Shown in pieces: positions 1 through 64,000 of a stretch of DNA of 64,000 nucleotides. Within the stretch, counting starts at the first letter, position 1, and every line of letters begins with the position of its first letter. The DNA comes from Candidatus Sulfomarinibacteraceae bacterium (GTDB lineage Bacteria > Acidobacteriota > Thermoanaerobaculia > Thermoanaerobaculales > Sulfomarinibacteraceae). Location of the stretch: assembly GCA_963796455.1 (NCBI GenBank), contig CAWCLO010000010.1:480001-544000 (forward strand). Direction: 5' to 3'. The notes beneath the pieces were generated by a model, which was not told the origin of the DNA, searched no databases, and worked only from the letters and a program-made list of their open reading frames with translations. Position numbers and translations under genes: made by a program.

Positions 1-1
1 G

Positions 2-181
2 ACCCGGGACGAGCTCCACGGTTTTGCCATCAATGACTACAACATCAACCTGGTGATCGACCCCGGCGAGACCAAGACAGTGAGCTTCACCGCCGACGAG
101 TCCGGAGTCTTCGCCTTCTATTGCACCAATTTCTGTAGCGCACTGCACCAGGAGATGCAGGGCTACTTCCTCGTGAAATAG
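2..181 (+). CDS. nosZ: Nitrous-oxide reductase, C-terminal CuA domain (5'-truncated by window edge), clade II type
   Basis: My translation of frame 2 reads ...ELHGFAINDYNINLVIDPGETKTVSFTADESGVFAFYCTNFCSALHQEMQGYFLVK*. It has the CuA motif H...CxxFCSALHxEM and is followed by nos accessory genes. Confidence 0.93.
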   Translation, partial: TRDELHGFAINDYNINLVIDPGETKTVSFTADESGVFAFYCTNFCSALHQEMQGYFLVK

Positions 182-191
182 AACGATGCCA

Positions 192-232
192 GGGCCCCGG
201 CGCACCGATCGCGGTCGCCGGGGCCCAGTTTT
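192..232 (+). terminator. Strong stem-loop after nosZ (partial terminator or mRNA-stabilising hairpin)
   Basis: GGGCCCCGGCG (192-202) pairs with CGCCGGGGCCC (216-226), followed by AGTTTT. Confidence 0.6.
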
Positions 233-242
233 CGAGGTCCAC

Positions 243-873
243 ATGTCAGGATTTCTTCAAACGGCTTTCCGCTGCGCTCGATCGACCTCTGGTCGGCTCG
301 CAGCAGGTTGGCGGTTCTGGCCGCCGCTCTGGTCCTGATTCCGACCTTCTTCGTTCCTTTGTGGCACATGACATTTGTCGCGCAGCAATACCCGGAGGGT
401 CTGAATCTCTACGTCTATTCCCACAACCTGGTGGGCGGAGATGATGGCAATGATCTGACCGAGATCAACGTGCTCAACCACTACATCGGGATGGCAGAGC
501 TCAAACCCGCAGATTTCAACGAACTCAAGTGGATTCCTCTGGTCATCGGTCTGATCTGCATCCTGACCCTCAGAGCCGCCGCCATCGGAAATCTCGCGGT
601 CCCTGGTCGACGTCATCATGATCGCCGCCTATTTCGGCGCATTCTCGATATGGAGCTTCTGGTACAAGCTCAACTATTACGGCGCGAATCTCGACCCAAA
701 GGCCTCCGTTCAAGTGGAGCCATTCATGCCGCCGATGTTCGGATACAAACTCGTCGGCCAGTTCGATGTGTGGTCGTACCCGTCCCTGGGTACCTACTTT
801 TTCCTGATCTTTGGTCTTCTTCTGCTCGATGGGTTTCTGGTGGACCTGGCGTGACGTCGAGCCCTCGCAGTGA
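243..873 (+). CDS. nosB: NosB-like membrane protein of clade II nos clusters (frameshifted in this sequence; ends approximate)
   Basis: Split over ORFs 308..886 and 618..854. Motifs PLWHMTFVAQQYPEGL, INVLNHYIGM and PPMFGYK..GQFDVWSYP are typical of the membrane protein after clade II nosZ. ATG at 243. Confidence 0.8.
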
Positions 874-899
874 GCCCCTTTTGTGAAAATTTGGAGGAA

Positions 900-1414
900 A
901 TGATGAAAAAGCTCATGTTGTTTGCCCTGGCTTCGGGACTCCTACTCGGTTGCGGCGGTGGCACGAGATGAGACGATGTACGAGGCAGAAGAAAGCCGAA
1001 GCGCCGAGGTCGTCTTGCTCGAGGTCGAAGCGCCGCCGGCGCTCGAGGTTCCCGAACCCCGCGAGGTGATGGCTGAGGACGACTGGGAAGCCCGGGCCCA
1101 CAACAAGAACATCGAGGTTCTGGGGGTCATCAACATCATCAATCCGGTTGCTGCCTATATCGTCGAAGGCTTCAAACAATATGGCGACAGTTTCAGCCCC
1201 ACCCTGCACGAAGAGTGGGAGGACACCCAGGTTCAGCTGACCACAGCCACCACATTGTATGAGAGTTGCAACGAACGGATGGCTGCCGGAAAGTACGACA
1301 AACAGCTCTTCCTCGACCTCGAACAGGTGTGGCAGACACTGGTCAAGAACGGGCGTTGCCGGTGTTCGGACAAAAAGTATGGTTGACAGCGAGCTGGCAC
1401 GACTCAAAGGCTGA
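900..1414 (+). CDS. Uncharacterised lipoprotein inside the nos cluster (two apparent frameshifts)
   Basis: GGAGG RBS and ATG at 900 give MMKKLMLFALASGLLLGC (lipobox). It continues in the frame of ORF 922..1386, then shifts to ...GVAGVRTKSMVDSELARLKG* (TGA 1412-1414). Confidence 0.7.
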
Positions 1415-1514
1415 TTCTCGGCTGAAGCGGCAGTCTGATCTGCGGCCGGCCCGAAGCTGGGCGGTGGGCGATGGGTGTGTGCTATATCTGACTCCTTTTT
1501 GTGAATTGGAAGGT

Positions 1515-2914
1515 ATGCGAGCGGTGAAACCATTTTGCTGGTTGCTGGCCGTCATGTCGACCGCGACGGCTGTTGCGACGGTTCGCGAGGTCCCGAGCGG
1601 GGGATCCATTGCGGCAGTTCTCATTCAGGCCGAGCCCGGTGACACGGTTCACCTGGCCGACGGGATCTACCGCGAGAACATCCTCATCGAGGTTCCAGTG
1701 CTCCTCACCGGGGGGCCGGGACGCCGAGATTCGGGGTGGCTACGCAGAGCAACGTGGTCCACATCACCGCCCCCGGAACCGTTGATGGAGGGGCTGCACA
1801 TCGCCGAGGCCGGCCCCCATCTGACAAAGGACATGGCCTGTATCTTGATCGAGGCCGATGACGTGACGATCCGCAACACGAAAGTCTCGGAATCGCTGCA
1901 CGGAATCTATGTCAAGGCCGGCCACCGGAGTACGGATCATCGGCAATACCATCGAGGGGCGGCTCGACCTCATCGAATCCGATCGTGGCAACGGGATTCA
2001 TCTCTGGAACTCGACCGACAACCAGGATCCTGGACAACGAGATCTTCAACGTGCGCGATGGGATCTATTTCTCCTTCGCCCACCAAACGGAGATCCATCG
2101 CAACCACATCCACCACGTTCGATACGGCCTCCACTACATGTACTCGAACCAGAACAGCTTCTACGACAACCTCTTCGAAGAGAATGTCGCCGGGGCAGCC
2201 CTGATGTACTCGGAAGACATCATCTTCGCGCGCAACACCTTTGCCCGATGTCGCGGCTTCCGCGCCTATGGAATCCTCTTTCAGTCCATGAGCCGGGTCC
2301 GCGCGACCTCCAACCTCGTGATCGACAACAGCCGCGGTCTCTTCATGAACAACGCCGACTCGTGTGCCATCGAAAACAACGACATCATCGACAACGACCT
2401 GGCGATCCAACTCAACGGCGGCTGCGAGGGGAAACTCCTTTGTCCGCAACAACTTCATCAACAATCTCTCGGGAGCTTCTCCTCGATGTCAGCGACCGGG
2501 AGACCCATTGGTCGGATGAGGAGGGTGGAAACCACTGGAGCGCATACCATGGTTACGATCTGGACCGCGATGGTCTCGGCGACGTTCCCTTCTCGATTCA
2601 GAATGTTTTTCAGGTTCTGGAAACCAAGGTCCCGGAGGTTCGCTTCTACCTTCTGAGCCCTGCGGCCGAGGTCCTCAAAGCGGCCGAGAACGCGTTGCCG
2701 ATTCTCCGCCTCGGGGACGCAGAGGATCCTCTCCCCCGGCTGTATCCGGTGACCAATGACGCGGTGCCGTGGGATGAGGTCAGTGGCTCCCGCGAGGATG
2801 GATAACTTCGTCGCGGCCGGGTTCTTTCTCCTCGGAACGACCATTCCCATGGCCGGTCTGTGGCTGTTTCGGCGGCCGCGAAGAAGACCAAAACCGGATG
2901 GTTCGGTTTCATGA
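1515..2914 (+). CDS. nosD: NosD periplasmic CuZ maturation protein (beta-helix), frameshifted, with C-terminal membrane anchor
   Basis: Pieces lie in ORFs 1266..2204, 1909..2805 and 1985..2656: DRGNGIHLWN, RDGIY, RYGLHYMYS, GAALMYS, GNHWSAYHGYDLDRDGLGDVP. The final frame gives a hydrophobic tail ending at TGA 2912-2914. Confidence 0.88.
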
Positions 2915-3850
2915 GCGCTCCAACAAAAGCCATGGTCCGTCTCGAGTCCTTTTCGAAGTCCTATGGGTGTGGTAACCGCGGTCGATGACCTGAGCCTCGA
3001 GATCGCACCCGGAGAGTCCTTCGCTTTTCTCGGTCCGAACGGAGGCGGAAAGACTTCCGTCCTGAGGGCTCTCGCGGGTCTCCACTCCCCGAAGCAGGGG
3101 CCGGGTTCTGATTCGCGGAATCGACATCCAGAAAGACCTCAACCGCATCCGGCCGTGGCTCGCCTATGTTCCACAGCGGGTCACCGTGCCCGATGTCCTG
3201 ACCGCGAGAGAGGTCCTCGACCTCTTCGCGGGTCTGCGGGATGTGGCGCCGACCCGCGTGGCGGAGGTTCTCGAGCTCTTCGAACTCTCCGACCGACGCC
3301 GACCGAAGGGTCGGCGAGTTCTCGGGAGGAATGCTCCAAAGGCTCGGTCTCGCCTCGGCGCTGCTCGAGGAGGTGCCGCTCCTGATCCTGGACGAACCGA
3401 CCCTCAATCTCGACCCCCAGGGCATCGACAGCCTGCACCGGGCACTCGCCGATCTCAAAGAGAGAGGATCGACGATCGTTTTCTCCTCGCACAGTATCCA
3501 TACCGCCGTCCGGCTTGCCGACCGGGTGGGCGTTCTGGTCGCCGGGGATCTCGTCACCGTCGATACCGGTGGCTGCCTTTCAGGCCGAGGTCACCCGCCA
3601 GACCACCGTCAAGGTCGTGCTCGATCAACTCGACGACGGCATGCTCCGGGCGGCCCGAACGGCGGGTGCTGAAATCCGCGACCACACCGCAACCCATATC
3701 TTCTTTCGCGCATTGCCCGAGGACCGTCTCGCGGTCATCCGCGCGATCGAGGGCGCCGGTGGGACCGTCATGGAATTCCACACCGAGGCGCCGGGGTGGG
3801 AGGCGTTGATCCACTCCCGTTTCAACGGCCAAGGAGATCCCCCGTGCTGA
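2911..3850 (+). CDS. nosF: NosF ABC transporter ATPase (frameshifted)
   Basis: Walker A GPNGGGKT, signature FSGGMLQR and Walker B LILDEP are spread over ORFs 2963, 3186, 3241 and 3515. ATG 2911 overlaps the nosD stop. Confidence 0.88.
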
Positions 3851-4617
3851 CGCTCGACAAAGCCCCGAAGAAAAGCCTCGCACTGAGCCTGATGGTATCG
3901 CTGTGTGCAGGGATCATGGGATGTTCTGGTGAGGTCACACCGGAGATCATCGCCCGTGTTGATGGATGCCGGGAGTGCGGAATGGTGATCGATCGCGTCG
4001 ACGAGGCCTGCGGATGGGTTCACGACGGGGAGTTCGTGACCTTCTGCTCGCCCGGCTGCCTCCTCGAGCAACATGATGGGCTCCGGGCCACCGGCAAAGA
4101 ACTCCCTGTATCGATCTCCTTTGCCGACTATAACGGGAGTGGATTCTCCGTCGCCGAAAACACCGCCTTTCTTCTCACCGACCACGTGCCGACGGTGATG
4201 AACGCCCGCGTGATCACTTTTGCATCGACCGAAGCCGCCTCGGCCATGCGTCAGCACGAAGACGAAATCATCACCGATTGGATCGGATACCGCGTATACC
4301 GGGGCCGGCCGGATGTCGTCGTCGAGACGGTATTCACGAATGAAGGGATGGAGCCGGAATCGGTGGGCGTTGCCAAGGGTGAGATCGTTTTGTGGCGGGC
4401 CACCGGGCGTGGGCTCGAGGAGGACTTGAACTTCAGCATCGGAGGTTATCCTGAGGTCGGACCTGCAACACTCGCAGCGGGCGACGGGATGACGGAGATT
4501 CGTTTTCTCGCAACCCGTCCCGGGGCCGGATTCCCGATCGAGAGGACGGACGATGGCAGGGCCATCGGAATGCTCAAGGTCAGTGGCGCCCACACCGCCG
4601 ACGAGGCCGCGCAGTGA
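3844..4617 (+). CDS. nosL: NosL-like copper chaperone lipoprotein with C-terminal cupredoxin-like extension
   Basis: Lipobox IMGC, CRECGMVI, CSPGC and PTVM motif; lies between nosF and nosY; GTG 3844. Confidence 0.8.
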   Translation: MLTLDKAPKKSLALSLMVSLCAGIMGCSGEVTPEIIARVDGCRECGMVIDRVDEACGWVHDGEFVTFCSPGCLLEQHDGLRATGKELPVSISFADYNGSGFSVAENTAFLLTDHVPTVMNARVITFASTEAASAMRQHEDEIITDWIGYRVYRGRPDVVVETVFTNEGMEPESVGVAKGEIVLWRATGRGLEEDLNFSIGGYPEVGPATLAAGDGMTEIRFLATRPGAGFPIERTDDGRAIGMLKVSGAHTADEAAQ

Positions 4618-5435
4618 AGATCCTCCAGATCGCCAATCAAGAGTTCACCCTCCACACCCGTAACCGGTGGGTGATCTCCTTTTCGGCTCTTTTCGCCGGC
4701 CTCGGTTTGGCGGTCGCCTATTTCGGCATGATCACCTCGGGCTACAGCGGTTTCCAGGACTTTGTCCGGACCTCCGCCAGTCTGATCAACCTCGGTGGCT
4801 TTTTGTTGCCGCTCTTTGCCCTGCTGCTCGGTGTCTTCAGTTTTCTCACCCATCGCGAGTATCTCGAACTCCTCGCAACCCAACCCGTTTCACGCCGCCA
4901 GATTCTGCTCGGCAAATACCTCGGTCTCCTGCTGTCGGTGCTGGCCGCCGCGGCCCTCGGTTTTGGCCTGCCCGGCGCCGTCATCGCGGTATCGATCGGT
5001 AGCGAGGGCGCCGGCACCTACGTCCTGGTCATTCTTTTTCTCGGTTTGTTGGCTGCCGTCTTCACCGGTCTGTCGATGCTGATCGCCCTTGTCTCCGGGC
5101 GCCGCCCGGTCGCCCTCGGCATCGCCATCGGAGTCTGGGTTTTCTTCGAATTGGTTTATGGCCTGCTGATGCTGGCGACCACTCTCTATCTTCCCGCAAA
5201 GATCGTCAGTAACGTGCTCCTGGCCGGTCTTGCCGGAAACCCCATCGATATCGTGAGGGTGTTGTGCCTGCTTCAAGTCGGTGGCCCGGCCCTCTTCGGT
5301 CCGGCCGGCGCAACCCTGATCAAGATCACCGGATCGGCCACCGTTGCGACTGCCATCGGTCTCGCGATTGTCGCCCTCTGGATCGTCGTGCCCCTCGTCA
5401 TCGCGATGTGGGTGTTCAAACGACAGGATCTGTAG
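4614..5435 (+). CDS. nosY: NosY ABC transporter permease
   Basis: About 6 TM segments; ELLATQPVSRRQILLGKYLG and NPIDIVR motifs; nos context. Confidence 0.9.
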   Translation: MKILQIANQEFTLHTRNRWVISFSALFAGLGLAVAYFGMITSGYSGFQDFVRTSASLINLGGFLLPLFALLLGVFSFLTHREYLELLATQPVSRRQILLGKYLGLLLSVLAAAALGFGLPGAVIAVSIGSEGAGTYVLVILFLGLLAAVFTGLSMLIALVSGRRPVALGIAIGVWVFFELVYGLLMLATTLYLPAKIVSNVLLAGLAGNPIDIVRVLCLLQVGGPALFGPAGATLIKITGSATVATAIGLAIVALWIVVPLVIAMWVFKRQDL

Positions 5436-5457
5436 CACCGTTATCCGTCCGATACTG

Positions 5458-5553
5458 GATGCTAGATGCTAGATGCTAGATGCTAGATGCTAGATGCTAG
5501 ATGCTAGATGCTAGATGCTAGATGCTAGATGCTAGATGCTAGATGCTAGATGC
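5458..5553 (+). repeat. Heptamer tandem array (GATGCTA)x13 plus partial copy
   Basis: Counted directly; preceded by variant GATACTG (5451-5457). Degenerate inverted heptamers at ~5649-5672. Confidence 0.97.
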
Positions 5554-5754
5554 GGCAAGATCGTCGATTGGCCCCCGGACCTTTTCAAGGGCTACACCGA
5601 AACTGACGGCAATCTGCGATTGAGGGGACTTTTCAGGAGAAAGGCTGAATCGAGTATCCAGTATCGAGTATCACTGTTGTCCAAGAGAGAGTCTCGGACA
5701 GCGATCGGGGACAACGGCAGGGAACAGCACTCACTTCTTCGGGGCTCCGGCCTT

Positions 5755-5807
5755 TGTGGTGCGGCCGTCTCGGCCGCAGGGTATGCAGGCGAGACGCCTA
5801 CACCACA
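5755..5807. repeat. REP-like double hairpin
   Basis: TGTGGTG-CGGCCGTCTCGGCCGCA...TGCAGGCGAGACGCCTA-CACCACA: two inverted palindromic units with terminal TGTGGTG/CACCACA. Confidence 0.7.
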
Positions 5808-5969
5808 ACGGCTGTTCCTTCTGTTGAACGACCCGGAGGTGGCCACTTCACCGACTGGACTCCTGACCGCTGTTCCCTGTCGCTGATAACTGTCCCGGAT
5901 AACTGTCGCTGCCATCTGTCGCTGTCGCTGCCGCTGTCGCTGCCGCTACATTTCGGGCACGGGCAAGGA

Positions 5970-7271
5970 TCAGTACAGCGGAAACTTTGCAGTGAGGGCG
6001 TGGACCTCAGCCTTGACCGCTTCCGTTTCGGCGTGGAAGGCGGCGAGCTTGGCCTCGTCCTCCTTGTCCTCATCCGCCCGCAGCACCCGATCGATGAGTC
6101 CGGCGATGATCTTCATCTCCTCGGGTCCCATCCCGCGGGTGGTCACAGCAGGTGTGCCGATCCTCAGACCGGAGGCGATGTAGGGCTTGCGGGTGTCGAA
6201 GGGCACGGTGTTCTTGTTGAGCGTGATATCGGCCAGACCGAGCCACCGCTCGGCCTTTTTGCCGGAAATGAAGTCGCTCCCGAGATCAACCAGGAAGAGG
6301 TGGTTGTCGGTTCCGCCCGAGACGATCTTCCAACCGAGGTCCTTGACCGCCTGGCACAGGACCGCTGAGTTTTCGACAACCCGCTTCTGGTATTCGTTCC
6401 ACTCGGGTCGCATGGCCTCGAAAAAGGCCACCGCCTTGGCGGCGATCGTGTGCATGAGCGGTCCGCCCTGAACCCCGGGAAAGACCGCCTTGTCGATGGC
6501 CTCGGCCCACTCGGAGGTACAGAGGATGATGCCGCCGCGAGGACCACGGAGGGTCTTGTGGGTCGTCGAGGTCACGAACTGGCAATGGGGCACCGGCGAG
6601 GGGTGGAGACCGGCAACGACCAACCCGGCGATGTGGGCAATGTCCGCCATCAGAAGTGAATCGGCTTCGTCGGCGATCGCCCGCAAGCGTTCGAAATCGA
6701 TGATCCGCGGATAGGCCGAGGCACCACAGACGATGAGCTTCGGGCGGTGTTCGAGGGCCAGCTCGCGCAGACGCTCGTAGTCGATGGTTTCGGTTTCTTT
6801 GTCGACGCCATAGGCCACGACATCGAATTCCTTGCCCGAATAATTCAGCGGGTGGCCGTGGGTGAGGTGTCCGCCGTGGGTCAGGTCCATCCCGAGGAGG
6901 GTGTCGCCCGGTTGCATCACCGCCAGATAGACCCCCATGTTGGCCTGGGCCCCTGAATGGGGTTGCACGTTCGCGTGGTCGGCACCAAAGAGCTCTTTGG
7001 CACGCTCGCGCGCGAGATCCTCGGCCACGTCGACAAACTGGCAACCGCCGTAATAACGTTTTTTGGGGTAGCCCTCGGCGTACTTGTTGGTCATCACCGA
7101 ACCCATCGCCGCCATCACCGCCGGCGAGACGAAGTTCTCCGAGGCGATCAACTCGAGGCCTTCGTTCTGACGCTCGCGTTCGTCTTCAAGGGCCTTTGCG
7201 ACCTCGGGGTCGGCGGCGGATACCAGCTGGTTGTGAACCGAAAAGAATTCGCTTTTGAGGTCGCTCATCAC
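5970..7271 (-). CDS. glyA: Serine hydroxymethyltransferase
   Basis: [27 protein letters not shown] (PLP lysine). Confidence 0.98.
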
Positions 7272-7292
7272 TCCTCCTGCTTGGCCGGTTTT

Positions 7293-7727
7293 TTACCGGC
7301 TCTTGATTTCGATCAGATCCACCCGTCGTTGGTGGCGGTCGCCCTCGAAGGCGGTGGCGAGAAAAATCCCGACCATCTGCAAGGCGACGCCCGCACCGAT
7401 GACCCGCGCCCCCAAACAGAGAACATTTGCATCGTTGTGTAGCCGGGCCATTTCGGCAGTGAAGGCGTCGTGACACAAGGCCGCCCGCACACCCGGGTGG
7501 CGGTTGGCTGCCAGGCTCATGCCGATTCCGGTCCCACAGATCAGGACGCCCATCCGCGCTTCCCCCGCCTCGATGATTCGGGCAAGGGCGTGGGCGAAAT
7601 CGGGGTAGTCGACCGAGGTCGTGTCCTGCGGGCCGAGGTCACGGAGCTCGTGCCCCTGGGAGCGTATGAACTCTGAAACTTCGGCCTTGAGCTCCACACC
7701 GGCGTGGTCGGAGGCGATGACAATCAT
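7293..7727 (-). CDS. rpiB: Ribose-5-phosphate isomerase B
   Basis: ASDHAG, VDYPD, CGTGIGM, HNDANVL. Confidence 0.96.
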   Translation of the reverse strand: MIVIASDHAGVELKAEVSEFIRSQGHELRDLGPQDTTSVDYPDFAHALARIIEAGEARMGVLICGTGIGMSLAANRHPGVRAALCHDAFTAEMARLHNDANVLCLGARVIGAGVALQMVGIFLATAFEGDRHQRRVDLIEIKSR

Positions 7728-7738
7728 GGAGATCCTCC

Positions 7739-9070
7739 TCAGATATCCCGATCCGGACTCGGCAGTTCGAGCGCCTGGAACTCCTCGAGGGCAAAACGAT
7801 CGCTCATCCCTGCAAGGTGATCGACGATCAATCGGGCGAAGCCCGGACAGGCATGGTACCGATCGGCCACCGCTGCCGCAACACGCTTGAGCGGAAGTTC
7901 CCGAAGATAGGGTAAATCATGTTCTTCTGCGGCCCGCATCAGGATGTAGTCCGGCAGCACCGAGGGCTCGTCCCAATAGGCCCGGAAAAGGGCGTTCAGC
8001 ACCCTTCGAGCGCGCCAGTCCTGGCGGCTCACAGGTCCACGGTTGATGACCCGGGCGTAGATAAAGGTCTTGAGTTCGGCGAAGAGTTTCTCGACTTCGG
8101 CGGAGAACCAGATCGTGGTCTGCGAGACCTCACGGGCCCGTTCCCTCCAGCCGTCGTGGTCGCTCACTCCATGACGGGTACAAAAGTGGTCGATCCTTGC
8201 TGCTGATGTGTGGACAACGTCGAGCACAAAGAGCCGAATGAGGTGGCGGATAAGCGTGTTCTGCCGGTCCCACGGACGCTCATCGATGTACCCGGTACCA
8301 ACATCTTGAATCACCCTCGTTGCGATCTCGAGCTGCTCGACCTCTTCAAGGGCGACGGCGCCGGCCCGCAACCCGTCTTCGAGATCGTGAGTCTGTTGCG
8401 CGATCTCGTCCGCAACCGCCACGGCCTGACCCTCGAGGTGGCAGGGTTGATCGAGGGCGAGGCCCCCCTTGTCGGGGAGCGGAAAATGGTAATCCACCTT
8501 CCACGAGGTGTGTTTGAGGATGGCCTCCCGGACCTGGTCCGTCAGATTGATCCCCGGGTCGACGTAACGGCGCTCGAAGAGATCGACCACCCGCAGGCTT
8601 TGGTAGTTGTGTTTGAATCGTCCCGCTCCCTTGACGACGTCCGGCGGCAGCACGAGTTCGGGATTCTGACCACAAAGGGTTGCATCGAGGACACTTTCCC
8701 CGGTGTGACCGAAGGCCGTGTGCCCGAGATCATGGCCGAGGGCAGCGGCCTCCGCGAGATCTTCGTTCAGCCCCAGGGCCCGAGCTAGTGTTCTCGCCAA
8801 CTGACTGACCTCGAGGGTGTGGGTGAGTCGGGTTCGGGGGTGGTCGCCGACGTGGGGAACAAAGACCTGCGTTTTGTGTTTCAGCCGCCGGAAGGCCCTC
8901 GCATGCAAAATGCGATCGCGATCCCGTTGAAAGGCGAGCCGGATATCCCGCGGATCTTCGATCTCGTGCCGACGCCGGGTCGCTTCCGACGAAAGGGTCG
9001 CGACCGGTGACAGGCGTTTCTCTTCTTCAAGAGTCAGCAGCAATCGGTCACGCACCCGATCGATGGTCAT
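7739..9070 (-). CDS. dgt: dNTP triphosphohydrolase (dGTPase, HD family)
   Basis: FQRDRDRILH..FRRLKHKTQVF, RTRLTHTLEV, HDLGH. Confidence 0.93.
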   Translation of the reverse strand: MTIDRVRDRLLLTLEEEKRLSPVATLSSEATRRRHEIEDPRDIRLAFQRDRDRILHARAFRRLKHKTQVFVPHVGDHPRTRLTHTLEVSQLARTLARALGLNEDLAEAAALGHDLGHTAFGHTGESVLDATLCGQNPELVLPPDVVKGAGRFKHNYQSLRVVDLFERRYVDPGINLTDQVREAILKHTSWKVDYHFPLPDKGGLALDQPCHLEGQAVAVADEIAQQTHDLEDGLRAGAVALEEVEQLEIATRVIQDVGTGYIDERPWDRQNTLIRHLIRLFVLDVVHTSAARIDHFCTRHGVSDHDGWRERAREVSQTTIWFSAEVEKLFAELKTFIYARVINRGPVSRQDWRARRVLNALFRAYWDEPSVLPDYILMRAAEEHDLPYLRELPLKRVAAAVADRYHACPGFARLIVDHLAGMSDRFALEEFQALELPSPDRDI

Positions 9071-10254
9071 GAATCACCGCCTTCATGTGCCAGCAGCCCG
9101 CCAACCAGTCGAATACTGCCCACCGCCAACACCGGGTCGGCGAGAAGATGCACGCAGGCCAGGGGATCGCCGGCGATCACCGCAGCGGGGAAGGCGGCCA
9201 GCAGCCGGTCGATCGGCATCGCCCGTTCGTCCTCGAGTTGACAGATCGCGACCTGATCGACCCGCGGTCGCAACAGGGCCGCCATCTCCTCCACCGGTTT
9301 GTCATCAAGGCAGGAGAAAACCAGGTTGTATCGTTTTCCGGTTTCGTCGAGGTGGCGCACCAAGGCTTCGGCAGCCTCGAGATTGTGCGCGCAATCCATC
9401 AGAATCTGACGACCCGCGATATCGTGGGTGCTGAGTCTCCCCGGCCACCGCAGGTATTGCATCGCCTGTGCCACCAAGGTTGGATCGAGATCCGGCATCC
9501 AGCCCTCAGCAACCACCTCGATCGAAAGGGCCACGGCGAGTTGTAGATTGTCTCGTTGAAAATCCCCCGCCAGGGGAATCTCCAGCTCGAGGGTCGCGCG
9601 ATCGAAGGCCAAACCGACAAGCCCGCCACCGAGATCCTCACAACTGATCAGAGAATCTGCGGCGACCGCGGCCGGGACATCGATGGCCTGCAGATCTCCG
9701 GCATCGACGCCGCGGCCCAGAACGGCCCGCCGGGCCGCCTGGAGAGCGCGGCCTTTGTCGTGGGCCCGATCCGCCCGATTGGCGCCCAGCCACTTCGAGT
9801 GATCGCTACCGATGTTGGTGAGGCCGGCTATCGCACTGTCGGCGAGCCGGGTCGCATCAAAGGACCCACCCATCCCGGCCTCCAGGACCGCGATCTCGAC
9901 ACCGGCATCGGCGAAGACTGAAAAAGCGGCCGCCGTCAGCATCTCGAAAAAGGTCAGATCCTCATGGCGGTCGAGCATCGAAAGCACTCGACCGAGCTCG
10001 GTTTCCGAAACCGCCACGCCGTCGACCCGGATCCGTTCTTCGACGCGCAGGAGGTGCGGCGATGTATAGAGCCCAGACAACACCCCGTGCGCCCGCAAAA
10101 TGGCATCCAACATGGCGGAGGTCGACCCCTTGCCGTTGCTGCCGACGATCAGGACCGAAGGGAATCGATGCTGCGGATTTCCGATTTCCTCCAAGACACA
10201 ACGGAGGCGATCGAGCTGGGGCCGAATCCGGCCGGCGGGCCGGCTGCGGAGCAT
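9067..10254 (-). CDS. folC: Folylpolyglutamate/dihydrofolate synthase
   Basis: GSNGKGST, YTSPHL, EAGMGG, WPGR, DCAHN. ATG 10254 overlaps the accD stop (alternative start 10275). Confidence 0.93.
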   Translation of the reverse strand: MLRSRPAGRIRPQLDRLRCVLEEIGNPQHRFPSVLIVGSNGKGSTSAMLDAILRAHGVLSGLYTSPHLLRVEERIRVDGVAVSETELGRVLSMLDRHEDLTFFEMLTAAAFSVFADAGVEIAVLEAGMGGSFDATRLADSAIAGLTNIGSDHSKWLGANRADRAHDKGRALQAARRAVLGRGVDAGDLQAIDVPAAVAADSLISCEDLGGGLVGLAFDRATLELEIPLAGDFQRDNLQLAVALSIEVVAEGWMPDLDPTLVAQAMQYLRWPGRLSTHDIAGRQILMDCAHNLEAAEALVRHLDETGKRYNLVFSCLDDKPVEEMAALLRPRVDQVAICQLEDERAMPIDRLLAAFPAAVIAGDPLACVHLLADPVLAVGSIRLVGGLLAHEGGDS

Positions 10255-11054
10255 CAGGTCAGGAGCGACAGGCATCTTCCGATGGTGGGCTTGAGCTCGG
10301 ATCGCGAAACCACCATGTCGAGCATCCCGTGCTCGAGAAGGAACTCGGAGCGCTGGAAACCCTCCGGGAGCGTTTGACGAATCGTCTGTTCAATGACCCG
10401 TGGGCCGGCAAATCCGATCAGGGCACCGGGTTCGGCGATGTTGAGATCACCGAGCATTGCGTAGCTCGCCGTCACTCCGCCCGTGGTCGGGTCGGTCAGG
10501 ACCGAAATGAAGGGAAGCCCCTTGGCGCGCATGCGAGCCAAACCCGCGGCGACCTTTCCGAGCTGCATCAGCGAGAGAATGCCTTCCTGCATTCGCGCAC
10601 CGCCCGAACACGAAATGATGATCAGCGGCAGTTTGCGAACCAGGCAGCGCTCGATCGCGCGAATCAGTTTTTCTCCCACCGCCGACCCCATCGATCCGCC
10701 CATGAAGCCATACTCCATTGCGGCAACCACTGTCGGGGTTTTCAAGATCTCGCCCTGCGCCACGACGACCGCATCGCTGCCGCCGAATTTTTTGTTATAG
10801 ACCTTCAGGCGGTCGGCATAGGGTTTGGAATCGACAAATGCCAGGGCGTCAGCCGACCGGATCCTGGTAAAAAATTTCTTGTACCGCCCGTTGTCGAAGA
10901 GCATTTTCAACCGCAGCTCAGCGGCTATCCTGAAGTGGTATCCGCAGCGCGGACACACGTGGTAGTTTCCTGAGACCTCTCGGTGATAGAGGATCTCCGA
11001 ACAACCGCTGCATTTGATCCACAGGCCCTTCGATGATTTTTTCTCACTGGCCAT
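10254..11054 (-). CDS. accD: Acetyl-CoA carboxylase carboxyltransferase beta subunit
   Basis: Zinc finger CSGC..CPRC, GGSMG, SGGARMQE, GFAGPRVIEQ. Confidence 0.97.
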   Translation of the reverse strand: MASEKKSSKGLWIKCSGCSEILYHREVSGNYHVCPRCGYHFRIAAELRLKMLFDNGRYKKFFTRIRSADALAFVDSKPYADRLKVYNKKFGGSDAVVVAQGEILKTPTVVAAMEYGFMGGSMGSAVGEKLIRAIERCLVRKLPLIIISCSGGARMQEGILSLMQLGKVAAGLARMRAKGLPFISVLTDPTTGGVTASYAMLGDLNIAEPGALIGFAGPRVIEQTIRQTLPEGFQRSEFLLEHGMLDMVVSRSELKPTIGRCLSLLT

Positions 11055-11196
11055 CGACCACTCCAACTCGTCCGGTCACAAACTACCCTCCGTGTGCGAT
11101 GTCCGGAAGAGGAGATTCATACGTCCGAATTGTTCCACCCTCCAGGGACTCAGAACCCCGGTCAAACCGGGGACTCGACTCGTGATTGTACCCGGA

Positions 11197-11424
11197 TCAG
11201 CTTCCAGAGTCTTCTCCCTCGAGGTCATTTGGAATACCAAGGCGCTGGCACGCGGCGTCGTACATCTGTCGCGCCGCCTTCTGGGCACTCTGGAGATCAG
11301 CGATTTTTTCCTTCACCTTGCCAAGCTCGACCTGGATCAAACCCTCGAGATCCTGAACTTCCTTTTTGGTCTGCTGAAGCGCGTCTTCGTAAAACTTCTT
11401 CTGAGCATCCGTCAGCCCGGCCAT
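11197..11424 (-). CDS. Small coiled-coil hypothetical protein (75 aa)
   Basis: GGGAGG RBS 11 bp after the kinase stop; MAGLTDAQKKFYEDALQQTKKEVQDLE... with a heptad pattern; hairpin at 11156-11172 downstream. Confidence 0.75.
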   Translation of the reverse strand: MAGLTDAQKKFYEDALQQTKKEVQDLEGLIQVELGKVKEKIADLQSAQKAARQMYDAACQRLGIPNDLEGEDSGS

Positions 11425-11435
11425 ATGTGCCCTCC

Positions 11436-14400
11436 CTACCTTGTGCCTTGGAACGGTACTCGGATCGCAACCCACACCCGTACTTTGACACCGTTCTTGG
11501 TCGCCGGCTTGTAGCGCCACTTCATGATCGCAGTCTCAGTCGCGTCTTCAAATCCGACGCCCTTGCGCGAAACACTGATTATACGCACCTCTTCGACCGC
11601 GCCGTCGATTCCGACCAGTGCCTTGGCCTCGACCACGCCCCCGACCTTCATTCTCGATGCAACGGCGGGGTATTCCGGTGCCTCCCGTTGCACGATGACC
11701 GGCGGGCTCACACCAGGACCGGCCGCGACGATGTCTCCCTCGCGTACCGAGGGTGTTGCGGTCGGTCGGATCGGCGTCATCGTTGGCGGCATCGGGGTCC
11801 GGGTCGGCGGCACCGGGGTGGAGGTGGGGGTCGGCTCGGGAGTCGCGGTCTCGGTGGGCGTCGGGGTCGGAGGTATGGGGGTCGGGGTCGGGAACTCCGC
11901 TTCGAGCCGTTGCCGAAGATCCTCTTCCTGGCGATCGATCTCCGCCGCCGCGACCTGTCGCGCCCGCTCCAACATTTCATCCTCTGACATCAGTCCGACT
12001 GTTGGCACCGGAGTCGGCGTTTCGGTCGCCGCAACCGCGGCCGGTTCAAGCAGTACGTTTTCCGGGGGCGCTGCCTTGCGCCCAGTCATGTACCACCATC
12101 CCGCGACCGCAAGCGCGGCGATCAGGACGACGGCCAGAACCAGCCACAATATCCTCTTTGGCCCGGAGCCGCCGCTGCCGGAGCTCAAGTGCCCAGGATC
12201 GGTGCTGTCGAAATCGATGGCGGCGACCCCCGCAGGAGTTTCGCCGCTGTCGGTCAGCGCGCGTTCGAGATCGGGATCGGCCGCCTCTTCCGGACTGAAA
12301 TCAGGCACCGGAGTTTCTTCTTTTGGCGGCGCTCCCGAAATCCGATCGGAGGGACCAGCGGTTGCGGCCCTGGCGGGCGGCAGCGGTGCTGCCGGTTTCG
12401 GGACAGGGCGCGACTCGACTTCCTCTTCGCCGGCAAGCAGCCGCAAGAATCGGGCAACCGTTTCGCGATCCGGCGACCAGCCCTTGCTGCGCAATACCCG
12501 CTCGAGATCTCTCTGCAGATCCTGAGCGGATTGATACCGCTGCTCGCGGTCTGCGTTCAAGGCAAGGAAAACGATCCGATCGATATCCGCGTCCACTTCC
12601 GGGTTCTTCATTGACGGTGCGGAGATGATCGGGTCGCGAACCTGCTCGAGGACGGAGAGCTCCGAGGTGCCCTCAAATACCTTTTCACAGACCAGCATTT
12701 CATAGAGGACCAGACCAAGGGAAAAGATGTCTGAGCGATGGTCGATGTCTTTGCCCCACGCCTGCTCGGGCGACATGTACTGGAGCTTGCCTTTGAGGGC
12801 TCCGGCCCGGGTCTGGGAAGCTTTGGATGCCGCTTTCGCGATTCCGAAGTCACAGAGTTTGACATTGCCATCGAATGAAATCAGAACATTTTGCGGCGAG
12901 ACGTCCCGATGAACCAGACCGAGGTCGCGATTCTCGAAATCCTGTTTTTTATGGGCGTAGTCAAGGGCCGATGCCAGAAGCGTCGTGACATAGAGCGCGA
13001 GCTCGATCGGCATGTTCAATTTTTTTTCGCTACTATCCCGCAGAATCGTCCGGAGATCTCGGCCCTCGATGAACTCCATCGCAATGTAGTGCGATCGGTC
13101 GACCTTGCCGAGATCGTAGATGTGAATGATGTTGTCGTGATTCAGCTGGGCGGCGAGCTTCGCCTCGTCGATGAACATGCGAACGAACTCTTCACTATCG
13201 GTGAGGTTGGAGAGAATTCGTTTGATGGCTACGGTCTTCTGGAATCCTTCCATCCCCATCATCCGCGCCTTGTAAACGTCCGCCATGCCTCCAGTGGCGA
13301 TGTGATCCTCGATCACGTATTGCCCGAACTGGCTTCCCATGGGCGCTGGGATCTCGGTCTCCGGAGTGAAGCTCTTGACCTGGGGCGGTGGCGATTCCGC
13401 TGCGATCTTCTTTTCTTCAGGAGGTGTCACCTCAGGGGCGACCCTCTTCGGTTTTGGCGGCGCAACTTCGGCCGGGCGGCCGACCTTTTTCGCGACCGGC
13501 GGCACCACCTCACGCACCGGTTTGACGGGTTCGACCGGCGGCGGATCGGGAGGCGGGGGGAGTTCGGCCGGCGGCGGTTGCTGAGCCGGAGGAGCGGCGA
13601 CCTTCTTGGCCGCGGGTGGGGCGGCCGGCTTCTCGGCTTTCGGCGACGGATGAATATCGAGACCGGCGAGGGTGTCCTCGAGCAGCTTGTCGACGTCCCG
13701 TTCGGGAGCTCTTTTCTTCGGTGCCGATGCCGCTTTCGAACTCTCCAGGATATTGGCAAGCACATCGTCCACCGCGGACTGTTTTGTTGCTCCATCGGTC
13801 TTTTTCGGTTTCGGCGGATGCACCGGCGTGGGTGTCCGGAGCGGCTTGTCCTCGGGCGACGCCGTTGCCGGAGCCGCCGGTTTCTCTTTTTCTTTTGCGG
13901 GAGCTGATGGCGCCTTCGAGAACCGTGGCGGGGTCTCGTGCTCGAAAGGTTCGTCTACAGGCTTCGAAACAGGTGCTTCCTCACCACCTTCGACATCGGA
14001 GAGAATATCGCCGAACAGGTCATCCGAGGTGACCGAGCCGCCCTCGCCATCGAGACCCGCACTACGCCGCAATGCTTCGAGCATTTCCTGCGGGATGGCC
14101 TGGGTGGCGGCCGGACTCGGTGCGTTCAGAACCAGCTTCTCGACCGTTTCGCGCAGGGCGTCGGCGCCAAAGGGACGCGGCAGGATGTCCTGTGCGCCAT
14201 AACGCTCGGCATCGCCCGCCGGATCGTCGCCGGTGTAACCGGACATGAGGATCAAAAACGGTGTCTGGCGCAAACCGGCGCGGGCGCGCAGTTGGGTGAT
14301 GGCATCTTCGATCTTGAGGTTCGGCAGAACTGAGGTGATGATCGTGATCGTCGGTTCGAAGGTGGCACAACGATTGACTGCATCGTCGAGGTTCCCAGCG

Positions 14401-14492
14401 ATTTCGAGCCGGAAACCGGCGTCAGCCAGCGCCGTACGCACGTGTTCCACGTATCGCGGCTCGTATTCGACCACCAGGATATTCGCGCTCAT
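11436..14492 (-). CDS. Multidomain protein: atypical receiver, Pro-rich linker, Hanks Ser/Thr kinase, TM, TonB C-terminal domain
   Basis: N-terminal REC fold; kinase motifs GGMADVY, VAIK, HRDVSPQN, DFG, YMSPEQ; TM ILWLVLAVVLIAALAVAGWWY; TonB_C PEYP..GVV..VGIDGAV..WRYKPA. Confidence 0.92.
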   Translation of the reverse strand: MSANILVVEYEPRYVEHVRTALADAGFRLEIAGNLDDAVNRCATFEPTITIITSVLPNLKIEDAITQLRARAGLRQTPFLILMSGYTGDDPAGDAERYGAQDILPRPFGADALRETVEKLVLNAPSPAATQAIPQEMLEALRRSAGLDGEGGSVTSDDLFGDILSDVEGGEEAPVSKPVDEPFEHETPPRFSKAPSAPAKEKEKPAAPATASPEDKPLRTPTPVHPPKPKKTDGATKQSAVDDVLANILESSKAASAPKKRAPERDVDKLLEDTLAGLDIHPSPKAEKPAAPPAAKKVAAPPAQQPPPAELPPPPDPPPVEPVKPVREVVPPVAKKVGRPAEVAPPKPKRVAPEVTPPEEKKIAAESPPPQVKSFTPETEIPAPMGSQFGQYVIEDHIATGGMADVYKARMMGMEGFQKTVAIKRILSNLTDSEEFVRMFIDEAKLAAQLNHDNIIHIYDLGKVDRSHYIAMEFIEGRDLRTILRDSSEKKLNMPIELALYVTTLLASALDYAHKKQDFENRDLGLVHRDVSPQNVLISFDGNVKLCDFGIAKAASKASQTRAGALKGKLQYMSPEQAWGKDIDHRSDIFSLGLVLYEMLVCEKVFEGTSELSVLEQVRDPIISAPSMKNPEVDADIDRIVFLALNADREQRYQSAQDLQRDLERVLRSKGWSPDRETVARFLRLLAGEEEVESRPVPKPAAPLPPARAATAGPSDRISGAPPKEETPVPDFSPEEAADPDLERALTDSGETPAGVAAIDFDSTDPGHLSSGSGGSGPKRILWLVLAVVLIAALAVAGWWYMTGRKAAPPENVLLEPAAVAATETPTPVPTVGLMSEDEMLERARQVAAAEIDRQEEDLRQRLEAEFPTPTPIPPTPTPTETATPEPTPTSTPVPPTRTPMPPTMTPIRPTATPSVREGDIVAAGPGVSPPVIVQREAPEYPAVASRMKVGGVVEAKALVGIDGAVEEVRIISVSRKGVGFEDATETAIMKWRYKPATKNGVKVRVWVAIRVPFQGTR

Positions 14493-14841
14493 GAAACCGC
14501 CCTCGGTTGCTTTATTGGCTCAATGGCTCGACCTCAGTCAATTATGTGCGACGGGTGTTCAAAGTCAACCAAAGCGCCTTTGATTTCACCACCCAGGTTA
14601 TCCCTTCCGCCTCGGAGATCGGTATACTGCCGCCGCGTCCCCGTTGGCGGTCCGTCGTGATCTGGGAGGAATGCGAGAATTCCGCCGGAATTCGTGGCGA
14701 AGGTCGTGGGGCGTCGGCAAGCTCGGAGACGACGCACCTCATCGCCCGACGGCGACCGGAGGTCGGCCGTTTCGCGGCGGCGGAGAACCGCGGTGACGGC
14801 CTGCGCGGGCAGAACCGGGGCATCGGGCAAGGGGAGACATC

Positions 14842-15591
14842 ATGTCGGGCCACAATAAATGGAGCACGATCAAACACAAGAAGGGGCGCGCGGACGCCAA
14901 ACGCGGCAAGATCTTCACCAAGCTCATTCGCGAGATCACAGTCGGCGCGCGCGAGGGCGGCGGAGATCCGGAAGGAAACCCGCGGCTTCGGGCGGCGGTG
15001 GCCGCTGCCAAGGCCGCCAACATGCCGGCTGACAATATCAAAAGAGCCATTCAGCGCGGCACCGGCGAACTCCCCGGAGTGACCTATGAGGAGGTCAGTT
15101 TCGAAGGTTATGGGCCGGGCGGCGTGGCGGTCATGCTGGAGCTGTTGACCGACAACCGGAATCGAACCACTCCCGAGATTCGGCATCTTTTTTCGCGTTT
15201 TGGCGGCAACCTCGGTGAGAACGGGTGCGTGGCGTGGCTCTTTACCAAAAAGGGGCTGATTCTGGTCCCCCGTTCGTCCGACGCCGACGAGGACGTGGTG
15301 CTCGAACTCGCTCTCGAGGCCGGCGCCGAGGATTTGAACACCGAGGATGAAGACTATTTCCGAATCACGACCTCGCCCGATGAGCTCCACCAGGTCAAGG
15401 AAGGGCTCGAGTCGGGTGGGCTGACCGTGGAGGCGGCGCAAATGGAAATGGAACCATCGAGCACGACCCGGCTCGAAGGCAAGAAGGCGCAACAAATGAT
15501 CCGTCTGATGGATGCATTCGATGATCACGATGATGTCCAGAATGTATGGGCGAATTTCGACATCGATGACGATCTGCTCAACGCGGACTGA
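14842..15591 (+). CDS. yebC: YebC/PmpR family protein
   Basis: [21 protein letters not shown]; usual position before ruvC. Confidence 0.97.
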
Positions 15592-15606
15592 AAAAGTCTT
15601 CCGGTC

Positions 15607-16095
15607 ATGACGACCCGTATCCTCGGCATCGACCCGGGGTCTCGCGCGACCGGTTGGGCCCTGGTGATTCGCGACGGCAATCGTTACCGACTCGAATCTT
15701 CTGGAGTGATCCGACCGAGCGCCAAAAAGGGTCGCAGTTTTCTGCTCGCCGACCTCCATCACAAGCTGTCCGTGCTATTGGAAGAGCTCGCTCCGGACTG
15801 TGCCGCGGTGGAATCATCCTTTTCGGGGCGCAACCCGAAAACCGGGATCGCCCTGGCCGAGAGCCGGGGAGCGATTCTGGCCGGCCTGGGCCATCGGGAC
15901 ATCGAGGTCCACTCCTACTCTCCCGCCCAGGTCAAATCCGCCGTTGTCGGTCATGGAAGGGCCGAAAAACAACAGATCATCTATATGGTGGTCAGGCTTT
16001 TGAGCCTGTCGGAATCGCCGCCATCGGATGCCGCCGACGCGATGGCTGTGGCGATCACTCACCTCCACCTCTGCGGGCCGCAAAAACCTCGTTGA
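15607..16095 (+). CDS. ruvC: Holliday junction resolvase
   Basis: ILGIDPG, AVE, VKSAVVGHGRAEK, DAADAMA. Confidence 0.96.
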   Translation: MTTRILGIDPGSRATGWALVIRDGNRYRLESSGVIRPSAKKGRSFLLADLHHKLSVLLEELAPDCAAVESSFSGRNPKTGIALAESRGAILAGLGHRDIEVHSYSPAQVKSAVVGHGRAEKQQIIYMVVRLLSLSESPPSDAADAMAVAITHLHLCGPQKPR

Positions 16096-16120
16096 CGACC
16101 CAAATGCCACATGCTACGAT
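16092..16120 (+). promoter_or_regulatory. Sigma70-type promoter of the exbB operon
   Basis: TTGACG (16092-16097), 17-bp spacer, TGn-TACGAT (16115-16120). Confidence 0.65.
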
Positions 16121-16274
16121 GCCCTGCCTTCATTCCCGACTGAGGTAATGTAAGGGTCGATTGGTCGGCGGGGGTCGAATTCCTCAGCCAGCCATGCGAT
16201 AAACGACAAAGGAAAACCGGATGGGTGTGGAACTCACCCCCGCCAGAGGACTCTAAATACGAGGAGGCAATGCC

Positions 16275-16934
16275 GTGACTGGACAAGTAGCAGATTATTT
16301 TCGCCAGGGTGGGATGTTCATGTGGCCGCTACTCTTTTTCTCGGTGCTGGCTGCCACCGTGGCCATCGAAAGATTTATCGTTTTTTCAAAAGCGAAGATC
16401 AACGTCGGTGATTTTCTGACCAAGATCCGCAAGGCGTTGCTTGTCAATCGCAACGTCAAGGAAGCGATCAAGGTCTGCGAGCAGAACAAGAGCCCCGTCG
16501 CCTCGGTGATGAAGGCCGGACTTCTGCGCTACGGTCACTCCCGCGAGGACATCGAGAAGACCATCGAAAACGCCGCTCTTTATGAGTTGGATCGCCTCGA
16601 GAAACGCCTCGGCGTTCTCGCGACGACCGCCAACGTCGCACCGATGCTCGGGTTCCTCGGTACGGTTGCCGGAATGATCAAATCATTCGCAACCCTCGCC
16701 GAGCAGGGTCTCACCAATCCCGCCGCGGTTGCGGTTGGTATTTCCGAGGCGCTGATTACAACCGCTGCCGGTCTTATCATCGCGATTCCCGCACAGCTGA
16801 TCTACAACTGGTATTCCACCAAGATCACCCGCTTCGTGCGCGACATCGAGACTGCCTCCAACATGCTGGTCGAAACCTTCACTGAGATGGACAGCCAGCG
16901 TTACGGTCAGGGAGGCGAAGGCCAACAGGCTTAG
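16275..16934 (+). CDS. MotA/TolQ/ExbB proton channel protein
   Basis: APMLGFLGTVAGMIKSF, GISEALITTAAGL; GAGGAGG RBS. Confidence 0.95.
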   Translation: MTGQVADYFRQGGMFMWPLLFFSVLAATVAIERFIVFSKAKINVGDFLTKIRKALLVNRNVKEAIKVCEQNKSPVASVMKAGLLRYGHSREDIEKTIENAALYELDRLEKRLGVLATTANVAPMLGFLGTVAGMIKSFATLAEQGLTNPAAVAVGISEALITTAAGLIIAIPAQLIYNWYSTKITRFVRDIETASNMLVETFTEMDSQRYGQGGEGQQA

Positions 16935-16948
16935 AAGGGAGTCCGCAA

Positions 16949-17395
16949 ATGGCGATCTTCCGCGATAGAGACCGCAAAGGCGGGGCGGCGATCTTCACGG
17001 CCTCAATGGCGGACATCGTGTTCCTGCTCATTGTGTTCTTCGTGCTGACCTACAAGGTCGAGGTCGACAAGACCAAGATGGATCTCCCGGACACCTGGAT
17101 TCGGGTCAAGGTGCCCGAAAAGGCGGCCGTGATCTCGATCTCGCCGCCCGACGCCAACCCACCGTTGACCATTCGTGTGTCAACCGGTGAGGAGATGTCC
17201 CTGCCGGTCAGCACCGACGAGGAGATTGTGACCTTCGCTTCCACCGAGGTGGCGCGGAACCCGAACAAGGAATTCATCGTCAAGGCGGACGATCAGGTTC
17301 CTTATGAACGGGTTGACGCCGTGCTCGACGCTCTGAAGCAATCGAAGGTCAAGTACATCTTTCTATTGTCCGAACAGATGACCCGAGACGAGTAA
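16949..17395 (+). CDS. ExbD/TolR family protein 1
   Basis: MADIVFLLIVFF (conserved Asp), IVKAD..V.YE.V..VLD. Confidence 0.93.
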   Translation: MAIFRDRDRKGGAAIFTASMADIVFLLIVFFVLTYKVEVDKTKMDLPDTWIRVKVPEKAAVISISPPDANPPLTIRVSTGEEMSLPVSTDEEIVTFASTEVARNPNKEFIVKADDQVPYERVDAVLDALKQSKVKYIFLLSEQMTRDE

Positions 17396-17406
17396 CGGGA
17401 GCCACT

Positions 17407-17856
17407 ATGAAGATCAAAAAGAAAGACATCCAGAGCGAGATCTTCACCGGCTCGATGGCGGATATCTCATTTCTGCTCATTATCTACTTCATGATCACCT
17501 CGGCGTTCTCGGCCACGCGAGGGCTCGATTTCTCTCTTCCCGAGGACACCCAGACGCCGGAGATCAAACAAGAGGACTCGATCGACGTCCACGTTCTCGC
17601 CGGAGGTGCGATCGAAGTTGATGGCAACGGGGTGGCTCTTGAGGGGCTGCTGCCGTATGTCGCTGCCAAACTCAAACAGAACGACGAGAAACCGGTCATC
17701 CTGCGCACCGATCCAGAGGCAACCTATGGCGATATGATTCGGGTCTTTGACGAGCTTCGTCAGGCGCCCGACAAGATTGATATGGAAATCAAGACGATTT
17801 CGATACCGACCCGACGAGAGATTGAAAATCTGTGGTCAATGCTCGGAATACAGTGA
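17407..17856 (+). CDS. ExbD/TolR family protein 2
   Basis: MADISFLLIIYF (conserved Asp), VILRTD..ATYG. Confidence 0.93.
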   Translation: MKIKKKDIQSEIFTGSMADISFLLIIYFMITSAFSATRGLDFSLPEDTQTPEIKQEDSIDVHVLAGGAIEVDGNGVALEGLLPYVAAKLKQNDEKPVILRTDPEATYGDMIRVFDELRQAPDKIDMEIKTISIPTRREIENLWSMLGIQ

Positions 17857-17867
17857 AGGGGGGAGCT

Positions 17868-18599
17868 ATGAGCGATTCTCCGAAAACCCCAGACAAGAAA
17901 ACGGATCCGAAGAAGGATCAGATTCCGATGACCACCGCCGAGATGCTGGCTGCGGAGGCCGGCCAGGACACCAAGGTGACCCGGTGGGCGATGGGAATCG
18001 CGGTCATCTTCCACATCGTGATCTTTGCCATGCAATGGCCGTCCTTTGCCGGTGGCCTGTCTGACGCCAAAGAAAAGAAAACCAAGATCTATGTCGTCAA
18101 GCAGGTGAAGTTCAAACAGCCGCCGCCACCGCAGCAGCAGCAGATCGTCAAACCGAAGACGCAGAAGGTCCCGATCCCCGATCCGACGCCCGATGAGCCC
18201 GAGCCGATCCGTGACGAGGAACCGGATGAGGACATCGACTTCGTGCCGGATGAGAATCTGGTCCTGGGCGTTCCTGATGCTCCGCCGCCGCCCGAACCTG
18301 AAGGGCCGGTGCGTTTCGTCATCGGCGGTAACATCACCGAACCCGTCAAGGTCAGCGGCCCGAATCCGGTCTATCCCGAAGCCGCACGTCGAGCCCGTAT
18401 CCAGGGTGTCGTCGTGCTCGAGTGCACGATCGGCAAGGATGGGCGGGTCCAGAACGTCAAGGTCCTGCGCGGTCTACCTCTCGGTCTGACTGAAACGGCA
18501 GTCGACGCGGTCAACAAGTGGCAGTTCCAACCGTCAACTCTGAACGGGAAACCGGTGGAGGTCCTTTATATTCTGACCGTGCGGTTCAACCTGCAGTAG
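17868..18599 (+). CDS. tonB: Energy transducer TonB
   Basis: TM with His (IAVIFHIVIF), Pro-rich linker, YPEAARRARIQGVV..GKDGRV..WQFQP. Confidence 0.92.
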   Translation: MSDSPKTPDKKTDPKKDQIPMTTAEMLAAEAGQDTKVTRWAMGIAVIFHIVIFAMQWPSFAGGLSDAKEKKTKIYVVKQVKFKQPPPPQQQQIVKPKTQKVPIPDPTPDEPEPIRDEEPDEDIDFVPDENLVLGVPDAPPPPEPEGPVRFVIGGNITEPVKVSGPNPVYPEAARRARIQGVVVLECTIGKDGRVQNVKVLRGLPLGLTETAVDAVNKWQFQPSTLNGKPVEVLYILTVRFNLQ

Positions 18600-18609
18600 T
18601 TACGCCGCT

Positions 18610-19449
18610 ATGGCCCTGCAAGGATCCTTGAGCGAGCTACCTCTGCCGGACGTGATCCAGCTGGTCAGCGTATCGGGCAAGACTGGTGCCTTCGATATTC
18701 AGGGAGAAATCCAAAAGGGTAAGATCTTCCTCCGTGACGGCCAGATCGTCGACGCGTCGGTTGGTCGTTTGCGAGGCGACAGCGCAGTGTACGAAATGGC
18801 CATCTGGTCGGAAGGCACCTTCAGCTTCAACGCCGGCGAAGAGACCGACAAAGTCACGGTTCACCTATCGAATGCCTCGTTGATGATGGAGGCCGCACGG
18901 CGACTCGATGAGTGGCGGGTGCTCAGCCGCAAGATCCCCTCGCTCGACCTCGTGCCCTACTTCACGCCTCACGATCATGGAGCAGACCAGGTCACGCTCA
19001 GTCCCCAGGAGTGGATCCTCGTGACTCGCGTCGACGGACGGCTGTCGATCGAGGACATTGCACGCGAACTCAAGTGGGCACCATTCGATGTCTCCAAGCT
19101 GCTCTTCGGAATGATCACCACCGGATTGGTGGCCCTCGGCAAACCGGGTGAGAAGGAGCGAGAGGCAACTCGGTGGCAAGCCGGCCCGAGCCCGGTGACC
19201 CTGCTCGCGCTCGCTGAGAAAATTCGCTCGGTCGCCCTCAATGTTGTCGGCTCGGGGGGTGAACGAACGATCGAAAAACAGTACACTTCAGCGCGGACCC
19301 TCATCGAGAAGGGTGAGGGCTTCCACGTTTTGAGAGATATGGTGCAACAACACACCAAGGCCATTTCGCTGCTCAAGGGCTCTGATACTGCCGCCATGTT
19401 TGACGAACAGGTCCGCCCGCTACTCGGCGAAGTGCAACAAAGTGAATGA
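18610..19449 (+). CDS. DUF4388 (PATAN-like) domain protein
   Basis: MALQGSLSELPLPDVIQL..KTG..GKIFLRDGQIVDA..W.EG.F.F..LMMEAARRLDEW; LSPQEW winged-helix-like segment. Confidence 0.88.
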   Translation: MALQGSLSELPLPDVIQLVSVSGKTGAFDIQGEIQKGKIFLRDGQIVDASVGRLRGDSAVYEMAIWSEGTFSFNAGEETDKVTVHLSNASLMMEAARRLDEWRVLSRKIPSLDLVPYFTPHDHGADQVTLSPQEWILVTRVDGRLSIEDIARELKWAPFDVSKLLFGMITTGLVALGKPGEKEREATRWQAGPSPVTLLALAEKIRSVALNVVGSGGERTIEKQYTSARTLIEKGEGFHVLRDMVQQHTKAISLLKGSDTAAMFDEQVRPLLGEVQQSE

Positions 19450-19480
19450 GAATTGCGTTATCACTAATGGAGGCAAGAAA

Positions 19481-20710
19481 ATGAAACCGAGGGTCAACCG
19501 AGGGACAATCGCCGTTGCGGCCATCATGCTGATCTTGGCGGCGGCGACACTACACGCTGAGTGGAACAAGGGTCTCGAGGCCTACAAGGCTAAAGACTGG
19601 ACAACCGCGGTCACCGAGTTTGAGGAGGTCACCAAGACCAATCCGGACTACGCCGGCGGTTATTACATGCTCGGTGTGTCGCAGCGAGCCCTCGGTCAGC
19701 TGAGTCCGGCCATTTCCAGCCTGCGCAAGGCCGTCGAACTCGATGGCGCCCAGGCTTCGTACAAAATCGCTCTTGCCCAGGCGTTGTTACAGGCAAAACA
19801 GTACCAAAATGCGTACCAGGTGTTGAAGCCGCTCGATCTGGCCTCGGTGGAAGCGTCGCACCGCACGAATTACGCTCTGCTTTTCGCACAATCCGCCACC
19901 AAGACCAACCGCGCTGGCGAAGCAGTCACCGTCCTGACGGCACAGGTACGTGCCGACGGCCAGAACGCTCGCCTGCAACAGGCACTCGGTGGCGCCTACA
20001 ACGAACTGAACGACGAGCCAAAGGCATTTGCCGCCTATAAAAAGGCCTTCGAACTCAACCCCAAAGACGCGACCAGCGGCCGCAACGCCGTCCGCGCGGG
20101 GATCTCGGTTGCCCGTCGCGCGTCGTCGGATCAACAAAAGGGGAGCTTCTACTCCCAGTCAGCTGCGGTTGCCGAAAAACTCGCCGCAAACTCTCCTACC
20201 TTTGATCATTATCTCCTCGCCGGTGAAGCTTGGCTCGGCGCGAAACAGTATGACAAGGCGCTCCAGTGGTTTGACAAAGCCCGCGGCAAGCAACCCAATA
20301 ACGCTCTCGTCTACTACTACAGCGCCCAGAGCAAGACCTCATTGAACCAACTCAATCCGGCAATCGCCGACCTGCAACAGGCGCTCAAGATCGGTGCTTC
20401 GGGCAAGCTCCGGCAGCAGATTTACAATCAGGGCGGCTATATCTACGACAAGAAGAAGGACTACGCCAACGCCATCCAGTGGTACCAGGAGGCCGGCAAC
20501 TCGGGCAAGGTCGCCGAAATGGGCCGCAAGGGGGACGCTGCCGAGCAAAACGCCCAGGTCGGCAAAGAGTGTGCCGAATTCAAACGCAAGATCGACGCGT
20601 TGCAAATGCAGGTTTCAGAGCTCGAGAAGCTCGGCGACCTCGACAACGCCAAGCTCCTGCAAGAGCAACTGCCCGGTCTCGAGAAGTTTTATAACGAAAA
20701 CTGTCGCTGA
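19481..20710 (+). CDS. Secreted tetratricopeptide-repeat protein
   Basis: GGAGG RBS, signal peptide, multiple TPRs (YYMLGVS, YKKAFELNP, DLQQALKI). Confidence 0.88.
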   Translation: MKPRVNRGTIAVAAIMLILAAATLHAEWNKGLEAYKAKDWTTAVTEFEEVTKTNPDYAGGYYMLGVSQRALGQLSPAISSLRKAVELDGAQASYKIALAQALLQAKQYQNAYQVLKPLDLASVEASHRTNYALLFAQSATKTNRAGEAVTVLTAQVRADGQNARLQQALGGAYNELNDEPKAFAAYKKAFELNPKDATSGRNAVRAGISVARRASSDQQKGSFYSQSAAVAEKLAANSPTFDHYLLAGEAWLGAKQYDKALQWFDKARGKQPNNALVYYYSAQSKTSLNQLNPAIADLQQALKIGASGKLRQQIYNQGGYIYDKKKDYANAIQWYQEAGNSGKVAEMGRKGDAAEQNAQVGKECAEFKRKIDALQMQVSELEKLGDLDNAKLLQEQLPGLEKFYNENCR

Positions 20711-20731
20711 AGATCTCCTGCTCACATATTC

Positions 20732-20760
20732 AGCGCGGCCTTCGGGCCGCGCTTTTCTTT
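20732..20760 (+). terminator. Rho-independent terminator
   Basis: AGCGCGGCC-TTCG-GGCCGCGCT-TTTCTTT. Confidence 0.88.
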
Positions 20761-20821
20761 GTCCGAAATCTCAAAATTTCGGCGCGCTCCAATTGTGGTC
20801 GGCTCCGTCGATGAGAACGCG

Positions 20822-21685
20822 TCAGCCGTCGAGGGCATCCGAGGCGTGGCGGGCAAGAGTCAGCAAGGCGGACCCGACCGGCAGCACCAGCGCCGCCACC
20901 ACCTGCAGCACGAGCATCGACGGACTCATGTCGATGGCGGCCAGACCGAGGGCCTCGGTCATCCGCGACAAGGACACCACGGTGGCAAGGGACGCGACGA
21001 CCGAAAGCACCCCGGCAACCAGACCCGGAATCGCCACTGCGAAAAGGAAGGGCCCGCGAATCGTCCGTTCCGTCGCCCCGACGAGGCGCATGATCGTGAT
21101 CTCAGCTGAGTGCCGATAGAGTTCGAGGTGAACCCATACTGCTGCCAACAAAACAGCCCCTGCCAGCAACATGCCGCTGAGGATTGCGGCCACCAATGCC
21201 AGGCGACGTGCCACACGACCGAGGATCTGATCGATTGAGGTCAAGGGCCCGACGGCCAGGACCTCGCGACGGCCATTCAGTACCGCCACGCCTTCGGGTT
21301 CGGCGGTCACGATCTCGATCAACGGCGGCACCGAGGTGTCGCCCGAAATTACCAACTCTTCGAGGTAAGGAAACCATTGGGTGAGGCGTTGGGCGAGATC
21401 GTTCGGCGACACTTCGACAATATCCCATTCGGGATGTGCCGCAGCCTGGTCGCGAATCCAACCGGCTCGTTGGCCCGGATCGAGCTGTGGGTGGAGAAGG
21501 ACCGCCACGGTGCTTGTCCGGTTCGAGAGTCCAGCCATCGGGGTCAACCACCTATAGACGCTCAGTCCCAAACCGGCCAGAGAAATCGGCACCGCCAGCG
21601 CGAGGGCGAGAATCAGGCTCACCCCGGCGCGCTGCCGCAACAACAACGAGCCCTCGGCAAGGGCGTGTGGGATCATGGCGGCCAC
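20822..21685 (-). CDS. ftsX: FtsX-like permease
   Basis: EITIMRLVGATERTIRGPF; 4 TM; follows ftsE. Confidence 0.88.
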   Translation of the reverse strand: MAAMIPHALAEGSLLLRQRAGVSLILALALAVPISLAGLGLSVYRWLTPMAGLSNRTSTVAVLLHPQLDPGQRAGWIRDQAAAHPEWDIVEVSPNDLAQRLTQWFPYLEELVISGDTSVPPLIEIVTAEPEGVAVLNGRREVLAVGPLTSIDQILGRVARRLALVAAILSGMLLAGAVLLAAVWVHLELYRHSAEITIMRLVGATERTIRGPFLFAVAIPGLVAGVLSVVASLATVVSLSRMTEALGLAAIDMSPSMLVLQVVAALVLPVGSALLTLARHASDALDG

Positions 21686-22365
21686 ATCCCGTCAAAGTGG
21701 ATCTGGCCCTGATGAAGAACCAGGGTGCGAGCCGGAATGGACTCGAGGATCGCGTGATCGTGGGTCGCGACCATGACTGTCGCTCCTTGATAGTTGATGT
21801 CACATAACAGGCTCAGGAGCTCTGACGCGAGATCAGCATCGAGATTCCCCGTCGGTTCATCGGCCAGGATCAGGCGGGGTTGATATGCCAGGGCTCGCGC
21901 GATCGCGACCCGCTGTTGTTCACCGCCCGAAAGAGCATCCGGCAGTGCCGCCTTGCGGTGTTGCAGACCGAGTCGTTTCAGGACCTGGAGGGCCCGGTGT
22001 TGGGCCTCACGCGCCGCGATGCCGTGGATACGAAGGACAAAGGTGATGTTTTCCAACACCGATTTTCTTTTCAGGAGCTTAAAATCCTGAAAGATGACCC
22101 CGATCTTCCGGCGCAGGAGCGGCAACCGTGCCCGCGACAGTTCGTCGACCCGTCGTCCGGCAACCCAGACCTCACCATCGGTCGGCATTTCCGCGGCATA
22201 GAGGAGGCGGAGCAGGGTCGTCTTGCCGGCGCCCGACGGTCCGGTGAGAAAAACGAACTCACCCGCTTCGACCTGGAGATCGAGACCGCGCAGAATCTTG
22301 CGGCCATCGTAGTTCTTGGAGACGGAGCGTAGGCGAATCACGGGCTCAAGCGGCCGGAGACACAA
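21673..22365 (-). CDS. ftsE: Cell division ATP-binding protein FtsE
   Basis: GPSGAGKT, IFQDFKLL, LSGGEQQR, DEPTGNLD (true start may be GTG 22341). Confidence 0.92.
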   Translation of the reverse strand: MCLRPLEPVIRLRSVSKNYDGRKILRGLDLQVEAGEFVFLTGPSGAGKTTLLRLLYAAEMPTDGEVWVAGRRVDELSRARLPLLRRKIGVIFQDFKLLKRKSVLENITFVLRIHGIAAREAQHRALQVLKRLGLQHRKAALPDALSGGEQQRVAIARALAYQPRLILADEPTGNLDADLASELLSLLCDINYQGATVMVATHDHAILESIPARTLVLHQGQIHFDGMWPP

Positions 22366-22440
22366 TCTTTTCGATAACCGGTTTGTCTCTCACAGCACCC
22401 CCGAGGCTCGAATTGTATCATTGGGTAGAATGCCATTTCG

Positions 22441-23193
22441 ATGATGCAAGAAAAGAAGACCTCGTGGCGCAAGGACATGATCGGCCGGCAAACCGTGCTG
22501 ATGACGGACGCCCCGAGGAGCAGGATGGTTTTCGGAATCGGCCCGCCATCGAAGCAAGATACTCCGGAGCATCGTATGCAGGGCGTTCTTGCAGCTCTCC
22601 TTCCGGCGATCACAGCCCTCAGATGGGGCCAGCAGATCCACGGTCGATTGGTGGCCTCGATCGCGGCCGAGCCCGGATCTCCTCTTGAAGGGGTCGCGTG
22701 TGTCGGTCGCTGCGACGCGCTGATCACCGCCGATGAGGGCATTGGCCTGGCCGTATGGACCGCCGACTGCGTTCCCCTTTTGATGGCGGGCGACGGCGTC
22801 GTGGCGGCCGTACACTCGGGCTGGCGGGGCACCGCATCCGACATCGCCGGCGCGGTCGTCCAGCGCTTTCGAAACGAATACGGAGTACCGCCATCCGATC
22901 TTCGGGTGGCGATCGGGCCGTCCATCTCGGGGCCGCGCTATGAGGTCGGGACGGAGGTCATCGAGGCCCTGCAACAGCACGGCATCGACGAGTCCTTGTG
23001 GCGCGATCAGCAAACGGTTGATCTCCGCTCCTTCTTGGTGGAACGGTTGCGGGCCCTCGGCATCGAAGCCTCCGCGATCGACCTGGTCGGGGGCTGTACC
23101 GCGGAGACGCCGGAGTTGGCGTCGTTTCGTCGCGATGGTGAGGCCGCCGGACGCCAATGGTCGCTGATCTACAACCCGGCTTCGGAAGTCTGA
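22441..23193 (+). CDS. pgeF: YfiH/PgeF family (laccase-like purine nucleoside phosphorylase)
   Basis: QIHG, DALIT, TADCVP, VHSGWRG, GPSI, SFRR; start uncertain. Confidence 0.9.
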   Translation: MMQEKKTSWRKDMIGRQTVLMTDAPRSRMVFGIGPPSKQDTPEHRMQGVLAALLPAITALRWGQQIHGRLVASIAAEPGSPLEGVACVGRCDALITADEGIGLAVWTADCVPLLMAGDGVVAAVHSGWRGTASDIAGAVVQRFRNEYGVPPSDLRVAIGPSISGPRYEVGTEVIEALQQHGIDESLWRDQQTVDLRSFLVERLRALGIEASAIDLVGGCTAETPELASFRRDGEAAGRQWSLIYNPASEV

Positions 23194-24227
23194 CGGGCCC
23201 GGAGCTGCCCACACGCCGCGGCGACATCACTGCCGCGGGACCAGCGAACCGTTACCGTGATGCCTTCGTCCCGAAGGGCCTCGCCAAAACGGTTGATGGT
23301 TTCATCGTCCGGGCGACGAAGCTCTGGAAAGTGCTCGGGGTCTTCGTTGAGCGGGATGACATTGATCTTTGAGGGGATGCGCCGCATCAGCTTGGCGACG
23401 GTTCGGGCGTCGTCTATGCTGTCGTTGAATCCAGCGATCACGACGTACTCGAAGGTAATGCGACGTCCGCGCTCGAGCGGGAACGACCGCAACAGAGCAA
23501 AGAGCTCATCGAGAGGGTACTTGCGGCTGATCGGCATGATTTGTTGCCGTCGTTCCTGGTCGGGTGCATTGAGAGAGAGCGCGAGCTTTGGTCTTTTGTC
23601 GAGCCCCGCGAGCCACCGAATCCCGGGGGAGATGCCAGCCGTCGACACCGTGATCCGCTTCAAGCTCACCCTCTCGGACAAAACATCGAGAGCGTGACCG
23701 AGGTGCGTGGTGTTGAGCAGAGGCTCGCCCATGCCCATGAACACGAGGTTGACCCGTTCCACATCGGAGTCGAGATCGCGCAGCATGATCCGGTACTGGC
23801 CGACGATTTCGTGTGGTCTCAGGTTCCGACCGGCACCAAAGGCCCCGGTCACGCAGAAGGTGCAGCCGACGGCGCAGCCCGCCTGGGACGAAAGGCAGAA
23901 GGTGGCCTTCAATCCTTCACGCATGGCGACCCCCTCTACCGTTGCCTTTCCGTCGAGGCCGAAGAGGTATTTTCGCGAACCGTCGGAGCTCTTGTCGACG
24001 TGCAAAACGGCCGGCTCGGTGAGGCGGAAGCCTTTCTCCAAACTCGATCGCAACTCGAGTGAGAGATCGGTCATCTCCGAAAAGGTCGATGCGTTGCGGT
24101 CGATCACCCAGCGCGCGATCTGTCGTCCACGGTATGCCCTGTCCACATGTCCGGCGACCATTTCGACAATTTCGGTCGTTGTCCTACCGACGAGATTGGT
24201 GGCTTCGCCGGGCGTCACGGCGGTCAC
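23169..24227 (-). CDS. rlmN: 23S rRNA/tRNA m2A radical SAM methyltransferase
   Basis: CLSSQAGCAVGCTFC, MGMGEP, AACGQL. Confidence 0.96.
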   Translation of the reverse strand: MTAVTPGEATNLVGRTTTEIVEMVAGHVDRAYRGRQIARWVIDRNASTFSEMTDLSLELRSSLEKGFRLTEPAVLHVDKSSDGSRKYLFGLDGKATVEGVAMREGLKATFCLSSQAGCAVGCTFCVTGAFGAGRNLRPHEIVGQYRIMLRDLDSDVERVNLVFMGMGEPLLNTTHLGHALDVLSERVSLKRITVSTAGISPGIRWLAGLDKRPKLALSLNAPDQERRQQIMPISRKYPLDELFALLRSFPLERGRRITFEYVVIAGFNDSIDDARTVAKLMRRIPSKINVIPLNEDPEHFPELRRPDDETINRFGEALRDEGITVTVRWSRGSDVAAACGQLRARQTSEAGL

Positions 24228-24592
24228 AGGCGTTCATTTTCGCCGTCTCTCTCGAGCTGGCGTCGGGGCGTTTTATGACCATTTGAACGGTGGCGCCCCG
24301 GCGAGATCCCGAGCGACGCGAGGTATTGTGCGTCGGCCACATCCATACGATATTCCGGATCCATCACATCGCTGCTGACATGCAGCCGCAGGGTTCCGCG
24401 GTCGACCTCCATCGAGCCATCTTCGCCGCAGGCGAGAGAGGCTTCGAGCATCATGACCGCCTGCCAGCCGTCCTCGTGCAGCTCTTCGAGGCACGAACGC
24501 ACATCATCCGACCGGATGACCGACGCGTGGACGGCCTTGCCCAGCTTGCGGAGGAGCTCTTGAAGTCTCTCGGTGCGTTCTTCGTCCATCAT
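24224..24592 (-). CDS. Hypothetical protein translationally coupled to rlmN
   Basis: Natural-looking ORF (MMDEERTERLQELLRKLG...DAQYLASLGI) whose stop overlaps the rlmN start. Confidence 0.7.
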   Translation of the reverse strand: MMDEERTERLQELLRKLGKAVHASVIRSDDVRSCLEELHEDGWQAVMMLEASLACGEDGSMEVDRGTLRLHVSSDVMDPEYRMDVADAQYLASLGISPGRHRSNGHKTPRRQLERDGENERL

Positions 24593-24704
24593 TCTCCACT
24601 CAATAACCACAAAAAAGCGGTCGCTCTTCCCATCCTACCGGAGTTTGAGGTCACGATGTCTTCGATTGATCCGCCGGTGCACCTTTGTTACCGTGAATGC
24701 GCAG

Positions 24705-25622
24705 ATGGAACAGATACCCAAACCATGGATTCGGCGCCGCCAACTGGCCGGCGATGCCTCCTCCAGGTCGTATTTCAGGCTCTGGGACGGGGAGGGCCAC
24801 ACGGCGGTTCTCGTGTGTTACCCGGAAGCGGACCGTTGGCAACTCGAGCGGGACCTCTTGGTCAGGGCATGGTGCATGGCTCACGGTCTGCGCGTTCCGG
24901 CCCTCGTGACCAGCGAAACTGATCACGGTTGGGCGGTGTACGAAGACCTCGGGCCGATCGATGCCGAGCAATGCCTCCATCAGTCCGATCCGGCCACCAG
25001 ACTCGATCTCGCGCGGCGGGCCGTTCAACCACTGGTGACCCTGGCCGAACTCACGACAAATGACCTGCCGGCGTGGAATCGCCCGCTCGATGAAACCCGG
25101 CTTCGCTGGGAACTCGCCGGTTTCGAACTGTGGTACATCCATCATGATCGCGCCGCCACCGTGACCTCGGAGGTGGGACAGTGGCTCGATGACTTGGCCC
25201 GGGCAGTCGGTACCCACCCTCAGCGAATCTGCCATCGAGACTATCACCTCAACAATTTGTTCTTCGACCAGAACAACGAGGTCGTCGTGATCGACTACCA
25301 GGACATCCTGGTCGGGCCGGACACCTACGACGCCGTTTCGTTGATCTGCGAACGCGGACTTCCTCGCGAACTGTCGGAAAGTGAATGCGCTGAGTTGCGC
25401 CACGACTGGGCCCGGATCACTGCTGCGGCCCCGGGGTGGAGCGATCGTTTTCGGCAGGTGCGGATCCAACGTGGTCTCAAGGTCCTCGGGACATTCGCCC
25501 GTTTGTCGATCTCCGGCGCAGATGGTTATCGGAAATGGATGGTGGATCTTCGTCGAGCCCTCGTTGTCGAGTTGGAAGAAGTTGCGGCACCTGTTGGTGT
25601 GATCGACCTTCTGTTAGACTAG
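24705..25622 (+). CDS. amgK: AmgK-like MurNAc/GlcNAc kinase (aminoglycoside phosphotransferase family)
   Basis: LAGDASSRSYFR, EDLG, HRDYHLNN, IDYQD, YDAVSL, QRGLKVLGTFARL. Confidence 0.8.
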   Translation: MEQIPKPWIRRRQLAGDASSRSYFRLWDGEGHTAVLVCYPEADRWQLERDLLVRAWCMAHGLRVPALVTSETDHGWAVYEDLGPIDAEQCLHQSDPATRLDLARRAVQPLVTLAELTTNDLPAWNRPLDETRLRWELAGFELWYIHHDRAATVTSEVGQWLDDLARAVGTHPQRICHRDYHLNNLFFDQNNEVVVIDYQDILVGPDTYDAVSLICERGLPRELSESECAELRHDWARITAAAPGWSDRFRQVRIQRGLKVLGTFARLSISGADGYRKWMVDLRRALVVELEEVAAPVGVIDLLLD

Positions 25623-25703
25623 GGCCGCGTAGCGCGAGCGGCTGAAAAACTTCGCTCCGCTTTTCGTGGGGGCCCGGTTCCAAAACCGGGTCAGGAGGTC
25701 CCG

Positions 25704-25889
25704 ATGTTCGGAAGTCTCGGTCTTCCCGAATTGTTGATTTTGCTCGCGATCGTCGTGCTCATCTTTGGTGTCAACAAGCTCCCTCGGCTTGGCAAGGGCC
25801 TCGGTGAGGGCATTCGTAATTTCAAAGACTCGGTGCGATCAGACAAGGGTACCGAGGGAGATGATGGCGAAGAACCCAAAGCCGAGTAG
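25704..25889 (+). CDS. tatA: Twin-arginine translocase TatA/E
   Basis: [44 protein letters not shown]. Confidence 0.95.
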
Positions 25890-25959
25890 GCCACAACTCT
25901 CGGTAGATTTGTCCGGCGCCCGGTGAATATGGTCCGTCAAGACCTTTTTCCCCCTTGGT

Positions 25960-27186
25960 GTGGAATATGCGGACCCGCTGCACCCTGATATCCTGAAATA
26001 TATGACCGCTGCCGACCCACCCTCGGTAGATACCGTTCGCTGCATCGCCAGCAACAAGCTGGCGCATTTTCTGCAGCGCGACGCCCGATCGTCGGCCGCC
26101 GAGGGGCTCGATCTCAGGCTCATCTTCCGAAGGCTCCTCGAAAGAGCCAACGACTTTCTGCCCTCGGAAGCCGGCACCATCTACCTCGATGACCCGCTCG
26201 ACCGCGGTGATCAACCCGGCAGCGAGTCGTTGGTGGTGATTGCGAGCTTCGGCCCTAAAACCGAGGATCTCGTGGAGGAGCGCTTCAGCAGCCGTTCCGG
26301 CATCATCGGGGAGGTCTATCGATCCGGTTCGTCCTACGCCGTCAGCAATCCCCTCGAGGACCCGGTCTTTCTCAGCGCCCCCGGTCTGCGGATCGGATTC
26401 AACGTCGATTCCGTGATCTGTGCGCCGCTCGAAGTCGATGGTCAACCGATCGGAGTCATCGAACTTCTCAACCATCGTGGCGGCAGCGGTTACTCACCGA
26501 CCGATATTTCGCTGCTGGGTATTTTTGCCCAGACCATCTCTCTCTCCATCGTCAATGCCATCGACGCACACCAATCCAAAGAAATCGCCAAACGGGATGA
26601 TCTTACTGATCTCTACAACGACCGCTATCTCCACAGCCGACTTTCGGAGATCATCGATACCGCCATCAAAAACGGATTCGACTGCGGGGTCATTTTTCTC
26701 GACCTCGATCACTTCAAGGAGGTCAACGACGCTCACGGCCACATGGTCGGGAGCCGCTTGTTGCGCGAAGTCGGAGCGACTCTCAAACAGATCATCCCGG
26801 GCAATGGGTTGACGGCGCGGTATGGCGGCGACGAGTTTGTCATCGCCCTCCCGGGTGCCGGCCGCCAGGAGACATACTGGGTTGCCGAAACAATCCGCCA
26901 GAACATCGCCGACGCCGTGTTCAGAATCGAATCCGACCCGGAGACCTCAAGTATGGTGGAGACCTTGAGCATCTCGGGCGTCGTGACCTGCTCCATCGGT
27001 CTCGCGACCCTCCAGGCGGATGTTCTGGCAGAGATCGGCGACTCATCCGCCAATACCGACGGAGCCAAGGATATCCTGCTCAGAAAAGCCGACACCTGCA
27101 TGTACGCCGCCAAGGAACTCGGCCGCAACCGCACCATCCCCTATTGGGAACTCAAACGCCGGATGTCGCCCGAAGGTGGGGAGTAG
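25960..27186 (+). CDS. GAF-GGDEF diguanylate cyclase
   Basis: GAF domain; DDLTDLYN, DLDHFKEVND, RYGGDEF, MYAAK..GRNR. Confidence 0.93.
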   Translation: MEYADPLHPDILKYMTAADPPSVDTVRCIASNKLAHFLQRDARSSAAEGLDLRLIFRRLLERANDFLPSEAGTIYLDDPLDRGDQPGSESLVVIASFGPKTEDLVEERFSSRSGIIGEVYRSGSSYAVSNPLEDPVFLSAPGLRIGFNVDSVICAPLEVDGQPIGVIELLNHRGGSGYSPTDISLLGIFAQTISLSIVNAIDAHQSKEIAKRDDLTDLYNDRYLHSRLSEIIDTAIKNGFDCGVIFLDLDHFKEVNDAHGHMVGSRLLREVGATLKQIIPGNGLTARYGGDEFVIALPGAGRQETYWVAETIRQNIADAVFRIESDPETSSMVETLSISGVVTCSIGLATLQADVLAEIGDSSANTDGAKDILLRKADTCMYAAKELGRNRTIPYWELKRRMSPEGGE

Positions 27187-27238
27187 GAACAAGTCGGGAC
27201 CTTCGACGGTTCTCCCGATCGAGAAGAGCGGAGGACCC

Positions 27239-27529
27239 ATGGACCCATCACTTCGAAGCCTTTCGATCGAGCGTGCCCTCGTGGATCAACTCGATGCGAC
27301 CCATGTCGAGATTCAAGACGACAGTGCCCACCACGCCGGCCATCCCGGGGCCGAGGCCGGAGGCGGTCACTTTCGAGTCGTCGTCGTATCTGAACGATTT
27401 CAAGATCTCTCCATGGTGGCTGCGCAACGGCTCGTCTACGAGGCTCTTGGAGAACTCATGACCACGGACATCCACGCCCTTCAGATGCGCACCCTGACCC
27501 CCAAACAGTGGGAGGCGGCTCGAAAGTAA
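27239..27529 (+). CDS. bolA: BolA family protein
   Basis: DDSAHHAGH, HFRVVVVS, QRLVY, IHAL. Confidence 0.92.
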   Translation: MDPSLRSLSIERALVDQLDATHVEIQDDSAHHAGHPGAEAGGGHFRVVVVSERFQDLSMVAAQRLVYEALGELMTTDIHALQMRTLTPKQWEAARK

Positions 27530-27532
27530 CCC

Positions 27533-28729
27533 TCAGGTGGAGACGGCGACCGCGGTTTTGTCGGTTCGAGTGCGGCCGTACTCGGCCACATCGGCAACCG
27601 CATCGATGGCCCTTTCCACATCTTCATCGGTGGTGAAGACGCCTGGTGAGAAGCGAACGGTGCCGTGGTCGTCGAAGGTCCCGATGCCCTCGTGGACCTG
27701 CGGCGCACAGTGAAGGCCGGTTCGGGTGATCACATTGTGTTCGACATCGAGGAAGGTCCCCGCCTGGTCGGCCGGCAAACCATCGATATTGAAGACGAAG
27801 ACCGGCAGATGGTCGTGCTTCATGTCGGCGCAGTAGAGCCTGACTCCGTCGATCTCGGCCAGGCCATCACGGAGTCGGGTCGCGTGACGCATCTCGTGCT
27901 GGTAGACCGCCTCCACACCGCCGCGTTCGGCGATCCAGTGCTGCGCGGCCAGCAGACCGGACACTCCCATGAGGTTGAGCGTGCCGAACTCCATCCTCCA
28001 TGGGTACTCTTTGGGCTGCAACTTGAGCGCACTCATCACACCCGTCCCTCCGGCCCGGCAGGGATGGATCTCGACGTGTTCGGAAATGTACATCCCACCG
28101 GTTCCAGACGGCCCGAAGAGCGACTTGTGTCCGGTAAAGCACACCACATCGATGGACATCGACTGGACGTCGATCGGGATCAGGCCTGCTGTCTGGGCCG
28201 CGTCGATGGCAAAGAGAACACCGCGTTCGCGGCAGATTTTGCCGACCTCGGCTACCGGCTGAATCGTGCCGATGACGTTGGATCCGTGATTCATCACCAC
28301 CAGTTTGGTGTTTGGCCGAATCCGATCCGCGATGGCCTGGGGATCCACATAGCCGCGCTCGTCAAAAGGCACGAAGTCGACTTCGACGCCGTTTTCCCGA
28401 TGCATATACATCGGACGCAGAACCGAATTGTGTTCGAGACAGGTCGTGATGGCGTGGTCGCCGGGTGCGAGCACACTCGAAATCAGCAGGTTGAGCGCAT
28501 CGGTGACGTTGTATGAAAAAACGAGACGGTTACGATCCGTTCCGCCAAAGAAATCGGTCAACGCCTGGCGGGACTCGGTCAAGGTCTCCTCCGCCTCGAG
28601 GGCAAGATCAAAACCGGTCCGCCCCGGGTTGACTCCACGGGTGCTGTAAAAATCGCACATGGACTGGATGACCTCGGGCGGTTTGGGGAAGGTTGTGGCG
28701 GCATTGTCGAGGTAGACATATTCGGACAT
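27533..28729 (-). CDS. Class V PLP enzyme, group II cysteine desulfurase-like
   Basis: YLDNAATT, EHNS, DAAQ, TGHK (PLP lysine), RTGLHCA (catalytic Cys). Confidence 0.9.
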   Translation of the reverse strand: MSEYVYLDNAATTFPKPPEVIQSMCDFYSTRGVNPGRTGFDLALEAEETLTESRQALTDFFGGTDRNRLVFSYNVTDALNLLISSVLAPGDHAITTCLEHNSVLRPMYMHRENGVEVDFVPFDERGYVDPQAIADRIRPNTKLVVMNHGSNVIGTIQPVAEVGKICRERGVLFAIDAAQTAGLIPIDVQSMSIDVVCFTGHKSLFGPSGTGGMYISEHVEIHPCRAGGTGVMSALKLQPKEYPWRMEFGTLNLMGVSGLLAAQHWIAERGGVEAVYQHEMRHATRLRDGLAEIDGVRLYCADMKHDHLPVFVFNIDGLPADQAGTFLDVEHNVITRTGLHCAPQVHEGIGTFDDHGTVRFSPGVFTTDEDVERAIDAVADVAEYGRTRTDKTAVAVST

Positions 28730-28737
28730 TTCTCACC

Positions 28738-29430
28738 TCACTCCAGTGGTAAATCGATACGGTCGTTGATGAGAGCCCGCAGAATCCGGTCGCGGGACGT
28801 TTGAATCTGTTGACGTACACAGACAATGGCGTTGTCGGGGTTCTCCTGCTCGAGAATCCGGATGAGTTCCTCGTGCTCGGACCGCATCTCGCCGGCAAAA
28901 TCTCCGAGATCGAGCCCGAGAAAGAAGAACCGTTGCATCCCGCCGAGGAGATCCCGCAACGTCGATACGAGGCGTTCGTTGCGCGACAACGATGCCAACT
29001 GAATGTGAAATTCGAAGTTGCGGTCGAGGAAATCGGCGTAAGACTCCCAATCGTCATAGGTGTATTCGGTTCGCGCAAGATCACGGAGCCTCTGCAAGTC
29101 GTCGGCAGTGGCCCGTCTGACCGCAAGCCCCATGGCGTAGGTCTCCAGCACCAGACGGAGGTCGAAGCAATCGCCGATGTCCTTGAGAGAGATCTGGTTG
29201 ACCGAGTAACCCTTGTAGGGCTGGCTGGAGAGCAGACCTTCCTGCTGCAGTCGGCTACACGCTTCACGTACTGGAACCCGGCTCGAGCCATAGAGCGTTG
29301 CCAGTTCGTGCTCGGTCAGCGATGCGCCGGGCATGTGTTTGAGGGTGATGATGTCGCGTTTGAGCGAACGGTAGACATCCTCGGCAACCGTTCGACGTTC
29401 GTTGGGTGAGATCGTGGCGACATTCTTCAC
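28738..29430 (-). CDS. GntR family (FCD) transcriptional regulator
   Basis: wHTH E.ELA..YGSSRVPVREA..L..EGL; FCD NFEFH, EHEE. Likely GTG start at 29430. Confidence 0.92.
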   Translation of the reverse strand: MKNVATISPNERRTVAEDVYRSLKRDIITLKHMPGASLTEHELATLYGSSRVPVREACSRLQQEGLLSSQPYKGYSVNQISLKDIGDCFDLRLVLETYAMGLAVRRATADDLQRLRDLARTEYTYDDWESYADFLDRNFEFHIQLASLSRNERLVSTLRDLLGGMQRFFFLGLDLGDFAGEMRSEHEELIRILEQENPDNAIVCVRQQIQTSRDRILRALINDRIDLPLE

Positions 29431-29437
29431 GACCCAA

Positions 29438-29466
29438 ATTGTATACAAAGGGTATACGATCGTCAA
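29438..29466 (-). promoter_or_regulatory. Sigma70 promoter overlapped by a GntR-type operator
   Basis: Minus strand: TTGACG (29466-29461), 17-bp spacer, TACAAT (29443-29438). Perfect palindrome TTGTATACAA at 29439-29448 and a second GTATAC at 29452-29457. Confidence 0.78.
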
Positions 29467-29507
29467 GAAGCGAGGTTTTTTCCCGAATCGAACTCATTGG
29501 GCCGGCT

Positions 29508-30626
29508 TCAAGCCGCTTCGGGCCCGCTCGCAGGTTCCTTCAGAACTCGCCGCACCATGTACCAGACCGTCGCCAATCCGGCCACCAGGAGCACTGCAAA
29601 GAGCACGAAGTTGCCCCACTGCGGCAGCACCACAAAGTCGACCCCGGTCATGGTTGGGGCGAGATACAAGGCCCTGATCTGGTGGCGGGTGATGCTCATG
29701 ATGGCGACCACCAGGGTCATGGTGGCCAGGGTGCCCGTGACGAGCGATGGGTTCTCGAGCGGGTTGCTGACCCGCGACATCATCATGAGAAGACCGATGC
29801 CGAGGAGAATCGCCAGGGTCAAGGGAGCCAGCATGACAACACCACCCGTCATCAAGGACTTGAGCACGGGATTCGGCAGCACCATGAGCAGCACAAACCC
29901 ATCGACGACCTGAAGGATCGTCGTCCACAGGGCCCAGCGCCATGACCAACGCGCGATGGCGGTGTTGGTTTCCACATCGATTCCTTCTCCGGCGCGCCGC
30001 ACCGCCCACCAGGCCGTCATCAGAGCTGAGAAACCGATGCCGGCAAATACAAAATGGAGCAAGCGGGGCCAATAGCTCGGGTCCGCTAACACCGTCCACG
30101 TCCCATCGGCGAGACCGCCCCACATCTCAGGTTGCACGTGGACCAGATGGACCGCTACATGAATCATGGCGATGAGGAGGAACATCACCGCAGAGACGGT
30201 CAGCCAGAGTCCGCCGCCTGAGCCACGAGCCGGAGCGCCACGGAACTTGTAGAGATAGGCCGCGTAATAGCCGGCCGTCAGGAGCACCAGCATGCCGAGC
30301 CAAACGGGCGCCAGCAAGATCGTCGCCGTGTAGAAGGATTGGTGATAGATGACCTGAATGAACAACAGAGGCGCGACCCCGGTGGTGATCGTGAGCGAGA
30401 TCCCATAATTGTTGATCGCCATCAGTCGACCGGAAAGCACGCCGCGAAAGTCGTCGCGCCGACCACCGCTTTTGTGATGCGCAAATAAAGCGAGGAGCGT
30501 GCCGCCCAGGGTGAGATTCATGAAAAGAAGATGGAGAAAAAAGGTGAAGACCAGCAGCACATGAAACAACCACGGAGGACCAGGAATGCCCGCGGCATCA
30601 AGGGCGGGTAGCAGATTCGGGTTCAT
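29508..30626 (-). CDS. CydA'-like second subunit of a cytochrome bd-superfamily oxidoreductase
   Basis: About 9 TM; HLLFMNLTLGG, TITTGVAPLLF, RLLHF, MSITRHQIR; coupled to the upstream CydA-c gene. Confidence 0.7.
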   Translation of the reverse strand: MNPNLLPALDAAGIPGPPWLFHVLLVFTFFLHLLFMNLTLGGTLLALFAHHKSGGRRDDFRGVLSGRLMAINNYGISLTITTGVAPLLFIQVIYHQSFYTATILLAPVWLGMLVLLTAGYYAAYLYKFRGAPARGSGGGLWLTVSAVMFLLIAMIHVAVHLVHVQPEMWGGLADGTWTVLADPSYWPRLLHFVFAGIGFSALMTAWWAVRRAGEGIDVETNTAIARWSWRWALWTTILQVVDGFVLLMVLPNPVLKSLMTGGVVMLAPLTLAILLGIGLLMMMSRVSNPLENPSLVTGTLATMTLVVAIMSITRHQIRALYLAPTMTGVDFVVLPQWGNFVLFAVLLVAGLATVWYMVRRVLKEPASGPEAA

Positions 30627-32161
30627 TGAACACCTCCATGACTGGCCATAGCCGTTGGTGTTTCCTGGCCCCGGGCGAGAGTGGAGAGGTACCCCACCAG
30701 CAGGTCGAGCTCTTCGTCGGTTCCGACGAAGGGCGGCATGTAGGGAAAGTACATTTCCTGGGTGTCGATCATTTCTCCCCTTGGGGCTTCGCTATAGGCC
30801 ACCCCCATCTCCTGGAGGAGGGCGACTGCGGCATAGATCATGCCGTCGTTCAAATCATGCATCATGTCCGGATCGGCAGCGATCTCGTCGATCGATGGGA
30901 GCATCTCCAGCATTTCGGCGGAGCTCAGATCACGATGGCAGGCCGCGCACTCGGATCGGTAGACAAGCTCGCGCGCATCCGGCGAGGCTGCTTTTTGCAG
31001 CGCGAGGTGATCTTCGAGCGTCGGCAGGGCTCTGCGAATGCTCTGATAACCGTCAACAGTGTGGCAACTCCCGCATTGGGTTCGGAAAATGCGTTGCCCG
31101 ATCGCTCGGGGATCGTCATCGCCTCGCAGAGCCCAACCCGAACGGGCGAGCACGCCGCTTTCGTTGATCGCCTCGATGTCATCCACCAAAAGACCGTTGG
31201 AAAACATGTGGCTGTGAATCAGGAAGGGCTTGCGGACGCCTTCCCGCAGACGTTCGTAACCACCAAAAAAGCTGAATGCAAGCAGCGCCAGAAGCGCCGC
31301 CGTGAACCCGCGCGCGAGTCCTGGAGCGGCGAGCAGGATGACCACTGCGAAGACAATCCCGAGCGCCAGGGCCCATAGAGTGAAGCTGCGGGTCGAAGCG
31401 AGGCTTTCAAGCGAAGGCGAAGCGCCCCGGAAGAGGCTGCGCGCGGACTCCGGCAGGGCAGCCTCCCACCAGCGATAGCCGGCATAACTCAGAAGTCCAC
31501 CGCCGACAAACCACCATCCGAGATAGCGCAGCAGATCCGCGCGCCGGCTCTCTTTTGCCCGCAACGCCATAAAAACGATAAAGACCGTCGCCATCAGGAT
31601 CACGATGCCGGTGCGCAGAACGATCGCCGGCCAATAGGTCGGGTTGAAGAAACCGTCCCAAAACGCGTGGGTCTCGAGCCACCGGCCGGGGGTCAACATG
31701 AAGGTGATGATGCCGTTGATGATGACCAGCGACATATATGCACCGATAAAATAGAGCCACCCGACCATCAGGTGGGCGCCCTTTGAAATCTTGTCCCAGG
31801 TCGTGTAGTAGATCAAGGCGGCCACGATCTCCAGGATGAAGAACACCCACTCCATGGCCCAACCCCACACATAGGTGTGAATCAACGATGAGATGGCAGC
31901 CGGCGAGATGAGGCCCGCCACGACCCAGATGCCGACACCGGATATTGCGCCAAAGACCGTTGACACAAGAATCAGCATGAGTGATGAGCGGCGCGCGAGT
32001 TCGCGCAACTCCATATCATCCCTTGTGACCGCCAGCGTCTCGGTGACCGCAATCAGCAAGCCTCCACCGACCGCGAAGTGGGAAACAATCACATGCGGAA
32101 TGGCAACGATCGCCATCAACCAGCTTCCGCCTATCGCCAGATCCCAGATCGGATAGTCCAC
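30623..32161 (-). CDS. Cytochrome bd subunit I (CydA)-like protein fused to a diheme cytochrome c domain
   Basis: HVIVSHFAVGGG, MEWVFFILE, ERLREGVRKP; C-terminal CGSCH and CAACH heme-c motifs and YMPPF; GGAGG RBS with GTG. Confidence 0.85.
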   Translation of the reverse strand: MDYPIWDLAIGGSWLMAIVAIPHVIVSHFAVGGGLLIAVTETLAVTRDDMELRELARRSSLMLILVSTVFGAISGVGIWVVAGLISPAAISSLIHTYVWGWAMEWVFFILEIVAALIYYTTWDKISKGAHLMVGWLYFIGAYMSLVIINGIITFMLTPGRWLETHAFWDGFFNPTYWPAIVLRTGIVILMATVFIVFMALRAKESRRADLLRYLGWWFVGGGLLSYAGYRWWEAALPESARSLFRGASPSLESLASTRSFTLWALALGIVFAVVILLAAPGLARGFTAALLALLAFSFFGGYERLREGVRKPFLIHSHMFSNGLLVDDIEAINESGVLARSGWALRGDDDPRAIGQRIFRTQCGSCHTVDGYQSIRRALPTLEDHLALQKAASPDARELVYRSECAACHRDLSSAEMLEMLPSIDEIAADPDMMHDLNDGMIYAAVALLQEMGVAYSEAPRGEMIDTQEMYFPYMPPFVGTDEELDLLVGYLSTLARGQETPTAMASHGGVQ

Positions 32162-32395
32162 CCCGACCTCCTTTATTCAACCGCTTGACCGCTTCGAAGG
32201 GACCGCCGATCGAAGCATCAAGCGACAAGGTATCATCCTCGGTTCTTGCGGACAAGTTCCTTGTTTTCAACAGTGTACACTTGTTCAACTGTCACCATGC
32301 GCGGCGGGTGACCAGACCAGAAGCCCGGTGACCCGGTCTCAAAAACGGACACGGCGAGACAGGGAGTTCTTCAAAAAAGGCCAACAAAGAGCCTC

Positions 32396-32459
32396 TTGAC
32401 ACGAGGTCGCATCAACGTTACCTTGGACTGAGACACTGATAATGAGACTGGATTAAATG
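32396..32459 (+). promoter_or_regulatory. fur promoter with a possible autoregulatory box
   Basis: TTGACA (32396-32401), 17-bp spacer, TACCTT (32419-32424); then TGAGACACTGATAATGAGACTGGATTAAAT, which contains the Fur-box-like GATAATGA. Confidence 0.6.
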
Positions 32460-32460
32460 T

Positions 32461-32928
32461 ATGAGCAGTAAACTTGCACAACGGGCACAGAAGCTGTTTA
32501 TCCAATATCTGAGGGAAAACAACCTCAAAGTGACCCAGGAGCGACTCGCCCTGCTGGACGAGATCTTCGCGACGGACGAGCACCTCGATGCCGATGATTT
32601 GCTCGCCCGGATGAAGACCAAGCAACGCAAGGTGTCGCGGGCAACGGTCTATCGGACCCTTGACCTCCTGGTGCAGTGCGGGCTGGTTCGTAAGAGCCGC
32701 CTCGGCCGCGAGCACTACTTCTACGAGAAGATGGAGCCCGGCGGTGGCCACCACCACATGGTCTGCACCGCAACCGGGAAAATCATCGAATTCTGGGACT
32801 CCGATCTCGATGAGCGTCTCCGCCGTTTGTGCCAGGAGCACAAATTCAGACCGACCTTTATCTCGATTCAGATTCAGGGCTTGAGCGCTGAAGGTCAAAA
32901 GGTCGAACAGGACACCTCCTTCTTCTGA
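32461..32928 (+). CDS. fur: Fur family transcriptional repressor
   Basis: TQERL, HLDADD, SRATVYRTL, HHHMVCTATGKIIEF. Confidence 0.92.
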   Translation: MSSKLAQRAQKLFIQYLRENNLKVTQERLALLDEIFATDEHLDADDLLARMKTKQRKVSRATVYRTLDLLVQCGLVRKSRLGREHYFYEKMEPGGGHHHMVCTATGKIIEFWDSDLDERLRRLCQEHKFRPTFISIQIQGLSAEGQKVEQDTSFF

Positions 32929-32951
32929 GTTTTTGACGATCGACCACCCTG

Positions 32952-32981
32952 CGCCCCACTGGAAACGGTGGGGCGTTTTTT
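32952..32981 (+). terminator. Rho-independent terminator of fur
   Basis: CGCCCCAC-TGGAAACG-GTGGGGCG-TTTTTT. Confidence 0.85.
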
Positions 32982-32982
32982 A

Positions 32983-33152
32983 GGCTTGGGGCTTGGGGCT
33001 TGGGGCTTGGGGCTTGGGGCTTGGGGCTTGGCTGGGGCTTGGGGCTTGGGGCTTGGGGCTTGGGGCTTGGGGCTTGGGGCTTGGGGCTTGGGGCTTCAAA
33101 TGATCGATCTCGCTTCTGAGCACGTCAAGCCCCAGGCCTCAGGTCTCAAGCC
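32983..33152. repeat. Heptamer array (GGCTTGG)x~15 with inverted degenerate heptamers
   Basis: Array 32983-33096 with one interruption; ~28-bp spacer; then TCAAGCC CCAGGCC TCAGGTC TCAAGCC (33125-33152), overlapping the tyrS stop. Confidence 0.93.
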
Positions 33153-34396
33153 TTCTTGAAGCTCACCTTGGCAAAACGACGTTTCCCGACCTGGAGGAGA
33201 ATCGGCTCCGAACCCGTGGTATCGAGCTCAGATTTGATGTCCTTGATCTGTACACCATCGACCCGGACCCCACCCTGTTGAACCAGACGGCGGGCTTCGG
33301 AGTTGGAGCTTGCCAGATCGCCTTCAACCAGAATTTTTGCGAGCAACATGGTCGGCCCAGCGGCTGCAATCTCGAGTTCGGGAATCTCGGCCGGGAGATG
33401 GCCTGATGAAAAAACCCGCTCGAATTCCTGTCGCGCGGCGGCGGCATCTTCGGCCGAGTGGAACTCGGTCACGATGGTGGATGCGAGGTCCTTCTTTGCT
33501 TCCATCGGATGCCTGGCGCCGGCGGCAACCCGCTGTCGCTCGGCATCGATCTCCCGCTCGCCAAGGTCGGTGAGAAGCAACCAGTACTTCCACATCAAAT
33601 CATCGGATACGGACATCACCTTGCCGAACATTTCAACGGCATCATCTTCCACGGCCACGTAGTTGCCGAGAGACTTCGACATCTTCTCGACTCCGTCCAA
33701 GCCCTCGAGAAGCGGCAAGGTCATCACCACCTGGGGCTCCATATCGTGTTCGCGCATCAGATGACGCCCGACCAGGAGATTGAAGAGCTGATCGGTGCCG
33801 CCGAGCTCCACATCCACTTCGAGCGCAACCGAATCATAGGCCTGGGCGAGGGGATAAAGAAATTCGTGCAGCGCGATGGGCTGCTGCTTTTCGTAGCGGT
33901 TTCGAAAATCGTCTCGCTCGAGCATCTGCGCCACGGTGACCTTGGCCGCAAGCCGGATCCAATCCGCCGAACTGAGGGCGCCGAGCCAACGCGAATTGAA
34001 GTCGATGACCGTTGTATCCGGGTCGAGAAGCTTGAAAATCTGCCGCCGGTAGGTGGCCGCATTGGCCTGGATCTCCGCCTCGGTCAATTGAGGACGCGTC
34101 GTCTTTTTTCCAGTGGGATCGCCGATCAATCCCGTAAAATCACCAATCAGAAAAACAACCTTGTGTCCCAGTTGTTGAAAGTGGCGCATCTTGCGGATGA
34201 CCACCGTGTGGCCGAGGTGAAGATCCGGTGCGGAGGGGTCGAATCCGACCTTGATGACCAACGGTTTTCCGGTTTTCTGCGATCGCCGGACCTTTTCCGC
34301 CAGTTGCTCCGCGGGAACGACATCAACGCAGCCCTTGGTGAGATAGCCTATTTGTTCATCGATGTCGCGCGGCACTTGCTTTCCCTTCACGTTCAC
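33146..34396 (-). CDS. tyrS: Tyrosine--tRNA ligase
   Basis: GFDPSAPDLHLGH, GGTDQ, KMSKS, C-terminal S4 domain. Confidence 0.98.
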   Translation of the reverse strand: MNVKGKQVPRDIDEQIGYLTKGCVDVVPAEQLAEKVRRSQKTGKPLVIKVGFDPSAPDLHLGHTVVIRKMRHFQQLGHKVVFLIGDFTGLIGDPTGKKTTRPQLTEAEIQANAATYRRQIFKLLDPDTTVIDFNSRWLGALSSADWIRLAAKVTVAQMLERDDFRNRYEKQQPIALHEFLYPLAQAYDSVALEVDVELGGTDQLFNLLVGRHLMREHDMEPQVVMTLPLLEGLDGVEKMSKSLGNYVAVEDDAVEMFGKVMSVSDDLMWKYWLLLTDLGEREIDAERQRVAAGARHPMEAKKDLASTIVTEFHSAEDAAAARQEFERVFSSGHLPAEIPELEIAAAGPTMLLAKILVEGDLASSNSEARRLVQQGGVRVDGVQIKDIKSELDTTGSEPILLQVGKRRFAKVSFKKA

Positions 34397-36391
34397 CTAC
34401 TTTTTTTCAATCTCGACGATTGGAAGGAGCCCCGCACCGGTATTGTCCAGCGCTCGCCAGTCGCCAAGATACTGCAGAATATTATTCACGATCTCGCTTG
34501 AAACCGACAGCGTTGCCATTTCGAGTTCGGAGGCCGTCCGCCACGGCACCACTCCGGCCGCAACCGCCGCACCTCGGCGCGCTCGACCGGTCGAACCACT
34601 CCACTCGGCGGCGCTCCTGGCTGCAACCAACCGGCGGACACCACCAAGCTCGTCATCCGTAGCCGGTCGGATAAGAGACTTCCAACTGTCGTCCAGCTGA
34701 CCCTCCAGATCGTCCAGCATCGTGTCCGCTGTCGCCACCAACAACAGGACCTTGTGTCCGGGAACAAAGGGGTGCAGGACCTCGATCGAGCCTTCCGGAA
34801 GGAGGTCTTCGGCACGTTGTCGGAGGAGTTCGCCGAAAACCGCCTCGACAACTTCGTCGTGTGCAATGGCCAGATTCAGCGCAACAACCAGAACCGAGCC
34901 CCTGCCCGGCGCAGCTTCTCGCGTCTTTGGCACCGGGTCGACGGATCGAACCGTCGCCCCTGAACCGGAGGATGTGCTGAATGCCCAGAACTTCCGCAAC
35001 GCCTCGGCTGCGGATTCGCCATCAGTCGCGACGATCCCGAGCGCGATATTCGGGCCCTCGAGCAACGAGGCTGGTGACAGCGCCGTCCCTTCCGCGACAC
35101 CGAGCAAACCCGCCATCATACGAATCGCACGCCGCCGTGCATCGCCACCTTCGGACAGAACCGGGGTCGTATCTCGAGCGACGGTCGCCAGGGTCGACTG
35201 GAGGACTTCGCCGAGTTCGGCGAATCCGTCCGCGGGCAACGCAAGCTCGAGCTGCGGCGGGTTGGCGCCGACCCGCACCCAACCCGGTCTGTTGTCGGCA
35301 TCCCGGAGCTCCCGGGCGATTCGCGACAGAACCGCAGCAGCCATTTCGTTATCGAGGTCCGGCACGACCACCGGCCGCATGCACATCGTCGCCAATTGGG
35401 TTCCTGGTCTCTCGAGCACCGCGGCCGTCAACCCGTTCTCGAGTTGCATGATCTGTGGCGGGGAGGCAAAACGAGGGTTGAAGGTCCGAGGGGGCAGGGT
35501 GAGGACAACATTTCCCGGGTGCCGGGGAAGCCAGGTCATCGCCGCGTTGCGAACCGCTGCCAGGGTGACGCCTTCGGCGGCAAAGAGGAACTCACGTAAG
35601 GCGGCATCTCCCCCCGAGAGCCAAAGATCGAGAACCCGGTGAGCTGCCTCAGGGTGGCTTTCCAGCAACGCCGCCCGACGCACCTCCAACCTTCTCACCG
35701 AGGCATGGACAGCGTCGGCACGAATGTTCGGCGACTCGGCGATCCGGGCCAGACCGAGGCGCAACCCGCTGACTGCCATTTCTGCCACCTCAGCATTGGA
35801 ACGGGCTTCCAACAAGGCGCGATCATCATCGATCCTGCTTCGAAGACCCTCGAGATCACCGCCCAGGAGGTCCGGAACGAGATCCCAAAGCACCTCCGCA
35901 GCACTTCTCTCGAGATCATCAGGCGCCGGTAACGCGATCTCGAGACGGATTGTGGCATCGCTGCCGGGCGAGCCAAGACGTCGCTCGAGCCGGCCCTCCA
36001 CAGCGGGAGGTTTGTTGGTGGATCGGACGGGGGCCGGGGCCCGTTGATCAAAGAGGCGATCCAACGCCGCCTTCAGATCCGAGACCGCCGCGCCGCCGAC
36101 GGCCACGACAATCGCTGGAGCGGACTCATCAGCCTCACCGCCGAGCGCCGCATCGAGATCCGCCACCAGAGTGAGGCTGCCACTGGTGATCGAGCCGAAA
36201 TCGTCACCTCCGTCGGTGGCAGGCCACGCCACCGTCGTGGCGTCGGCGAGGGGTTGCGCGACGAGGATGAACTCGGAGCCGTTGGCGAGCGTCGCGATAT
36301 GAAGCCCCTGCGCGGAAACAGAAGAAAGAAATGTGAAACCGGTCATCAACAGACCGAGAAGATACTGGATACAAGTGTTTTGCAGCTTCAT
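34397..36391 (-). CDS. Exported, degenerate peptidase M16-like protein without HXXEH
   Basis: Signal-like N-terminus; two M16-type starts (IATLANGSEFILV, IMQLENGLTAAVLER); no HXXEH. Start trimmed from the ORF call of 36619. Confidence 0.55.
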   Translation of the reverse strand: MKLQNTCIQYLLGLLMTGFTFLSSVSAQGLHIATLANGSEFILVAQPLADATTVAWPATDGGDDFGSITSGSLTLVADLDAALGGEADESAPAIVVAVGGAAVSDLKAALDRLFDQRAPAPVRSTNKPPAVEGRLERRLGSPGSDATIRLEIALPAPDDLERSAAEVLWDLVPDLLGGDLEGLRSRIDDDRALLEARSNAEVAEMAVSGLRLGLARIAESPNIRADAVHASVRRLEVRRAALLESHPEAAHRVLDLWLSGGDAALREFLFAAEGVTLAAVRNAAMTWLPRHPGNVVLTLPPRTFNPRFASPPQIMQLENGLTAAVLERPGTQLATMCMRPVVVPDLDNEMAAAVLSRIARELRDADNRPGWVRVGANPPQLELALPADGFAELGEVLQSTLATVARDTTPVLSEGGDARRRAIRMMAGLLGVAEGTALSPASLLEGPNIALGIVATDGESAAEALRKFWAFSTSSGSGATVRSVDPVPKTREAAPGRGSVLVVALNLAIAHDEVVEAVFGELLRQRAEDLLPEGSIEVLHPFVPGHKVLLLVATADTMLDDLEGQLDDSWKSLIRPATDDELGGVRRLVAARSAAEWSGSTGRARRGAAVAAGVVPWRTASELEMATLSVSSEIVNNILQYLGDWRALDNTGAGLLPIVEIEKK

Positions 36392-36419
36392 GGCGGCCGT
36401 CATGGTAGCATGAAGGGCT

Positions 36420-37358
36420 ATGCGCACTGAAGCAAGGGTCACGGCCCCGTCGATCCTCGGCCTGTCTTGGCTGGCGGCAATCGGGGCCTTCCCCTTCGCC
36501 CTGATCACGGCCGCGACCGGCCAGGGGCTCGGAGCACTGCTCGGCGGCTGCCATTGGATCGGCTTGAGTCTGCCAATCGACCGCCAGGTCTGGGCGCTGG
36601 TCAACCAACCGGCGCTCAATTTCTCCTCCTTGCCGAGTGCGGGCGGTTATTGGCTGGGTTCGCTGGTGCTTCCGTTGTTGATCGCGGTGGCGGCCATTCC
36701 GCTCCTCCCTCGTGGACATTCGATGGTCATCGAATTGCTCATGATCCAGTGGGCGTGGGGCAGCGCCGTCATCGCTGTCGCCTGGCTGCCTCTGCTCGAA
36801 CCCGGGGACGGCCATCTCAGTCGCTGGCTCGCCCTCCATCACATGTCCACACATCTTTTGTGGATTGCTCCCGGAATGGCCGCCGCGGCCGGCGTTGTGC
36901 CAACGATCCGGCTGCTGCAACTCGCGCGCCGGAGACCAGGGGAGATCTCACGAGTTTATCGGTTGGCGGTCGTCGTCCTCCACCTCGGTGCTCCGGCAGT
37001 CGTCTGGGCAGCAATGACGTCGTTAATCAGTGGCCAGGTGCCGGTTGCCGCCGCCGTCGGTCTCCTGGTCCCGGTTGCCGCATCGATAGTGCTCGGGTGG
37101 TTTCGTTACCCCGACGCCGACGTGCGGCCACTGGGAAAGCCCACCGTCTCCGCTTCGATCGGGCTCGCCGTGGCAGCAATCATCGCCGTATCTGTGCTGT
37201 GGTATTCCGGCATGCCCGTCGCGGACGAAAAGCGGGCTGGACGCCTGTGGTCACAACCCCAGGCCTTCAACAACATCAGATCGTGGATCGCGGTGCTTCC
37301 CGCTCTTCCGACATCAATCGACCCACTTTCTCCGGTCAACGGCGCGGAAGTTGAATAG
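36420..37358 (+). CDS. Hypothetical multi-pass membrane protein
   Basis: About 7-8 hydrophobic segments; no family recognised. Confidence 0.65.
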   Translation: MRTEARVTAPSILGLSWLAAIGAFPFALITAATGQGLGALLGGCHWIGLSLPIDRQVWALVNQPALNFSSLPSAGGYWLGSLVLPLLIAVAAIPLLPRGHSMVIELLMIQWAWGSAVIAVAWLPLLEPGDGHLSRWLALHHMSTHLLWIAPGMAAAAGVVPTIRLLQLARRRPGEISRVYRLAVVVLHLGAPAVVWAAMTSLISGQVPVAAAVGLLVPVAASIVLGWFRYPDADVRPLGKPTVSASIGLAVAAIIAVSVLWYSGMPVADEKRAGRLWSQPQAFNNIRSWIAVLPALPTSIDPLSPVNGAEVE

Positions 37359-37442
37359 TCTCACCAAGGCTCGCGTTATACTAACCAACGGTTCCGCGAA
37401 AACAGCGGTCAACCCCTAGATTCATCACACGGAGGCACGATC

Positions 37443-37961
37443 ATGAAACCGAAGGTCGAGCAGGCGCTCAACGAGCAGATTCACGCAGAGTTTTTCTCTT
37501 TTTATCTCTATTTGTCAGTTTCTTCCTATTTTACGGCCCAGCATCTTGATGGCTTTGCACATTGGATGCGGATCCAAGCGCAGGAGGAACTCAGTCACGC
37601 CATGAAGCTCTTCGATTATGTCAACGAACGCGGCGGGAAAGTGCAGTTGTTGGCCATGGACGCACCCCAGGTCGAGTGGGCGTCGCCGTCGACGGCGGTC
37701 GAAGCCGTGCTTGAGCACGAAAAGCACATCAGTGCACGTATCAACAAGATCGTCGATCTCTCCTCCACCGAAAACGACCATGCGACAACCGTCATAATGC
37801 ACTGGTTCGTCAACGAGCAGGTCGAGGAAGAAGCAACGGCCGACACACTTTTCCACCAGGTCAAAATGGTGGAATCAAACCCGCACGGATTGCTGATGAT
37901 CGATCGCGAGCTCGCCGGCCGGCCGGCGCCGGCTCCGGTCGGCGCCTCGAGCGAAGCCTGA
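37443..37961 (+). CDS. ftnA: Non-heme ferritin
   Basis: LNEQIHAE, YLYLS, QAQEELSHA, EHE, WFVNEQVEEE. Confidence 0.95.
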   Translation: MKPKVEQALNEQIHAEFFSFYLYLSVSSYFTAQHLDGFAHWMRIQAQEELSHAMKLFDYVNERGGKVQLLAMDAPQVEWASPSTAVEAVLEHEKHISARINKIVDLSSTENDHATTVIMHWFVNEQVEEEATADTLFHQVKMVESNPHGLLMIDRELAGRPAPAPVGASSEA

Positions 37962-38007
37962 CCCTCGGAACACGGGGCGCCAAGATACGTGGGCGGGTCC
38001 ACGAATC

Positions 38008-38868
38008 TCAGCGGGGTCTGATCGCGTCCTTGATCAGCGCGCTGGCCACATCGACCCCGGTCGCTTCCTCGAGACGGAGAAAGCCCGGGGTCGGGTTGAC
38101 CTCGATCACCACTGCTCCACCATCGGTGGGGACGATATCGACACCACACTGACCGAGACCCAGCGCCGCGGCCGCTTCGAGGGCGAGCCCTGTCTCTGAA
38201 ACATCCGGTTCGAAAGCATCGAAGGATCCGCCGCGCGCGGCATTCGAGCGCCACTCACCTTCCGCTGCGTGGAACCGTGCAGCCGCCACCAGACGGCCTC
38301 CGGCCACGAGCAGCCGGTGGCTCGTCGCGCCACGTTCGAGCCATCGCTGGACGATGACCTCGTCGCCTATTCTCCACAGGGAGTCCAGAACCGCCTCGAG
38401 ATGGTCTCGGCTGCGGCAGAGAATCACCCCGACGCCCATCCGCGACCGGCGTTGTTTGACCACCACGGGCAAGCCCAACTCTCGGATAGCGGCGTCGGCC
38501 ATCACCTCGGGTTCCAAACCGGCGATCGTCTCGGGAACCGGAAGCCCGGCGGCAGCCAGGACCCGTACGGTCTGCCAGTGGTCTCTGCCACACCGAATGG
38601 CGGCCGGAGGATTTGGAGTTGCCACACCACTGCTCAGCAGCGACTCCAGGATCGCCAACATACTCTCGGGGCGCCAGTTTCCGATTCTGGCCAGGACCAC
38701 GTCGGCACCGTCCGCGACTCCCCCGGGTCGGCACCGATCTGTATCGAGGATTGCGGTACAGGAGGTCGCATCAACGAGCTCGGCGTCAACATCGAGGGCA
38801 GAAGCCGCCTCGACGAGGCGCTTGTTGGCGGCCACGGACGGACGGGCGGTCAAAATCAGCACACGCAT
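38008..38868 (-). CDS. RimK/LysX family ATP-grasp ligase
   Basis: GLPVPET, PVVVK, EWRSNAARGG, GVDI, IEVNPTPG. Confidence 0.85.
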   Translation of the reverse strand: MRVLILTARPSVAANKRLVEAASALDVDAELVDATSCTAILDTDRCRPGGVADGADVVLARIGNWRPESMLAILESLLSSGVATPNPPAAIRCGRDHWQTVRVLAAAGLPVPETIAGLEPEVMADAAIRELGLPVVVKQRRSRMGVGVILCRSRDHLEAVLDSLWRIGDEVIVQRWLERGATSHRLLVAGGRLVAAARFHAAEGEWRSNAARGGSFDAFEPDVSETGLALEAAAALGLGQCGVDIVPTDGGAVVIEVNPTPGFLRLEEATGVDVASALIKDAIRPR

Positions 38869-38904
38869 CACGTTATGGTACCGCAAAGAGCGCGGGGTGA
38901 TCCC

Positions 38905-41088
38905 TCAGCTCGCCTCTTGCGGCAAGGACAGGACAACTTCCGTGCCCTCCCCGAGGGTGCTGTCGATGGCGATCGAACCGCCATGGTTCTCGACCACACG
39001 CTGGGCGATTGCGAGACCGAGGCCGATGCCGTAGCGCTTGCCGGCATCCGTGTCGTCCCCCTGCCAGAACGCCTGAAAGACGTTCTCGAGATCAGCCTCT
39101 GCGATGCCCGATCCGGTGTCGCTGACCCGCAGCTGCAACCAGGGCTCTTTTCCGCGCACCACCCGCCGCACCTCGAGTTTCACCTCGCCGTCCTGACGGT
39201 TGAATTCGATGCCGTTTTTTATCACCGCCCGAAGGGCGGCCTCGGTGCTCTCGGGTTCGCAGAAGACCGAATCGAGCCCGCTCGGGATGAGAATTTGAAG
39301 CCGGACCTTCCGGGAATTCGCCAGATCACGGATCGGGGCCAGGGTCTTGCGGATGAGGTCCTGGATCGGAACCTGCTGCCGTTCGATCTTCCCCGCTTCT
39401 GCGGTGAGCACTTTGGCCTGAAATACGCTCTGAATCATTTCGAGGAGCTTTTCGGCCTCATCGTGCATTACCGTGACAAGCCGGGTCTTTTTGTCATCGG
39501 GTGCGTCCTTCTCACGATCGAGAATCTTGGCCGCCGTGAACAAAGAGGTGACCGGCGTGCGAAATTCCAAAGAGAGTCGATTGATGAGCTCGTTTTTTAC
39601 TTTGTCGAGCGCTTCGAGACCGCGATAGGCATTCTCCAGCAGTTCCTTTTTCTCGGCCAGGTCCTTGGCCAACCCGCGGCTCTCGGCAAGTGTCCTGCGA
39701 AGCTCGTTCGTGCGTTCTTCGACCTGCGCCTCGAGGCCGCGGCTGAAGTCCTCCATCTGGCGCCAGGCAATGGCGTTGGCATAACCCATGGCGGCTGTGG
39801 ATCCGAGGACCGTCGCAAGTTGGAGATCGTCCTCATCCAAACTCGCGCGATCGGCATCACCATAGGCACTCAAGAGCCCAACCACTTTTTCCTGGGTCAT
39901 GAGCGGGATCACGAGCGCCGAGCTGTATCCGGCACCCTCCACCGCCGCCAGAAGCTCGGAATCGCGCTCTTCGCCGATCTCTCTGGCAAGAAGCCGCGGC
40001 TGCCGGCCATCCAGAAGGGTCCCGGCCAGGGTCCCCTCCTCACCATCCGCCGTCTCCAGGAATGGGTCCTTTTTGAAACCGTGAACCACCGCCTCGCGCA
40101 GCTCGCCCGAACCCGGAATGATGAGCACCGAGGCACCCTGAACCTGGAGCAGACGAATAGCATCGGTGATCAAACGGCGCAGGACCTTCGCCGGGTCGCG
40201 TTCGTTGCTGACTGCTCGACCGAACTCCGAGATGCTGTCCATGATCCGGACCTTGCGGTCGAGTTGCCGGCTGAGGTTATCGAGCCGGGTATTGAGGTCG
40301 GTCATCGCCATGTTGGCCCGAACCGCCTCAGAGACCAGGGTCTCCTCGCTCAAGGCCTTGTCAGCGGCAATTGTCTGCTCGGAAACCGTCACCTCGACAT
40401 CGTCGGGTTCGCGCCGGTTTTCGTCATCCCCCATAAAGGGCCGCATCGCATGACGCATCTGTTGTTGCAGGCGCTCGATGGCCTGCGGATTGGTACCGAC
40501 TCCCAGCTTGTCGGCCACCGACGCCAGGGTCCGTTCGCCAATCTTGGCAAAGGCATCAAGGACCCCCTCGCCGGTGATCGCCACGGTCGGAAAGGAGGGG
40601 TACTTTTCGATATTGAGGGCGGATTCCATATCGACTATGGGCATGATCGGGTCGAGATCGCGTTTGTTGTACTGCAGCACCAGCGGCACCGCGCGTCGGT
40701 CAAGACCGTTGGCCGACATGTTCTCCCACAGATTCGCCAGGGCGTCCCTGTTTGCCTGCTCCTGGTCGGTCTGTGAGTCCGCAACAAAAACGATACCGTC
40801 CGCACCCGCGAGAACGGTTCGTCGGGTGGCGTTGTACTGAACCTGACCGGGCACCGTATACAACTGGAGCGCCAGGCGATAACCCCGAATCCGACCGAGA
40901 TTGAGCGACAGGAGATCGAAAAAGAGGGTGCGATCGGCGGCGGTGTTCAACGAATAGAGCTTTGTCCGCCGTTGCGGGTCGGTCACCTTGTGGATATGTT
41001 GCAGACAGGTGGTCTTACCGCCGACGGCGGGACCATAATAGACAACTTTGATTTTTATCTGTCGATACTGATTGTCAAACTGGACCAT
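38905..41088 (-). CDS. MglA-type small GTPase fused to GAF and a histidine-kinase-like module lacking the phospho-His
   Basis: KVVYYGPAVGGKTT, DRTLFFD, TVPGQ, NKRD; GAF; coiled coil; H-box SLEFRTP; HATPase NG, DTGSGI, GIGLGL. Confidence 0.92.
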   Translation of the reverse strand: MVQFDNQYRQIKIKVVYYGPAVGGKTTCLQHIHKVTDPQRRTKLYSLNTAADRTLFFDLLSLNLGRIRGYRLALQLYTVPGQVQYNATRRTVLAGADGIVFVADSQTDQEQANRDALANLWENMSANGLDRRAVPLVLQYNKRDLDPIMPIVDMESALNIEKYPSFPTVAITGEGVLDAFAKIGERTLASVADKLGVGTNPQAIERLQQQMRHAMRPFMGDDENRREPDDVEVTVSEQTIAADKALSEETLVSEAVRANMAMTDLNTRLDNLSRQLDRKVRIMDSISEFGRAVSNERDPAKVLRRLITDAIRLLQVQGASVLIIPGSGELREAVVHGFKKDPFLETADGEEGTLAGTLLDGRQPRLLAREIGEERDSELLAAVEGAGYSSALVIPLMTQEKVVGLLSAYGDADRASLDEDDLQLATVLGSTAAMGYANAIAWRQMEDFSRGLEAQVEERTNELRRTLAESRGLAKDLAEKKELLENAYRGLEALDKVKNELINRLSLEFRTPVTSLFTAAKILDREKDAPDDKKTRLVTVMHDEAEKLLEMIQSVFQAKVLTAEAGKIERQQVPIQDLIRKTLAPIRDLANSRKVRLQILIPSGLDSVFCEPESTEAALRAVIKNGIEFNRQDGEVKLEVRRVVRGKEPWLQLRVSDTGSGIAEADLENVFQAFWQGDDTDAGKRYGIGLGLAIAQRVVENHGGSIAIDSTLGEGTEVVLSLPQEAS

Positions 41089-41209
41089 GGGCCTCCCCAG
41101 CCTGGACAACCATTATGAATCGACTGCTGGTTTAAAACCAGTGGGAAAAAGAAACCGCCTCAAGAGCCGGTTGACGAAGCCTGCCGGCTCCGCCGCGAAT
41201 TCCGGCCCG

Positions 41210-42142
41210 TCAGCGGGGGAGCCCCGCTCCGGGTGGCACCCGCGGCGCGAACTTGACCGGCGAACCCCTTTTGGGGGTCGAGGGTCGATCAGCAGACGAC
41301 GGGCCCTCCTTCTTGGTCGCAGCGCCTACAGTCGATGCCTCGGCAAAGAAAAAGCTCGCGTCGCCGGTCGCCTCATCAATCACCGTTGCATAGGGGAAGA
41401 TGAGAACATCATCCGGGCCATCCTCAACATAAAACACCAGGCTCCCTCCGGTCATCTCGGGATCAAGGCTTCGCTGGGTGTGACCAAAGGGCGGCACATC
41501 AAAGGTCTCGGAAGCGATGATGGAGCCATCGCTGTCTTGGATGTCGAGGTGAACGACGGTCCAATCGACCGTCCACGAGGCGACACCGACGTTGCAGCGA
41601 AAAAATTGGCCATCGTTGAGGATTCCAGCGGCATAACTGAGTGTCGACCAGTCACCGGCGCGCTCGACCACCGTACCCGGCACCGCGAGACCGAACTCTC
41701 CCCCACCTTCGCCCGGCGCCAGGGTATAGGTCCGGGAAGTGACCAGAAAGTGACACTCCTCGATGGGGTCGCAACGCAGCGACGGGTCCGCATAGGCGAG
41801 GATGGCGGCGGTTTCCTCGAGATCGAATCCATCTGGGCCGAGGACGTCCCACAGATTGAAGGTTTCCCAGGCTGCGAGGGTGATCGTCATGGTTGGGACT
41901 TCGTGGTTGACAGCATCGGATGGGAGCGCCTGAACCACGACCGGGAGTTCAAAATCGTGGGGGTTGTGGAGCGACAGGTCCGTCCGCCAAAACGTGCCCC
42001 GCTGACCGGCATTGTGAGCGGCTGCAGGAATCATCCAGTCGGTGGTCAGCTGGGCCCAAAGCGAAACCGGCGTCAGTGCGGCCGCCATAACCACCAGACC
42101 ACCAAGTATGCTCGAACACTTCATCGAAACCTCCACAGTCAT
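41210..42142 (-). CDS. Secreted hypothetical protein
   Basis: Signal peptide; IPAAAH..G..GTFWRTDL.L.NP, SRTY, RCNVG, YATVID..TGD, which I recall as common in Thermoanaerobaculia surface proteins. Confidence 0.75.
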   Translation of the reverse strand: MTVEVSMKCSSILGGLVVMAAALTPVSLWAQLTTDWMIPAAAHNAGQRGTFWRTDLSLHNPHDFELPVVVQALPSDAVNHEVPTMTITLAAWETFNLWDVLGPDGFDLEETAAILAYADPSLRCDPIEECHFLVTSRTYTLAPGEGGGEFGLAVPGTVVERAGDWSTLSYAAGILNDGQFFRCNVGVASWTVDWTVVHLDIQDSDGSIIASETFDVPPFGHTQRSLDPEMTGGSLVFYVEDGPDDVLIFPYATVIDEATGDASFFFAEASTVGAATKKEGPSSADRPSTPKRGSPVKFAPRVPPGAGLPR

Positions 42143-42301
42143 TGATTCCGCAACATCCGTGCCACGATTACCGCCGTGTCCGACGCTCAGGACGATCCGT
42201 CGACCCCGAAAGCGTCCCCTGGAGAGGACACAGACAGTTGGTAAGGACGCGCTGGAGTCTCGAGACGACGGGAAGCCCTCTATACTCGAAAATGGGGTTT
42301 T

Positions 42302-42865
42302 GTGAGGCTTTCGGGCGGTTTCCTTCTGTTGTCGCTGATCGCGGTGGGTTTCGTGCTCTATCTCGTCAAGCTCGACATCGACTCGAGCTTGAACGCGGTG
42401 ACCGTGGTTGCCTCAGATCTCCGCGAGGAAGGTGTGACCGGCGCTGTTTTCGAAGTGGACACGGCCCGCCAGATGATCTTTGCGATGGAGGGGCTGGTGG
42501 ATGATCCCGCCGGAATAACCGACCACACCGAAGATCTCCAGACATTTTCGGCCACAGCCGCCTCGTGGGCTTCGATCGCACCGGTTGCGAGCCCCGAGTT
42601 GCACGCCGCAGTCATGCTTCGCCGTGCCGCCGGCGCCCTTCGATCCTACGCAATGGCTCCCTCGGAGCGGCATCTCGTGACAGCAAATCGTTGCCTCGCG
42701 GCCGCCACCACGACCCTCAACGGCCAAGCTTCGTCATCAGCGGGGGGTTCTGCTTCGGGCCCCGGTCTCGCAGTCGGGGCGATCCGGGACCAGATCGAAA
42801 ACCTCGAACAGGCCCATCAGGAACGCATCCAAGAGGTTGACGAGGAACTCAAAGAGAAAGATTGA
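42302..42865 (+). CDS. Hypothetical protein with N-terminal membrane anchor
   Basis: N-terminal TM, helical body; TATACT upstream. Confidence 0.65.
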   Translation: MRLSGGFLLLSLIAVGFVLYLVKLDIDSSLNAVTVVASDLREEGVTGAVFEVDTARQMIFAMEGLVDDPAGITDHTEDLQTFSATAASWASIAPVASPELHAAVMLRRAAGALRSYAMAPSERHLVTANRCLAAATTTLNGQASSSAGGSASGPGLAVGAIRDQIENLEQAHQERIQEVDEELKEKD

Positions 42866-43220
42866 CACCATCGATCACATCGGCAGCGAGGTTGGTCCTG
42901 GTGACACGGCCACAACCAGCCGACTGGGCGGCTCTCGCCAGGATCGCGAGCCACCGCTGCACCGCAGGCGTGCGCTCCGTCGGTGCCAGCCGCCACAGTC
43001 TCAGGGTGGTTTCCTCGCGGCTTTTGGAGATGACAGCGACCGGGTGAAGTGGTCGAGAGTGCTCCACGACCACCCCCTCTGCAAGAAGCGCCAATCCGTC
43101 CGAGCGGAACCACATTTCTTCGGTTTTAAGCACCGCCACACCCCAACGATGGGCGTCCCTCGGTACGGTTGCCACCAGTACTTCGAAGTCGGCCTCCCCC
43201 TCGAGAATCAGATGCGGCAT
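42849..43220 (-). CDS. Hypothetical protein
   Basis: ATG 43220 overlaps the yjbQ stop; MPHLILEGEADFEVL... Confidence 0.65.
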   Translation of the reverse strand: MPHLILEGEADFEVLVATVPRDAHRWGVAVLKTEEMWFRSDGLALLAEGVVVEHSRPLHPVAVISKSREETTLRLWRLAPTERTPAVQRWLAILARAAQSAGCGRVTRTNLAADVIDGVNLSL

Positions 43221-43696
43221 CAGGCTTCGCCTCCCGTGCTGCCAACAAAGGAGAACACCACCCTTCGTTGTCGTGCATTGAGGTCGCATTCCACCAGGAC
43301 GATTTGTTGCCAGGTTCCCAGAACACACGATCCCGCCGCTACCGGCACCGTCAAGGATGGTCCCATCAAGGCCGCACGGAGGTGTGAGAAGCCGTTGCCG
43401 TCTCCCCATCGCAGATCGTGGTGATACTCGCGATCGCTTGGGGCGATTCGTTCCAGCGCCAAACCGAGGTCACGAACAGCCCCCGGCTCGAACTCGATCG
43501 TGGTGACAGCTGCGGTCGAACCAGGAACAAACACCGTCAGTTGACCGTCTTCAGCACCAATGGACTGCAACCATTGGATCGAAAGGGGGCTGAGATCGAT
43601 GACATGGCCATGGCCATCACTGTGAATCACTGTTTCGTGCCGAAGCGCCCTCATGCCTGCAGTATAGCTCGCACGGAAGTCCGAATTCGGTTCCAT
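43220..43696 (-). CDS. yjbQ: YjbQ (UPF0047) family protein
   Basis: VPGSTAAVTTIE, YHHD, NGFSHLRA, LGTWQQI. Confidence 0.93.
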   Translation of the reverse strand: MEPNSDFRASYTAGMRALRHETVIHSDGHGHVIDLSPLSIQWLQSIGAEDGQLTVFVPGSTAAVTTIEFEPGAVRDLGLALERIAPSDREYHHDLRWGDGNGFSHLRAALMGPSLTVPVAAGSCVLGTWQQIVLVECDLNARQRRVVFSFVGSTGGEA

Positions 43697-43733
43697 ATTC
43701 CCCCCCGGCTCATCCTCTGCTACCATACCCGCC

Positions 43734-44456
43734 GTGCGAACGGAGGGCGTGTTAGCCGCTGCGATTGAAGCGCTGGTGCCGAGCCTTTGTCCACATTGCG
43801 ATCAACCACTGCAAGGCGGAGATCGCGGTCTGTGCGGAGGCTGCTGGTCGGTGGTCATTCCCCGTGCCGGCGATGCTTGCCCCCGCTGCGGTCTCGAGGC
43901 CGCGGATCCTGGAGAGGGCTGCGTGGACTGCCTGAGAAAAAGCCCACCGCAATGCGCAACCGTGATCTGGGGCGAACACGACGGGGTCCTGCGAACCGCC
44001 GTTCTCGCCCTCAAACACGGGGCAAGAGACGAATTGGCGGAGCCTCTGGGCGCCCGTCTGGCTGCCGTCGTGGCGGCTGAAGAGTGGGCCTCGGAAATCG
44101 ACGTGGTCTGCCACGTGCCGTCGCACCCCTTGCGGCGTTTTCGACGACCCTGGCCGGCGGCAGAGCTCATCGCTTCGAGCGTGGCTCGGCGACTCGATCG
44201 CCCCAGGCGACCGATAATGCGGCGCCATGGTCTCAACCGCCAAACCGGAAAGACGAGCGCCCTCCGCAGAAAGCTGGACCGCGGCAGCTTTTCAGCCCGA
44301 GCCGCCGCCGGTAACCATCGGATCCTGGTGATCGACGACGTCACCACGACCGGAACCACCATCCGGCTTGCAGCCGAGGCGCTGACCCGCGCCGGAGCCA
44401 AAGCCGTCTTTTGCGCCGTGCTCGCCCAGACACCCGATGCGAGGAGAATGCCATGA
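43734..44456 (+). CDS. comF: ComF family (double zinc ribbon plus phosphoribosyltransferase)
   Basis: Four CxxC pairs; LVIDDVTTTGTT PRT motif. Confidence 0.9.
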   Translation: MRTEGVLAAAIEALVPSLCPHCDQPLQGGDRGLCGGCWSVVIPRAGDACPRCGLEAADPGEGCVDCLRKSPPQCATVIWGEHDGVLRTAVLALKHGARDELAEPLGARLAAVVAAEEWASEIDVVCHVPSHPLRRFRRPWPAAELIASSVARRLDRPRRPIMRRHGLNRQTGKTSALRRKLDRGSFSARAAAGNHRILVIDDVTTTGTTIRLAAEALTRAGAKAVFCAVLAQTPDARRMP

Positions 44457-45358
44457 GCCTTTTTGATGCTCTCGTGAAGTACGGGATGCCATTTGTACCG
44501 AAGCCGATCGTCGGCAAAGTGGCCAGCCGTTATGTGGCTGGGGAAACGATCGATTCTGCGATCGACACGCTTCGCAGCATGAATGCCGAGGGTGCGATGG
44601 GCACGGTGGACGTTTTGGGCGAGGAAGTCCACGAAAAAGCGAAAACTGAAAAGGCGGTTACTCAGTATCTCGATTTGCTCGAACGAATCGAGGCCGAAAA
44701 GATCGACGCCAACGTGTCGATCAAACCGACCATGTTGGGTCTCAAAATTGATCCGGATCTTGCCGCCGACAACGTCTCGAGGATCGTAGAGCGTGCCAGC
44801 AGCTTTTCCAATTTCGTCCGTATCGACATGGAGGACCACACCTGCACCGATGAAACCCTCGCGCTGTACCGGCGAGTGGTCGCAGATTTTCCTTCCTCGG
44901 TCGGGGTCGTCCTCCAGGCATATCTCCACCGGACCACTTCCGATATCGAGAGCCTCCTGGAACTCAAACCGAATATTCGCATCTGCAAGGGCATCTACCG
45001 CGAGCCTCGAGCGATCGCGTGGAAGCAGTACGAGACGGTGCGTGAAAACTTCATCGACCACCTGGAGAAACTGCTCGCTGGAGGGGCCTACGTCGGAATT
45101 GCCACCCATGATCCTTATCTGGTGCGGGCCGGCATGAACGCTGTCGACCGGCTCGGCCTCAAACCCGAAGAGTACGAATTTCAGATGCTGCTCGGGGTCG
45201 ATCCCGAACTTCGGAAGATCATTCTTTCAAATGGACACCGGCTCCGGGTCTACGTGCCCTACGGACAGGACTGGTATCCATATTCGATTCGACGCCTGCG
45301 CGAAAACCCCTCGGTCGCACACCATGTCATTCGAGCCATGTTGACCCGGGGACGTTGA
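44453..45358 (+). CDS. Monofunctional proline dehydrogenase
   Basis: RYVAGET, RIDME, LQAYL, RICKGIY, IATHD, EFQMLLG, YSIRRLRE. Confidence 0.95.
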   Translation: MSLFDALVKYGMPFVPKPIVGKVASRYVAGETIDSAIDTLRSMNAEGAMGTVDVLGEEVHEKAKTEKAVTQYLDLLERIEAEKIDANVSIKPTMLGLKIDPDLAADNVSRIVERASSFSNFVRIDMEDHTCTDETLALYRRVVADFPSSVGVVLQAYLHRTTSDIESLLELKPNIRICKGIYREPRAIAWKQYETVRENFIDHLEKLLAGGAYVGIATHDPYLVRAGMNAVDRLGLKPEEYEFQMLLGVDPELRKIILSNGHRLRVYVPYGQDWYPYSIRRLRENPSVAHHVIRAMLTRGR

Positions 45359-45505
45359 CCTTTCGTGACCGAGGGACGGAATACACCGCGTTCTCATCCG
45401 TAGTGTCTGATGGATGGAGCGTGCCTTGGATGACGCTCAAGCGTTGAGGACGCATCAAAAACCGGGTATGCTCTGAGCGCGTGCAACTGCACAACGGAGG
45501 CAAAC

Positions 45506-46441
45506 ATGAAGAATCCGTACTTGAAGAAAGCCCTCATCCTATTCACCGTATTGACGATTTCCGGTCTTGCCCAGGCCGGTATGCAGGCGAGAATCGGCGG
45601 CCAGGTCAGGGACATGCAGGGCAACCCGATTCCCGACGCCGTGATCACGATCACGACCGGTGACATGGCCTACGAGAAGGTGATCAACACCGACAAAAAA
45701 GGCAAATGGAAAGCGGCCATCATCGATGCGACCAAGAACTACAAGCTGCTGGTCGAAGCCAATGGTTACCAGCCCCAGCAGCGGCCGTTCAAGGTCATGG
45801 TGGGCTCGTCGGACAATGTCTTCGATTTTGAACTCATGACCGCAGCCGAGGCCGAGGCGGCGACCCAGAAAGACTATCTCCAGCAACCGGGATACAAAGA
45901 ATTTGCAGAAGCCCGGGAGGCCTATAAAAAGGGTGACATGGACGGGGCCAAGGCGTTGCTCGAAAAAGCCTTGGATGAAATACCAGATCTGGTCCAGGCT
46001 GCCGCGATGCTCGGAGAGCTCCACTACAAAGACGGCGATATGGAGAAGGCGCTCGAAGTGGCCGAGGAATGCCTCGAGGAAGACGAAGAGTACATTGAGT
46101 GTGTTGCCATCGCAGCAAATGCCAGCCGTGCGCTCGGTGACGATGCGGGCCATGCAGAATACATGGCGCTTTACCAGGATCTGAACCCCGACGACCCGTC
46201 GATTCTCTACAACGAAGCAGCAGTCCACCTCAACAAGCTCGATGACGACGGAGCTCGCCCGTTGCTCGAAAAGTGCCTCGAGGTCGACCCCGATTATTCT
46301 GCGTGCCACTTTGAATACGGCATGCTGCTGTTGCGCACGGGCGATATGGAAGGGGCCAAGAGCCACCTCGAAAAGTATCTCGAGGTTTCCCCCGACGGTC
46401 GCGATGCAAGCACCGCACAGGAGACCCTCAAATACCTCTGA
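45506..46441 (+). CDS. Secreted carboxypeptidase-regulatory-like domain plus TPR protein
   Basis: Signal peptide; G.VRD.QGNPIPDA.I..TDKKG; C-terminal TPRs. Confidence 0.85.
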   Translation: MKNPYLKKALILFTVLTISGLAQAGMQARIGGQVRDMQGNPIPDAVITITTGDMAYEKVINTDKKGKWKAAIIDATKNYKLLVEANGYQPQQRPFKVMVGSSDNVFDFELMTAAEAEAATQKDYLQQPGYKEFAEAREAYKKGDMDGAKALLEKALDEIPDLVQAAAMLGELHYKDGDMEKALEVAEECLEEDEEYIECVAIAANASRALGDDAGHAEYMALYQDLNPDDPSILYNEAAVHLNKLDDDGARPLLEKCLEVDPDYSACHFEYGMLLLRTGDMEGAKSHLEKYLEVSPDGRDASTAQETLKYL

Positions 46442-46475
46442 CAAGCTCCCTATACGGAGTCAGTCGAGGGCCGGT

Positions 46476-47099
46476 ATGAAAACCCTGTGTATTGGCGTGG
46501 CCGGCGGAACCGGGTCGGGCAAAACGACGGTTGCGGATGAGATCGTCCGAAGAGTCGGGCGCGAACGTATCGTCACCGTCAACCAGGACCGCTACTACCA
46601 CAATCTCGCCCACCTCGATGAGCCGCAACGGATCCATCACAACTTCGATCACCCTGCAGCCATTGAGGAAGGACTTCTGGTTGACCACGTGCGCTCACTC
46701 AAGGCGGGCCAACAGGCGCGGCTCCCAGTCTATGATTTTGCGCGTCACGTGCGGTGCGAAGAAACGGAAGACCTCGAAGCCCGACCGGTGATTCTCATCG
46801 AGGGAATCCTGATACTCGCGATTCCGGCGCTCCGCGATCTGCTCGACGTCAAAATCTTTGTCGACACCGACGCCGATATCCGCTTTATCCGGCGTCTCGA
46901 ACGCGACATGCGCGAACGTGCTCGCACGGTCGAGAGCGTGGTCACCCAATATGTCGCCACGGTGCGGCCGATGCACCTCGAATTTGTCGAGCCGTCGAAG
47001 AGGTGGGCGGATGTGATCATTCCGGAGGGCGGTTTCAATACCGTCGCACTGGATCTCGTCATCAGCCGGGTGCTTCAGATGCTGCGCGACGACGACTGA
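46476..47099 (+). CDS. udk: Uridine kinase
   Basis: GVAGGTGSGKTT, NFDHP, IEGIL, RRLERD, ADVIIP. Confidence 0.96.
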   Translation: MKTLCIGVAGGTGSGKTTVADEIVRRVGRERIVTVNQDRYYHNLAHLDEPQRIHHNFDHPAAIEEGLLVDHVRSLKAGQQARLPVYDFARHVRCEETEDLEARPVILIEGILILAIPALRDLLDVKIFVDTDADIRFIRRLERDMRERARTVESVVTQYVATVRPMHLEFVEPSKRWADVIIPEGGFNTVALDLVISRVLQMLRDDD

Positions 47100-47175
47100 G
47101 CAGCGGACTACGACCACGACGCTCCATCCCCACCGGGGGGGGGTCCACGGCCGGAGGCAGGTCAAAGCTTCGAAA

Positions 47176-47511
47176 TCAGCGCGCCGGCGGTGGCCGACGG
47201 CGGCGACGGGACCGAAGCTCCTCCTCTTTGAACATGAATTTGACAGAATGTTTGAAAAGCAGCAGATTCGGAGCATCAACCCGATTCAACTTGATGCAGG
47301 TCTTGTCGTACCACTCGATCCAGCCCTTGAGCTCCGTACCATCGGTCAGCACCACCACCATGGCGGTACGGTTTTGCATCTGTTTGAGATAATAAAAGCC
47401 CTCTGCGTTTGTCTGTTCGGCGGGCACCTGTTTGCGGCGGCCGGTGGTTCGGGTAGGGAATTTTTCCATCATTTCATTCATCGAGGGTCGGATCAGTTTA
47501 CGATCGGACAT
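47176..47511 (-). CDS. hfq: Hfq/Sm-like RNA chaperone (divergent)
   Basis: MVVVLTDGTELKGWIEWYD (Sm1), LLFKHSV (Sm2); Arg-rich tail. Confidence 0.78.
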   Translation of the reverse strand: MSDRKLIRPSMNEMMEKFPTRTTGRRKQVPAEQTNAEGFYYLKQMQNRTAMVVVLTDGTELKGWIEWYDKTCIKLNRVDAPNLLLFKHSVKFMFKEEELRSRRRRRPPPAR

Positions 47512-47687
47512 GAAGATCTCCTCACGCCCCATGCTGTGCGGCCGCAAAATTCCGGAAGCATGAAGTCGGCTGGTTCTCGCTAAAGGTTATCAGATCCACA
47601 GTGGAGTGTCTTGCCGTGGAAATAGGCGCGAAACCGGGTTTTCTCGCTGCCAAGAGCGGCGTGCCGCCTGGCTGCTATCTTCACCGG

Positions 47688-48389
47688 CTAGTTGCGCCTT
47701 CGCCCCTTGTCGGGATAGAAATCGACTTCGTGAGCGAGGCAGCACATGAGGCGGCCGCACAGACCCGAGATCTTGGCAGGATTCAGGCTGAGGTTTTGCC
47801 GTTTGGCCATGCGGACGGTCACCGAGTGGAAACGATCCATGAAGGTCGTACAACACAGGCTGCGGCCGCAGGGCCCGAGACCGCCACACAGGCGGGCGCC
47901 GTCACGCACTCCGAGGGAACGCATCTCGATTTTTCGCCGGTAGCGGCGACCCAGATCCCGCTGAAGGGGGCGATAGTCGACTCGTTTTTCGGCCGAGAAG
48001 AAGATCACCGCGGTGCGGCCCGAGAGCGGGAGACGGACCTTGAATGGGTGGAGGTCGAGTTCGAGTTCGCGCGTCTTGCGCCGCACGTATGTTTCGATCT
48101 CGCGTTCGAGATGGGCGGTGTCCTCGTGCCGCTTCTCATCATCCGGGGTCGACCGGCGAAGTACCCGGGCGGCCGACCGGCGGGGCTTTTTGAAGCTCGG
48201 AGGAGAGTAGGCCGTAACCCTGCCGACAAACTTGCCATCCGGGGTCTCGACGACAATCGACTCGCCGTGGACAAGCTCGAATCGACCGGCGCGGCAAGGC
48301 AAGGGGGGGAGATCGGGATCAACCGACACCTTCACCCAATCTTCAACAACCGGCAACATCTTACACTCGATGAGATCAGGCATGCTCAT
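47688..48389 (-). CDS. ricT: PSP1/RicT (YaaT) family Fe-S protein
   Basis: FSAEKRVDYR, GLGPCGRSLCC, MAKRQNLSLNP.KISGLCGRLMCCL. Confidence 0.9.
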   Translation of the reverse strand: MSMPDLIECKMLPVVEDWVKVSVDPDLPPLPCRAGRFELVHGESIVVETPDGKFVGRVTAYSPPSFKKPRRSAARVLRRSTPDDEKRHEDTAHLEREIETYVRRKTRELELDLHPFKVRLPLSGRTAVIFFSAEKRVDYRPLQRDLGRRYRRKIEMRSLGVRDGARLCGGLGPCGRSLCCTTFMDRFHSVTVRMAKRQNLSLNPAKISGLCGRLMCCLAHEVDFYPDKGRRRN

Positions 48390-48894
48390 CACCTGTCGAG
48401 GCGAGCTCTGCCGCGATTTCTTCGTCGCCCGCCGCAACTTTCTCGGCACCTTCCCGCCGCAACTTTTCGAGAGCAGTGCGGACCTCTGGTTTCGCGCCCG
48501 CAACAATCTGCGCCGCAAAAAACGCTGCGTTTTTGGCGCCCGCGGGTCCGACGGCAAAGGTCGCGACCGGGATGCCCGACGGCATCTGAACCGTTGACAA
48601 CAGGGCATCGACGCCATCGAGAACTCCACCGGGGAGAGGCACTCCCAACACCGGCCTGTTGGTGTGAGCCGCAACCACGCCGGCGAGATGAGCGGCCATG
48701 CCGGCCGCGCAGATAAAGGCCTGACACCCTTCAGCATCCGCCCGACGCACCAATTCGACGGTCCGTTCAGGCGTTCGATGGGCTGAGGACACATGGACGT
48801 CAAAGGAGACCCCGAGCTGCGTCAGCACATCGGTCGCTCCCCGGAGGTGCTTCCAGTCACTGGTTGAACCCATCAGAATGAGAACCTCAGCCAC
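48376..48894 (-). CDS. purE: N5-CAIR mutase
   Basis: ILMGSTSD, SAHRTP, AGMAAHL, STVQMPSG; GTG 48894. Confidence 0.96.
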   Translation of the reverse strand: MAEVLILMGSTSDWKHLRGATDVLTQLGVSFDVHVSSAHRTPERTVELVRRADAEGCQAFICAAGMAAHLAGVVAAHTNRPVLGVPLPGGVLDGVDALLSTVQMPSGIPVATFAVGPAGAKNAAFFAAQIVAGAKPEVRTALEKLRREGAEKVAAGDEEIAAELASTGDEHA

Positions 48895-50176
48895 CGGCTG
48901 TCCCCAGCGTACGGAGGGTGTCCTGCCCGATATCCGAGCGATACCACATCCCCTCAAAGGAGATCTTTTCAACCCCGCCGTAGGCGACCGTCAGCGCCTC
49001 ATCAAGGGTCGGACCGCGGCCGCATACCGAGAGCACCCGGCCTCCCGAGGTCACGAGGTGCCCACGGTCGCGCTTGGTGCCGGCGTGGTAGACCGTCACA
49101 CCGGGCAGGGCCATCGCCTCGTTGGTACCGGTGATCTCGCTGCCCTTGAGCGGATTGCCGGGATAACCGTCGGCAGCCACCACGACGCACGCAACCGCTT
49201 CCTTGCGCCACCGCATCGTCGGCACTCCGAGAACACCACCGGCGGCATCGAGAGCCACGCGCGCAAAGTTGTCGTCGAGGCGGAGAAAGATCGCCTGGGT
49301 CTCGGGATCACCAAAACGGCAATTGAATTCCAGGACTCTCGGCCCGTCTTTGGTCAGCATCAGACCGGCGTACAGCACGCCTCGATATTCTCGTCCCTCG
49401 GCAGCCATGCCGGCGACGACCGGCCGCACTACCGTATCGAGGATCAAGCGGCTGGTTCCCGGCGGAATCACGAGCGCCGGTGAGTGCGCCCCCATGCCGC
49501 CGGTGTTGGGGCCTTCGTCGTTGTCATGTGCCCGTTTGTAGTCGTGTGAGGTGGCGATGGGCACGACGCGAGTGCCGTCGCAGATCGCCATGTATGAAAC
49601 CTCTTCTCCGACCAGACACTCTTCGACCAACACTTTGTCGCCAGCGTCGCCAAATCGACGCTGTTCGTAGAAAATATCGAGCGCTTCTGCCAATTCATCT
49701 TTGTTGTTGATGATGAGCACGCCCTTGCCGGCGGCGAGGCCGTCGGCCTTGAAAACGACCGGAAACCCGAATTCGCGGGCCGCGGCCCGCGCTTCATCGC
49801 GACTGCGCACGACCTTGGCCGCGGCGGTGGGAATATCGTGCCGCCAACAAAACTCTTTGGCGAAAACTTTGCTCGACTCGAGTTCGGCCGCCGCCTGCCG
49901 TGGTCCGAAGAGGCGGAGATTCCGGCGCTCGAACTCATCGGCGATACCCATCGCCAAAGGTACTTCCGGGCCGACTATGGTCAGATCAACCCGAAGATCC
50001 GCCGCGGCTTCAGCAAGAGTCAGCAAATCGTTGGGGGAAACCGGCAAGAGATCTGCGGCTTGCGCGATTCCCGGATTGCCTGGGGCCGCAAAGATCTCCG
50101 TCACCCCCTGGGAGCGCCGCAGAGCGTGGACAATGGCATGTTCGCGAGCTCCCGAGCCGATAACGAGAACGCGCAT
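48887..50176 (-). CDS. purD: Phosphoribosylamine--glycine ligase
   Basis: GSGAREHA, VGPE, KADGLAAGKGV, GPNTGGMG, EFNCRFGDPE. Confidence 0.98.
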   Translation of the reverse strand: MRVLVIGSGAREHAIVHALRRSQGVTEIFAAPGNPGIAQAADLLPVSPNDLLTLAEAAADLRVDLTIVGPEVPLAMGIADEFERRNLRLFGPRQAAAELESSKVFAKEFCWRHDIPTAAAKVVRSRDEARAAAREFGFPVVFKADGLAAGKGVLIINNKDELAEALDIFYEQRRFGDAGDKVLVEECLVGEEVSYMAICDGTRVVPIATSHDYKRAHDNDEGPNTGGMGAHSPALVIPPGTSRLILDTVVRPVVAGMAAEGREYRGVLYAGLMLTKDGPRVLEFNCRFGDPETQAIFLRLDDNFARVALDAAGGVLGVPTMRWRKEAVACVVVAADGYPGNPLKGSEITGTNEAMALPGVTVYHAGTKRDRGHLVTSGGRVLSVCGRGPTLDEALTVAYGGVEKISFEGMWYRSDIGQDTLRTLGTAGG

Positions 50177-50182
50177 ATCGAT

Positions 50183-51193
50183 CTACCCCTTTGCCTGGAG
50201 GAGGCTCAATAAACTGGTTTGAACGATATCGGCGGCCGAGCAACCGCGAGAAAGATCATTCGCGGGTTTGGCCAGACCCTGCATCAGGGGACCGAGCGCG
50301 CGGGCACCACCGAGCCGTTCGGCTGCTTTGTACGTGATGTTGCCGGAATTGAGATCCGGAAAGACCAGCACGTTGGCTTTTCCTGCCACCTCCGACCCCG
50401 GCGCTTTGCTGGCGCCGATTCTGGGAACCAGAGCCGCATCGAACTGCATCTCACCATCAAATCTGAAGTCGAGTTCCCGCCCCTCGAGATCGGCCCGCGC
50501 ATCGGCGACCTTGGTCACCAGCGGATGCGTGGCGGAGCCTTTGGTCGAGAAGGAGAGCAGCGCAACCCGGGGTTCGCCACCGACGATCGAGCGGAAGGTC
50601 GCAGCCGCCGAAATCGCGATTTCCGCCAGCTGTTTCGAATCCGGGTCCGGCAGCACGGCGCAGTCGGAGAACACCATGACGCCTTCATCACCAAAGGCCG
50701 GGTCGGGATGGACCATGACAAATGCCGAGGACACCGTTTTCAGCCCTTCTCCAGGTCCGATACAGTGCAGGGCGGCGCGGACCGTGTCCGCAGTCGTTCG
50801 GACGGCACCACCCACCGACGCATCGGCCGCCCCGGTGGCAACCAACAGGGAGGTGAAGTACAGCGGGTCCTCGACGGCGGTCATGGCATCCGTTTCCGTG
50901 AGTCCCTTGTGCGCTCGGCGTTGGAGAAGGTAAGCAGCCAGCTCCTCCCGCCGGGGATCTTTTCCTGGATCAGCAATATCGACGCCGAGTTTTTCGAGTT
51001 TTTCGTGCTCCGGACCACGGTCAGCGCCCGGACATACCATCGTCACCGAAAATGGGCCCCGTGCAGCAAGATCGGCTGCTGCCTCGATGACTCTCGCATC
51101 GTGTCCTTCAGCGAGCGCCACCCGGCCACCGGCTTTGGCCGCACGGGCCTCCAGCTTGTCGAGGAAATCCACAACCGCCTCCCGAAAAGACAT
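50183..51193 (-). CDS. pta: Phosphate acetyltransferase
   Basis: [44 protein letters not shown]. Confidence 0.95.
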
Positions 51194-51273
51194 TGTACCG
51201 CAGCGATCTCGGTGACCGGAACACTCTGCGGAACAAAGCTGTTGTAGCTGAGAAGGAAGCTCAAGGAGAACCC

Positions 51274-52203
51274 ATGCGAATCGCATCGGACATGACCCGC
51301 CTGATGGGCAATACGCCCCTGGTGCGCCTGAATCGTATGGCGGCCGCGGTCGATGCCACCGTGGTTGCCAAACTCGAGTTCTTCAACCCTGCCCACTCCG
51401 TCAAAGATCGCCTTGGAGTGGCCATGATTGAAACACTGGAGCGCGACGGCGTACTTGAGCCCGGGGTCTCGACAATCATCGAGGCGACTTCGGGCAATAC
51501 CGGCATCGCGCTCGCAATGGTGGCCGCCGCCCGCGGTTACCGGTGCGTGCTCACGATGCCTGAGTCCATGTCTCTGGAACGGCGAAAAATCCTCAATCTC
51601 CTGGGTGCAGAGATTGTTCTGACACCTGCCGCGGAGGGCATGAAGGGCGCGGCCGCCAAGGCCGAGGCCCTGCTCGAGGATATCTCCAACGCGGTGATCC
51701 CGGACCAGTTCTCGAACCCGGCCAACCCCGAGATCCACGCCACGACCACTGCGCTGGAATTGTGGCGCGATTGCGACGGGCAGATGGATGCCTTTGTCGC
51801 CGGCGTCGGCACCGGCGGTACCATTTCCGGAGTCGGGCGGGTGTGGAAGAAGCGCCGACCGCAAACCCGGATCATCGCCGTTGAGCCTGCCGACTCACCG
51901 GTGCTTTCAGGCGGCGAAGCAGGACCTCACAAGATCCAAGGCATCGGCGCGGGCTTCATCCCACCAAACGTTGATATTTCGGTGATCGACGAGACTGTGA
52001 CTGTGACAAACGACGAGGCGTTCTCAGCCGCCCGACGACTCGCCCGGGAAGAAGGGATTCTGGCCGGGATCTCCTCCGGCGCGGCCTGCGCTGCCGCCCT
52101 CAAAGTGGCGGAGAGAAAAGAAATGGCGGGCAAGTTGATCGTATTCGTCGTGCCCTCGACGGCGGAGCGGTATATCTCCACCGATCTCTTTGCCTCCGAC
52201 TGA
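51274..52203 (+). CDS. cysK: Cysteine synthase A
   Basis: [35 protein letters not shown]. Confidence 0.97.
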
Positions 52204-52240
52204 AAGGGGGGCACCCGTCGGGGACCTTCGGGATCGGCCT

Positions 52241-53134
52241 TCAACGGCGCACGGGGAGACGCACCATCAACGACAGGGGATCGATCCCGATCTCCACCGG
52301 CAGCACACCCACGACATCGCCGTCGATCTGGTAGGGGACCTGTTCACCCTCCGAGGCCGGTTCAAGCCGGACCGACTGAACGATTTCTCGAGAAACGTCA
52401 TCCCTCGAAACGTGGCGGCCGCTTGGAATGCCGAAAAGAAACGAGGCCGCGGCCCGCCGGCCCGCCGTCTTCTGCGCTACCACCTCGAGGTCGGCACGAA
52501 AGGGGTCCGCTCCCGGCGTCGCGCAGTGATTCCCCGCATAACATTGCGAGTTCCCGATGATGACCCAACCGGCTTCATCGACCTGCCCATTGCTCACGAT
52601 CCGCATCACCGGCAGCGCGTTGGCTGAAAAGACTTCGACCACCGCCTGCAAGGCCACGCCAACCCTTCCACCAAGTCTTTTAAACGATGGCCGCAGCCGT
52701 TCCAGGACGAAGGAATCCGGACCCGCCGAGAGCATCAACAATACGAGGTCCCCGCGATCGGTTCGTCCGACCCGCATGACCCGGTCCTCGCCCTCGAGCA
52801 GATCCAGGACTGCCCTGTGGGCCGGTCTGGGAACACCGAATTCATAGGCCAGAACCGAGGTCGTGCCACCCGGCAGAACCCCCATGGCCGTCGTGCTTCC
52901 AAGCAAACCGCGCGCCACTGCGTTATAGGTGCCATCGCCACCAAAAACCAGCACCAGCGGCACTTTCTTCGATGCCGCCTCGGCCGCCAGATCCGTTGTG
53001 TGTTCGCCGCTGCGGGTAAGAAGAAATTCGATTTCGGCTCCGGCGGCAGCAGCCACGTCTTGCAGCCTTTTCTGGTGCCGGAGCAGCCGCCCACCACCGG
53101 CGGTCGGGTTGAGGATCACCGGAACCTGATTCAC
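52241..53134 (-). CDS. Diacylglycerol/lipid kinase family protein
   Basis: [22 protein letters not shown]. Confidence 0.88.
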
Positions 53135-54165
53135 CGATGATTCCCCTGGTCGAAGAGATCCTTCGCGCCGGGCGGTCGGTCGAGTCCGAGATGTTTGAAG
53201 GCCGCCGCGGTCACCGTCCGGCCGCGGGGGGTCCGCTGGAGGAGACCGATCTGCAGAAGGTAGGGCTCGTGAATGTCCTCGAGGGTGCCGCGGTCTTCAC
53301 CGATCGATGCCGCCAAGGCCTTGAGTCCCACCGGACCGCCGTTGTAGACATCGATGATGGTGGTCAAAAGTTGTCGATCGAGATGATCGAGGCCGAAGCC
53401 ATCTACCTCCATCTGTTCCAGCCCCCAGCGGGTTGCTTCCAGAGTCACCACCTCCGAACCGAGGTGGTGCGCAAAGTCGCGAACCCGACGCAGCAAACGA
53501 TTGGCGATCCGCGGGGTGCCGCGAGCACGACGGGCAATCTCGTCAGCGGCATCGGAATCCACCTCGATGCCGAGGATTCCCGCCGATCGACCGACGATCA
53601 CTGCAAGATCATCCGCGGGGTAGAACTCGAGGCGATGGACGATTCCGAAGCGGTCACGCAACGGTGCCGTCAACAACCCGGTCCGGGTGGTCGCGCCAAC
53701 CAGGGTGAAGCGCGGCAACGACAATCGCACGCTGCGTGCCGCCGGGCCCTGGCCGATCACCAGATCGAGTTCGAAGTCCTCCATCGCGGGGTAGAGAACT
53801 TCTTCCACCGCCGGCGGCATGCGATGGATTTCGTCGATGAAGAGCACATCGCCGGTCTCGAGATTGGTGAGCATGGCCGCCAGATCTCCGGCTCGCTCCA
53901 ATACCGGACCCGAGGTGAAGTGGATCTGGGCACCCATTTCGTGGCCGATGATGCATGCGAGTGTGGTTTTGCCAAGTCCCGGGGGGCCAAAGAACAGCGC
54001 GTGATCGAGGGCCTCGCCTCGGTGCCTCGCGGCATCGATAAAAACCCGGAGATTGGTGACCAAACGCTCCTGGCCGACAAACTCCTCGAGCCGACGCGGC
54101 CGCAGCGTTTCTTCGTACGGGCCTTCATCTTTTTGCGGCTCGGTGTTGAGAATTTCGTCGCTCAT
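53131..54165 (-). CDS. ruvB: Holliday junction branch migration helicase
   Basis: [34 protein letters not shown]. Confidence 0.98.
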
Positions 54166-54367
54166 ACCCCGACTCTACCCTATCGACAAATCAGAGGGAA
54201 CGGCGGAGTGGATGCTGGATGCTAGATCACTCTTGTCCAAGACAGAGTCTCGGCTGGCGTTCAGGGACGGCGACAGCGATCAGCGTCAGGGACAGGGAAC
54301 AGCAATCAGTGTTCAGCGTCAGCGAACAGGAGTCAGCGTCACGTTTGACTGGCATGGGGCCCTGAAA

Positions 54368-54754
54368 TCAAGACTTCGGGTTGAGCAATCTCCAAGTCAT
54401 TGCACGCACCTGATCGAAGGCCATCATCGCTTTACTGGCTCCATTTCGACTGATCGCCCCGGCGTGGGCGAGGAGCTCCAAGTGGCTGTCGACCTCTTTC
54501 GCGGAAGCGTAGGCGATTCTCCAATGGTTCGACCGGTCTCTACCGACTCGGCCGTGCCCTTCTGCCAGATTCGCAGGGACCGAACTCGCCGACCGGATCA
54601 CCTGATCGGCTATGGACTTCAGCGGAGCTGGAACCCTCATCACGATCTTGATCGCGATTCCTGCTGCTTCGAGGGCTTTCGAGTGGGCGACGAGGTTGGT
54701 GTTCGTGGCGGCTGAGGACATGGTCACGTCCGGGTCGTTCATGCCCATTCCCAC
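54368..54754 (-). CDS. Four-helix-bundle protein (23S rRNA intervening-sequence protein / Avd-like family)
   Basis: IADQVIRSASSVPANLAEGHGR..HWRIAYASAKEVDSHL matches the family motif (QxxRAxxSIPxNIAEGxGR..IAxGSxxE). The start could be 54742 or 54721. Confidence 0.88.
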   Translation of the reverse strand: MGMGMNDPDVTMSSAATNTNLVAHSKALEAAGIAIKIVMRVPAPLKSIADQVIRSASSVPANLAEGHGRVGRDRSNHWRIAYASAKEVDSHLELLAHAGAISRNGASKAMMAFDQVRAMTWRLLNPKS

Positions 54755-55083
54755 AAGCCGGTGTGGTGGCCGATGTCAAGGATGCCCTGCACCCTGCCTG
54801 TCCTTGACATCGGCCGCCCACCGGCTACCCCTTCTGTTGAACGACCCGGTGGTGACCACTTCGTCGCCTGTACTCCTGACCGCTGCTGCTGCTCTCGGCG
54901 CTCGCTGACGGTGTCCCTGTTCGCTGTTGCCTGTCGCTGACGCTGGACACTGTCGCTGCCGCTGCAATTCGGGATCGGGAACGGGTACGTGCCAACCGCG
55001 AACCGGATATGCCAAAAACCAACCCGTAAACCACGTGTTGTCAGGTGGGTAACTTCAGGTGACGATCTGTTTTGGACAGCAGT

Positions 55084-55144
55084 GATGCTAGATGCTAGAT
55101 GCTAGATGCTAGATGCTAGATGCTAGATGCTAGATGCTAGATGC
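55084..55144 (+). repeat. Heptamer tandem array (GATGCTA)x8 plus partial copy
   Basis: Counted directly; inverted degenerate copies (ATCGAGC, ATCCAGT, CAGCATC) at ~55240-55281. Confidence 0.96.
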
Positions 55145-55295
55145 GACAAGATCGTCGATTCACCCCAAAGCATTGTGAAGGGCTACACCGGAACTGATGG
55201 TGATTTGCGCTTGAGGGGACTTTTCAGGAGACAGATTCAATCGAGGATCGAGCATCCTGCGTCCAGCATCCAGTATCGAGCCTGGGTTGGTGGGC

Positions 55296-55862
55296 TCAGC
55301 GCGTGAGCTTCTTCAGCGCCAGGCGGAGGACCTCGCCGAGATCCTCGCCACCGGCATCGGGCCACACCGCGTCGATGGTCTTGGCCGCATCCCGTTCCGA
55401 GTAGCCGAGATTCACCAGCGCGGACACCGCATCCGGTCGTCGGTGGTCGAGAGCTTTGGAGGTGGCCGTCAAGCGGTCCTTGAGTTCGAGGATGATCCGT
55501 TCGGCCGTTTTGCGGCCGACCCCGGGACTGCGCTGCAGACGTGCGCGATCGCCCGCCTCGATGGTCTGCGCGAGCTCATCGGCGGAGAGGGCCGAAAGCA
55601 CCCCGAGTGCCGTCCGCGGCCCGACACCCGCAACTCCGATGAGCTGCTGAAAGGCTTCGAGATCCTCGCGCTCGGGGAATCCATACAACACGATGGCGTC
55701 GGCGCGAACCTGGGTGGAAATCCAGAGCACAGCCTGCTCCCGGCCGGCAAGCTCGGAATAGGCCCGCAAGGTGGTCGACACCAGATAGCCGACGCCTCCG
55801 ACGTCGATCAGAACCGTCCCGGGGTCGACGCCGTGAAGGCGACCCTCGAGGCGCCCGATCAT
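55296..55862 (-). CDS. ruvA: Holliday junction branch migration protein
   Basis: MIGRLEG, DVGGVGY, LYGF, GVGPRTAL, PGVGRKTAERI, ALVNLGY. Confidence 0.97.
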   Translation of the reverse strand: MIGRLEGRLHGVDPGTVLIDVGGVGYLVSTTLRAYSELAGREQAVLWISTQVRADAIVLYGFPEREDLEAFQQLIGVAGVGPRTALGVLSALSADELAQTIEAGDRARLQRSPGVGRKTAERIILELKDRLTATSKALDHRRPDAVSALVNLGYSERDAAKTIDAVWPDAGGEDLGEVLRLALKKLTR

Positions 55863-57814
55863 GAACGGGAGGGGCTGAATCGCTGCATGATGTCGTTGTC
55901 GATCGTCACCTGGGTGTCACGCCGTCGTTCGTTGAGGATCGAGCGCAAGAACATGTTGGCGCGCTCCGCGGTCAACCTGGCACGAACCCCTTCGAGTTGG
56001 CCCTCGAGCTCAAAGGTCTCCACCAACTGGAGCTCGCGCACCCGTACGACAAACACACCATCATCACCGGCGTTCACCGGGTCCAGGATTTCGCCCGCAG
56101 CCGCGCGGAAAACCCCGGCGTCGACAGCTGCCACTGCTCCGACACCCGCGATCACCGCCCCGCGGCGGTGTCCCGGCACATCGGTGAGGGTCGAGCCGGC
56201 ACCCTCGGCAAGCTCCGCCCCGTCGCTTCCCTGGCGCCATTGTTCTGCCAACTCCCGGCCTTCTACCATGGCCAGTTCGAGTGCCCTTTCCTGCCGCAAC
56301 GCCTGCTCCACGGCGACGCGAACATCCTCGAAGGGTGGAACGCCCGCGGGCCGGATCTCCGCCAACTGCCAGACGATGTAGCCCCGTCGCGCGGGAATCG
56401 GACCTACGATATCGCCAACTTCGCCGACAAACACCTCGTTGGCCAGGGTTCCATCTTCAGAGGCTCCGGGAATCGTTTCTCCAAGCGAAAACGGCAGGCT
56501 CACGTTGACGGCCACCGCATCATCCTCGGCTGCAATCACTTCCCACGCCTCAACGGTGTCGGGTCGCTCCGACTGCAATCGCCGGGCCAGCGCCGTCGCT
56601 CGTGATTCGGCCTCGGCAGAGGCGCGGCCTTCAACGACTCGCGAACGGACGGTCTCGATAACCTCTTCAAGAGGCTGTTGGTGTTCCGGCCGAAACGCCT
56701 CGACCTTGATGATATGGAAGCCGAATTCACTCCGGACGGGGCCGATGATCTCACCCGGTTTGGCCGAGAACACCGCATTGTCGAACTCAGCAACCATCCG
56801 GCCGCGTCCAAACCAGCCGAGATCACCACCGTTGTCCTTGGATCCGGGGTCTTCAGAGTGTTTCGCTGCGATCTCGCCAAAATCGGCCCCGGATCGTGCG
56901 ATGGCAGCCACGCCACCGGCAAGGGCCTCGGCGTCAGTTCGTTTTTCTGGTGTTGCGTCAGGGGTGAGACGGATCAAAATGTGGCGGGCATTCGCCTGTT
57001 CGCCTTGCAGAAAATCTTCCTGGTGTTCCTGGTAGTAGGCCTCGAGTTCGGAATCCTCCACGGGCAGAGATCGACGCAGTTTGTCGGTCTCGACCACGAG
57101 GTATCGAATCACTCGCTGTTCTTCACGGATGTAGTCGTCCGCCGTTGCCGCAAAGGCCGCGCGGGCGTCCTCTTCAGAAATCGAAACACCTGTGAGGTAG
57201 TCCGCATAGTTCAAGCGAATCACATCGAGGTCCGCGGTCTCACGGGTGCGGCGGAACTCCGATTCGGCCTCGTCATCGCTCACCCAGACGGATCTGTGCG
57301 CCAGCGTGTTGAGTTTACCGATCATGAGATCTTCGCGGAGGCGCGCTTCGAACTCCGACGGCACCATCCTGAAGTTTGCGGTGACGATCCGCTCGTAGGT
57401 TTCCGTGCCGACAAAAGCCCCATTGGCATCCTGGAAGCTGGGAATCTCGAGAATCGCTTCCTGGAGTTCGTCAGGAGTCACCGTGATGCCGATATCACGT
57501 GCCTCGGCGAGCTGGAGCTCGCGATCGACAAAATACTGTGTTGTTTGCCCGGCGAGATCGATCTGGTCCCGGATCTGGTTCCACTGCTCACCATAGATTC
57601 TCGAAAACTGTTGGTCGATCCGGCGCATTTCAACCATGAATTCCGCCTCGGAAATCGAGCGGTTTCCGATCGTCATCGCAGCTCCGCCGCCGCCGGGCCC
57701 GCCCGGACGTCCTGCTCCCCAGTCGACAAAGACCAGGAGCACGAAGACGATGACGACGCCCCAGAGAATAAACTTCAGATGCCGCAGGTTGTCTCGCAAC
57801 CATTTGAGTGCCAT
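55859..57814 (-). CDS. ppiD: PpiD-like SurA-N/parvulin periplasmic folding chaperone
   Basis: N-terminal TM; ARHILI, SEDPGS..NGGDLG, MVAEFD, SEFGFHIIK. Confidence 0.88.
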   Translation of the reverse strand: MALKWLRDNLRHLKFILWGVVIVFVLLVFVDWGAGRPGGPGGGGAAMTIGNRSISEAEFMVEMRRIDQQFSRIYGEQWNQIRDQIDLAGQTTQYFVDRELQLAEARDIGITVTPDELQEAILEIPSFQDANGAFVGTETYERIVTANFRMVPSEFEARLREDLMIGKLNTLAHRSVWVSDDEAESEFRRTRETADLDVIRLNYADYLTGVSISEEDARAAFAATADDYIREEQRVIRYLVVETDKLRRSLPVEDSELEAYYQEHQEDFLQGEQANARHILIRLTPDATPEKRTDAEALAGGVAAIARSGADFGEIAAKHSEDPGSKDNGGDLGWFGRGRMVAEFDNAVFSAKPGEIIGPVRSEFGFHIIKVEAFRPEHQQPLEEVIETVRSRVVEGRASAEAESRATALARRLQSERPDTVEAWEVIAAEDDAVAVNVSLPFSLGETIPGASEDGTLANEVFVGEVGDIVGPIPARRGYIVWQLAEIRPAGVPPFEDVRVAVEQALRQERALELAMVEGRELAEQWRQGSDGAELAEGAGSTLTDVPGHRRGAVIAGVGAVAAVDAGVFRAAAGEILDPVNAGDDGVFVVRVRELQLVETFELEGQLEGVRARLTAERANMFLRSILNERRRDTQVTIDNDIMQRFSPSRS

Positions 57815-58132
57815 GGGTTCCTCCGCCCGAGGAAAATCGGGACAGCGAAGTGTACCGAAACGATTGGGGCTTCGCAAGAGATCCCGCTCGGATTGCGCCG
57901 GCGAAAGCGGCCCACATGCACCCTGTTTACACCCGTTCATCTCGGCTCTCCCGGGCTCGATCTGACATTTTTCGGTACAATTAACCGGCACCGAAGGGCG
58001 CCACCAACCATCGCAATTCGCGGACCTCGCACAACGAAGGTCATCGATAGCTTGCCGCTTGATAACGCGCATGTTACGGTGTTTTTTGGAGGTTTATCGA
58101 CTGTGTCCAGGGGTCTGGAGCTTGATTGGGTT

Positions 58133-59524
58133 GTGATCCGAGTGCAGCCGCTGCGGAAGATCGTGGCCGTTGCTGTCGTCGGATTGGTCGCAGCCGCATT
58201 GGTATTTTTTGCCTACAAGAGCCTCAACCTCTCTCCGGAGGCCCGCGCTCGGCAGTCGATCGAACGGGCCACCGCCGCCCAGAGTTACGCCGAAACCCAG
58301 CCCATCCCGGATCGTTGGCGGCCGGAACTCGAGGAAGCCTCCGACCAGCTCAACATGGCCCGCTCCGCCTACGCAGAGAGTAAATGGGACGAAGCCGATT
58401 CAATGGCAGACAGTGCACGCCGGAGATTCGAGGCCCTTGCCGGCGCCGGGGGCGAGGAGATGGTCGGAGTCGGCCAGTTCTTCAGCCTCGAAGGGAGGGT
58501 CGAACTGCAAAGGGCGGGGCAGACACAGTGGCAAAACGCCCACCAGGAACTCCCCGTATTCAACGGTGACTTCGTTCGCACCGGCCGGGACGGCAACGCC
58601 GAAATCATGTTCGCCGACGGCAGCCTGTATCGCATCTCCCCGAACTCGCTCCTCGAAATCCACCATGAGACATCCCAGGAGAGCCCTGGAGCCGTCAAGA
58701 TGGTCGTCGGCCGAATCAACGTCTACACCTCCGGAGCGCCGTCCACGGTCACCACCGACACCGTAAAAACCGAGATCGATCGTGATAGTCGGGTCGCTGT
58801 CAATGTGGGGGCCGACGACAAGAAAACAACCGTCTCCGCCTTCCAGGGAACTGCGCGGGTTCAGAACAATCGTGGGCAGGAAGTCGTCTTGACGAATCGA
58901 GAGGCGATCGCCACCTCCGCGCAAGGAGTCCTCTCCGAAAAACAGGAGATCCCGCCGCCACCATACCCCTTCGATCCTCAGAACAACGCCGGTTTTGACG
59001 TCGGTCGGCAAGGGGTGATCGAACTGGCATGGCGCGGTCGGCCGCAAAAGGGCACGGTGCACCTGCAGGTCAGCCGGACAAAGAGCTTCGATGCTTCGCA
59101 GCTCGATGTCGATGCGGCAAACCTGGCCAAGGACACCGCACGCCTCAAACTCGTGGCCCCGGGAACCTATTTTTGGCGGGTCGCATCATCAATCGGCGGT
59201 GACAGCCAATCGGAGTGGAGCGCGGTTCGCCGCTTCCGGGTCGTGTCCTCTTCGACCGAAAGGCTTCTCAAAGACACGACGCCACCGCCGTTGGCGGTCG
59301 ACACGCCGCAACAACTCGGCCATATGTTCATTATCGAAGGATCGACGGAAGCCAGCGCCACGATCACTATCAACGGTGAAAAGGTCGAACTCGACGCCGA
59401 CGGGCGCTTCCGTAAAACGGTCGAAATCTACAAAGAGGGATGGAACAGTATTTTGATCATCGCCGTTGATCCCTCGGGCAACACTACAGAACATCGCGAA
59501 CCTGTTTTCGTGGAGGATTTTTGA
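58133..59524 (+). CDS. FecR-domain membrane-anchored protein with Ig/FN3-like C-terminus
   Basis: TM, helical region, FecR signature GDFVRTGRDGNAEIMFADGS, FN3-like PGTYFWRV, Ig tail. The upstream part of ORF 56678 is antisense to ppiD. Confidence 0.8.
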   Translation: MIRVQPLRKIVAVAVVGLVAAALVFFAYKSLNLSPEARARQSIERATAAQSYAETQPIPDRWRPELEEASDQLNMARSAYAESKWDEADSMADSARRRFEALAGAGGEEMVGVGQFFSLEGRVELQRAGQTQWQNAHQELPVFNGDFVRTGRDGNAEIMFADGSLYRISPNSLLEIHHETSQESPGAVKMVVGRINVYTSGAPSTVTTDTVKTEIDRDSRVAVNVGADDKKTTVSAFQGTARVQNNRGQEVVLTNREAIATSAQGVLSEKQEIPPPPYPFDPQNNAGFDVGRQGVIELAWRGRPQKGTVHLQVSRTKSFDASQLDVDAANLAKDTARLKLVAPGTYFWRVASSIGGDSQSEWSAVRRFRVVSSSTERLLKDTTPPPLAVDTPQQLGHMFIIEGSTEASATITINGEKVELDADGRFRKTVEIYKEGWNSILIIAVDPSGNTTEHREPVFVEDF

Positions 59525-60549
59525 TGCATCTCTCCAGCCTCCTGGGGCTGTTCTCTTCTGATCTCGCTATCGACCTCGGTACAGCCAACACTTTGGTCTA
59601 TGTCCGCGGTCGCGGCATCGCAGTCGTTGAACCCTCGATCGTCGCCGTCAATAGAATCACCAACAGAGTCGAAGCCGTCGGCGCCAAAGCAAAAGAGATG
59701 CTCGGTAAAACCCCGAGCAATATCCAGGCGATCCGACCGATGAAAGATGGCGTCATCGCGGACTTCGAGGTCACCGAAAAGATGCTCGAACACTTTATTC
59801 GCAAGGCTCACGGGCGATCTTTCCTGGTGCGGCCGCGGATCATCATTTCTGTTCCGTCAGAAATCACCCAGGTGGAGAAACGAGCGGTCAAGGACACAGC
59901 GCTCAAGGCCGGCGCAAGCGAGGTCTACCTGATCGAACAGGCAACCGCGGCGGCGATCGGCGCCGGACTTCCGATCACCGAACCATCCGGCAATATGATC
60001 GTCGACATCGGTGGCGGCACATCCGATGTGGCCGTGATCTCGCTCGCCGGAGTCGTCTATTCGCGATCGGTCCGGGTTGCCGGCAACGAAATGGATGAGG
60101 CGATCATTCACTATCTGAAAAAGAAGTACAACCTGCTCCTCGGTGAGCGAACAGCCGAGCAGATCAAGATCGAAATCGGATCCGCCTATCCCCTCGATGA
60201 ACCTTTGACGATGGATGTCAAGGGCCGCGATCTCGTCGAGGGGGTTCCCAAGAATCTCAACGTGACGGATGAAGAGATCCGCGAGGCCCTGACCGAGATT
60301 GTGTCGACGATCGTCGACGCTGTTCGCAATGCATTGGAACAGACCCCACCGGAGCTTTCGGCAGATATCATCGACAAGGGGATCATCCTCGCTGGTGGAG
60401 GATCGCTGCTGAAGAATCTCGACAAGCGGCTCCGCGAAGAAACCGGTCTCCCGGTTGCCCATTGCGAGGAGCCGGGGTCTGCGGTCGTTCGGGGTACGGG
60501 CATGATGCTGACCAATATCGATCTACTCCGCAAGATCGCCATCGCTTGA
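59524..60549 (+). CDS. mreB: Rod shape-determining protein MreB
   Basis: IDLGTANT, RPMKDGVIADF, DIGGGT, GGGSLL. Confidence 0.98.
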   Translation: MHLSSLLGLFSSDLAIDLGTANTLVYVRGRGIAVVEPSIVAVNRITNRVEAVGAKAKEMLGKTPSNIQAIRPMKDGVIADFEVTEKMLEHFIRKAHGRSFLVRPRIIISVPSEITQVEKRAVKDTALKAGASEVYLIEQATAAAIGAGLPITEPSGNMIVDIGGGTSDVAVISLAGVVYSRSVRVAGNEMDEAIIHYLKKKYNLLLGERTAEQIKIEIGSAYPLDEPLTMDVKGRDLVEGVPKNLNVTDEEIREALTEIVSTIVDAVRNALEQTPPELSADIIDKGIILAGGGSLLKNLDKRLREETGLPVAHCEEPGSAVVRGTGMMLTNIDLLRKIAIA

Positions 60550-60715
60550 CGGTTCCTGCTGCGAGCCCGGATCTCTTTGTGCTGTGGTTGACAACCTCGA
60601 GGGGGCCCCGTGGTGATATGGCCTTTCGGCGTTCTGGACCAATCGGGTTGGAGAACCCGGCGGGGTGCGCCGGTCAAATGAATCACGGGATTCTTTCGCG
60701 CCGCTGGGATCGAGT

Positions 60716-61540
60716 GTGATCTCCTCGCGCCCACTTCTGCTCCGTACGATCCTGTTGTGGTCAGCCCTCGAATTACTCGCCGCTTGGCAGGTGCGTGCCG
60801 ATGACGGGTCCCGCGTGCTCATCAGCTGGTTTCGTACCGCCGCCCATCCCGTGTCCGCTGCCGGCAACGGTCTGGTGAATCTTGTTTCGGCCTTTGGGCT
60901 CGGTATGCAGGACCTCGAGAAGACCATCAGCGATAACCAACGAATGCGCCTGGAACTCGAAGAACTGCACGCACGGGATGTCCTCGTCGAGGAGGATCTT
61001 CGCGCCCTCCGTGACGCAACCCTGTTGGCCGGGCCGAGCGCTGAATACGCAGCAGGTGCCGTCGTCGCTCGATGCACCTTTCGCGACCTTGCGGCCGGTA
61101 CGATGGAGGTCCGCACCGCCGAGCTTGTCACCGTCGCCAAGGATTCACCAGCATTGACCCGAGATGGCCTGGTCGGTCGCGTCATTCGCTCGGACGGGCG
61201 CCGCCACTGGCTGCAGCTTCTCACCCATTCCGCCGCCGCCGTTGCAGTCCGCACCGATGACGGTGGGGTTGAAGGACTGGCCCTTGGCAGCGGCAGCGAC
61301 ACGATGGCTGTTGCCTATATTCCACGCCAGGCAACTCTCGAACGCGGGACCGTGCTCATTACCTCGGGTGCTGACGGTATCTTTCCACCAGGAATTCCCA
61401 CCGCCTGGATCATCCGGGTTCGTGAAACCGAGGACCCATTCCTCGAGGTCGTCGCCGCGGCCAGCGCAAACCTCCGGACGACCCGCGTCGTACTGCTCCT
61501 CCCAGAGTGGTCGGGCAATACCCCTCGAGGAATCCGATGA
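60716..61540 (+). CDS. mreC: Rod shape-determining protein MreC
   Basis: Coiled coil, GLVGRV, TSGADGIFPPGIP; operon position; start approximate. Confidence 0.9.
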   Translation: MISSRPLLLRTILLWSALELLAAWQVRADDGSRVLISWFRTAAHPVSAAGNGLVNLVSAFGLGMQDLEKTISDNQRMRLELEELHARDVLVEEDLRALRDATLLAGPSAEYAAGAVVARCTFRDLAAGTMEVRTAELVTVAKDSPALTRDGLVGRVIRSDGRRHWLQLLTHSAAAVAVRTDDGGVEGLALGSGSDTMAVAYIPRQATLERGTVLITSGADGIFPPGIPTAWIIRVRETEDPFLEVVAAASANLRTTRVVLLLPEWSGNTPRGIR

Positions 61541-61601
61541 GCGAAAACCACCCCCTGTCGCGCCGCGCCGGGCCGCCGAGAGCTGCACGGAGGGCGTGGG
61601 C

Positions 61602-62105
61602 GTGAAAGTGTGGGTAGCCGTTCTCGTCGTCTTGACGCTGATGGGTCAACGAATCCTCGGTTCGCCGGGCCTCCCCGCCTGGGTGTCCGAGATCAATCTG
61701 GTTTCGGTGTGGATCGTTGCTCTGTCCCTGCTCTCGGATCACCGGCGGTGGCCTTATGAGGCCGTCATTCTGGGGCTGCTCTGGGATCTCGTTCTCGATC
61801 AACCAGTCATCGGACCGGGCGGCATCGCCTGGAGTGCGGCAGCTCTTGCCCTGTTTGCCCTCGCGGGAGTAGTTGCCGATCGCTCACCGACGGCATGGGC
61901 CGGTTTTGGGGCATTGGTCGCTCCGGCCGTCGCGTTGGTGCACTACCTCACCCTGCTTCCCCTCGGTATCGAGCCCTCCATGACCCCTCTGCATCTCCTC
62001 CGCACGGCGATCTTTTCCGGTCTATGGTGTGGAATCATAGGGTTTGTTCTCGCGATCGACCTTCCAAAACACCTCCGGACCATACGGGTCCGGAAACTCC
62101 GGTGA
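61602..62105 (+). CDS. mreD: Rod shape-determining protein MreD
   Basis: About 5 TM, GLLWDL motif; between mreC and mrdA. Confidence 0.78.
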   Translation: MKVWVAVLVVLTLMGQRILGSPGLPAWVSEINLVSVWIVALSLLSDHRRWPYEAVILGLLWDLVLDQPVIGPGGIAWSAAALALFALAGVVADRSPTAWAGFGALVAPAVALVHYLTLLPLGIEPSMTPLHLLRTAIFSGLWCGIIGFVLAIDLPKHLRTIRVRKLR

Positions 62106-62109
62106 TCAG

Positions 62110-63927
62110 ATGGAATTACGCGAAGACATCGGCCCCCTCCGCAGCCGCGCGATCGTGCTCTTCGTGTTGTTCTTTGGCGCACTCGGAGTCCTTCATCTCC
62201 GGCTTGTCGATCTCCAACTCGTGCACGGTGCCGAGTGGAGGAATCTTGCCGAAAACAATCGAATGCGCAGGGTCCCGCTGCCCGGCCCGCGCGGTTGGAT
62301 CTATGACCGCCGGGGGCGGGTGGTCGCGGAGAATCGACCTTCATGGGAACTTCTTCTCTTCCCCGACGAGGCTCGTGATGTGGATCGGACCGGCGTCTTC
62401 CTTGCTCAAAAGGGGGTCACGGATGTCCAGACCTTTCATCAGTTGCTGGAAGAGCGCCGGATCGGGCGCATGGCGCCGCTGCTGGTTGGTGAAGACCTCA
62501 GCTGGAATCAGGTGGCGGCAATCCGCGCTCACCAGAGCGACTACCCGGAGCTTTCCGTGGTGTCGCGCTTTCGCCGGCACTATCCTTTTGCCGAACTGAC
62601 ATCCCATGTGGTCGGTCATTTGAAACCTGTGTCGCAGGCTGCGGTTGATTCGGATCCGTCCATCCAACCCGACTCGATGGTCGGGGCGACCGGCATCGAA
62701 GCCGCAGAAGATGGTTTTCTATCCGGAAGCAACGGCGAACGTTGGGTCATGGTTTCGGCGGTCGGCCTGCAAATCGGTGTTGTCGGAGAGGAACAACCGA
62801 CTCAGGGCCGGGATCTCGGAATCACTCTCGACATCGAGCTCCAGGGAGTCGCCGCTGAAGCGCTCGGAGAAGAAACCGGTGCGGTCGTGGCACTCGATCC
62901 CCGAAGCGGGGCGGTCCGGGTTCTCTACTCCTCGCCGAGTTTTGATCCAAAAGCCTTCGGCGGCCGCCTCAGCCGCTCGGACTGGCAGGATCTTCGCGAC
63001 GATCCGCTCCACCCGCTGCAAAACCGGCCCCTTCAGGGCGTGTACCCCCCGGGTTCGACGATCAAACCCTTCCTCGCGCTGGCCGGCCTCGCGGAGGGGC
63101 TCATCGACCCCTCGCTGACGGTCTACTGCAATGGGTCGGTGGTGCTCTACGGCCACCCCTATCGTTGTTGGCGCCGCGGCGGGCACGGCTTTGTCAACCT
63201 CAGCCGTTCCATCGCCGAGTCCTGCGATGTGTACTACTACACACTCGGTCAGAGGCTCGGGATTTCTGGCATGGCGGCGTGGCTGCACCGCTTCGGTTTT
63301 GGCGAACGCACCGGCCTCGACCGAAAATTCGAGGCGGCCGGTCTGGTCGGAACCCCGGAGTGGAGCCGGTCGGTCCGAAAGACTCCCTGGTATCCCGGCG
63401 AGGCGGTATCGGTTTCGATCGGCCAGGGACCGGTTCTGGCGACCGTCGTGCAACTCGCGCGAAGCTTCGCGATCCTGGCCAACGGCGGCCACGACCTCAG
63501 CCCGCACCTGATCTCGGGGCGCTCGACGGCGAGCGATGACGTCCTCGTCGATAGCAATCACCTGGCTATCGTGCAACGGGCGCTGGCCGAGGTCGTCCAC
63601 GGACCTGCCGGGACCGCCCGGCGACAGGGGGCGCTTCCGATGGCCGGTAAGACCGGCACGGCGCAGGTCGTGCGACTGCAGGAAGGGGTCGATTCCAAGG
63701 ATCTGCCGCGCGAGTTTCGCCATCATGCCTGGTTTGTCGGGTGGGCCCCGCTCGACGAACCGGCCCTGGTTGTATCGGTCGTCGTCGAACATGGCGGCGA
63801 CGGGTCTGCGGCCGCCGCGCCCGTGGCGAGCAAGGTGATCGAGGCCTTTCTGAATCAATCGAATTTGCCCAACGACCGCATTGCGCCCCGCCTGGTCGAG
63901 GCGAGCATCCGGCCCGAGGCCGGGTGA
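62110..63927 (+). CDS. mrdA: Penicillin-binding protein 2
   Basis: PRGWIYDRRG, PGSTIK (SxxK), SCD, KTGT, HAWF. Confidence 0.95.
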   Translation: MELREDIGPLRSRAIVLFVLFFGALGVLHLRLVDLQLVHGAEWRNLAENNRMRRVPLPGPRGWIYDRRGRVVAENRPSWELLLFPDEARDVDRTGVFLAQKGVTDVQTFHQLLEERRIGRMAPLLVGEDLSWNQVAAIRAHQSDYPELSVVSRFRRHYPFAELTSHVVGHLKPVSQAAVDSDPSIQPDSMVGATGIEAAEDGFLSGSNGERWVMVSAVGLQIGVVGEEQPTQGRDLGITLDIELQGVAAEALGEETGAVVALDPRSGAVRVLYSSPSFDPKAFGGRLSRSDWQDLRDDPLHPLQNRPLQGVYPPGSTIKPFLALAGLAEGLIDPSLTVYCNGSVVLYGHPYRCWRRGGHGFVNLSRSIAESCDVYYYTLGQRLGISGMAAWLHRFGFGERTGLDRKFEAAGLVGTPEWSRSVRKTPWYPGEAVSVSIGQGPVLATVVQLARSFAILANGGHDLSPHLISGRSTASDDVLVDSNHLAIVQRALAEVVHGPAGTARRQGALPMAGKTGTAQVVRLQEGVDSKDLPREFRHHAWFVGWAPLDEPALVVSVVVEHGGDGSAAAAPVASKVIEAFLNQSNLPNDRIAPRLVEASIRPEAG

Positions 63928-63940
63928 TAGGCTGGGGCTC

Positions 63941-64000
63941 GTGGAACACCGCCTCGATCCTTGGATTCTCCTCGCCGTTGTCGGCATTCTGGGAGCTTCC
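63941..64000 (+). CDS. rodA: Probable 5' end of RodA (truncated by window edge)
   Basis: VEHRLDPWILLAVVGILGAS directly after mrdA; called from position and the D-W-hydrophobic start only. Confidence 0.55.
   Translation, partial: MEHRLDPWILLAVVGILGAS

Follow-up and report, generated by a model that had tools for sequence, protein, structure and literature searches.

Whether a histidine-kinase body that lacks its phosphorylatable histidine can still signal, and whether it might do so through a Ras-like GTPase carried on the same chain, is the question raised by a 727-residue open reading frame (protein P0001) in the window, by which we mean the whole 64,000-nucleotide stretch of DNA analyzed. 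Its features, in window coordinates, are the following.

38905..41088, reverse strand: coding sequence of the MglA-GAF-pseudo-histidine-kinase fusion P0001, a stop-free reading frame of 727 aa with full-length homologues.
41092..41096, reverse strand: GGAGG, a Shine-Dalgarno-like sequence read from the letters themselves, preceding the ATG at 41088; homologues share the start methionine.
40519..41070, reverse strand: Group 1 MglA G domain, aa 7-190 (E 3e-51), with G1, Arg53, Thr54, TVPGQ and NKRD.
40348..40503, reverse strand: helix (aa 201-219) and length-variable tether (aa 221-246) between the G domain and the GAF stalk, from AlphaFold2.
40204..40347, reverse strand: predicted long helix, aa 248-295, running into the GAF domain.
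39787..40200, reverse strand: GAF domain, aa 297-434, free of cysteine (Pfam GAF_2, E 1.1e-11).
39598..39786, reverse strand: signaling helix, aa 435-497, unbroken from GAF to DHp helix 1 (predicted as a single helix, 419-525).
39403..39597, reverse strand: HisKA-type DHp domain, aa 498-562, without the phospho-histidine but retaining the H+1 Glu and the H+4 Thr.
39568..39570, reverse strand: Leu507 (TTG) at the phospho-histidine position, from sequence, alignment, codon comparison and a public contig.
38914..39237, reverse strand: HATPase_c ATP-binding domain, aa 618-725 (Pfam, E 3.2e-22), with N, G1, F and G2 boxes.

An earlier note on this DNA had described an MglA G domain, a GAF domain and a HisKA/HATPase module in one reading frame with the ATP-binding boxes retained, and structural and Pfam matches bear out both statements. 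Residues 7-190 match Myxococcus xanthus MglA (PDB 5ymx) at E 3e-51, with 43-46% identity to M. xanthus MglA chains, and carry the motifs G1 (19-27), Arg53, Thr54, TVPGQ (78-82) and NKRD (141-144); HisKA is matched in Pfam at residues 498-555 with 26.5 bits, marginally below the cut-off of 26.9, and the ATP boxes are all there (N625, D657, G659, G661 and the G2 glycines). The H-box reads SLEFRTP, with Leu507 in place of the phospho-histidine, and the only cysteines of the protein are residues 28 and 610. The gene is flanked downstream by a RimK-like gene and upstream by a gene of no Pfam family (41210-42142, reverse strand), whose 310-aa product has a signal-peptide-like start and is conserved at this upstream place in 66 of the clustered loci. 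A promoter scan gave one match, inside the fusion coding sequence, against 0.6 expected by chance.

In an AlphaFold2 model built on a 60-row alignment (mean pLDDT 79, pTM 0.43), the G domain is followed by helix 201-219, a tether at 221-246 with pLDDT below 50, a helix into the GAF domain, the long helix 419-525 and the ATPase domain. Foldseek matched the modeled G domain to MglA chains (TM 0.87-0.92) and the kinase body to HK853-type kinases, as separate matches, and the ESM Atlas returned nothing beyond generic GAF-kinase clusters.

The best 120 matches to P0001 (the query and 119 others, the latter at 64-78% identity) are full-length; NCBI names one of them Thermoanaerobaculales, and Ca. 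Sulfomarinibacter is among the related loci. The earlier note had proposed a search for this architecture across genomes, and the fusion turns out to be a family: it is found in 24/24 other genomes of the same genus and in 61/76 of the taxonomic family, while a genome search did not find it in 8/8 genomes of genus g3, so it is dispensable in kin. Genus g248 and most of g240 likewise gave no fusion in the genomes searched. Among 401 sampled Acidobacteriota genomes, 68 match at E<=1e-60, 55 of these over near-full length, and 47 of 150 representatives at 50% clustering combine the G domain and the ATPase domain in one chain. Forty loci were fetched; reading frames with suspected internal stops proved full-length, the stop being terminal only, and four loci (L148, L158, L159, L160) are split or short. 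Variant architectures among 24 representatives scanned swap in PAS, a receiver or GGDEF, and MglA-first arrangements in P0172, P0191, P0203 and P0166 comprise MglA-GAF-GAF-GGDEF, MglA-PAS-ATPase-receiver (under Holophagaceae names) and MglA-GAF-PAS-kinase. The architecture of the Acidobacteriota fusions recurs in a second clade, in which most of the named members are MAG proteins from Planctomycetota. L069 and L078, labeled non-Acidobacteriota, nest within the Thermoanaerobaculia clade of the tree and so do not establish a third phylum.

The fusion architecture is real, conserved and apparently undescribed. Databases label these proteins "signal recognition particle receptor subunit beta" or "ATP-binding protein", and no description of an MglA-kinase fusion was found in the literature searched (supplements aside, and with subscription journals mostly beyond reach). 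The standard MglA survey took only sequences of <=240 aa, according to the available part of PMC4316618, and missed the fusion because longer sequences were left out.

The earlier note had taken the leucine codon at 39570-39568 to be no single-base error, and this stands: position 507 among the best 120 matches is Leu in 113, Ser in six, Gly in one and His in none. Its picture of a GTPase-GAF-non-phosphorylatable kinase hybrid is supported for a protein that is real and fixed in the genus, but the pseudokinase state is not family-defining. Among 119 full-length Acidobacteriota genes, His is kept in 64 and replaced in 55 (Leu 20, Thr 8, Ser 8, Ala 5, Gly 4, Glu 4, Asn 2, Asp 2, Gln 1, Arg 1), and the second clade has His in 69/70 members and a gap in one. 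Loss of His does not define the fusion family; orthologues keeping the histidine, which the earlier note would have counted against its reading, thus occur at the family level (64/119) and not among the best 120 matches. His is likely the ancestral state, an assignment made on unrooted trees, because the outside clades and HisKA kinases in general have it. Parsimony on three trees gives 5, 9 and 7 changes of His state, and starred branches force 4-6. One genome (G442) holds both kinds of gene, L143 and L144: one copy sits at the usual locus and lacks His, while the other keeps His and lies near SpoIIE, STAS and receiver genes.

It had also been claimed that TTG lies several substitutions from a His codon. 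This is true of the codon itself, yet the change was probably a single substitution, CAC to CTC, followed by synonymous drift, because CTC, found in 14/20 Leu-clade genes (the others being CTG 4, CTA 1 and TTG 1), is one step from CAC, the His codon in 3/3 His-keeping kin compared.

His-keeping fusions typically lie in an operon with a receiver-kinase hybrid, often a GAF-SpoIIE gene, and a single-domain receiver, and some distant ones add a STAS gene. Gene context was scored as a same-strand receiver, kinase or SpoIIE neighbor within 2.5 kb, which was possible for 110 genes (9/119 were dropped for short flanks). Such a neighbor accompanies 53/61 His-keepers and 0/49 His-less copies; that is, 53 genes have His and a neighbor, eight have His without one, 49 have neither, and none has a neighbor without His. 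Kin are not independent and the independent pairs are few, so the association is suggestive rather than significant: over 4-6 independent pairs, 2.8-4.7 run in the same direction, 0 in the opposite one and the others tie (sign test p 0.06-0.25), the counts just given corresponding to five pairs and p 0.125. The class with His and no neighbor (e.g., L055, L151) fits a loss of the partners before that of the histidine. L004/L089, in which His is kept beside fragments of SpoIIE and receiver genes, is a plausible intermediate in partner loss.

A search of the genome of P0001 (G000, 90.5% complete) turned up an orthologue of neither the operon receiver nor the receiver-kinase; its best match to the operon receiver has 37-43% identity, versus 53-94% among operon receivers. 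The operon receiver is present in 1/24 other genomes of the genus and in 13/77 genomes of the family, five of these 13 carrying His-less fusions and G442 carrying both kinds. In those five His-less genomes (G143, G430, G429, G447 and G470), a receiver 53-67% identical to the operon's persists elsewhere. As the earlier note had observed, neither mglB nor a response regulator adjoins the fusion gene in the window: the nearest of the 55 receiver matches in G000 lies at window positions 14142-14480, and the mglB-mglA pair lies ~108 kb away, at C10:629485-630554.

Selection on each domain was gauged by scaling tree lengths to RimK of the same loci, RimK being available at 11/12, 10/14, 4/9 and 25/32 loci. 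The G-domain tree length relative to RimK is 0.44 and 0.49 in His-less groups versus 0.47 and 0.45 in His-keeping groups. The corresponding values for DHp are 0.66 and 1.67 versus 0.64 and 0.45, and for the ATPase domain 0.83 and 1.52 versus 0.97 and 0.92, the Leu clade accounting for the 0.66 and the 0.83. The ratio of DHp to G domain is 3.2-3.4 in the older His-less clades versus 0.83-1.05 in four His clades. Since dS saturates in GC-rich kin, dN/dS is comparable within groups only: in the Leu clade it is 0.11-0.25 in every domain (38/190 pairs with usable dS), indicating purifying selection throughout, with medians of 0.11 for G, 0.19 for GAF, 0.17 for DHp and 0.18 for ATPase, and in the older His-less clades it is 0.45-0.66 for DHp and 0.33-0.54 for ATPase. 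By these rates, the receiver-docking DHp relaxes with time after loss of His, and the Leu-clade ATPase domain is unrelaxed. Residues K25, R53, T54, T78, Q82, N141 and D144 are invariant in 119/119 fusions, as are N625, D657, G659 and G661, hence in all 55 His-less members. The G domain stayed as constrained after loss of His as before, so the GTPase keeps its job without phosphotransfer.

We therefore propose, with a probability of roughly one in two, that P0001 is a soluble, dimeric and orphaned pseudokinase whose output would lie in which nucleotide, GTP or GDP, its own tethered MglA domains carry. Signaling by a GTP switch rather than by phosphate transfer is likely because the phospho-histidine and the partner genes are both missing, and the G domain is read as the working end because it is unrelaxed, though relaxation would be expected if it served only to gate phosphotransfer. 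The ancestor would have been a true kinase whose operon also encoded a receiver-kinase hybrid, a single-domain receiver and, in many cases, a SpoIIE phosphatase or STAS protein; the operon neighbors would have been deleted first, and CAC (His) would have changed to CTC (Leu) second. The GAF/helix/DHp stalk would dimerize P0001, GAF ligand and ATP binding would shift the stalk, and the shifted stalk would set the position of the two G domains or gate them. In the GTP state these domains may engage an effector, and a GAP supplied in trans, with MglB as the candidate, may reset them. Through this link, the GTPase of the His-keeping ancestors would have been able to gate phosphotransfer to the receiver. 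Control could run from the GAF/kinase body to the GTPase or the reverse. The model puts one mark against mechanical coupling of the G domain to the stalk, in that the tether is of low confidence and variable in length, with 19-47 residues between the positions of aa 219 and 248 of P0001 in 99 members.

A broader generalization, which we put forward more tentatively, is that single-chain G-protein-coupled histidine kinases occur in at least two phyla, with MglA built in at the N-terminus of GAF/PAS kinases (and of a diguanylate cyclase) and feeding into a circuit of receiver, SpoIIE and STAS proteins. This wiring may have been reversed independently in several Acidobacteriota lineages, where the phosphorelay would have been discarded and an ATP-binding pseudokinase would control the GTPase as a sensor-gated Ras-like switch in one polypeptide.

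For the proposed reading, His-less kinases acting as scaffolds or sensors have precedents in DivL and PsmA, as described in the available parts of PMC4211667 and PMC12963549. The strongest competing explanation, itself rather unlikely, is a phosphatase-only or DivL-like receiver sensor: the His-less DHp would dock a receiver encoded elsewhere and either dephosphorylate it, with the GTPase as input, or, as in the DivL precedent, relay its phosphorylation state to the GTPase. By its sequence, P0001 has the HisKA-phosphatase motif E/D-x-x-T/N (E508, T511), which is kept across the Leu clade (E/D at H+1 in 120/120, Thr at H+4 in 117/120); H+4 governs the phosphatase activity of HisKA kinases, which can need ATP (PMC8292422, in the part available), the ATP boxes are invariant, and the 55 receiver matches in G000 offer possible partners. 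Given these kept residues and the barely relaxed Leu-clade DHp (0.66 versus 0.45-0.64 of RimK; dN/dS 0.17), retained receiver contact fits equally well. Against it, searches of G000 and of 23/24 other genomes of the genus gave no ancestral cognate receiver, and Thr at H+4 is present in just 15/39 His-less members of a 99-member set and so is not generally kept after loss of His; in the Leu clade it may be a recent inheritance.

Somewhat less probable again is that the G domain alone matters, the stalk perhaps dimerizing it, and that the kinase module is a relic in slow decay that persists because folding requires it. The relaxed DHp and ATPase domains of the older His-less clades would fit such decay, as would a shortened 535-aa form in G417 (L159), a GAF-less form joining only G and ATPase domains among the representatives (P0132), the lack of any fusion found in genus g3, and the two other non-canonical MglA domains of G000, which carry nothing but long Pro-rich tails. 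Against this, N625, D657, G659 and G661 are invariant even across the 55 His-less members, the Leu-clade ATPase domain evolves no faster than that of His-keepers (0.83 versus 0.92-0.97 of RimK), and 16 further His-less reading frames were checked and are all intact.

We consider it very unlikely that the kinase is active on another residue and modifies its own GTPase. The ATP boxes are intact, and His33 in G-domain helix 1 (window 40992-40990), a conceivable acceptor, is Tyr/Phe in stand-alone MglA and present in 119/119 fusions, 46/47 representatives with G and ATPase domains and 65/66 members of the second clade (one unscored). There is no His in DHp helix 1, and His542 is variable. His33 marks the subfamily rather than substituting for the H-box, because His507-keepers have it just as invariantly and many long MglA proteins carry it too (54/68 of those without GAF or ATPase domain).

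Lastly, contigs from four public sequencing runs cover parts of the gene, one of which (X1) matches 39490-39640 with 0 differences, its run being possibly the source sample. A false fusion by assembly or a miscalled codon gains something from the fact that none of these contigs spans the entire gene, but is already refuted by independent assemblies, in that 119 other proteins align full-length at 64-78% identity, 119 distinct full-length genes come from separate assemblies, and the Leu codon shows synonymous variation among genes.

If the GTP switch is the output of P0001, as we favor, the G domain would need resetting, for which MglB is the obvious candidate. MglB was found in 53/56 genomes searched, the fusion being present in 55 of the 56. 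The only roadblock genes in the genome of P0001 are at C10:629533 and C10:189659, and no mglB lies within four genes of the fusion; orphan MglAs are a recognized class in the available part of PMC4316618. The second roadblock gene is an orphan of 117 aa (C10:189578-189931, reverse strand) beside accB/accC-like genes. On the MglB-facing surface, as defined by the interface in the available part of PMC6785124, F56 and F57 are invariant in 99/99 fusions, and the MglB-interface residue Phe59 is Leu in P0001 and in 39/39 His-less members. Because F59 is Leu despite the invariant F56/F57, we regard MglB as a candidate GAP only; SofG is an MglA not stimulated by MglB, according to the available part of PMC4316618. 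Complex prediction with residues 1-290, GTP/Mg and two copies of MglB from the same genome gave 0.46, 0.02 and 0.00 in three runs, against a mark of 0.32, and counts neither for nor against MglB. Counting the canonical mglBA pair, G000 has four MglA domains, two of them on long Pro/acidic tails in proteins of 693 and 495 aa (C1:232720-234801, reverse strand; C1:1057964-1059451, forward strand).

Judged on domains and neighbors, P0001 falls outside the stand-alone MglA, active kinase, conservon and Roco classes, although it would function as a Group 1 MglA does and has the look of a HisKA pseudokinase. Like the Group 1 MglAs of M. xanthus and T. thermophilus and SofG, as described in the available part of PMC4316618, it has an Arg finger beside the G2 Thr, a P-loop, TVPGQ and NKxD, R53/T54 being present in 119/119 fusions. 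Group 1 proteins are described there as single-domain chains of 150-240 aa, whereas in P0001 the domain opens a 727-aa chain with a sensor-kinase body, is uncoupled from mglB and is distinguished by Leu59 and His33. As for an active HisKA kinase, P0001 has the ATP boxes and lacks the phospho-histidine and a cognate response regulator. Conservons, the actinobacterial G protein system (CvnA kinase, CvnB roadblock, CvnC, CvnD GTPase), likewise pair a histidine-kinase module and an MglA-family GTPase, with no response regulator in the accounts available from PMC13343842 and PMC4316618; the latter posits the GTPase as the output, and the former calls the signal path poorly understood. Conservons, however, consist of separate genes with a Group 2 GTPase (GTPGQ, no Arg finger) and a coupled roadblock gene, and CvnA8 autophosphorylates, whereas P0001 is one chain with a Group 1 GTPase (TVPGQ, R53) and a His-less HisKA body, and in place of the four-gene cvnABCD operon there is a single gene with rimK-like and unassigned neighbors and no adjoining roadblock gene. 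DivL of Caulobacter and PsmA of Streptomyces share with P0001 a HisKA-type body with the phospho-histidine replaced and serve as polarity sensor or scaffold; in the available parts of their descriptions they have no GTPase domain, unlike P0001, and DivL binds TNP-ATP weakly (PMC4211667) and PsmA is without ATP motifs and E/DxxT/N (PMC12963549), both of which motifs P0001 keeps. Roco proteins have a Ras-like G domain in a multidomain, dimerizing signaling protein, as proposed for P0001, and the eukaryotic ones are linked to a kinase. Theirs, in the available descriptions, is a Roc/Rup-type G domain with COR and LRR; P0001 has an MglA-type domain on a two-component kinase body and gave no COR or LRR match in Pfam.

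Frz reaches MglA by an indirect route in Myxococcus. The fusion puts GTPase and two-component modules in one soluble chain, with natural His-keeping/His-less pairs (both in G442), and the direction of control between GTPase and kinase is testable with purified proteins because there are one chain, paired versions and, for His-keepers, a neighboring receiver. It also offers a clean example, repeated several times, of a kinase turning into a pseudokinase once its partners were lost.

Two candidate partners were rejected. The earlier note had suggested pairing with the pseudo-receiver at 14.1-14.5 kb, which finds no support: this Asp-less domain forms the N-terminal part of a Ser/Thr kinase-TonB_C protein of 1018 aa found in 74/77 family genomes, including 8/8 of genus g3 where the fusion was not found, and shows no co-loss with the fusion. 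The 1018-aa protein (window 11436-14492, reverse strand) comprises the Asp-less receiver, a Pro-rich linker, the Ser/Thr kinase, a hydrophobic segment and TonB_C, near genes that we take to be exbB/exbD/tonB-like (window 16275-18599). Nor is the PATAN (DUF4388) gene an obligate partner of P0001, since it is kept in 8/8 g3 genomes, in which no fusion was found, and none was found in the G000 locus. A convergent 458-aa PATAN gene flanks His-keeping and His-less fusions alike and lies between the fusion and rimK in 23/24 other genomes of the genus, being missing in G000 (window 38886-38905) and G472; it is syntenic background. Sixteen DUF4388/PATAN matches occur in G000, one of them in the window (18619-18918, forward strand). 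In family f29, a TPR-DUF4388 gene follows the His-less fusion on the same strand (L040 5433-6986, reverse; L044 9268-10818, forward) and is reminiscent of SgmX, the TPR effector of MglA.
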